Below, one piece after another: positions 1-32,000 of a DNA stretch of 32,000 nt (its first letter is position 1; every line of letters begins with the position of its first letter). A program made the translations under genes and the position numbers. The stretch comes from Nitratidesulfovibrio vulgaris str. Hildenborough (GTDB lineage: Bacteria; Desulfobacterota; Desulfovibrionia; Desulfovibrionales; Desulfovibrionaceae). The stretch spans positions 3,300,001 through 3,332,000 of the forward strand of contig NC_002937.3 of NCBI RefSeq assembly GCF_000195755.1, in the 5' to 3' direction. The notes below the pieces were generated by a model. It did not search any database, had not been told where the DNA came from, and worked only from the letters and a program-made list of their open reading frames with translations.

Positions 1-516
1 GCACAGCTTCTCGGGCCACTCGTCCCAGCTTGCGCCGGAATGGGCGGACTTGATGGATACGAAGGCCGCATAGTCGTCAAGCCAGTGGGCCTCGGCACGG
101 CAGAAGTCACGGAAACCGCCATCAACGGCAAGGGCACCACGGTTGCGTTCGTAGGCGGCGCGCAAGACCCGGCGCCGGTGGCTGTCCACCGCCTCATAGT
201 CGACACGCGAAAGTGCGCCGCCTTCGCTCACACCCCCCGGCAGGTCGCCGATATCGGCCCATGAGACCAGCCCTTCGTCGGCGAGACGTTCAAGGCTGAT
301 GAACAGCGGATTGCACGCAAAGGCCGAGGGACTCGAATAGGGTGAGTTGCCTATGAACGTCGATGTCGGATTGAGGGGGAGGAATTGCCAGCACGACTGG
401 CCCGCCGACGCCAAGAGGCGCACGAAGGCATGGGCCGCAGGGCCGATGTCGCCGATGCCCCCGACGGATGGTAACGAGGAGAAATGCAGCAGGATGCCAC
501 TTGCGCGCACGCTCAT
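1..516 (-). CDS. malQ: 4-alpha-glucanotransferase (GH77 amylomaltase), N-terminal 172 codons only; the gene continues past the left edge
   Basis: Absent from the supplied track because it is open at the window edge. The reverse-strand frame ends exactly at base 1 and starts with ATG at 516-514, preceded by GGAGG with a 6-nt spacer. It reads MSVRASGILLHFSSLPSVGGIGDIGPAAHAFVRLLASAGQSCWQFLPLNPTSTFIGNSPYSSPSAFACNPLFISLERL..., the classic amylomaltase N-terminus (GILLHxSSLPSxxGIGDxG ... WQxLPL ... SPYxxxSxFAxNPLxI). Confidence 0.8.
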   Translation of the reverse strand, partial: MSVRASGILLHFSSLPSVGGIGDIGPAAHAFVRLLASAGQSCWQFLPLNPTSTFIGNSPYSSPSAFACNPLFISLERLADEGLVSWADIGDLPGGVSEGGALSRVDYEAVDSHRRRVLRAAYERNRGALAVDGGFRDFCRAEAHWLDDYAAFVSIKSAHSGASWDEWPEKLC

Positions 517-724
517 GCCTGACCTCCGTGTGGTGTGCAATGGTACCATGGGTTCCGCACGGCGTCACCGAAGAGAGTCTTCGCAGACGGCGGTATTTTG
601 CAAGGAGAACACGCCCAGGCGGTAGACGGCATGGAGGAGGACTGACTTGCCCGGAGCCCCCTGCCCGTGCCCGCCGGGTGACGGCGGTGACTTCGAAGCG
701 TGCAGGACGCCCGGTGGCGCCAGG

Positions 725-1615
725 CTAGTAATACAGGAAGGCGGGCTGGCCCATGTTCTGCGGCGGGGCGATGCCGAGTGCCGATTCGAGCACCTCGCGC
801 ACCCACGACCGTTCCTTGGGCGGTTCGATGAACACGGGCTTTTCACCCTTGAGGTCCACAAGGGCAAGCAGCACGTCCATGGCTGCGGCTTCGCTGCCAA
901 GCTTGTCCACCAGCCCCAGTTCAAGTGCCTGCGACCCGGTGAGGATGCGCCCGTCGGCGAAACTGCGCACCTTCTCGACCGGGATGTTGCGGTCTTCGGC
1001 AATCATGCTCACGAATTGACCGTACATCTCCATGATGATGCTCTGAAAGTAGGCGCGTTCCGCTTCGGACATGGCGCGGAAGGGCGAACCGGCGTCCTTG
1101 AGGTCGCCGGAGACGAGCGTCTGCCGTGCCACGCCAATCTTGTCCATGAGTCCCTGCACGTTGGGCATCTCCATCTTCACGCCGATGGACCCCGTGATGG
1201 TGGCAGGGTTGGCGACGATGCGGGTGGCACCCGTGGAGACCATGAGCCCGCCAGATGCGGCAAGGCTGCCCATGGAGACGACGACGGGCTTGTCGGCAGC
1301 AAGCCGTTTCACGGCATCGTGCAATTCCTGCGAGGGGGCGACAGCCCCGCCGGGCGAGTCGACCCGCACCAGCACCCCGCGCACGGTGCGGTCTTCGGCA
1401 AGCTTGCGCATCCACTCCAGTGTCTTGCGTACATCGCCGATCATGCCTTCGATGCGCACGATGCCGATGCGCGGGCCCCCGAAGGAGCCAGCATCGGTCA
1501 AATGACGAAAGGTGGCCGTGGCCCCCGTAAAGAGGGCCACCGCCACCATGATGAGCAGGAATCCGAAGATGAACGGATGCCGCTGGCTGAAAGAGAGCCT
1601 AGTTGTCGGCTGCAT
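725..1615 (-). CDS. sppA: signal peptide peptidase SppA, 36K type (S49 family)
   Basis: 296-aa ORF with an N-terminal TM helix (FIFGFLLIMVAVALF) followed by the S49 core (VLVRVDSPGG, SMGSLAASGG nucleophile region, ITGSIGV). The start ATG (1615-1613) lies 14 nt upstream of the rpsA stop, giving a 17-nt overlap. Confidence 0.85.
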   Translation of the reverse strand: MQPTTRLSFSQRHPFIFGFLLIMVAVALFTGATATFRHLTDAGSFGGPRIGIVRIEGMIGDVRKTLEWMRKLAEDRTVRGVLVRVDSPGGAVAPSQELHDAVKRLAADKPVVVSMGSLAASGGLMVSTGATRIVANPATITGSIGVKMEMPNVQGLMDKIGVARQTLVSGDLKDAGSPFRAMSEAERAYFQSIIMEMYGQFVSMIAEDRNIPVEKVRSFADGRILTGSQALELGLVDKLGSEAAAMDVLLALVDLKGEKPVFIEPPKERSWVREVLESALGIAPPQNMGQPAFLYY

Positions 1616-3332
1616 CCTCTTCCAGCTTCAGCTTGAGGATATCGCCAAGGGTCTGACCGCCCACTTCGGGAGAACCGGAACGGAACTCCTTGGGCTTGCG
1701 ACGCTCTTCCTCATCCTTGAGCTGCTTGATGGAGAGGCCGAGACGACGCTCTTCCGCGCTCACATGGATGACCTTGGCCTGGATCTCCTGACCTTCCTTG
1801 TAGATCTCGGAAGGAGATTTGATCTTCTTCTGGCTGATTTCGGAGACGTGGACGAGGCCTTCGATGCCCTCTTCCACTTCCACGAACAGGCCGAAGTCGG
1901 TGATGTTGGTCACGCTACCGGTGACGAGGGTGCCCACGGGGTAGGTGGCGGGCACACGGCTCCACGGGTCTTCGGCAAGCTGCTTCACGCCGAGGGTGAA
2001 CTTCTCGTTCTCCTGATCGACGGTGAGCACCTTGGCCTGCACGACATCGCCGACCTTGTACATCTCGTTGGGATGACGGATCTTCTTGGTCCAGCTGATG
2101 TCGGACACGTGGATGAGGCCGTCGATGCCGTCTTCGATGCCGATGAACATGCCGAATTCGGTGATGTTCTTGATGACGCCCTCAAGGATGGTCCCTTCGG
2201 GGTACTTCTCGGCCACGACTTCCCAAGGATTGGGCTTGACCTGCTTCATGCCGAGGGAGATGCGCTTCTTGTCGGGGTCGACGCCGAGGATGACCACCTC
2301 GACTTCATCGCCCACGCGCACCATCTGCGAAGGATGACGCAGCTTGCGGGTCCAGGACATCTCGGAGATGTGCACCAGGCCTTCCACACCGGGTTCGAGT
2401 TCGACGAAGGCACCGTAGTCGACAAGGTTGGTGACCTTGCCCTGACCGCGCAGACCTTCGGGGAACTTGGCGGTGATGTCCTGCCACGGGTCGGCCACCA
2501 GCTGCTTCATGCCGAGGGAGACCTTCTGGCTGTCGCGGTCGAAGGAGAGAACCTTGAGTTCCAGTTCCTGACCGAGGGAGACCAGTTCCTTGGGATGACG
2601 GATGCGCTTCCACGACATGTCGGTGATGTGCAGCAGGCCGTCGAGACCGCCGAGGTCGACGAACACGCCGTACTCGGTGATGTTCTTCGCCTTGCCCTTG
2701 ACCACCTGACCTTCTTCGAGGGTACGCAGAAGATCCTGACGCTTGGAGTCGCGTTCCTCTTCGAGGAGCACGCGGCGGGAAACGATGACGTTGCTGCGGC
2801 GGCGGTTGATCTTGAGAACGCGGAATTCGTATTCCTGGTTCACCAGCGCGTCCATGTCGGGCACGGGGCGCAGGTCGACGTGCGAGCCGGGCAGGAACGC
2901 TTCCACACCGCCGAGGTCGACGGTGTAGCCACCCTTGATGCGACGAACGATACGACCCTTGATGACGCCGTTCTTCTCCTGCACTTCTTCGAGCTGGTCG
3001 AAGAGCTGCATGCGCTTGGCCTTCTCGTAGGACAGGGTGATGGTGCCTTCCATCTCGTTCTTGCGAACGACGAAGACGTCTACCCGGTCGCCCACGCCGA
3101 TGATCAGGTCGCCGTTGGCATCCCTGAATTCGTTGGCAGCGATCTGGCCTTCGGACTTGAAGTTCACGTCGACGAGAACGTAGTCGTCGCCGAGGCGGAC
3201 GATCTCGCCCTTGACGATGGAACCTTCTTCAAGGTCGCCGAAGTCGGAGCTGAGGTAGTTCTCAAGGGCGCTTTCGAAGCTCATATCTGCGTCGAAAGCG
3301 TGATTTTCCATGGTTTCAGGGGTGGTTGCCAT
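1599..3332 (-). CDS. rpsA: 30S ribosomal protein S1 (six S1/OB repeats)
   Basis: Six tandem S1 domains: GSIVKGEIVR; GVIKGRIVRRIKGGYTVDLGG; GQVVKGKAKNITEYGVFVDLGG; GKVTNLVDYGAFVEL; GVIKNITEFGMFIGI; GSVTNITDFGLFVEV. The track ORF starts at 3473 with a non-protein-like 47-aa extension. ATG at 3332 (MATTPETMENH...) follows GGAGGA with a 5-nt spacer. Confidence 0.95.
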   Translation of the reverse strand: MATTPETMENHAFDADMSFESALENYLSSDFGDLEEGSIVKGEIVRLGDDYVLVDVNFKSEGQIAANEFRDANGDLIIGVGDRVDVFVVRKNEMEGTITLSYEKAKRMQLFDQLEEVQEKNGVIKGRIVRRIKGGYTVDLGGVEAFLPGSHVDLRPVPDMDALVNQEYEFRVLKINRRRSNVIVSRRVLLEEERDSKRQDLLRTLEEGQVVKGKAKNITEYGVFVDLGGLDGLLHITDMSWKRIRHPKELVSLGQELELKVLSFDRDSQKVSLGMKQLVADPWQDITAKFPEGLRGQGKVTNLVDYGAFVELEPGVEGLVHISEMSWTRKLRHPSQMVRVGDEVEVVILGVDPDKKRISLGMKQVKPNPWEVVAEKYPEGTILEGVIKNITEFGMFIGIEDGIDGLIHVSDISWTKKIRHPNEMYKVGDVVQAKVLTVDQENEKFTLGVKQLAEDPWSRVPATYPVGTLVTGSVTNITDFGLFVEVEEGIEGLVHVSEISQKKIKSPSEIYKEGQEIQAKVIHVSAEERRLGLSIKQLKDEEERRKPKEFRSGSPEVGGQTLGDILKLKLEEDAADN

Positions 3333-3546
3333 ACGTTTCCTCCAACCAACAACAAAAATTTTCCTGCCCGTATCGAGCCGGATTTGTCTACATAGCAGAA
3401 AGCCCCTGCGAACACAACAGCAACCGCACCATTCACCGGCAACCCGCAACGAGGGGCGTCGGGCATACGGCATCTGTCATGTCCCGCCCCCCTGCACGCC
3501 CATCACGGGCCGCGGCAGTGTCACCACCGCGCAGCCGGACATGCCA

Positions 3547-4839
3547 TCAGGCAAGGGCCACGAGGTCGTAGGTGCGGGTCTCAACGATGTCGGCCTCCAC
3601 CAGCGCGCCGGGTTCGACGCCGGGGCCGCTCACGTAGGTGATGCCGTCTATCTCGGGGGCCTGGAACCACGTGCGCCCGGTGTGCAGTCCCGGCCACTCC
3701 TCGTGCGGGGCGTCCACGAGCACCTGCTGCCGTGTGCCTTCATGGACCGCGAGCAACTCTTCGCTTATCTCGGCCTGTACTTCCATGAGCGCATCGCGCC
3801 GCCACTCCTTCACCCTGTCCTCGACCTGTTCCGGCATCTCCGCAGCAGGAGTGCCCTCTTCGGCACGGTAGGCGAAGACGCCCATATGCGTGAAACGGGT
3901 CTCTTCCACGAAGCTGGTCAGCGCGGCGTAGTGTTCGTCGGTCTCGCCGGGGAACCCCACGATGAGGCTGGTGCGCAAGGCGGCGTCGGGGAAGAAGTCG
4001 CGCACCCGTTCCACCACGCGGCGCGGGTCGCGCGCGAAGGGCCGCCCCATGCGTGAGAGGATGTCGGGGTGTGCGTGCTGCAACGGCACGTCGAAATACG
4101 GCACCAGCGGTGCCCCGGCATCGCGCATGAAGCCGAGCAGTTCGCGCGTCAGCCCCGCCGGGTAAAGGTACATGAGCCGCAGCCGCGCAAGACCGGGCAC
4201 GGGCAGCAGCCTCTCAAGCAACGTGGCGAGGCCGTGCGGGGCGCCGATGTCCTCACCCCATGCCGTCACGTCCTGCGCCACGAGAACGAGCTCGCGCACG
4301 CCTTGCGCCACAAGGTCGCGGGCCTCGCGTTCCAGCACGTCGGCAGGCGTGGAGCGATGTCCGCCCCGGATGGACGGGATGGTGCAGAACGAACAGTTAT
4401 GGCGGCATCCGTCGCTTATCTTCAGCCACGCGTATGACGGCCCGGTGCTCAAGAGTCTGCCGGGAGTGACGGCTCCCTCCAGCTTGAGGGCATGCGCCAG
4501 CATGGCGGGCCATGCCGTGATGTCCTGATTGGGCAGCCATACGTCGACTTCCGGCAGTTCAGAGGCCAGTTCCTTGGCGCCGTAACGACCCACGAGACAC
4601 CCGGCGACCGCCAGCAGAGGGCGCTTGCGCAACCCGGACAGGTCGTCGATGGTCTCGACGATGGTACGCACCGACTCCTCGACGGCGGGCAGGATGAAGC
4701 CGCAGGTGTTGATGAGCACCACGTCGGCACGTGACAGGTGCTCCACCGGCTGCACGGCGACGCCCAGCGAACCCAGGAGATGCTCGGTGTCGACCCTGTT
4801 CTTGGGGCAGCCGAGGCTTATGGAATAAACGCTTATCAT
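3547..4839 (-). CDS. rimO: ribosomal protein S12 methylthiotransferase RimO (radical SAM MTTase)
   Basis: The N-terminal MTTase motif is SLGCPKNRVDTEHLLG. The radical-SAM cysteine triad is CRHNCSFC. The C-terminal TRAM-like segment is GALVEADIVETRTYDLVA. The ORF is 430 aa. Confidence 0.9.
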   Translation of the reverse strand: MISVYSISLGCPKNRVDTEHLLGSLGVAVQPVEHLSRADVVLINTCGFILPAVEESVRTIVETIDDLSGLRKRPLLAVAGCLVGRYGAKELASELPEVDVWLPNQDITAWPAMLAHALKLEGAVTPGRLLSTGPSYAWLKISDGCRHNCSFCTIPSIRGGHRSTPADVLEREARDLVAQGVRELVLVAQDVTAWGEDIGAPHGLATLLERLLPVPGLARLRLMYLYPAGLTRELLGFMRDAGAPLVPYFDVPLQHAHPDILSRMGRPFARDPRRVVERVRDFFPDAALRTSLIVGFPGETDEHYAALTSFVEETRFTHMGVFAYRAEEGTPAAEMPEQVEDRVKEWRRDALMEVQAEISEELLAVHEGTRQQVLVDAPHEEWPGLHTGRTWFQAPEIDGITYVSGPGVEPGALVEADIVETRTYDLVALA

Positions 4840-4917
4840 ATGTCGTTTTCCGGGCTAGGATGAAAGAAAGTACACATTCGGACGGACACCCTCAGGGCTC
4901 ACCCGACGGAGGTACGC

Positions 4918-6579
4918 ATGAACCGCTCAACCGGAACATCCCACGATCGCAGGCCCTTTCCGCTGGCGGTGGCAGGAACGGGCAGGCCACTCGGCCCCAT
5001 GCTCACCTTCCTGCGCCGTAGGGATTTTACCGACGCATTCCCGTGGGTCAAGCTCGTTGCCGTCGTGCTTCCCCACGGAATGGACCTTCCGCCCATGCCG
5101 CTGGCCGAGGGACTACCCCGCTACGGCGACGCCGCCACCCTCTTCGCCAGCCACCCCGACCTGCGCCTCATCCTCGACCTCACCGACGACGGTTCGCTGA
5201 CGGACGGGCTTCGTGCCAGCGCCCCCCCCGGGGTCTCGGTGGTGGGGCCGGACTCGGCACTGGTGCTGCTCGAGGTCATGGCCTCGGAAAGGATGTGCGG
5301 AAGCTGCAACGTCCAGTTGCAGCAGGCGCGCGACCTTTTCGCCACCCTCATCGACCAGGTCGATGAGGACATCCTGCTCATCGACACCGAAGGGCATATC
5401 CTCGACCTCAACCGCAACATCCTCGAACGCAAGGGAGGCACCAAGGACGACTGGGTCGGTGCATGCTGCAAGGAGATAGACGGCCCGGATTTCTGTGCCC
5501 CCCCTGAACGTGGCGGCTGCCCCTTCCGCGAGACCACCGCCACGGGGCGCAAGGCCGAACGCATCCACACCAAGGTCGACGAGGAGGGGCGCGTCCGCTA
5601 CTTCCGCGTCTACACCTACCCCGTGCAGGACCAGAACGGGCGCCTCACCAGCATCATCGAGATGCGGCGCGACATCACCAACCGCACGAACATGGAACTG
5701 CGCCTTCAGCAATCCGAGAAGCTTGCCGCCATAGGCGAACTGGCCACCTACATCGCCCACGAGATACGCAACCCGCTCTTCGCCATCGGCGGCTTCGCCA
5801 ACTCGCTGCTGCGCCTCCCCACGCTGGACGAGACCGCGCGGGGCAAGGTTCAGGTCATCCTCGAAGAATCGCGCAGACTCGACAACATCCTGCGCAGCAT
5901 CCTCAACTTCGCGCGGCCCACCACCTCCAAGGCGGGCAAGGCCGACCTCAACGGTGTCGTGCGCCAGACACTGGAACTCATGGCCTTCGGCTTCGACACG
6001 CGGCGCATCACCAGTGAACTTGCCCTCGCCGCCGACCTGCCGCGTGTACGCGGCGACGCCGAACTCATCAAGCAGTGTCTCATCAACCTCGTCAAGAACG
6101 CACAGGAGGCCATGCCGGGTGGCGGAGTGCTCACCGTGCGCACCGGCATGACGCACAGCCATGTCTTCGTGACGGTGGAGGACTCCGGCGAAGGCATCCC
6201 CGCCGAGATGCACGAGCGCATCTTCAGCCCGTTCTTCAGCACCAAGGAGAAGGGGGCGGGCATCGGCCTCGCCATGACGCGCAAGATCGTCGAGGACATG
6301 GGCGGCAAGGTCGACCTCGTGAGCCACGTGGGCAAGGGCACGCGCATCACGCTCTTCCTGCCCCCCGTACTTGCCGTGCCGGAAGGCGAGACGCCCCCGC
6401 ACGCGAACGGACCTGCCGGAGAGGACACCCCCGGAGAGACCGGCAGGCAGGGCTCCCCGTCAAGCCGGGATGCACAGACCTCGGAGACCGCGACGTCGGG
6501 CACGCCCCCCCCGCCGGAGACCGCCTCCGCCCCCGCATCGTCGGCGACGTCGCCCTGTCCGTTCGCACGCAAGGATTGA
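4918..6579 (+). CDS. cytoplasmic PAS-type sensor histidine kinase, Cys-rich, orphan (no adjacent response regulator)
   Basis: No TM segment is visible. A PAS-like region (DEDILLIDTEGHILDLNRNILE ... RYFRVYTYPVQDQNGRLTSIIEMRRDITNR) is followed by the HisKA H-box ATYIAHEIRNPL. HATPase_c boxes are LINLVKNAQEAM, DSGEGIP and FFSTKEKGAGIGLAMTRKIVEDMGGK. The C-terminal ~70 aa form a Pro/Thr/Ser-rich tail. ATG 4918 is preceded by GGAGG with a 5-nt spacer. Confidence 0.85.
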   Translation: MNRSTGTSHDRRPFPLAVAGTGRPLGPMLTFLRRRDFTDAFPWVKLVAVVLPHGMDLPPMPLAEGLPRYGDAATLFASHPDLRLILDLTDDGSLTDGLRASAPPGVSVVGPDSALVLLEVMASERMCGSCNVQLQQARDLFATLIDQVDEDILLIDTEGHILDLNRNILERKGGTKDDWVGACCKEIDGPDFCAPPERGGCPFRETTATGRKAERIHTKVDEEGRVRYFRVYTYPVQDQNGRLTSIIEMRRDITNRTNMELRLQQSEKLAAIGELATYIAHEIRNPLFAIGGFANSLLRLPTLDETARGKVQVILEESRRLDNILRSILNFARPTTSKAGKADLNGVVRQTLELMAFGFDTRRITSELALAADLPRVRGDAELIKQCLINLVKNAQEAMPGGGVLTVRTGMTHSHVFVTVEDSGEGIPAEMHERIFSPFFSTKEKGAGIGLAMTRKIVEDMGGKVDLVSHVGKGTRITLFLPPVLAVPEGETPPHANGPAGEDTPGETGRQGSPSSRDAQTSETATSGTPPPPETASAPASSATSPCPFARKD

Positions 6580-7130
6580 GGCATGGAGGCCCTCAAGATA
6601 GTGTGGGAGTCTCTCTCGCCGGGAACTCCAACAGGACGCACCTAGCCCCGCCATGGGGCTGGTCGCCTCACCGGACAGGCCGCCGGCAGACACACCACAG
6701 GCCGCGCACCCTATTGTCCTTGAGGCCATTGGGCCGGGTGCATGGGCGCGTGGGATGTACACCGGAGCAGGGACAGAATGCCCCCCTGTCCGTGCACAGT
6801 CCAACGCCCTCTTTTCCGTCGTCCTTCTTCCGTCGCCCCATTGCCGGTCTTGGGTCGCGGGTCGTGGGGCGCACGTGTGGAGTCCTGCGCCAAGCATGCA
6901 TACCGCGGGTCAGCTTCCCCAGCCAAGCACACACGCGCACCGCAGAGGGGGCGGGCATAGCCCCGGTCACGCACCGCGACACGGCGCCCCCCCACGTCTT
7001 GCCCCCCGCAGCACATGGGGTTACCACGCAAGGGTGCCCACGATGTGCGGCGCAAGGCCACTGAAACGCGCCTCCCACCCCAAACCTCGACCGCACCCGC
7101 ACACGGCGTGCGCCAGTCCAAGGACGCTTC

Positions 7131-7754
7131 ATGACCAAGGCTACCATCGTGCTCGCCACCCGCAACGCAGGCAAGGTCGCTGAACTCGCCGACGCCCTGC
7201 GTGCCTACGGGCTCGACGTACTCGGCCTCGACGCCTTTCCGCAGGTGGGCGAGATAGAGGAGACGGGCACCACCTTCGAGGAGAACGCCCTGCTGAAGGC
7301 ACGTGCCGTGGCGGAAGCCACCGGACATGTCGCCGTGGCGGACGATTCCGGCCTCGAGGTCGACGCGCTGGAAAGACGCCCCGGCGTCTATTCCGCACGG
7401 TATTCCGACGACACGCCCGACCTCCCCGGCGACACGCGCGATGCCCGCAACAACGCCAAGCTGCTGCTTGAACTCGACGGCGTGCCCGCCGAACGGCGCA
7501 CGGCACGTTTCCGTTGTGTCATGGCAGCCTGCACGCCCGACGGACGACATGTCTTCGCCGAAGGTGCGTGGGAAGGCCACATCGCCCTCGCCCCGGAAGG
7601 CGACAACGGCTTCGGCTACGACCCGCTGTTCATCGACCCGCAGTCAGGCCTCCACTCGGCGCAGCTTTCACGCGACGAGAAGAACGCCCGCAGCCATCGC
7701 GGCAAGGCGCTACGACGTCTCCTCGAACTGTGGCCCGCCTTCTGGCGCGGCTGA
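7131..7754 (+). CDS. rdgB: dITP/XTP pyrophosphatase (Ham1/RdgB family)
   Basis: 207 aa, with ATRNAGKVAEL, EETGTTFEENALLKA, ADDSGLEVDAL, FGYDPLF and SHRGKAL, all hallmark RdgB/Ham1 motifs. Confidence 0.9.
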   Translation: MTKATIVLATRNAGKVAELADALRAYGLDVLGLDAFPQVGEIEETGTTFEENALLKARAVAEATGHVAVADDSGLEVDALERRPGVYSARYSDDTPDLPGDTRDARNNAKLLLELDGVPAERRTARFRCVMAACTPDGRHVFAEGAWEGHIALAPEGDNGFGYDPLFIDPQSGLHSAQLSRDEKNARSHRGKALRRLLELWPAFWRG

Positions 7755-7869
7755 TACCTTTCCCCTGAATGCCATGGGGCCGTCGCCGCGTCATGTGCGG
7801 TGGCGGCCCTTCATCCTCGGACATGCGGGCAGCCCGCGGCCTCCTGTTCTGCCCATGCCCGCCGTCCCT

Positions 7870-7914
7870 CATCACGAAGTCCGGCATCACGAAGTCCGGC
7901 ACCATCAAGTCCCG
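7870..7914. repeat. 15-bp tandem direct repeat, 2 perfect copies plus 1 degenerate, in the rdgB-dcrH spacer
   Basis: CATCACGAAGTCCGG occurs at 7870-7884 and 7885-7899, followed by the degenerate CACCATCAAGTCCCG at 7900-7914. Confidence 0.9.
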
Positions 7915-7924
7915 CCGGGTCAGC

Positions 7925-7967
7925 GCATCCCGCCAGCGATCCCCTTCAAACAGCATCCCGCCAGCGA
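7925..7967. repeat. 15-bp direct repeat pair with 28-bp periodicity
   Basis: GCATCCCGCCAGCGA occurs at 7925-7939 and again at 7953-7967, immediately downstream of the 15-bp tandem repeat. Confidence 0.9.
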
Positions 7968-8109
7968 GAATGCGCAGTGCCCCGGCAACGCGCACCACCA
8001 CAAGTCACGTTCACTCTGCACACGACACCGCACGCACCCCGCGCCTTGCCGCGGCGGCCCATGCCCCACCCCTTCCTGCGTGTATTTCCCGCATGGGCGC
8101 AACCTATCA

Positions 8110-8139
8110 TTGGTCGCCCCAAACCTGCGGTGCTATGAT
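8110..8139 (+). promoter_or_regulatory. candidate sigma70-type promoter for dcrH (TTGGTC-N18-TATGAT)
   Basis: TATGAT at 8134-8139 is a near-consensus -10 box and TTGGTC at 8110-8115 is a weak -35, about 90 nt upstream of the dcrH start. This rests on a pattern match only. Confidence 0.25.
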
Positions 8140-8229
8140 GCCAATCCACACCCCGTCCCGGCGTACCGCCCGACCACCGCGCACACCTGCGAGGCGGTGC
8201 GACCGTAACCCCGCATGGGGAGGAACACG

Positions 8230-11121
8230 ATGACACTCAAGCGCAAGCTCATGGTCGGATTCATCCTTGCCCTGTTCGTGACCTGCACTCTCATAGCCGG
8301 AGTCAACTGGTACTTCGCCCACGACGGCATGAACGGCATCGGCGACACTGCAGTGGAAGCCATGAAGGACAGGGCACGCGGGCAGCTTGAGAGCATTCGC
8401 AGCGCCAAGGCCCTGCACATCGAAGACCTGTTCCAACGCATCCGCAACCAGACACGCACGCTGGCAGAGAGTCTCACCGTCCGTGAGGCCGCAACGACAC
8501 TGAGTGCGGCCTATTTCACGGTGCAAGGCGAGACCACTGGCGCGCTCGACGCCAAGGCACTGCGAGGCAAGCTGACCGAGGACTATGCCGGGGCGAACTA
8601 TCTCGCCAACCCGACCTTCGCCACCCATGCCCGCACCGCGAAGGGCTACGCCCCCCGTCCTGCGGAAACGTACCTGCCGAAAGATGCCAACGGCATCATC
8701 CTGCAGGCGATGTACGTGCACCCTTCGGGCAACCCCAACCCGCTGGGCGAAAAGCACCGCCTCGACGCCAACCCGCTGGCGTCCACCTACAACACCCTGC
8801 ACCGCAAGTACCATCCCATACTGCGCAACTATCTGACGACGTTCGGCTACTACGACATCTTCATCATCGATGCCGCCAGCGGCGTCATCGTCTATACGGT
8901 CTTCAAGGAGAAGGACTACGCCACCTCACTGCTGACGGGCCCCTACCGCGACACGGGGCTGGGCGCGGTCTTTCGCGAGGCGGTGGAGAACGGACGCAAG
9001 GGACGGCGCGACGCCGTATCCATCTCCGACTTCGCCCCCTACGAACCCAGCTACAACGCTCCGGCGGCCTTCATAGCAGCACCGGTCTTCGACGACCGGG
9101 GAACATGCCAGGCCGTGCTGGCCTTCCAGATGCCCGTGGACAACATCGACCGCATCATGACCTCGAACGGACGCTGGCAGGAGGTGGGGCTTGGCACCAC
9201 GGGTGAGACCTACCTCGTGGGCCCCGACATGCACCCGCGTTCGAAGCTGCGCGCCGCCTCCGGGGCATCGGACGAGGTCGTCGTCGACAGCGAGGCGGCA
9301 CGCAAGGCCCTCGGTGGCGAGTCGGGCACGGCCACCATCAGGGACTACCGCGGCAAGAACGTCCTCGCGGCATGGCAGCCACTGCGTCTGGAAGGTCTCC
9401 ACTACGGCCTCATCGCCGAAATCGACATCGACGAGGCCCTCCTTGCCGCCAGCAAGATAACCGCCGCACGACAGGGTGCCGAAGCGCGCACGCTCTGGGG
9501 CACGCTACTGGTGCTCGCCCTCGGCACGCTGCTCGGGTCGGGCATCGCCATAGCGCTGGTGGGCGCTCTCTCCAGACCGCTTCAACGGCTACAGGTCTAC
9601 GCGGGAGACGTGGCCGCGGGCAACCTCGACGCGCGCCCCGAAGGGCAGTACCCGGCCGAACTCGACGCCATGCGCCACTCCATCGAGAGCATGGTGCAGA
9701 ACCTGCGTATGCGCATCCATGAGGCTGACGCCAAGGGCATGGAAGCCGCCGACAGCGCACAGGCGGCACAGGCCGCGCTGGACAAGGCCCGGGCATCCGA
9801 AACCCGCATCAAGGGCCTCATGGAACGCATGACCGGGGCGGCAGGCAAGGCCCGCAGCGTGTCGGAACACGTCTCACGTTCCATCAACGACCTCACCGCG
9901 CAGGTGCACACCATCACGCAGGGCGTCGAGACGCAGCGCCACCGCATGGACGACACGGCGCAAGCCATGGATACCATGCGCACCATGGTCTCCGATGTGG
10001 CTGACAATGCCCGGCGGGCGGCGGAACAGGCCGACCTTTCACGTGGGCACGCGCAGCAGGGCGCCTCGGGAGTGGGCGAGGCCGTGGCCTCCATCGGTCA
10101 GGTCCGCGAACGCATCGAACGCCTCAACACCGCCATGGCCCGCCTCGGTGAAGAGGCCGACAGCATCGGCAAGGTCATGTCCGTCATCTCCGACATCGCC
10201 GACCAGACCAACCTGCTGGCCCTCAACGCAGCCATCGAGGCGGCAAGGGCGGGGGACGCCGGGCGCGGGTTCGCCGTGGTGGCCGACGAAGTGCGCAAAC
10301 TCGCAGAGAAGACCATGCAGGCGACAGGCGAGGTCGGCAGTGCCGTCACGCGCATACAGACCCACACCCGAGACAACATCGCCGCCGTTGAGACAGCCAT
10401 GCGCGAAGCCACAGCGTCGGCGGACGCGGCGACGGCATCGGGCCGGGTCATGGACGACATCGTCTCCCGCGTGGACGAGACGGCGGGCATGGTGCAGTCC
10501 ATCGCCGCAGCCAGCGACCAGCAGGCCGCGGCCGCGACCATGGTGGGGCGCAACGTGGAGGAGGTGAACGCCATCGCAGGTGACACGGCCGCCTCCATGA
10601 GCCACTTCGCAGGCACACTGGAGGACATCTTCTCGCAAGTACAGGAACTGTTCTCCATGATCGAGGTCATCAGCACCGGCGAAGAGGGGGTATCGGTACT
10701 GGCCGATACGGGTGACGCGGATGTGCTCGTGAAATGGTCCGAAGACCTCGCCAACCTGCCGAGCATCGATACGCAGCACAAGCGTCTCGTGGACTACATC
10801 AACGACCTCTACCGGGCCGCACGACGCAGGGACATGGACAAGGCACGGGAGGTGTTCGACGCGCTCAAGAACTACGCCGTGGAGCATTTCGGGTACGAGG
10901 AGAGGCTCTTCGCAGACTATGCCTACCCCGAAGCGACACGTCACAAGGAGATACATCGCCGCTTCGTCGAGACCGTTCTCAAATGGGAGAAGCAACTGGC
11001 TGCCGGAGACCCGGAGGTGGTGATGACCACACTGCGCGGACTCGTCGACTGGCTGGTGAACCATATCATGAAGGAGGACAAGAAGTACGAGGCGTACTTG
11101 CGCGAACGCGGAGTCTCCTGA
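8230..11121 (+). CDS. dcrH: methyl-accepting chemotaxis protein with a periplasmic double-Cache-like sensor, HAMP, MCP signalling domain and a C-terminal hemerythrin domain
   Basis: The track ORF starts at 8215, but ATG 8230 ([17 protein letters not shown]..., TM1) follows GGGGAGGAA. A ~400-aa periplasmic region precedes TM2 ([27 protein letters not shown]) and a HAMP domain. The MCP hairpin core is [43 protein letters not shown]. The last ~130 aa carry the hemerythrin ligand pattern H...HxxxE...HxxxH...HxxxxD ([36 protein letters not shown]). Confidence 0.92.
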
Positions 11122-11302
11122 CGCGCACCCCACGAAAACCCTGCGCACCGCTGGACCTTCGGCGGGCACGGGAGGCCATGGCGATGAACATGCCGAAGGG
11201 CTTGCGGGGGGACTTGCGGACGGGACATGAGGACTGCGCGGGCGAGCTGGAACGCCCCCCCATGACACGCAGGCAAGTCGGGCCGAGTCAAATCGGGACG
11301 GT

Positions 11303-11338
11303 CGGGCCTGACGGGCCTGACGGGGCTGCCGGGCCGAA
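11303..11338. repeat. 9-bp tandem repeat, 4 units (2 perfect, 2 degenerate), in the dcrH-glmS spacer
   Basis: The units are CGGGCCTGA, CGGGCCTGA, CGGGGCTGC and CGGGCCGAA. Confidence 0.85.
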
Positions 11339-11392
11339 TCGGCAGGCCCTGGCCGCACAGCCAGACAGGGCCTTCAGGGCATTTCAGGATGC

Positions 11393-11402
11393 GGGGGGGG
11401 GG
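11393..11402. repeat. G10 homopolymer tract (intergenic)
   Basis: Ten consecutive G at 11393-11402, about 210 nt upstream of the glmS start. Confidence 0.95.
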
Positions 11403-11429
11403 TGGCTGCAGGAGCGGGCACTCAGGGGC

Positions 11430-11454
11430 CTACATGCACGGGCCGGGCATGTAG
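11430..11454 (+). promoter_or_regulatory. perfect 8-bp hairpin/palindrome in the glmS upstream region
   Basis: CTACATGC (11430-11437), a 9-nt loop, then GCATGTAG (11447-11454). The function is unknown; it could be a leader structure or a protein-binding site. Confidence 0.4.
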
Positions 11455-11610
11455 CGTTCTCCGACACTGTTGCTACGGCGCGCCCTACCTGCTAAAGAGG
11501 CAGTCGCGGAGAAGGCGTGCGACACAGCGTCGCCGCCCCGCCAACCTCTACGGCCCGCGCCGCGCCACATACCGCGTGCGGGCGCCACGTCCTCCAAGGA
11601 GCTCTGGCCT

Positions 11611-13434
11611 ATGTGCGGCATCATCGGCTACGCCGGTCATCGTCCCGCCGTTCCCGTCGTCATCGAAGGTTTGCGCCGTCTCGAATACCGCGGATACGAC
11701 TCCGCAGGCGTCGCCTTCGTCCAGAATCGCGAACTCAATACCGTCCGGGCCGAGGGCAAGCTCGCGGCCCTCGAAGAGCGTCTCGCCGGATGTCCCAACA
11801 CCGTGGCCACCACGGGCATGGGCCATACCCGCTGGGCCACCCACGGCGTACCGGCCGAACGCAACGCCCACCCCCACAAATCCAACGACGGTTCTCTCGC
11901 CATCGTCCACAACGGCATCATCGAGAACTATCAGGAGCTGAAGAACGACCTGCTCGCCAAGGGCTACGTCTTCCACTCCGAGACCGACACCGAAGTGCTG
12001 GCGAACCTCATCGCCGAGGGGCGCAAGCATACAGCCACCACGCTCGACGCCTTCGCATGGGCGCTGCGGCAGGCCCACGGAGCCTACGCCGTGGCCCTCA
12101 CCACCCCCGAAGAACCCGACGTGCTCTACGCCGCCCGTCTTTCGGCACCGCTCATCCTCGGTGTCGGCACGGGTGAGAACTTCGTGGCCTCCGACATCCC
12201 CGCCTTCCTGCCCTACACCCGCGACGTGGTGTTCCTCGAAGACGGCGAACTTGTCCGCCTCGACGCCCATTCGTGGAAGGTCATGCGCATCGCCGACCTC
12301 TCTGCGGTCGACAAGCCCGTCCACCACATCCAGTGGGACATGCAGGCCGCCCAGAAGGGTGGCTACAAGCATTTCATGCTCAAGGAGATCTTCGAGCAGC
12401 CCAAGGTCGTCACCGACTGCCTCGCCGGCCGCGTGGACTGGGCCCGCGAAGAGGTGACCCTGCCTGAACTCGCCGCCCTACCCGTGCCGAAGCGCCTGCA
12501 CATCGTGGCCTGCGGCACCTCGCTGCACGCAGGCATGTGGGGCAAGCACCTGCTCGAGAGCTGGGCCAAGGTGCCGGTGAGCGTGGAGATTGCCTCCGAA
12601 TTCCGCTACCGCGACATCCTCCTCGACCCCGAAGACATGGTGCTCGTCATCAGCCAGTCGGGCGAGACCGCCGACACGCTGGCGGGCCTTCGCATCGCCC
12701 GCGAGAAGGGTGTGAAGGTGGCGGGCCTGTGCAACGTGGTGGGGTCGTCCATCGCCCGTGAGGCCGATGCGGTCATCTACACGCAGGCGGGGCCCGAAAT
12801 CAGCGTGGCATCCACCAAGGCCATGTGCAGCCAGATGGTGCTGCTCACCCTGCTGGCCCTCTACTGGGGCCGCCGCAAGGCCACGCTCGCCGACGATGTG
12901 CGCCACGAGGCCCTCTCCGCCCTGCGCAAGCTACCGGGGCAACTCGAGAGTGCGCTCCCCGGCATGCGTGACGAGGCGCAGCAACTGGCCCGCACCTACT
13001 CCAAGGCGCGCAGCTTCTTCTACCTCGGCCGTGGGCACTGCTTTCCGCTGGCCCTCGAAGGTGCCCTCAAGCTCAAGGAAATCTCCTACATCCACGCCGA
13101 GGGCTATGCCTCCGGCGAGATGAAGCACGGCCCCATCGCCCTCATCGACCCGGAGTTCCCCACCTTTGCCCTCGCCCTCGCCGACGACCTCTTCCCCAAG
13201 GTGAAGTCGAACATCGAAGAGGTGCAGGCACGACGCGGCAAGGTCATCGCCCTGACCAACCCCGGTGTGGAAGTGCGCGTCGACAATCCGTGGGTGGTGC
13301 CCGCCGCATGGGGCCCGCTGGCGGCCTTCATCGCCTTGCCCGCCCTCCAGCTTTTCAGCTACGAGGCGGCAGACTACCTCGGCAAGGACGTCGACCAGCC
13401 TCGCAACCTCGCCAAGAGCGTGACGGTGGAATGA
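11611..13434 (+). CDS. glmS: glutamine--fructose-6-phosphate aminotransferase (isomerizing)
   Basis: The track ORF starts at 11470. The real start is ATG 11611, giving the obligatory MCGIIGY N-terminal nucleophile, and it follows AAGGAG at 11596-11601. Two SIS domains are present, and the protein ends with the canonical NLAKSVTVE. Length is 607 aa. Confidence 0.96.
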   Translation: MCGIIGYAGHRPAVPVVIEGLRRLEYRGYDSAGVAFVQNRELNTVRAEGKLAALEERLAGCPNTVATTGMGHTRWATHGVPAERNAHPHKSNDGSLAIVHNGIIENYQELKNDLLAKGYVFHSETDTEVLANLIAEGRKHTATTLDAFAWALRQAHGAYAVALTTPEEPDVLYAARLSAPLILGVGTGENFVASDIPAFLPYTRDVVFLEDGELVRLDAHSWKVMRIADLSAVDKPVHHIQWDMQAAQKGGYKHFMLKEIFEQPKVVTDCLAGRVDWAREEVTLPELAALPVPKRLHIVACGTSLHAGMWGKHLLESWAKVPVSVEIASEFRYRDILLDPEDMVLVISQSGETADTLAGLRIAREKGVKVAGLCNVVGSSIAREADAVIYTQAGPEISVASTKAMCSQMVLLTLLALYWGRRKATLADDVRHEALSALRKLPGQLESALPGMRDEAQQLARTYSKARSFFYLGRGHCFPLALEGALKLKEISYIHAEGYASGEMKHGPIALIDPEFPTFALALADDLFPKVKSNIEEVQARRGKVIALTNPGVEVRVDNPWVVPAAWGPLAAFIALPALQLFSYEAADYLGKDVDQPRNLAKSVTVE

Positions 13435-13458
13435 TCCTGCGTCTGACCTGATGCCAAG

Positions 13459-13495
13459 GGGCCGTGGTGAACCAGTTCGCCACGGCCCTTCTTGC
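13459..13495 (+). terminator. rho-independent-type terminator after glmS
   Basis: A 9-bp stem pairs GGGCCGTGG (13459-13467) with CCACGGCCC (13480-13488) across a 12-nt loop, followed by TTCTTGC. Confidence 0.55.
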
Positions 13496-13722
13496 TGGGA
13501 CATCGTGGCATCGGGCACAGGCGCGACCTGCGCCATGATGCGGGCATAGGCCGGTCTGTGCCAGACCTCGACCCCGTGGTCATGCCTCACCACGCAACGG
13601 TCTGCAGGAGGCACCCCCGGGACATCCCCTGCGGCAAAGATGTACCCGCCCTGCCACCCCGGACTGGCGCGAATCCGCGGAAAAAGCTACCAAGGTGCAA
13701 CACCCGAAACCGGATACGAACC

Positions 13723-15165
13723 ATGAAGCCTGCCCAGAATCATCACGCCGTACGACAGCCCGTCCCGGCTGGCCCGGCTGGCCCAGTCCGCCCGAGAGGA
13801 CTGGCACTCCACCTCCTTGTCGTACTTCTGCTCTGCGCCGTCGCGCCATTCACCCATGGAGATGAAGCCCTTGCCGGTGTCTCCGCCGCAACTGACGGCA
13901 CAGCCTACGCTTTCCCGGAAGCCGACCCGCTGCGGGCCACCGTCTTCGGCACCCCTCCGGGCCTCCAGCACCAGACGCGTCTGCCCGCCCATGACGTGCG
14001 ACGTGAAGTCCGCATCGAAGGTCGCGAAGTTCCTGACATCTTCTGGTACGACAGGTCGTTGCGCTACACCCTGGCCCTCCAGCGCGGCCCCGCACCGCTG
14101 GTCTTCATCATCGCGGGCACAGGGGCTGGCGACAACGCGGGCAAGATGCGCTTTCTCACCCGCCTCTTCCACGACGCGGGCTATCACTGCGTGGCCCTGC
14201 CGTCGCCCACGCATATGAACTTCATGGTCAGCATGTCGCACACCCGCGTGGCAGGCTACGTTCCCGACGACGTGGCCGACCTCTACCGCGTCATGCGCTG
14301 GATGCTGGAGGAGGTCCGCAGCCGCGTCGAGGTCACGGGCACAGCCGTCACGGGCTACAGCCTCGGCGGACTTCATGCGGCCTACCTCGCGAAGATGGAT
14401 GAGGAACGGGGCGACTTCGGCTTTCGGCGCGTACTGATGATCAACCCGCCCGCAAGCCTCTTCGACTCCGCCTCGCGCTTCGACGCATGGCTGTCGCCCG
14501 AGGCTCTCGGCGGCACATCGGCAGACCTCTTCGACCGCTTCTTCGACCAGTTCGCGGACTTCTATCGCAAGAGCGAGCGCGTCGGTTTCGACGACGAGTT
14601 CCTCTACCGGTTCTCGCAGAAGGTGGAGGCCTCCCCCACCGAGATGCGCGGCGTCATCGGCCTCTCTTTCCGCCTCACCGCCGCCACCATGATCTTCACC
14701 TCTGACGCGCTGCACCGTTCCGGCTATGTCATCCCCAAGGATGCACAGCCCGGCCCCTTCGACGACCTCATGCCCTATTTCAAGGCGGCGGCAGGACTCG
14801 GGTTCACCACCTACCTCGACGAGTACATGCTGCCCTTCCTGCTGCAACGGCAGCCCGACCTCACGCGCGAGGCGGTCATCCGGGCATGCAGCCTCGAACC
14901 CATCACCGGATTCCTTGCCCATAGCCCCAAGATACGAGCCATCGGCAACGCCGACGACCCCATCCTCACCGCAGGCAATCTCGCCTATCTCAAGAGCACT
15001 CTCGGTGACAGGCTCACCCTGTTCCCCACGGGCGGGCATTGCGGCAACCTGAACTACGGCCCGTTCGCCACCCGCATGGTCGACCTCATGAACGCGGAGT
15101 ACGGCAACCCCCGGGCGAGTGGAACAGCCATGAACTCCGGACTCGCAGACGGAGGTGCACGATGA
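13723..15165 (+). CDS. exported alpha/beta-fold serine hydrolase (esterase/lipase-like), function unknown
   Basis: The track ORF starts at 13492 within the glmS terminator region. ATG 13723 gives a signal-peptide-like N-terminus (MKPAQN...GLALHLLVVLLLCAVAPFTHG). The nucleophile elbow is GYSLGG, with candidate Asp in NADDPI and His in GGHCGN. The stop overlaps the mlaA start (ATGA at 15162-15165). No strong RBS is present, so the start is uncertain. Confidence 0.7.
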   Translation: MKPAQNHHAVRQPVPAGPAGPVRPRGLALHLLVVLLLCAVAPFTHGDEALAGVSAATDGTAYAFPEADPLRATVFGTPPGLQHQTRLPAHDVRREVRIEGREVPDIFWYDRSLRYTLALQRGPAPLVFIIAGTGAGDNAGKMRFLTRLFHDAGYHCVALPSPTHMNFMVSMSHTRVAGYVPDDVADLYRVMRWMLEEVRSRVEVTGTAVTGYSLGGLHAAYLAKMDEERGDFGFRRVLMINPPASLFDSASRFDAWLSPEALGGTSADLFDRFFDQFADFYRKSERVGFDDEFLYRFSQKVEASPTEMRGVIGLSFRLTAATMIFTSDALHRSGYVIPKDAQPGPFDDLMPYFKAAAGLGFTTYLDEYMLPFLLQRQPDLTREAVIRACSLEPITGFLAHSPKIRAIGNADDPILTAGNLAYLKSTLGDRLTLFPTGGHCGNLNYGPFATRMVDLMNAEYGNPRASGTAMNSGLADGGAR

Positions 15166-16049
15166 CCGCGTGGACACCTTCGGCCCTTCCAGCCACCCCC
15201 TCGGCGCAGGACGCCGTAGTGCGCCCCGCAGCCCGCCATCTCCTGTCGCGCCTCGTCCTGACGCACCTCGTCCGGGGGCTGACCATCGCCATGCTCGCAG
15301 CAGGCCTTGCCGGATGCGCCGCCACCATGGAGAACCCTGCCGGGGCCGCCCCGCCACCGCCCTTCACGGCGCCCGTGACGCACGCCCCGGAACATAAGGC
15401 CCCACCGCGCGACGCCGCCACGCAGGTCGAACGCGACGACCCCCTCGAGGCCTACAACCGTCGCATGTACGCCTTCAACGCGCGACTCGACAGATACGTG
15501 TTCCTGCCCGTGGTCGACCTGTACGAGACGGTGGTCCCGCAACCCTTCCGCAACGGCATCGGCAACGTCTTCGACAACGTGGGCGAGATACCCACCTTCG
15601 CCAACTGCCTGTTGCAGGGGCGTTTCGACAAGAGCGCCATCACGCTGGGACGCTTCGCGCTCAACACCACCTTCGGTCTTCTGGGGCTGTTCGATGTCGC
15701 GGAAGGTGCCGGTCTCTATGCACAGGACGAGGACTTCGGCCAGACCCTCGGGGTATGGGGCGTGCCTGCGGGACCCTATGTCATACTCCCCGTACTCGGC
15801 CCCTCCACGGTGCGAGACACGGCGGGCTACGCCGGTGACTTCGGCTTGCGCTACATGGTCTACGACACGCTGTACGAAGAGACGGGCAACGCCGATGCCA
15901 CCGCGTTGCGATGGGGTGTCACCGCGCTTGAAGCCGTCGACACGCGTTCGCGCATCCCCTTGCGCTACTACGATGCGGGAACGCCTTTCGAGTACGAATG
16001 GCTGCGCTTCCTGTACCTTGAGAAACGCAAGGCCGACATCGCGCGCTGA
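15162..16049 (+). CDS. mlaA: MlaA/VacJ family outer-membrane lipoprotein
   Basis: The start ATG at 15162 lies 6 nt after GGAGG. The lipobox is LAGC. The conserved MlaA core includes DPLEAYNRRMYAFNARLDRYVFLPVVDLY, GNVFDNVGE, TTFGLLGLFDVA and DFGQTLGVWGVPAGPYVILPVLGPSTVRD. Confidence 0.88.
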   Translation: MTAWTPSALPATPSAQDAVVRPAARHLLSRLVLTHLVRGLTIAMLAAGLAGCAATMENPAGAAPPPPFTAPVTHAPEHKAPPRDAATQVERDDPLEAYNRRMYAFNARLDRYVFLPVVDLYETVVPQPFRNGIGNVFDNVGEIPTFANCLLQGRFDKSAITLGRFALNTTFGLLGLFDVAEGAGLYAQDEDFGQTLGVWGVPAGPYVILPVLGPSTVRDTAGYAGDFGLRYMVYDTLYEETGNADATALRWGVTALEAVDTRSRIPLRYYDAGTPFEYEWLRFLYLEKRKADIAR

Positions 16050-16082
16050 CCGTCCAGTCTGCACACCAATGTTTAGAGACAG

Positions 16083-16114
16083 CAGGGCGCGTCACCGCAA
16101 GGAGACGCGCCCTG
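16083..16114. terminator. perfect 11-bp hairpin between convergent mlaA and gpsA (likely bidirectional terminator)
   Basis: CAGGGCGCGTC (16083-16093), a 10-nt loop, then GACGCGCCCTG (16104-16114). Neither side has a clear U-tract. Confidence 0.55.
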
Positions 16115-16169
16115 AATACGACCTGACATCGAAAACCTTCCGGAAGCCTTCCGGACGCCATTCGACTCC

Positions 16170-17162
16170 TTACTCTTCGCGAAGCTCGCGTGTCATGAGT
16201 TCCTGCACCATGTCACGAGGGTCGCGCCCGTCATGCAGCACGGCGTACATGGCCTGTGTGATGGGCAGGTCGACACCTTCACGCTGCGCCAACTCGTACA
16301 CAGCCTCGGTTGTCTTCACGCCTTCGGCCACCATGCCCATGCCCGCGACGATGGCATCGAGCCCCTGCCCTTCGGCAAGACGAAGCCCCACCTGCCGGTT
16401 GCGCGACAGGTCACCCGTACAGGTGAGCACGAGGTCACCAAGCCCCGAAAGCCCCATGAACGTCGACCCCCGCGCCCCGAGTGCGACGCCAAGCCGTCCC
16501 ATCTCCGCAAGTCCTCGGGTGATGAGTCCGGCGCGCGCGTTGCTGCCGAAGCCGAGGCCGTCGGAAAGGCCTGCGGCGATGGCGATGACGTTCTTGACCG
16601 CCCCGCCGAGTTCGACACCGCGAACATCGGTGCACGAGTAGGTGCGGAACGTCGGGGTGGAGAACACCTCACGCAAGGTGCCGCCAAGGTCGCGGTCTGC
16701 ACAGCCGAGCACCACGGCGGTGGGCATTCCGGCAACGACCTCCGCGGCGAACGAAGGGCCGGAGATGACAGCGTAGCGGGGTGCCAACCCCGCAAGCTCG
16801 TCTTCGACCATCTCGCCCACGGTGCGCAGACCGTCCGTCTCTATGCCCTTGCTGGCGCTGACCACCACCATGCCGGTCTTCAGCCGTGGGCGAAGACTGC
16901 GCAGCACTGTGCGGGTCTGCTGGCAGGGCACGACGGAAAGCAGGATGTCCGCCCCCTCAAGAGCCTCACCCGCGTCACAGGTGGCCCGTAGCGCCTCATG
17001 CAGGTGCAGCCCCTTGAGATAGCGAGGATTCTCATGGTCGCGGTTCACGCCTTCGACCACAGCGGGGTCGCGCACCCACAGGCGCACGTCCTCGCCCTTT
17101 CCCGCCAGTAGATGCGCAAGGGCCGTGCCCCAGCTACCACCGCCCAGTACAGCTATCTTCAT
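16170..17162 (-). CDS. gpsA: NAD(P)H-dependent glycerol-3-phosphate dehydrogenase
   Basis: The protein starts MKIAVLGGGSWGTALAHLLA (Rossmann fold) and contains the GpsA core EVVAGMPTAVVLG and NVIAIAAGLSDGLGFG. The track start at 17168 is GTG. ATG at 17162 follows GAGGAG with a 5-nt spacer. Confidence 0.93.
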   Translation of the reverse strand: MKIAVLGGGSWGTALAHLLAGKGEDVRLWVRDPAVVEGVNRDHENPRYLKGLHLHEALRATCDAGEALEGADILLSVVPCQQTRTVLRSLRPRLKTGMVVVSASKGIETDGLRTVGEMVEDELAGLAPRYAVISGPSFAAEVVAGMPTAVVLGCADRDLGGTLREVFSTPTFRTYSCTDVRGVELGGAVKNVIAIAAGLSDGLGFGSNARAGLITRGLAEMGRLGVALGARGSTFMGLSGLGDLVLTCTGDLSRNRQVGLRLAEGQGLDAIVAGMGMVAEGVKTTEAVYELAQREGVDLPITQAMYAVLHDGRDPRDMVQELMTRELREE

Positions 17163-17453
17163 CGTCACTCCTCACGCGCCGCGAGTTGCAGGATGCAGGG
17201 GCGCGCCGTCACGCATACGGCAAAGCAGCCCCGTCCTCAACCACCGGCGAAAGACACGGCAAAAGATATCCGATGCGCCCCCGCCCCCCGAACTACAACG
17301 CAAAACCGTTGACTCGAAGACAGAACCCGGTGCACGATATGGAGATTTCATTCGCTGGTGTCCTCTCCGGGCCGGGCATCACACAGGCGCCCACGGAGAA
17401 GACCGCAGCGGGTCGAACAGACACACATCGATTCAGACAGGAAAGGGGGCATA

Positions 17454-18503
17454 GTGTCCACAATCGTTCTCGACAAGGTCAGCAGGCACTGGGGCGACGT
17501 GCGCGCCGTAGACGACGTCAGCTTCGAGGTCGAACAGGGCGACATGCTCGTCCTTCTCGGCCCTTCGGGTTGCGGCAAGTCGACCACGTTACGGCTCATC
17601 GCCGGGCTGGAGTCCGTCACCTCCGGGCGCATCCTCATCGGCGGACGCGACGTCACCAACCTGCCCCCGGCCCAGCGCCAGCTTGCGATGGTCTTCCAGT
17701 CGTATGCCCTGTTCCCCCACCTGACGGTTCGCGACAACATCCTCTTCGGGCTTGTCGTGCGCAAGGTTCCCGCTGCGGAACGCCAGAAGCGCCTCGACCG
17801 GGCCGTCGAGATACTCGGACTCGGCAAGCTGCTCGAACGCAAGCCCGGCGAACTCTCCGGCGGTCAGCAGCAGCGCGTGGCACTGGGACGCGCCCTCGTG
17901 GCTGAGGCCGCCGTGTGCCTCATGGACGAACCCCTCTCGAACCTCGACGCCAAACTCCGTCAGGAGATGCGCCGCGAGATACGCGCCCTGCAGCAGACCC
18001 TGGGCATGACCATGGTCTACGTCACCCATGACCAGACCGAGGCCATGAGCATGGCCGACCGCATCATCCTCATGCAGGGCGGTCGCATCGTACAGAACGC
18101 CACCCCCACCGAGATGTACTCCCGTCCCGCCACCGCCTTCGCGGGCAGCTTCATCGGCACGCCGCCCATGAACCTCGTCCGCCTTCAGGGGAATGACGAC
18201 GGCATCCGCGTCGCGGGCAGCCGTTCGGGTCGCGTGACGTGCCACGCCGGGGCCGACTGCATGCTGGGCATCCGCCCCGAGCACATCCGCATCGTAGACG
18301 ACGGCTGGCGTGCCGTGGTCGAGAGTGTGGAGTACCTCGGTTCGAACTCTGTCCTGTCGTGCCGGGTGGGCAGCGAGGAACTTTCCGTTGTCGTGCATGG
18401 CGTGACCGACACCGTGGTCGGCGCCGAAATCTACCTGCACTGCCCCGAAGAGCACGTCCACATCTTCGACGCCGCCACAGGGGCAAGACACGCGACGACG
18501 TAG
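17454..18503 (+). CDS. ugpC: ABC importer ATPase, MalK/UgpC type
   Basis: GTG 17454 follows AAAGGGGG. The N-terminus VSTIVLDKVSRHWGDVRAVDDVSFEV matches the MalK/UgpC layout. Motifs are Walker A GPSGCGKST, Q-loop, signature LSGGQQQRVALGRAL, Walker B CLMDEPLSNLD and a C-terminal regulatory OB domain. The gene symbol is tentative. Confidence 0.85.
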   Translation: MSTIVLDKVSRHWGDVRAVDDVSFEVEQGDMLVLLGPSGCGKSTTLRLIAGLESVTSGRILIGGRDVTNLPPAQRQLAMVFQSYALFPHLTVRDNILFGLVVRKVPAAERQKRLDRAVEILGLGKLLERKPGELSGGQQQRVALGRALVAEAAVCLMDEPLSNLDAKLRQEMRREIRALQQTLGMTMVYVTHDQTEAMSMADRIILMQGGRIVQNATPTEMYSRPATAFAGSFIGTPPMNLVRLQGNDDGIRVAGSRSGRVTCHAGADCMLGIRPEHIRIVDDGWRAVVESVEYLGSNSVLSCRVGSEELSVVVHGVTDTVVGAEIYLHCPEEHVHIFDAATGARHATT

Positions 18504-18605
18504 CGACGCACTGCCGTAACCTGCGGCAGGTACACCACCCGTCGATTCTGGATCAGGCTGCACCGTTCATTCGCACCGAGCAACATCTCGAAGGAGGACG
18601 CACAC

Positions 18606-19901
18606 ATGGCCCTATTCCGCAAAACCTGCGCACTGGTGGCGGCTTCGCTGCTGTCGCTGACCCTGATGGCGGGCACCGCGCTCGCAGAAAAGGTCAATCT
18701 CACCTTCTACTTCCCGGTCTCCGTCGGCGGCCCCATCACCAAGATTGTCGAGGGCATGACAGAGCAGTTCATGAAGGAACACCCCGACATCAACATCACC
18801 CCCGTCTACGCAGGCATCTACCGCGAGACGCTCACCAAGGCGCTCACGGCCCTGCGTGGCGGTGAACCGCCCCATGTTGCCGTGCTGCTCTCCACCGACA
18901 TGTACACCCTCATCGACGAGGATGCCATCGTCCCCTACGACAGCATCATGAAGCCCGAAGAGATGGCCTTCACCAAGGCCTTCTTCCCCGGCTTCATGAG
19001 CAACAGCCAGACCGGCGGCAAGACGTGGGGCATTCCCTTCCAGCGCTCGACCATCGTCATGTACTGGAACAAGGAGGCCTTCAAGGCTGCGGGCCTCGAC
19101 CCTGACAAGGCCCCTGCCAACTGGCAGGAACTGGTCGCCATGGGCAAGAAGCTCACCGTCAAGGACGAAAGCGGCAAGGTCACCCAGTGGGGCGTCGCCA
19201 TCCCGTCCACCGGCTATGCCTACTGGATGCTGCAGGCCCTCGCCATCCAGAACGGCGTGGAACTCATGAACGCCGAAGGCACCAAGACCTACTTCGACGA
19301 CCCCAAGGCCATCGAAGCCCTCACCTTCCTCGTCGACCTCGCCGGAAAGCACGGCGTGTCGCCCTCCGGCACCATCGACTGGGCCACCACCCCGCGTGAC
19401 TTCTTCGAACGCAAGACCGCCATCATGTGGACCACCACCGGCAACCTGACCAACGTCCGCAAGAACGCGCAGTTCCCCTTCGGTGTGGGCATGCTGCCCG
19501 CCAACACCCGTCCCGGTTCGCCCACGGGCGGCGGCAACTTCTACATCTTCAAGAAGAGCACCCCCGCCGAACGTCAGGCCGCCGTCACTTTCGTGAAGTG
19601 GATGACCAGCGCCGAACGCGCAGCCCAGTGGGGTATCGACACCGGCTATGTGGCGGTGCGCCCCGACGCATGGGAGACCAAGGCCATGAAGGACTACGTG
19701 GCCTCGTTCCCCTACGCCGCCATCGCCCGCGACCAGCTGGCCCACGGCGTGGCCGAACTCTCCACCCACGACAACCAGCGCGTGACCAAGGCGCTTGACG
19801 ACGCCATCCAGGCTGCCGTCACCGGCTCCAAGACGCCTGCCGAAGCACTCAAGGCAGCCCAGAAGGAAGCCGAACGCATCCTGCGCCGTTACGCGAAGTA
19901 G
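18606..19901 (+). CDS. ugpB: periplasmic solute-binding protein (family 1), UgpB-like (sn-glycerol-3-phosphate/glycerophosphodiester class)
   Basis: AAGGAGGA lies upstream and the signal peptide ends ..AGTALA. Blocks resemble E. coli UgpB as I recall it: [34 protein letters not shown] versus [42 protein letters not shown] and [25 protein letters not shown] also match. The substrate call is tentative. Confidence 0.8.
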   Translation: [431 protein letters not shown]

Positions 19902-19974
19902 ACTGTTGCACACTGCGGGGCGGGTGTGACGCCCGTCCCGCTTCTTCCGTCTTACGTATCTCTGGAGGAGAGAC

Positions 19975-20856
19975 GTGCCCAGACCCGCCACCATGCGGAA
20001 CATCCATGCATGGCTGCTGCTTCTGCCAGCCATGGCCTTCATCGTGGCGTTCACCCACGTTCCGGCAGTGAACACCTTCATCCACAGCTTCATGCTGGAT
20101 GGCAAGGGCGGTGCCCCTGCCACCTTCGTGGGCCTCGAGCACTACATGTACCTCTTCGAGGACGAAGTGTTCCGCAAGGCGCTGGTCAACAACCTGCTCT
20201 TCGCCTCGGGCACCATCCCCCTCTCCATCGGCCTCGCCATGCTGATGGCCTTCATGGTGAACGCAGGGCTTGCGGGCCAGTCCGTGCTGCGGCTGTGCTA
20301 TTTCGTGCCCACGGTGCTGCCCATGATCGCCGTCGCCAACATCTGGCTCTTCTTCTTCACGCCCGAATACGGACTGCTTGAACAGGTGCGTGGTGCGCTG
20401 GGCTTCTCGGGCGTCAACTGGCTTGGCAACGAATCGACGGCCCTGCCGTGCGTCATCGCCGTCGCCGTATGGAAGGACGCGGGCTTCTTCATGATCTTCT
20501 ACCTCGCCGCATTGCAGCAGATTTCTCCGTCGCTGGGCGAGGCCGCCATGCTCGAAGGGGCATCGCGACTCTATTTCTACCGCCGCGTCGTCATTCCCCT
20601 GCTCATGCCCACGACGCTCTTCGTGCTGGTCAACGCCACCATCAACGCCTTCCGCATGGTCGACCACCTCTTCGTCCTCACGCAGGGCGGCCCCAACAAC
20701 GCCAGTTCGCTGCTGCTCTACTACATCTACGAAGTGAGCTTCAAATACTGGGATACGGGCTACGGTGCGGCACTGACCATGGTGTTGCTGGCCTTCCTCG
20801 GACTGGCCTCCATCGGGCAGTTCGGTTTCTTCGAGCGCAAGGTGCACTACAGATGA
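19975..20856 (+). CDS. ugpA: ABC importer permease (MalF/UgpA-like)
   Basis: Six predicted TM segments with the EAA loop (EAAMLEGASRLYFYRRVVIPLL). GTG 19975 follows GGAGGAG. An alternative start is ATG 19993. Confidence 0.8.
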   Translation: MPRPATMRNIHAWLLLLPAMAFIVAFTHVPAVNTFIHSFMLDGKGGAPATFVGLEHYMYLFEDEVFRKALVNNLLFASGTIPLSIGLAMLMAFMVNAGLAGQSVLRLCYFVPTVLPMIAVANIWLFFFTPEYGLLEQVRGALGFSGVNWLGNESTALPCVIAVAVWKDAGFFMIFYLAALQQISPSLGEAAMLEGASRLYFYRRVVIPLLMPTTLFVLVNATINAFRMVDHLFVLTQGGPNNASSLLLYYIYEVSFKYWDTGYGAALTMVLLAFLGLASIGQFGFFERKVHYR

Positions 20857-21686
20857 AGCAGACGAACATCTACGACAGCCGGGGTCTCGCACGCGCCCTC
20901 GACACCACCGCGGCATGGACGCTGGCCATCATGTGGGCGCTGCCCCTGCTCTATGCCATATGGACGGCCTTTCATCCTTCGGCCTATTCGACACGCTTCA
21001 CACTGAACGCGCCGCTCACGCTGGAGAACTTCGTGACGGCGTGGCATGCGGCGCCCTTCGCGCTCTACTTCGTCAACACGGTGCTGCTCGTCACCATGGT
21101 ACTGGCGGCACAGCTGGTGCTTTGCACGCTGGCGGCCTACGCCTTCGCCAAGTACGACTTCAGGGGCAAGAACATCATGTTCGCGCTGGTCCTCATGCAG
21201 CTCATGATCATGCCCGACGTGCTGGTGGTGGAGAACTACCGCACCATGGCGAGCATCGGCGTGCTCGACTCCACCCTTGCCATCGGCCTGCCGTACATGG
21301 CCTCGGCCTTCGGCATCTTCCTGCTGCGCCAGACCTTCAAGAGCATCCCCAAGGAACTTGACGAGGCCGCCGCCGTGGAAGGGGCGAGCACCCTCCAGAT
21401 TCTGTGGAAGGTGTACGTGCCGCTGGGCAAACCGGTCTACCTCGCCTATGCGCTGGTCTCCATCAGCTACCACTGGAACAACTTCCTCTGGCCGCTCATC
21501 GTCACCAACACCACCAACTCCCGACCGCTCACCGTGGGCTTGCAGGTCTTCTCCTCCACGGAACAGGGGGTGGACTGGGCCATCATCACCGCCGCCACAC
21601 TCATGACCTCCGGGCCGCTGCTGGTCGCCTTCCTCCTGTTCCAGCGGCAGTTCGTGCAGTCGTTCATGCGGGCGGGCATCAAGTAG
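20853..21686 (+). CDS. ugpE: ABC importer permease (MalG/UgpE-like)
   Basis: ATG 20853 overlaps the ugpA stop (ATGA). The EAA loop is EAAAVEGASTLQILWKVYVPL. The track ORF start at 20448 lies inside ugpA and was rejected. Confidence 0.8.
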   Translation: MKQTNIYDSRGLARALDTTAAWTLAIMWALPLLYAIWTAFHPSAYSTRFTLNAPLTLENFVTAWHAAPFALYFVNTVLLVTMVLAAQLVLCTLAAYAFAKYDFRGKNIMFALVLMQLMIMPDVLVVENYRTMASIGVLDSTLAIGLPYMASAFGIFLLRQTFKSIPKELDEAAAVEGASTLQILWKVYVPLGKPVYLAYALVSISYHWNNFLWPLIVTNTTNSRPLTVGLQVFSSTEQGVDWAIITAATLMTSGPLLVAFLLFQRQFVQSFMRAGIK

Positions 21687-21692
21687 GACGCC

Positions 21693-22553
21693 ATGGCACG
21701 CCTTGCAGTCGAACCGCTTGAGGCACTGGCGCGGTATCAGGGCGAACCGGCCCTTGCCGCCATGCGCCGCGAATTCCTGCCCGCCGTGACCGACCCCGTA
21801 TGGCGCGGCCTCGTCGAGGAGTTCCTGACGCTCGACGAACCGCTCACGCCCTATGCCCATCAGTGCCGCCGGGTATGGAGCTTCGCCGCCTCTCCGGGGT
21901 CGGGGGCGCACCACGCCCACATCGGAGGGCTGGCACTGCATGTCCTGCAAGACCTGCGCAACGCGCGCGCCCTTGCCGAAGCCCACGAGGCGCGGGGACT
22001 GGCGCTGGACAGAGGGCTGCTCTTCGCCGCCATCATGCTGCACGACTGCCTCAAGCGCTTCGTCTACGACTTCGATGACGACTACGCCCTCGTGAAGGCC
22101 GAAGACCCTTTCATCGCCAGACATGAAGACCATCATTCGTGGATGCTCCGTGAACTTGTCGCCCGCGGTGTCGACCGCACTCTCGTGCTTGCCGTGGCCG
22201 CCATGCACGGCCTCGACGACGTGAGCCTCGCCAGCGGCGTACGCCCGCTGGCCGTGGTCAACCACTATCTGGAGATTGGCCTCACAGGGCTCGAGATGCA
22301 GCCGGAGGATGTCCGTGCCGAACACAGCATCGGCTTCCTCTCAGACTCGGACTGGCCATGGAGTGGACGCGCCCAGCAGAGGGCGCGGGAAGTCGCCGCG
22401 GCACTGTCCCCGCGCTTCGAGGTGACGACGGGCTACATGAACCTGTATCTGGGGTCGCGTTTCAGCTTCGAGCACATCGACAGCCTGTTGCGGACGAAAG
22501 GGCATGACGGCACCGTCGACCATCTCAGTACGCTTCTGGAGAAGCAGGGCTGA
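21693..22553 (+). CDS. HD-domain metal-dependent phosphohydrolase, function unknown
   Basis: The ORF starts 6 nt after the ugpE stop. HD-superfamily motifs appear in order: GAHHAHIGGLALHVLQ (H...GGLxxH as in YhaM-type HD proteins), AIMLHDCLK (the HD dyad), HEDHHSW and AAMHG. Confidence 0.7.
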   Translation: MARLAVEPLEALARYQGEPALAAMRREFLPAVTDPVWRGLVEEFLTLDEPLTPYAHQCRRVWSFAASPGSGAHHAHIGGLALHVLQDLRNARALAEAHEARGLALDRGLLFAAIMLHDCLKRFVYDFDDDYALVKAEDPFIARHEDHHSWMLRELVARGVDRTLVLAVAAMHGLDDVSLASGVRPLAVVNHYLEIGLTGLEMQPEDVRAEHSIGFLSDSDWPWSGRAQQRAREVAAALSPRFEVTTGYMNLYLGSRFSFEHIDSLLRTKGHDGTVDHLSTLLEKQG

Positions 22554-22605
22554 TGCGGCACCCCGGCAGCGCCACGCCCCCGGCGGCACGTACGGGGCCC
22601 GCAGC

Positions 22606-23262
22606 ATGAGCGTCCGCAAACTCTTCTGGGACGACCCTGCCCTCACCGAGACGGAGGCTGTCGTGACCGGCGTCGAAAACGACGTCATCACGCTGGACAG
22701 GACCGTGGCCTTCGCCTTCTCGGGCGGGCAGGAGTCCGACAGGGGCACCATCGCCGGACATGCCATCCTCAAGGCGGTCAAAGGGTCCCCTTGCGACCCG
22801 CTCGAACTGTACTACACCCTCCCCGCCGGACATGGCCTCACCCCCGGCAGCCGCGTGACCGTATGCATCGATGGCGAGGCACGTCGCAGACTCGTGCGGC
22901 TGCACTTCGCTGCCGAACTGGTGCTGGAACTCGTCAACCGGCACTACGACCATCCCGAGAAGACCGGCGCGCACATCTCCCCCGACAAGGCGCGGCTCGA
23001 CTTCGCATGGCAGGGCAACATCTCCGTGGCGTTCCCCATGCTCCATGAGAGGCTCAGCGCACTGGTGGCCGCAGACCTGCCCATTGAAAGCAGCTTCGAG
23101 GACGAGTCCACAGAGGTCCGTTACTGGAGCATCGAAGGGTTCGCACGTGTCCGCTGTGGAGGGACGCACCCCGCATCGACGGGCGCGGTAGGGCGTATCC
23201 GGCTGCGTCGCGAGAATCCGGGCAGCGGGCGTGAACGCATCGTGATCCTCCTCGACGACTGA
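22606..23262 (+). CDS. alaX: AlaX-like protein (Ala/Thr-tRNA synthetase second additional/editing domain)
   Basis: The N-terminus MSVRKLFWDDPALTETEAVVTGV is typical of AlaX. RCGGTH is the C-x3-H zinc motif. The first zinc motif reads LHFAAEL, which is H-x3-E rather than the usual H-x3-H. The track start at 22504 overlaps the HD gene and was rejected. Confidence 0.75.
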   Translation: MSVRKLFWDDPALTETEAVVTGVENDVITLDRTVAFAFSGGQESDRGTIAGHAILKAVKGSPCDPLELYYTLPAGHGLTPGSRVTVCIDGEARRRLVRLHFAAELVLELVNRHYDHPEKTGAHISPDKARLDFAWQGNISVAFPMLHERLSALVAADLPIESSFEDESTEVRYWSIEGFARVRCGGTHPASTGAVGRIRLRRENPGSGRERIVILLDD

Positions 23263-23355
23263 CGACGGACAGGGACGGGACGCCGGGCTTCTTGCCTATG
23301 ACGCTACGACGGGGTATCAACTGCGGGTCGAACCGCAACCCACAGGACACACCCC

Positions 23356-23838
23356 ATGAGCCGTTACGATGACTTCACCGAGGTAGAGCGCGCCATTCTG
23401 CGCATCGTGCAGTCCAACCTGCCCGACAGCCTCACCCCCTACGCCGACATCGCCCGCGAGGTGGGAACCGACGAGGAGACCGTGCTCGCCCTCTTGCGCT
23501 CCCTCAAGGAGGAAGGCCCCATCCGACGTTTCGGTGCCAGTATCAAGCACCAGCGTGCCGGATGGAACCACAACGCCATGGTGGCGTGGAAGGTCGACCC
23601 CGCCATCGTCGAGGAGGCGGGCACCAAGGCGGCCGAGCATCCGCACATCTCGCACGTCTACTATCGGCCCTCTTCGGCCCCCGACTGGCCCTACGAACTG
23701 TACACCATGATCCATGGTCGCCATGCGACCGCCCACATGGACGTCATCGAACAGTTGCGCCGTGAGACGCCACTTGAGGAGTTCGCCGTGCTTGAGAGCC
23801 TCCGCGAGCTCAAGAAGACATCCATGACCTATTTCTAG
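23356..23838 (+). CDS. ahbB: siroheme decarboxylase subunit (AhbA/AhbB, NirD/L/G/H family; Lrp/AsnC-like fold), alternative heme biosynthesis
   Basis: 160 aa, with an N-terminal wHTH ([51 protein letters not shown]). The C-terminal domain carries the family pattern [13 protein letters not shown]...[11 protein letters not shown]. It sits next to hemL. The subunit assignment (B versus A) is from memory of D. vulgaris. Confidence 0.72.
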
Positions 23839-23905
23839 AGGCCCTGCCGCGCACGACGCGCGGCCCCGCCCTCTTCGCAGCAACCGCAACGACAGGGAGC
23901 CAGCC

Positions 23906-25177
23906 ATGTCACAACGCTCCAGCGAACTCTTCGAACGCGCCCAGCAACTCATCCCCGGTGGCGTCAACAGCCCCGTCCGCGCCTGTCTCGGCGTCGATAG
24001 CGAGCCCCTGTTCATCGCCCGTGCCGCCGGAAGCCGCCTGCATACCGTCGACGGCGAGACCTTCATCGACTTCGTCGAATCGTGGGGCCCCATGCTACTG
24101 GGCCACACCCACCCCGAAGTGACTGCCGCCGTACATGCCGCCGTCGACCGGGGCACAAGCTACGGTGCCCCCTGTGAGGACGAGGTCGTCCTCGCCGCCA
24201 AGGTCGTCGACGCCCTGCCCGGCGTCGACATGGTGCGCATGGTCAACTCCGGTACGGAAGCGACCATGAGCGCGCTGCGCCTTGCGCGCGGCTATACGGG
24301 CCGCACCAAGCTGGTCAAGTTCGTGGGCTGCTACCACGGGCACGCAGACCCCTTCCTCGCCAGCGCAGGTTCGGGCGTGGCCACGCTCTCCATCCCCGGC
24401 ACTCCGGGCGTGCCTGAAAGCACCGTACGCGACACCCTGCTCGCCCCCTACAACGACCTCGCCGCCGTGAAGGACCTTTTCGCCCTGCACGGCAAGGACA
24501 TCGCAGCCATCATCGTCGAGGCAGTGGCAGGCAACATGGGCCTCGTGCCCCCCAAGGCCGGTTTCCTCGAGGGACTGCGCGAACTGTGCGACCAGCATGG
24601 CGCGCTTCTCATCTTCGATGAGGTCATCACCGGCTTCCGCGTGTCCTTCGGCGGGGCGCAGCAGCGCTTCGGCATCACGCCCGACCTGACCACCCTCGGC
24701 AAGATCATCGGCGGCGGCCTGCCCGTCGGGGCGTACGGCGGCAAGCGCGAGATCATGCAGCGCATCGCCCCCTGCGGCGAAGTCTATCAGGCGGGTACGC
24801 TCTCGGGTAACCCGCTGGCCATGGCCGCAGGCATCGCCACCCTCGACGTTCTGTCCCGCAGTGACTACGCGGGGCTCGAAGCCCGTGTCGCCGCCTTCGT
24901 GAAGGAACTCGAGGCCATCCTCAAGGGCAAGGGGGTGCCTGTCCGCATCAACACGCTGGCCTCCATGTTCACCGTGTTCTTCACCAACGACCCCGTCACG
25001 GACTTCGCCTCGGCCAAGACCGCAGACGGCGCGCTGTACACCAGCTTCTACAAGCAGATGCGCGCGCAGGGCATCTATCTGGCACCCTCGCCCTTCGAGG
25101 CGGCCATGGTCTCGTTCGCGCACACCGACGACGACCTTGCCGCCATGCTCGACGCCGCGCGCAAGGTCACGTTCTAG
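23906..25177 (+). CDS. hemL: glutamate-1-semialdehyde 2,1-aminomutase
   Basis: The N-terminus is [21 protein letters not shown]. The PLP-lysine region is [20 protein letters not shown]. Length is 423 aa. Confidence 0.96.
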
Positions 25178-25201
25178 GCCGCGCCCCGTCATTGTCATCC
25201 G

Positions 25202-25236
25202 ACGCCGTGCGGCCATCGAGGTCGCACGGCGTTTTG
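25202..25236 (+). terminator. rho-independent terminator after hemL
   Basis: A perfect 10-bp stem pairs ACGCCGTGCG (25202-25211) with CGCACGGCGT (25223-25232) across an 11-nt loop, running into TTTTGC. Confidence 0.7.
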
Positions 25237-25297
25237 CATACGCGACACCACCCTCTGGACAGCCAGACCTCAGGCCCCTGAACATCCCCGGAAAGCC

Positions 25298-26494
25298 ATG
25301 GAACCGTCCGACATCGCCTGCCATGCCCTCACGCCGCAGGGGGCCGACCTCGCCCGACGCATCGCCACCGCGCTGCATGGCACGGTGTATCTGCCACGCA
25401 GGTTCGCACAAGATGGTGAGCACGCCTTCGACGCGCTGGCCCCCCATCTTGCCGCCACGTTCCGTGCCCACTCCGGCCATGTGTTCATCGCTGCCGCGGG
25501 TATCGTTGTGCGTGGCCTCGCCCCGCTGCTTGGGCGCAAGGACACCGACCCGGCAGTGGTGGTCTGCGACCAGCACGGGGCCTACGCCATCAGCCTTCTG
25601 TCGGGGCATCTCGGCGGCGCCAACGACCTCGCCCGGCACGTGGCGCACATCACGGGCGGCCACGCCGTCATCACCACAGCCACAGACACGGCGGGGCTTC
25701 CCTCGCTGGACATGGCGGCGCGCGACGCCGGATGCGCCATCCGCAACCTTGGGGCGGTGAAAGCCATCAATGGCGCCCTGCTTGAGGGGCGTCCGGTGAT
25801 GCTGTTCGACCCGCAGGACAGGTTGGGGCTTGCAAGGCATGTTGCAGGGCAGGACGCTGCCGGAGACGAGAACGCCAAGGCCAGCCGGACGGATGAAGAC
25901 TCGGCAGCCCATGACGACCGGCCTGACGGCGGCCCGACAACCGGCGTCGACGATGCGGATGCCGCACCAGCCACACGTGTCAGTGCAAGCCACGCGCCCC
26001 TATTCCGGTGTGTGGCCGACCTCGATACCCTTTTGGCACTCCCGCACGACGTCGCCTGCGTCGCCGTCACATGGCGCGACATACCGGGTACGCGTAGCCG
26101 TCTCGTGCTCCATCCTCCCGTCATCCACGCCGGAATAGGATGCAGGCGCGGGGCTGGCGTCGAGGCCGTGGCCCGCCTGCTGGACGAGGCGCTGCGCATG
26201 GCTGGCGCAGCGTCGCACTCGCTGGCGGCACTGCACACCGTCGACATCAAGGGTGATGAACCCGCCCTGCATGCCGTGGCTGCCGCACGGGACGTTCGCC
26301 TCCATTGCCATGCTGCCGCGTCACTCGCCGCCATCGAGGTCCCCAACCCCACGCCCAAAGCGGCGGAGGTGCTCGGCACGGGACCTGTGGGCGTCTGCGA
26401 GGCCGCAGCCATTCTCGGTTCAGGCGGCGGCAGGCTGCTGGTCGAAAAGATGAAGGGCGACGGGGTCACCGTGGCCCTTGCCCTGCGCCCATGA
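25298..26494 (+). CDS. cbiG: cobalt-precorrin-5A hydrolase CbiG
   Basis: The CbiG N and middle domains show FIAAAGIVVRGLAPLLGRKDTDPAVVVCDQHGAYAISLLSGHLGGANDLA and ITTATD. The C-terminal domain shows AGIGCRRG...LHTVDIKGDEPAL...VCEAAA. A ~60-aa acidic low-complexity insert (GQDAAGDENAKASRTDEDSAAHDDRPDGGPTTGVDDADAAP) separates the domains. Confidence 0.85.
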   Translation: MEPSDIACHALTPQGADLARRIATALHGTVYLPRRFAQDGEHAFDALAPHLAATFRAHSGHVFIAAAGIVVRGLAPLLGRKDTDPAVVVCDQHGAYAISLLSGHLGGANDLARHVAHITGGHAVITTATDTAGLPSLDMAARDAGCAIRNLGAVKAINGALLEGRPVMLFDPQDRLGLARHVAGQDAAGDENAKASRTDEDSAAHDDRPDGGPTTGVDDADAAPATRVSASHAPLFRCVADLDTLLALPHDVACVAVTWRDIPGTRSRLVLHPPVIHAGIGCRRGAGVEAVARLLDEALRMAGAASHSLAALHTVDIKGDEPALHAVAAARDVRLHCHAAASLAAIEVPNPTPKAAEVLGTGPVGVCEAAAILGSGGGRLLVEKMKGDGVTVALALRP

Positions 26495-26786
26495 AAGGGG
26501 GGCGCGCAACGCAAGCCATGGCAGGGCCCCGTAGATGGCGCTCGTTGCGACCAGCCGTCAACGGAAGAAGGTACCGCCGGGTCTGTCTGCCCCACCCCGA
26601 ATGCAGGGGTAGGCACGACCGCCCAGTACACACGGGGGAGTGCCGATGCGACCATGCACCACCAATCTTGACCGGCACCCCCGAGTCCGCGCTGGGGCAA
26701 GCCTTCAGCACCCCCGTAGTCCGTGCATGGTCGTCCGCCGTGCAATCCTCTAGTATCACTCTCATACGCTTTCCATGAGGAACCCC

Positions 26787-27641
26787 ATGCCCAAGACCAG
26801 CGACCATCCCCGCGGCGTAGCGCCAGAGGCCTCCGCACCCGCGCCCCCCCCCGCCCACGGGGCACAGCAGGCACCAGCATCCGCTGCTGCCCCGGCACCA
26901 CTTGCCGTGGTGGGTCTCGGCCCCGGAGATGCGTCACTTCTCACGCCACAGGCACTCGCGGCGCTGGAGGCTGCGGATGTTGTCGTGGGGTATACACTCT
27001 ACGTGCGCCTCATCCCTGAAGAGGTACTACAGGGCAAGACGGTGCTCTCCACAGGCATGATGGCGGAAATGCAACGCTGTGAAGCCGCCATCGACAGTGC
27101 GCTGGCGGGCAGGCCCACGGCAGTCGTATGCTCGGGCGACCCCGGCATCTACGCCATGGCGGGACTGGTCTTCGAACTGCTCGAAGAACGGGGATTGGCT
27201 GAAACGCTGCCCGTGACGGTGGTGCCGGGCATCCCCGCCGTGTGCGGTGCCGCGGCCCTTCTCGGGGCACCCCTCATGCACGACTTCGCCTGCGTGAGCC
27301 TCAGCGACCTTCTCACACCGTGGGAGGTCATCGAACGGCGGGCCAGCAAAGCCCTTGAAGCGGACTTCGTACTGGTGCTCTACAACCCGCGCTCGAAGCG
27401 ACGCGACTGGCAACTCGGCGCCGTGATGGACAGGGCCAAGGCCATCCTGCCGCCCGCGACACCCGTCGGCGTCGTCCGCGACGCGTACCGCCCCGGTCAG
27501 GCCGTGTTCTGCCGGACACTGTCTACGTTCGACCCCGCCGAGGTCGACATGCTCTCCATCGTGGTCATCGGCAACAGCGCAACGCGGCTTGTGGGGGGGC
27601 GCATGGTGACGCCGCGTGGCTACATGGAAAAATATCGCTGA
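26787..27641 (+). CDS. cbiH: precorrin-3B / cobalt-precorrin-3 C17-methyltransferase
   Basis: The tetrapyrrole methylase core has LAVVGLGPGD, VVVGYTLYV, VCSGDPGIYAMAG and VPGIPA. ATG 26787 follows GAGGA with a 5-nt spacer, whereas the track start at 26775 has no RBS. About 40 aa of Pro/Ala-rich extension precede the methylase core, so the true start could be further downstream, for example the GTG codons near 26899-26904. Confidence 0.85.
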   Translation: MPKTSDHPRGVAPEASAPAPPPAHGAQQAPASAAAPAPLAVVGLGPGDASLLTPQALAALEAADVVVGYTLYVRLIPEEVLQGKTVLSTGMMAEMQRCEAAIDSALAGRPTAVVCSGDPGIYAMAGLVFELLEERGLAETLPVTVVPGIPAVCGAAALLGAPLMHDFACVSLSDLLTPWEVIERRASKALEADFVLVLYNPRSKRRDWQLGAVMDRAKAILPPATPVGVVRDAYRPGQAVFCRTLSTFDPAEVDMLSIVVIGNSATRLVGGRMVTPRGYMEKYR

Positions 27642-27846
27642 CACGAACGTCGGAAGACAGCCCTGTACGCGTCACAGACAGCCCTGACATCCGGGCCTGT
27701 GTGAGCGAAGATTCACGAGCACCAAAGCCTTGCGACACTAATCCGACGTGCTGCCATCGCGGTGCGCGAACGGGCGTTCCCGCCCACAACAGGGTGGGCG
27801 ATACCGTCCCAAACCGCCATGAATCTAGGCTTTCCCGCTCCATTCC

Positions 27847-27875
27847 TTGACACGGCATGGCGGACACAATACCAT
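27847..27875 (+). promoter_or_regulatory. candidate sigma70 promoter of the cytochrome c3 gene (TTGACA-N17-TACCAT)
   Basis: A consensus -35 TTGACA at 27847-27852 is followed by a 17-nt spacer and TACCAT at 27870-27875, about 50 nt upstream of the cyc start. This rests on a pattern match only. Confidence 0.4.
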
Positions 27876-27924
27876 CCCGCTTGGGAAATCCTTAACTTAC
27901 CTTTGTGAAGGAGGTAGTTCGATC

Positions 27925-28314
27925 ATGAGGAAACTGTTTTTCTGCGGCGTACTCGCCCTTGCCGTAGCCTTTGCGCTGCCGGTTGTGGCCGCTCCCAAGG
28001 CCCCTGCCGACGGCCTGAAGATGGAAGCCACCAAGCAGCCCGTGGTTTTCAACCACTCCACCCACAAGTCCGTGAAGTGTGGTGACTGCCACCACCCCGT
28101 GAACGGCAAGGAAGACTACCGCAAGTGCGGTACCGCCGGCTGCCACGACAGCATGGACAAGAAGGACAAGTCCGCGAAGGGCTACTACCATGTCATGCAT
28201 GACAAGAACACCAAGTTCAAGTCCTGCGTGGGTTGCCACGTTGAAGTGGCCGGTGCCGATGCCGCCAAGAAGAAGGACCTCACCGGCTGCAAGAAGTCCA
28301 AGTGCCACGAATAG
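27925..28314 (+). CDS. cyc: periplasmic tetraheme cytochrome c3 precursor
   Basis: GAAGGAGG lies 10 nt upstream. The signal peptide is [22 protein letters not shown]. The mature sequence [35 protein letters not shown]... has four heme sites (CGDCH, CGTAGCH, CVGCH, CKKSKCH). I recognise it from memory as D. vulgaris Hildenborough cytochrome c3. Confidence 0.97.
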
Positions 28315-28337
28315 GCAGTACAGACTGACGCATTTAC

Positions 28338-28370
28338 GGGCCGCCTTTCGGGGCGGCCCTTGCATTTTCG
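28338..28370 (+). terminator. rho-independent terminator after cyc
   Basis: GGGCCGCC (28338-28345) pairs with GGCGGCCC (28352-28359) across a 6-nt loop, followed by TTGCATTTTCG. Confidence 0.75.
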
Positions 28371-28491
28371 CCCCGCCATTGTGTATCCTGCATTGGATAG
28401 ACACCGGATTTTCCGTAAGGTTCGGGAACTCGGCGCGGTAGACCGCCCCCCCGATCATCGGCCCGCCCACCTTTGCCACTTCGAGGCTGCC

Positions 28492-30507
28492 ATGACTCCG
28501 CAGGAAGCTAACCGCCCACAGCCCGGCGACGACATCATCGAGCTCACCGACATCATCGAAAAGGGAACCGTTCCCGCTGCGGCGGATGCGGTCGATTTCG
28601 ACAAGGAGCTCGAAGACCTGTTCGCCGACAGCGACATCGAGGCGGCCATCTCGAACCTGAGCCTGCCTGATGAAGCGCCTTCTCCGGCAAAGGCTGCGGT
28701 ACAGGAACCTGCCGATACGGGGCTCGACAGTGACATCGACGCTTTTCTGGACGCACTCGACGGCCCCGGTCATGCCGCCCCTGAGAACGTCGCGCCCAAG
28801 CTTGCCCAGCCGACGCCCACTCCCGGCGGCCGCCCGGTGAATCCTGACGAACAGTTGCAGATGCCCGACATGTCGGACATGGACAGCCTCCTCGAACAAC
28901 TCGACGCCCCCGCCGCCACCAAGAGCGCAGGGAACATCGAAGACCTCGATGCGGGCGACCTCGATGCCCTGCTGGACGACATCCTCGGCGGTGCACCTGC
29001 AAGCCCGAAGGCTGCGACGATGACACCGCCCCCCGCGACCGAAGCCGAGCCTGCGCCCATGAGCCTCGACGACCTCGACGCACTGCTCGACGCACCTGTT
29101 GCGCCTGCTGCGCCTGCCGCACCGGAACCTGCTGCCGAACGGGCACCCGGTACTGCGACCATGAGCCTCGACGACATCGACGCGCTGCTCGACACCCCTG
29201 TCGCGCCCGCTACGCCTCCCGCACCGGAACCTGCTGCCGAACGGGCACCCGGTACTGCCGCCATGAGCCTCGACGACATCGACGCACTGTTCGACGCACC
29301 TGTCGCGCCCGCTGCGCCTGCCGCACCGGAACCTGCTTCCGAACCGACACCCGGCACTGCCGCCATGAGCCTCGACGACATCGACGCGCTGCTCGATGCC
29401 CCTGTCGCGCCCGCTGCGCCTGCCGCACCGGAACCTGCTTCCGAACCGACACCCGGCACTGCGACCATGAGTCTCGACGACATCGACGCGCTGCTCGATG
29501 CACCTGTCGCGCCCGCTGCGCCTGCCGCACCGGAACCTGCTTCCGAACCGACACCCGGCACTGCGACCATGAGTCTCGACGACATCGACGCGCTGCTCGA
29601 TGCACCTGTCGCGCCCGCTGCGCCTGCCGCACCGGAACCTGCTGCCGAACCGACACCCGGCACTGCCGCCATGAGTCTCGACGACATCGACGCACTGCTC
29701 GACGCGGCACCGATGCCTCCCGCACCTGAAGAGGCCATGCCAGCGCACGACACCGCCGCAGAAGAGACCGTCATCGCTGCGATGCCCCCCGTGCAGGAGG
29801 AACCTGTCGCCGCACTCGCAGCAGAGACGATGGCAGTGGCAGCCGCTGCCACCGCCATGGCACCGCAGGAACCTGTCATATCTCCGGCCTCGGGCCCGAT
29901 GTCTGCCCCGGTCATGGATGCGAACGCCCTTGAGGGGCTGCTTTCGCGTCTGCAAGCCCTTGAGGACGAGGTCGCCGGGCTGCGTGCCACCGTGGTGCAT
30001 GGAAATGAAGTGACAGCGGGGCTCGAAGAGCGTCTCGCGGCGCTCGATGCGGAGTCTGCCGTCGCCGCATCGCCCGAACCGGCACCCGCTGCCGAGTCCG
30101 CCCCTCCGGCTGAACCGCTGATGCCCGACGCGGACGCCCTCGGGCGTATCCTGTCCGAGATGCTGGCGGAAGGGCATCCGGCCATGGAATGGCTTGTCGA
30201 GCAGGTGCGGGCAGTGGTCATGAACGGCATGTCCGATCATATCGCAAGCGCCGTCGAACGTGCCGTGGAGCAGACGACCGCCCCGATGCGTGACGCACTC
30301 TCCGGGGTCGACGCCACCGCCGAAGGCATGGTGGAACTCGACAACCGCCTGAGCAGCCTCGAAGCCACCCGCATCACCGCAGACGACATCGCCAAGCTCG
30401 AGTCCGCCCTGCGCGAGGCCCTGCGCGACGACACCGACAAGGCTGCGGCTGCGGCTGCGGCCCGGGTCATCCGTCAGGAAATCGCCGCGCTGGCCGAAAT
30501 CCTCTAG
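28492..30507 (+). CDS. highly acidic Pro/Ala-rich repeat protein (671 aa) with ~10 'D-[ILM]-D-[AS]-[LF]-L-[DE]' motifs and a C-terminal helical/coiled-coil region; no TM or signal peptide
   Basis: The track ORF starts at 28360 inside the cyc terminator. The first ATG beyond the terminator is 28492 (MTPQEANRPQPGDDIIELTDIIEKG...). The reading frame is maintained through 6.3 copies of a 102-bp repeat. The C-terminal ~190 aa are predicted helical (LEGLLSRLQALEDEVAGLRATV; ...AARVIRQEIAALAEIL). The RBS is weak, so the start is uncertain. Confidence 0.75.
   Translation: MTPQEANRPQPGDDIIELTDIIEKGTVPAAADAVDFDKELEDLFADSDIEAAISNLSLPDEAPSPAKAAVQEPADTGLDSDIDAFLDALDGPGHAAPENVAPKLAQPTPTPGGRPVNPDEQLQMPDMSDMDSLLEQLDAPAATKSAGNIEDLDAGDLDALLDDILGGAPASPKAATMTPPPATEAEPAPMSLDDLDALLDAPVAPAAPAAPEPAAERAPGTATMSLDDIDALLDTPVAPATPPAPEPAAERAPGTAAMSLDDIDALFDAPVAPAAPAAPEPASEPTPGTAAMSLDDIDALLDAPVAPAAPAAPEPASEPTPGTATMSLDDIDALLDAPVAPAAPAAPEPASEPTPGTATMSLDDIDALLDAPVAPAAPAAPEPAAEPTPGTAAMSLDDIDALLDAAPMPPAPEEAMPAHDTAAEETVIAAMPPVQEEPVAALAAETMAVAAAATAMAPQEPVISPASGPMSAPVMDANALEGLLSRLQALEDEVAGLRATVVHGNEVTAGLEERLAALDAESAVAASPEPAPAAESAPPAEPLMPDADALGRILSEMLAEGHPAMEWLVEQVRAVVMNGMSDHIASAVERAVEQTTAPMRDALSGVDATAEGMVELDNRLSSLEATRITADDIAKLESALREALRDDTDKAAAAAAARVIRQEIAALAEIL
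29059..29705 (+). repeat. 102-bp in-frame tandem repeat, 6 full copies plus a 35-bp partial seventh
   Basis: Copies start at 29059, 29161, 29263, 29365, 29467, 29569 and 29671. Each encodes the 34 aa MSLDD[IL]DAL[LF]D[AT]PVAPA[AT]P[AP]APEPA[AS]E[RP][AT]PGTA[AT]. Copies 4-6 differ at only a few nucleotides. Confidence 0.97.
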
Positions 30508-30702
30508 AAGGCCTTCGACCGGCATACGGGGCTCGAGCCTCGACGACCGGAACACATGGTGGTATGAGACCCGAAAAAAACGGGAGAGGGGCTTGCAGGT
30601 TTCTTTCCCGCTTTACCCGTCCGGTCTTGCCGATGTCCGGTCAGGACCATTCCCCCACGGGCGGGTTTTCTTTTTCCGGCACGCCAAAACGACGAGGCCA
30701 CA

Positions 30703-30879
30703 GTGGACAAGGTACGTAAAGAAGCCCTTCAGGTGACCAAGGAGATTGTGGTCAAGTTCATCGAGACCCAGCGCATCTCGCCAAGCAACATCGGCGAGGT
30801 CTTTCCTTCCATCTACGGGGTCGTTCTCCGGACTCTGGTCGAGGACGGCGTTGCCGACAGCGAGGACGAAAAGGCGTGA
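30703..30879 (+). CDS. 58-aa conserved-looking small protein; resembles the N-terminal oligomerisation region of Ros/MucR regulators but lacks the zinc-finger half
   Basis: This ORF is below the track's length cutoff. GTG 30703 lies 5 nt after GAGG. It encodes VDKVRKEALQVTKEIVVKFIETQRISPSNIGEVFPSIYGVVLRTLVEDGVADSEDEKA. Codon usage is gene-like (about 78% G/C at third positions; AAG, GAG, ATC and GTC preferred). The stop TGA (30877-30879) overlaps the GTG (30876) that opens the ubiE ORF. Confidence 0.55.
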   Translation: MDKVRKEALQVTKEIVVKFIETQRISPSNIGEVFPSIYGVVLRTLVEDGVADSEDEKA

Positions 30880-31652
30880 GCACGTCCGAAGACACGCTGC
30901 GCACGTCGCCAGACACCTTCGACGCGGACTCGGTGACGTCGAAGGGCGCCCCGCAGGAACACGCGCGACAGGTTTCGGGCATGTTCGGGCGCATCGCCCG
31001 CTGGTACGACCTGCTCAACCATGTCCTCAGCGGCGGACTCGACCTCTACTGGCGCTACCGCCTCGTGCGGCAGGTCGTGCCCGGCCCCACCGGACGCGTA
31101 CTCGACCTTGCGGCAGGCACCCTCGACGTGGCCCGCGAGATTCATCGGCAACATCCGGGCATGCGCGTTCCCGCCCTCGACTTCTGCGAAGCCATGCTGC
31201 GGGCGGGGCAACCCAAACTCGTCGACGGCGTACAGGATGTCATCTGGCCCGCCGTGGCCGACGGACGCCGCCTTCCCCTCGCCGACGCCAGTGTGGACTG
31301 CGTGACCATAGCCTTCGGCATCCGCAACATCGTGCCCAGACGCGAGGCGTTCGAGGAGATGCTGCGAGTGCTCGTACCCGGCGGCAGAGCGTGCATCCTC
31401 GAATTCGGCACCGGCAAGACTCCGGTGTGGAAGGGGCTGTACAACTTCTACCTGAACACCCTGCTGCCACTGGTCGGGCGCTGTGTTTCCGGCGATGCGG
31501 GGGCCTATCGCTATCTGGCCGACACCATCATGTCGTTCCCCGATGCCGACGCACTTGCCGCAGAGATGCACGACGCGGGTTTCACGCGGGTGTATCACCT
31601 GCCGCTGACGTCGGGTATCGTACGCCTTCATGTGGGAGAGAAACCCCTGTAA
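30876..31652 (+). CDS. ubiE: demethylmenaquinone/ubiquinone C-methyltransferase
   Basis: Family motifs are VSGMFGRIARWYDLLNHVLSGGLDLYWRY, the SAM motif VLDLAAGT, IAFGIRN and LRVLVPGGRACILEF. The start is uncertain: GTG 30876 (the track start, overlapping the small ORF's stop) or GTG near 30930. It must lie upstream of the conserved ARQVSGMF block. Confidence 0.9.
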   Translation: MSTSEDTLRTSPDTFDADSVTSKGAPQEHARQVSGMFGRIARWYDLLNHVLSGGLDLYWRYRLVRQVVPGPTGRVLDLAAGTLDVAREIHRQHPGMRVPALDFCEAMLRAGQPKLVDGVQDVIWPAVADGRRLPLADASVDCVTIAFGIRNIVPRREAFEEMLRVLVPGGRACILEFGTGKTPVWKGLYNFYLNTLLPLVGRCVSGDAGAYRYLADTIMSFPDADALAAEMHDAGFTRVYHLPLTSGIVRLHVGEKPL

Positions 31653-32000
31653 GGGGAAGGGCCCTCGCACGGGACCGAGAGGGGCACGAACGCCACAGGC
31701 TGGCAGACTCGACCGGTCAGGGACCCGACCGGGAGCACGGACAGGAGGCCGCACAGGCGGCAGGTCAGACAGCCCAACGGTCGGGACACGCTCCGGAAGC
31801 GACACCCGCACGCGGGGGGCATCGCCGGGGAAATCAAACGAAGCGGTACCTGCCAGCAGGTGGCAGTCAGTCCGTGGAGGATGCGGAGCAACAGACGCGG
31901 ATGACCATGAGGGGCGACCTAGCCCAGCCCGCGTGAAAGCCAGACCACGAGAAGCCCGAGGCCCATGCCGCACAGTCCCATGAGCCGCAACACCAGAGGC

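Follow-up and report, generated by a model that had tools for sequence, protein, structure and literature searches.

The open reading frame at 28492..30507 (+) of the window, the whole stretch of 32,000 nucleotides of Nitratidesulfovibrio vulgaris str. Hildenborough analysed here, is translated into a 671-aa protein which belongs to a large, conserved and entirely unannotated family, and is not a one-strain curiosity. With a probability of roughly 0.4, we propose that this protein is a cytoplasmic multivalent docking scaffold, whose partners would most likely be a CheY-like receiver and/or FlhG.

Gene, Repeat Array and Predicted Structure

The real start of the gene is the ATG at 28492, as homologues open with MTPQEANRP or MSPTDDAH at the same place. 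An 887-aa antisense ORF (27892..30555, -) and the other overlapping ORFs were rejected as high-GC artefacts, because homologues exist for the + frame only. The features of the gene and its product are collected in Table 1.

Table 1. Features of the gene, its product and its upstream flank; coordinates are those of the window.
Feature	Residues	Position	Strand	Remarks
Terminator-like hairpin of the upstream cytochrome c3 gene		28338..28359	+	9-pair stem, 8 G-C pairs, T-rich tail
Ribosome-binding site GAGG		28483..28486	+	5 nt before ATG, read from sequence
CDS, unnamed Desulfovibrionales family	671 aa plus stop	28492..30507	+	Homologues have same start and end
N-terminal family signature DDIIELTDIIEKG	13-25	28528..28566	+	Alignment A1
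ELEDLF, weak motif copy	39-44	28606..28623	+	Kept in close relatives
Degenerate motif copy LDSDIDAFLDAL	78-89	28723..28758	+	Family-wide first copy 'MDADIDALL'
Conserved block RPVNPDEQLQMPDMSDMDSLLEQLD	114-138	28831..28905	+	Motif copy with upstream extension V-[ND]-P-D-E-x-L-x-M-P
Motif copy AGDLDALLDDIL	154-165	28951..28986	+	GDLDALLDDIL = 155-165
Tandem array, seven MSLDD[IL]DAL[LF]D	190-404	29059..29703	+	34-aa / 102-bp period
Long helix, probable coiled coil	477-525	29920..30066	+	AlphaFold2 pLDDT 92-94 over most
C-terminal helical region	547-670	30130..30501	+	AlphaFold2 pLDDT about 71-95
C-terminal family signature DKAAAAAAARVIRQEIAALAEIL	649-671	30436..30504	+	Ala-rich, then heptad-like hydrophobic spacing

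Tandem Repeats Finder reports a single array at 29051-29705, with a period of 102 bp, 6.4 copies, 93% matches and 0 indels. In the protein, the repeated motif begins at residues 190, 224, 258, 292, 326, 360 and 394, and all seven copies read MSLDD[IL]DAL[LF]D, exactly as described in the initial annotation; the Pro/Ala linker, for which about 21 aa had been given, is in fact 23 aa long and follows six of the seven motifs, making six full units. The variable codons that are synonymous only amount to 3/5 in the array motifs and 4/11 in the array linkers. Among close relatives of N. vulgaris, the protein changes in length by multiples of 34 aa, and 2-8 exact unit copies are counted.

Over its whole length, the protein contains 11 matches to the pattern [DE]x[DE][ASDE][LFIM][LFI], seven of which lie in the array and four, degenerate, upstream. 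Three degenerate upstream copies had been proposed and are located as claimed; ELEDLF is a fourth that had been missed. Several of these elements are strongly conserved in alignment A1. In the N-terminal signature, where DDIIELTDIIE occupies residues 13-23, I15, I16, L18, T19, I22, E23 and G25 are invariant, and in the LDSDIDAFLDAL copy this holds for D79, D83 and L86 and nearly so for D81, I82 and A84. The RPVNPDEQLQMPDMSDMDSLLEQLD block, which includes the degenerate copy MSDMDSLLEQL (residues 127-137), has invariant P125, D131, L133 and L134, its residues V116, P118, E120, L122, M124, M127 and L137 being conserved at 90% or more. The protein ends with ...AARVIRQEIAALAEIL, and A652, A653, A655, A656, R661, E663, I664 and L667 of the C-terminal signature are invariant.

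The protein is rich in A (23.5%), P (13.1%), D (10.4%) and E (8.5%), and carries a net charge of -102. The initial annotation regarded it as cytoplasmic and intrinsically disordered, and the predictions agree on both points: no stretch is predicted to span the membrane (apparent insertion energy of +3.6 kcal/mol for the most favourable 19-residue window), and the chain is mostly disordered, with a short helix predicted at every motif copy within a low-confidence chain. The C-terminal ~190 aa, taken from the outset as helical or coiled-coil, are confidently predicted by AlphaFold2 as helices 477-525, probably a coiled coil, 547-559, 563-625 and 630-670 (pLDDT about 71-95, from a 44-sequence alignment).

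Searches for known folds and domains returned nothing meaningful. The better AlphaFold model had no significant Foldseek match in the PDB (best E = 3), only coiled-coil noise came up when the family profile was searched against PDB sequences, and one repeat unit had no match in a search that excluded chains of <20 residues and to which FliM peptide entries were therefore invisible. Pfam and NCBIfam gave only noise with the whole protein, its N-terminal 61 aa, its C-terminal 126 aa or two repeat units, and NCBIfam found only SMC/Rad50-type coiled-coil matches in 44 family members.

A Conserved Family of the Desulfovibrionales

In a profile search, 477 representative clusters passed E<=1e-3 and 170 still passed E<=1e-10, essentially all of them from Desulfovibrionales. 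Members share a common plan, with an N-terminal signature, [DE][DE]II[DE]LT[DE][LI]IE-x-G, then Pro/Ala/acidic linkers with D-[LI]-D-A-L-L, a coiled coil and a C-terminal signature, KAAAAAAAR[IV][IL]REEIA-x-L. Both signatures are found in 136 of the 150 top representatives, the C-terminal one (KAAAAAAARIIREEIAAL) lying mostly at a distance of about 12 residues from the end of the chain, and the window protein shows all four features, with its D-[LI]-D-A-L-L copies in acidic disorder. There are 0-13 such copies per member (median 4), restricted to the N-terminal 60% of the protein, and every member is strongly acidic (-0.08 to -0.25 net charge per residue). A profile made of the two signatures alone found 8 short fragments.

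The initial annotation knew of no described protein with this architecture. This stands in so far as none was found in our searches, but the architecture is that of a large conserved family and is not specific to one genome. The literature held nothing on DVU3172, Dde_3181 or Dde_3183, which we presume to be the corresponding locus tags. Mailhella, described as motile, has the gene (L014, L031), and cluster look-ups for gene-bearing clusters found no named non-motile species.

Conservation of the Motif and Its Likeness to FliM

Whether the motif core drifts as freely as the linkers had been set beforehand as a test, and the result favours the core. Among the 136 representatives, which share at most 50% mutual identity, the core is conserved at its key positions (D 93%, L 81%, L 84%), whereas the linkers are unalignable and of variable length, with a median motif spacing of 43 aa. 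As it is conserved while the linkers drift, the motif behaves as a functional short linear motif. Its frequency is also far above chance: in the near-identical 671-aa protein P0005, 11 matches were counted with a pattern slightly different from the one given above, against about 0.05 (maximum 2) in 500 composition-preserving shuffles, and homologues have 3-12 copies each, again against about 0.05.

A logo of the family motif was drawn from 617 instances. On the family motif matrix, the E. coli FliM N-terminal peptide scores 16.6 bits, above the control maximum of 13.0 (306,335 windows) and inside the spread of scores of true family instances, whose 5th percentile is about 16; this bears out the FliM-like character first ascribed to the repeats. 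The CheY-binding C-terminus of CheZ scores 11.1 bits (P about 2e-5 per window) and the LID repeat of CheA 6.0-8.4 bits. The family motif thus displays the sequence pattern of the FliM-N/CheZ-C docking class (acidic residue, [IVL]-D-[AD]-L-L, amphipathic helix), which is a motif class and not a homologous family. The fetched loci contained no FliM N-termini.

Genomic Neighbourhood

The gene had been placed between the cyc terminator and the ubiE unit. The hairpin and both neighbours, cytochrome c3 and UbiE (Pfam), were confirmed, but a conserved 58-aa ORF (30703-30879) intervenes before ubiE. Because it overlaps the ubiE start by 4 nt, this small ORF is assigned to the ubiE unit, which it opens about 200 nt after our gene. 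Judging from its sequence, the hairpin separates the transcription unit of cytochrome c3 from that of our gene; no terminator was found downstream of the latter.

The order cyc3, our gene, small ORF and ubiE is kept across Desulfovibrionales, the cyc3-to-ubiE order being also found in Desulfomicrobium (L057, L060, L061) and Desulfonatronospira (L043), and the last three genes remain together where cyc3 is absent. Links are broken in L068, which lacks ubiE, in L065, L067 and L069, which lack cyc3, and in L063 and L066, which lack both. Next to one distant member, a SPOR-domain gene (weak Pfam match) starts one base downstream, and in another a VIT-VWA gene comes next downstream.

As the initial annotation had noted for this genome, the gene lies outside che and fla clusters: in the loci examined across the order, che/fla genes were never found beside it. 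Only chance-level patterns of sigma-28 or sigma-54 promoters occur upstream. Both observations speak against CheY or FlhG as the partner. No receiver domain was detected among the window ORFs scanned, and the sole che-type gene in the window encodes an MCP, about 17 kb away.

A Proposed Multivalent Docking Scaffold and Its Alternatives

In the mechanism that we propose, the N-terminal ~470 aa form an acidic disordered tether, as prediction and composition show, presenting many copies of the amphipathic acidic helix motif D-[LI]-D-A-L-L, each of which may fold upon partner binding. The C-terminal ~195 aa, with their Ala-rich, heptad-like tail, would most likely provide self-association, a role to which the helix prediction points. 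The motif is of the peptide class that FliM-N and CheZ-C use to bind phosphorylated CheY at its alpha4-beta5-alpha5 face, and FliM/FliY to bind FlhG; the likeliest partners are therefore a CheY-like receiver and/or the flagellar MinD-type ATPase FlhG. The scaffold could then concentrate, localise or buffer several partner copies at once, with a valency set by the motif copy number. Separate docking sites for other partners are likely provided by the invariant N-terminal IIELTDIIEKG and by the block V-[ND]-PDE-x-L-x-MP...D-x-LL.

It is rather unlikely that the motifs act as a decoy array of FliM-type peptides on an oligomerising scaffold, the many bound CheY~P (or FlhG) molecules constituting a buffer, a sink or a polar reservoir. 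Such an array would be tunable: the scaffold could set the flagellar-switch gain or the flagellar number, and its valency might be tuned over short evolutionary times through gain and loss of 102-bp units.

A reading that has to be taken seriously, although we would not bet on it, keeps the same scaffold but gives its motif a partner unrelated to the FliM-type interaction with CheY or FlhG, so that the protein would organise the pole or mid-cell in a general way, like PopZ or HubP/FimV, and would be no chemotaxis component. Candidate partners would be a CheW-like array protein, in the manner of ParP and the CheA LID repeats, a ParA/MinD-type ATPase involved in positioning the chromosome or division, or a cell-envelope or division factor. 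The layout indeed mirrors that of PopZ, JGI annotates one family member as 'FimV', and the family profile matches CheA repeats (I[TS]D-x-EFE-x-LLD-x-LHGKG with Pro/Ala linkers) that overlap the ParP-interacting LID; the missing che/fla context and flagellar promoter, and the SPOR-domain or VIT-VWA genes beside distant members, argue in the same direction. On the motif matrix, however, FliM-N ranks well above the CheA LID repeat, the similarity to PopZ is not significant, and the LysM, transmembrane segment and C-terminal motif of FimV are all absent. To our knowledge, moreover, ParC/ParP have not been reported in Desulfovibrio.

The fixed neighbours could suggest that the protein works with the tetrahaem cytochrome c3 of the periplasm, whose very basic precursor this acidic protein would escort in the cytoplasm, or with the small ORF and the menaquinone methyltransferase UbiE/MenG, as an organiser of quinone biosynthesis. 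Although the gene order is kept across Desulfovibrionales, we find this very improbable: cyc3 has its own terminator, the small ORF is part of the ubiE unit, each link is broken in some lineages, and vertical inheritance of a stable chromosome region explains the synteny equally well. A conserved amphipathic docking motif of variable copy number would, in addition, be left unexplained.

Scarcely credible is the view that the protein is plain low-complexity or repeat sequence lacking any specific binding, its array made by replication slippage and harmless to what would be a mere spacer. The 93% DNA identity of the seven units and the variation in copy number among close strains are both typical of slippage-prone repeats, but hundreds of distant homologues conserve the core and share no linker sequence, motif counts exceed those of composition-matched shuffles about 100-fold, and the N- and C-terminal signatures are nearly invariant. 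Finally, the CheA histidine kinase identity implied by the NCBI product name of orthologues P0003 and P0004, and by the resemblance, at profile level, to the repeated linker region of Pseudomonas-type CheA, is refuted by domain content, as Hpt, H-kinase_dim, HATPase_c and CheW are undetected at E<=10 (Pfam, NCBIfam), none of the CheA domains occurs in 44 family members (NCBIfam), pairwise BLASTP against real CheA gives E>1, and real CheA matches carry PF01627, PF02895, PF02518 and PF01584.

The family makes a concrete question testable, namely which factor organises or buffers the flagellar and chemotaxis components of Desulfovibrionales, as mutations can be aimed separately at its peptide motif, its N-terminal element and its C-terminal element. 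Sulfate reducers are polarly flagellated and have many chemoreceptors, and most work on polar hubs such as PopZ and HubP/FimV concerns Alpha- and Gammaproteobacteria; our literature searches found nothing relevant on a Desulfovibrio polar organiser and no paper on a polar-hub equivalent in sulfate reducers. If the partner is CheY~P or FlhG, the protein would have no precedent known to us as a multivalent decoy or scaffold of FliM peptides, and the decoy form, if true, would be a new control of chemotaxis output, distinct from phosphatases and phosphate-sink receivers. If the partner is another one, it would offer a clean bacterial short-linear-motif scaffold with natural valency variation. In either case, the misleading public annotation 'CheA' is corrected.

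Comparison with Known Systems

The 'EIDAL' peptide of FliM/FliY (LSQxEIDALL) has the same amphipathic acidic helix core, x-[DE]-[IL]-D-A-L-L. Direct comparison upholds the identity originally reported with LSQAEIDALLN: the N. vulgaris unit [M]-S-L-D-D-I-D-A-L-L-D equals E. coli FliM residues 6-16 at 6/11 positions, and the preceding [LM]-S is also common to both. The family consensus, however, has Leu where FliM has Ile, and the 'LSQ' prefix of FliM is missing outside the N. vulgaris lineage. FliM bears one N-terminal copy on a folded switch protein, whereas our protein bears 11 copies in a disordered acidic chain and contains no FliM, FliN or CheC domain (Pfam, NCBIfam). CheY is not the sole ligand of the FliM N-terminus, to which FlhG, an ATPase of the MinD type, binds as well (review PMC12826062).

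CheZ-C has the same acidic V-D-D-L-L-D-S-L pattern, and shares with the family logo a hydrophobic residue three positions after LL. Its CheY-binding peptide, which we take to be ..DQVDDLLDSLGF, is a single C-terminal copy on a phosphatase, whereas our protein has no CheZ domain.

The nearest architecture that was found is that of the LID-region repeats of Pseudomonas/Vibrio (ParC/ParP-associated) CheA (DEITDAEFESLLDQLHGKG, core EFExLLD), in which three to five acidic x-E-F-E-x-L-L-D helix motifs are spaced by Pro/Ala-rich linkers. The family profile matches the repeat region of Pseudomonas-type CheA at E about 1e-6 to 1e-8, and this similarity probably explains the NCBI name 'CheA'. In CheA, they sit between P1 and P3 of a real kinase, whereas our protein is devoid of kinase domains. 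They overlap the LID region interacting with the CheW-like ParP, not CheY (bioRxiv 10.1101/2025.10.27.684771). That acidic amphipathic LL motifs serve other partners too, as in the CheA repeats and the ParP region, is an observation against a CheY or FlhG partner.

HubP/FimV of gammaproteobacteria likewise have very acidic, repeat-rich cytoplasmic regions, which organise the flagellar and chemotaxis ATPases FlhG/FleN and ParC at the pole, but they possess an N-terminal LysM domain, a single transmembrane segment and a C-terminal FimV motif, for which Pfam, NCBIfam and hydrophobicity gave no counterpart in our protein. We found no sequence relationship with ChePep of Epsilonproteobacteria, which carries a putative receiver motif at its N-terminus, whereas no receiver domain was detected in our protein; ChePep function is reportedly a matter of bulk negative charge and not of specific sequence, whereas our family conserves a specific motif.

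PopZ combines client-binding elements, an acidic Pro-rich disordered region and C-terminal oligomerising helices. Caulobacter PopZ thus follows the same layout logic as our protein, and the two share D-[DE]-[IV]-[IL]-E-L-T-D, but PopZ is alphaproteobacterial and 177 aa long, against 671 aa. The resemblance of the C-terminal tail to PopZ suggested in the initial annotation did not hold up as homology: against PopZ, BLASTP gave an 8-residue match at E = 1.4 and hhalign a probability of 3%, and neither the whole protein nor its N- and C-terminal pieces matched DUF2497/PopZ in Pfam. Finally, an analogy in support of the proposed reading comes from a planctomycete protein with about 10 'LGQDDIDALL' repeats, whose gene adjoins a receiver-domain gene in a locus that also has a sigma-70-family sigma factor gene and the flagellar regulators FliW and CsrA.

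Window gene and its repeat array

Translation of the window gene begins at the ATG at 28492, as shown by a GAGG 5 nt upstream of it and by homologues that start at the same residue; a longer version, starting at TTG 28360, is found only in the database entry of P0003, one of the proteins from the homologue searches. The long antisense ORF listed in the table below, like several further long ORFs that overlap the gene, is a high-GC, repeat-driven artefact, as homologues exist for the forward frame only.

Features in and around the window gene (window coordinates)
Feature	Position	Strand	Remark
Antisense ORF, 887 aa	27892-30555	-	Covers the whole window gene; artefact
Strong hairpin ending the cytochrome c3 gene (cyc3)	28338-28359		
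Weak sigma-54-like element CGGGGC-N5-TTGCA, 3 mismatches	28349-28364	+	Overlaps the 3' arm of the cyc3 terminator
CDS of the window protein	28492..30507	+	Translation, 671 aa
Tandem array	29051-29705		Tandem Repeats Finder: period 102 bp, 6.4 copies, 93% matches, no indels
58-aa ORF MDKVRKEALQVTKEIVVKFIETQRISPSNIGEVFPSIYGVVLRTLVEDGVADSEDEKA	30703-30879	+	3' of the window gene; 4-nt overlap with the ubiE start

The tandem array, the only one reported by Tandem Repeats Finder, encodes seven MSLDD[IL]DAL[LF]D units starting at residues 190, 224 and so on up to 394, and four degenerate copies of the motif lie N-terminal to it (residues 39-44, 78-89, 127-137 and 155-165). Six of the seven units are followed by a Pro/Ala linker of 23 aa, which the initial annotation had put at about 21 aa; all other checkable details of its description are accurate. 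The protein is rich in Ala (23.5%), Pro (13%) and Asp+Glu (19%), with a net charge of -102, and no membrane segment is predicted, the top 19-residue hydrophobic window, which is Ala-rich, having an apparent insertion energy of +3.6 kcal/mol. AlphaFold2 predicts a low-confidence chain with a short helix at every motif and, when given a 44-sequence alignment, a confidently helical C-terminal part (pLDDT 92-94 along most of the 477-525 helix, and about 71-95 over 547-670).

The window array is a recent expansion specific to the lineage. Among its motif codons, 5/11 vary in DNA and just two of these alter the residue (I/L, L/F); 11 of the 23 linker codons vary, seven of them altering the residue. 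Close relatives of the window protein (among P0001-P0013) are 501, 535, 569, 603, 637, 671 or 705 aa long, and because these lengths differ by whole 34-aa units, motif copy number appears to vary among N. vulgaris strains and MAGs, some of the short relatives coming from short-read assemblies in which the array may be collapsed.

Conservation of the family and of its motif

A first homologue search retrieved the close relatives and about 14 proteins at 30-37% identity, and nothing more. A family profile search over 1.84 billion representatives retrieved 477 clusters at E<=1e-3, 170 of them at E<=1e-10. The aligned homologues open with an N-terminal element that is invariant, [DE][DE]IIELTDIIEKG, and then share a first motif, MDADIDALL, and a block, V-[ND]-PDE-x-L-x-MP-x-M-x-[DE]-x-D-x-LL-x-x-L, both conserved; D-[LI]-D-A-L-L motifs in varying number, a coiled coil and an invariant C-terminal element, KAAAAAAARIIREEIAAL, follow. 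Both terminal signatures are present in 136 of the 150 best representatives, and these 136 have a median length of 562 aa and a median of 4 motifs (range 0-13). Across the family, motifs are placed in the N-terminal 60% of the protein and spaced by a median of 43 aa, the linkers between them are rich in Ala, Pro, Asp, Glu and Ser, and every member is strongly acidic.

In a scan of one genome per species, 60 loci were confirmed, and nearly all those with a specific taxonomic label belong to Desulfovibrionales (Nitratidesulfovibrio, Desulfovibrio, Mailhella, Halodesulfovibrio, Oleidesulfovibrio, Fundidesulfovibrio, Desulfomicrobium and Desulfonatronospira); the others are MAGs labelled Thermodesulfobacteriota, 'Proteobacteria' or Deltaproteobacteria and, once each, Betaproteobacteria and Acidobacteriota. 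These results show that the window protein is a member of a conserved family and not the oddity of one genome. Neither the whole protein nor its parts match Pfam or NCBIfam, other members give only coiled-coil noise there, and PDB sequence searches and Foldseek return nothing specific. In one homologue (P0027, locus L002 8001-10436), the N-terminal module is doubled, 'EDILDLAELLGTG ... EIDALLEQM ... VDPHEQLDMTGMGDMDKLLDSL' being followed by a second 'DDIIELTELIEKG ...', so that the N-terminal elements behave as a duplicable cassette.

The motif itself is conserved. The logo of 617 instances, from representatives at most 50% identical, reads D-[LF]-x-D-D-L-D-A-L-L-x-[DSE]-[LMI]-D, with the key Asp at 93% and the two Leu at 81% and 84%, and proteins contain 3-12 motifs, against about 0.05 in composition-matched shuffles. 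The initial annotation had named, as grounds against its proposal, a core that drifts no less than the linker; instead, the core is conserved whereas its Ala/Pro/acidic flanks are unalignable.

A position matrix was built from these 617 instances, with 306,335 windows of non-family ORFs of the fetched loci as controls, none of which exceeds 13.0 bits. What we take to be the E. coli FliM N-terminal peptide (LSQAEIDALLNGDS) scores 16.6 bits, above all control windows and inside the range of true family instances; what we take to be the E. coli CheZ C-terminal peptide scores 11.1 bits (about 2e-5 per window), and the repeats of the LID region of CheA 6.0-8.4 bits. The N. vulgaris unit also matches FliM at the preceding Leu-Ser position ([M]-S-x-x-D-I-D-A-L-L). 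The FliM-like resemblance that had been noticed is therefore real, and the best among the known peptide classes compared.

Genomic neighbourhood

The window gene probably bears the locus tag DVU3172, beside cycA. It lies downstream of cbiG, cobJ and the tetrahaem cytochrome c3 gene. As shown by tblastn at 62 loci, the order cyc3, window gene, small ORF, ubiE is kept across Desulfovibrionales, including Desulfomicrobium and Desulfonatronospira; in some loci the last three genes are retained without cyc3, or cyc3 and the window gene without ubiE, and two distant family members are located elsewhere, one before a SPOR-domain gene and the other before a VIT-VWA gene. We read this conserved neighbourhood as a stable stretch of chromosome inherited vertically, not as a functional operon, and give a low probability to a functional link between the window protein and its neighbours.

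The small ORF, 49-70% identical in the Desulfovibrionales loci having it, mostly lies just 5' of ubiE, from which a rubrerythrin gene separates it at locus L070. Its product, which has no Pfam or NCBIfam match, probably acts as a small partner in the menaquinone methyltransferase unit. At L063 and L064, the distant family member is followed one base later by a 200-aa gene with a weak Pfam SPOR-domain match (11670-12272) and then by a signal peptidase gene; on the opposite strand, 5 kb upstream, are the rod/ring genes flgF-flgG-flgA-flgH. SPOR domains bind septal peptidoglycan.

At the loci examined, genes of the family never lie among che or fla genes. Within the window, a single chemotaxis gene was seen, about 17 kb from the window gene (8215-11121, forward strand); it encodes a 968-aa chemoreceptor of the DcrH type in which dCache, HAMP and MCP signalling domains are joined by a hemerythrin domain at the C-terminus. 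Upstream of the window gene, sigma-28 and sigma-54 promoter patterns are not above chance; the sigma-54-like element of the table was discounted, the window containing 127 matches of equal quality against 136 expected.

Probable scaffold and possible partners

We consider, with a probability of about 0.75, that the window protein is a multivalent short-motif scaffold. The initial interpretation, a hub or sink for phosphorylated CheY, is partly supported: the protein is conserved, cytoplasmic and disordered and displays many copies of a FliM/CheZ-type docking peptide on a helical base that probably oligomerises. CheY is one candidate partner among several. FlhG, a MinD-type ATPase, is likewise bound by the N-terminus of FliM (PMC12826062), and the EFExLLD repeats of CheA overlap its LID region, which interacts with the CheW-like protein ParP (bioRxiv 10.1101/2025.10.27.684771); the lack of che/fla neighbours and the chance-level promoter patterns do not point to CheY binding either. 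A binder of FliM peptides, CheY-like receiver and/or FlhG, would be a plausible partner, at somewhat less than even odds. A hub or sink dedicated to CheY~P seems unlikely; as partners, FlhG, some CheW-like protein and an unrelated client are as likely as CheY~P.

Comparison with known systems

The family is uncharacterised and, as a new form of the hub or scaffold kind, merits experiment. The NCBI name of P0003 and P0004, 'chemotaxis protein CheA', is a mis-annotation, as kinase, Hpt and CheW domains are all absent. It probably stems from likeness to the repeat-bearing linker of Pseudomonas-type CheA, which the family profile matches weakly: P0249, P0251, P0254 and P0258 carry, in the P1-P3 linker, 3-5 repeats I[TS]D-x-EFE-x-LLD-x-LHGKG with Pro/Ala spacers between them. 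Their layout is strikingly parallel to that of the window array, and they are the closest known repeats by architecture; EFExLLD repeats are confined to organisms containing ParC/ParP (bioRxiv 10.1101/2025.10.27.684771).

The same profile search retrieved planctomycete proteins (P0236, P0231, P0245, P0255) with a FliM-like start, MSQ[DE][DE]IDALL. P0236 (locus L071, 8001-10265) has about ten LGQDDIDALL repeats followed, as judged by eye, by a seemingly hydrophobic, TM-like segment and a TPR-like tail. Its gene lies two genes downstream of a receiver-domain gene on the same contig, at a locus also containing genes for a sigma-70-family sigma factor (possibly FliA-type), FliW, CsrA and HDOD. These proteins look like a second, unrelated family with multiple EIDAL motifs, and this one locus shows that FliM-type peptide arrays near flagellar and receiver genes do occur outside Desulfovibrionales, in another phylum.

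Among polar organisers, PopZ has in common with the window protein its layout and an 8-residue string (DDIIELTD / DEVLELTD), without significant similarity. HubP/FimV, whose clients are FlhG/FleN and ParC, share acidity and repeats but have LysM, TM and FimV-motif parts, all three absent from the window protein. Finally, ChePep, an acidic regulator found at the flagellar pole, reportedly depends for its function on charge and not on sequence (PMC3143842), whereas the window protein family conserves a specific motif.
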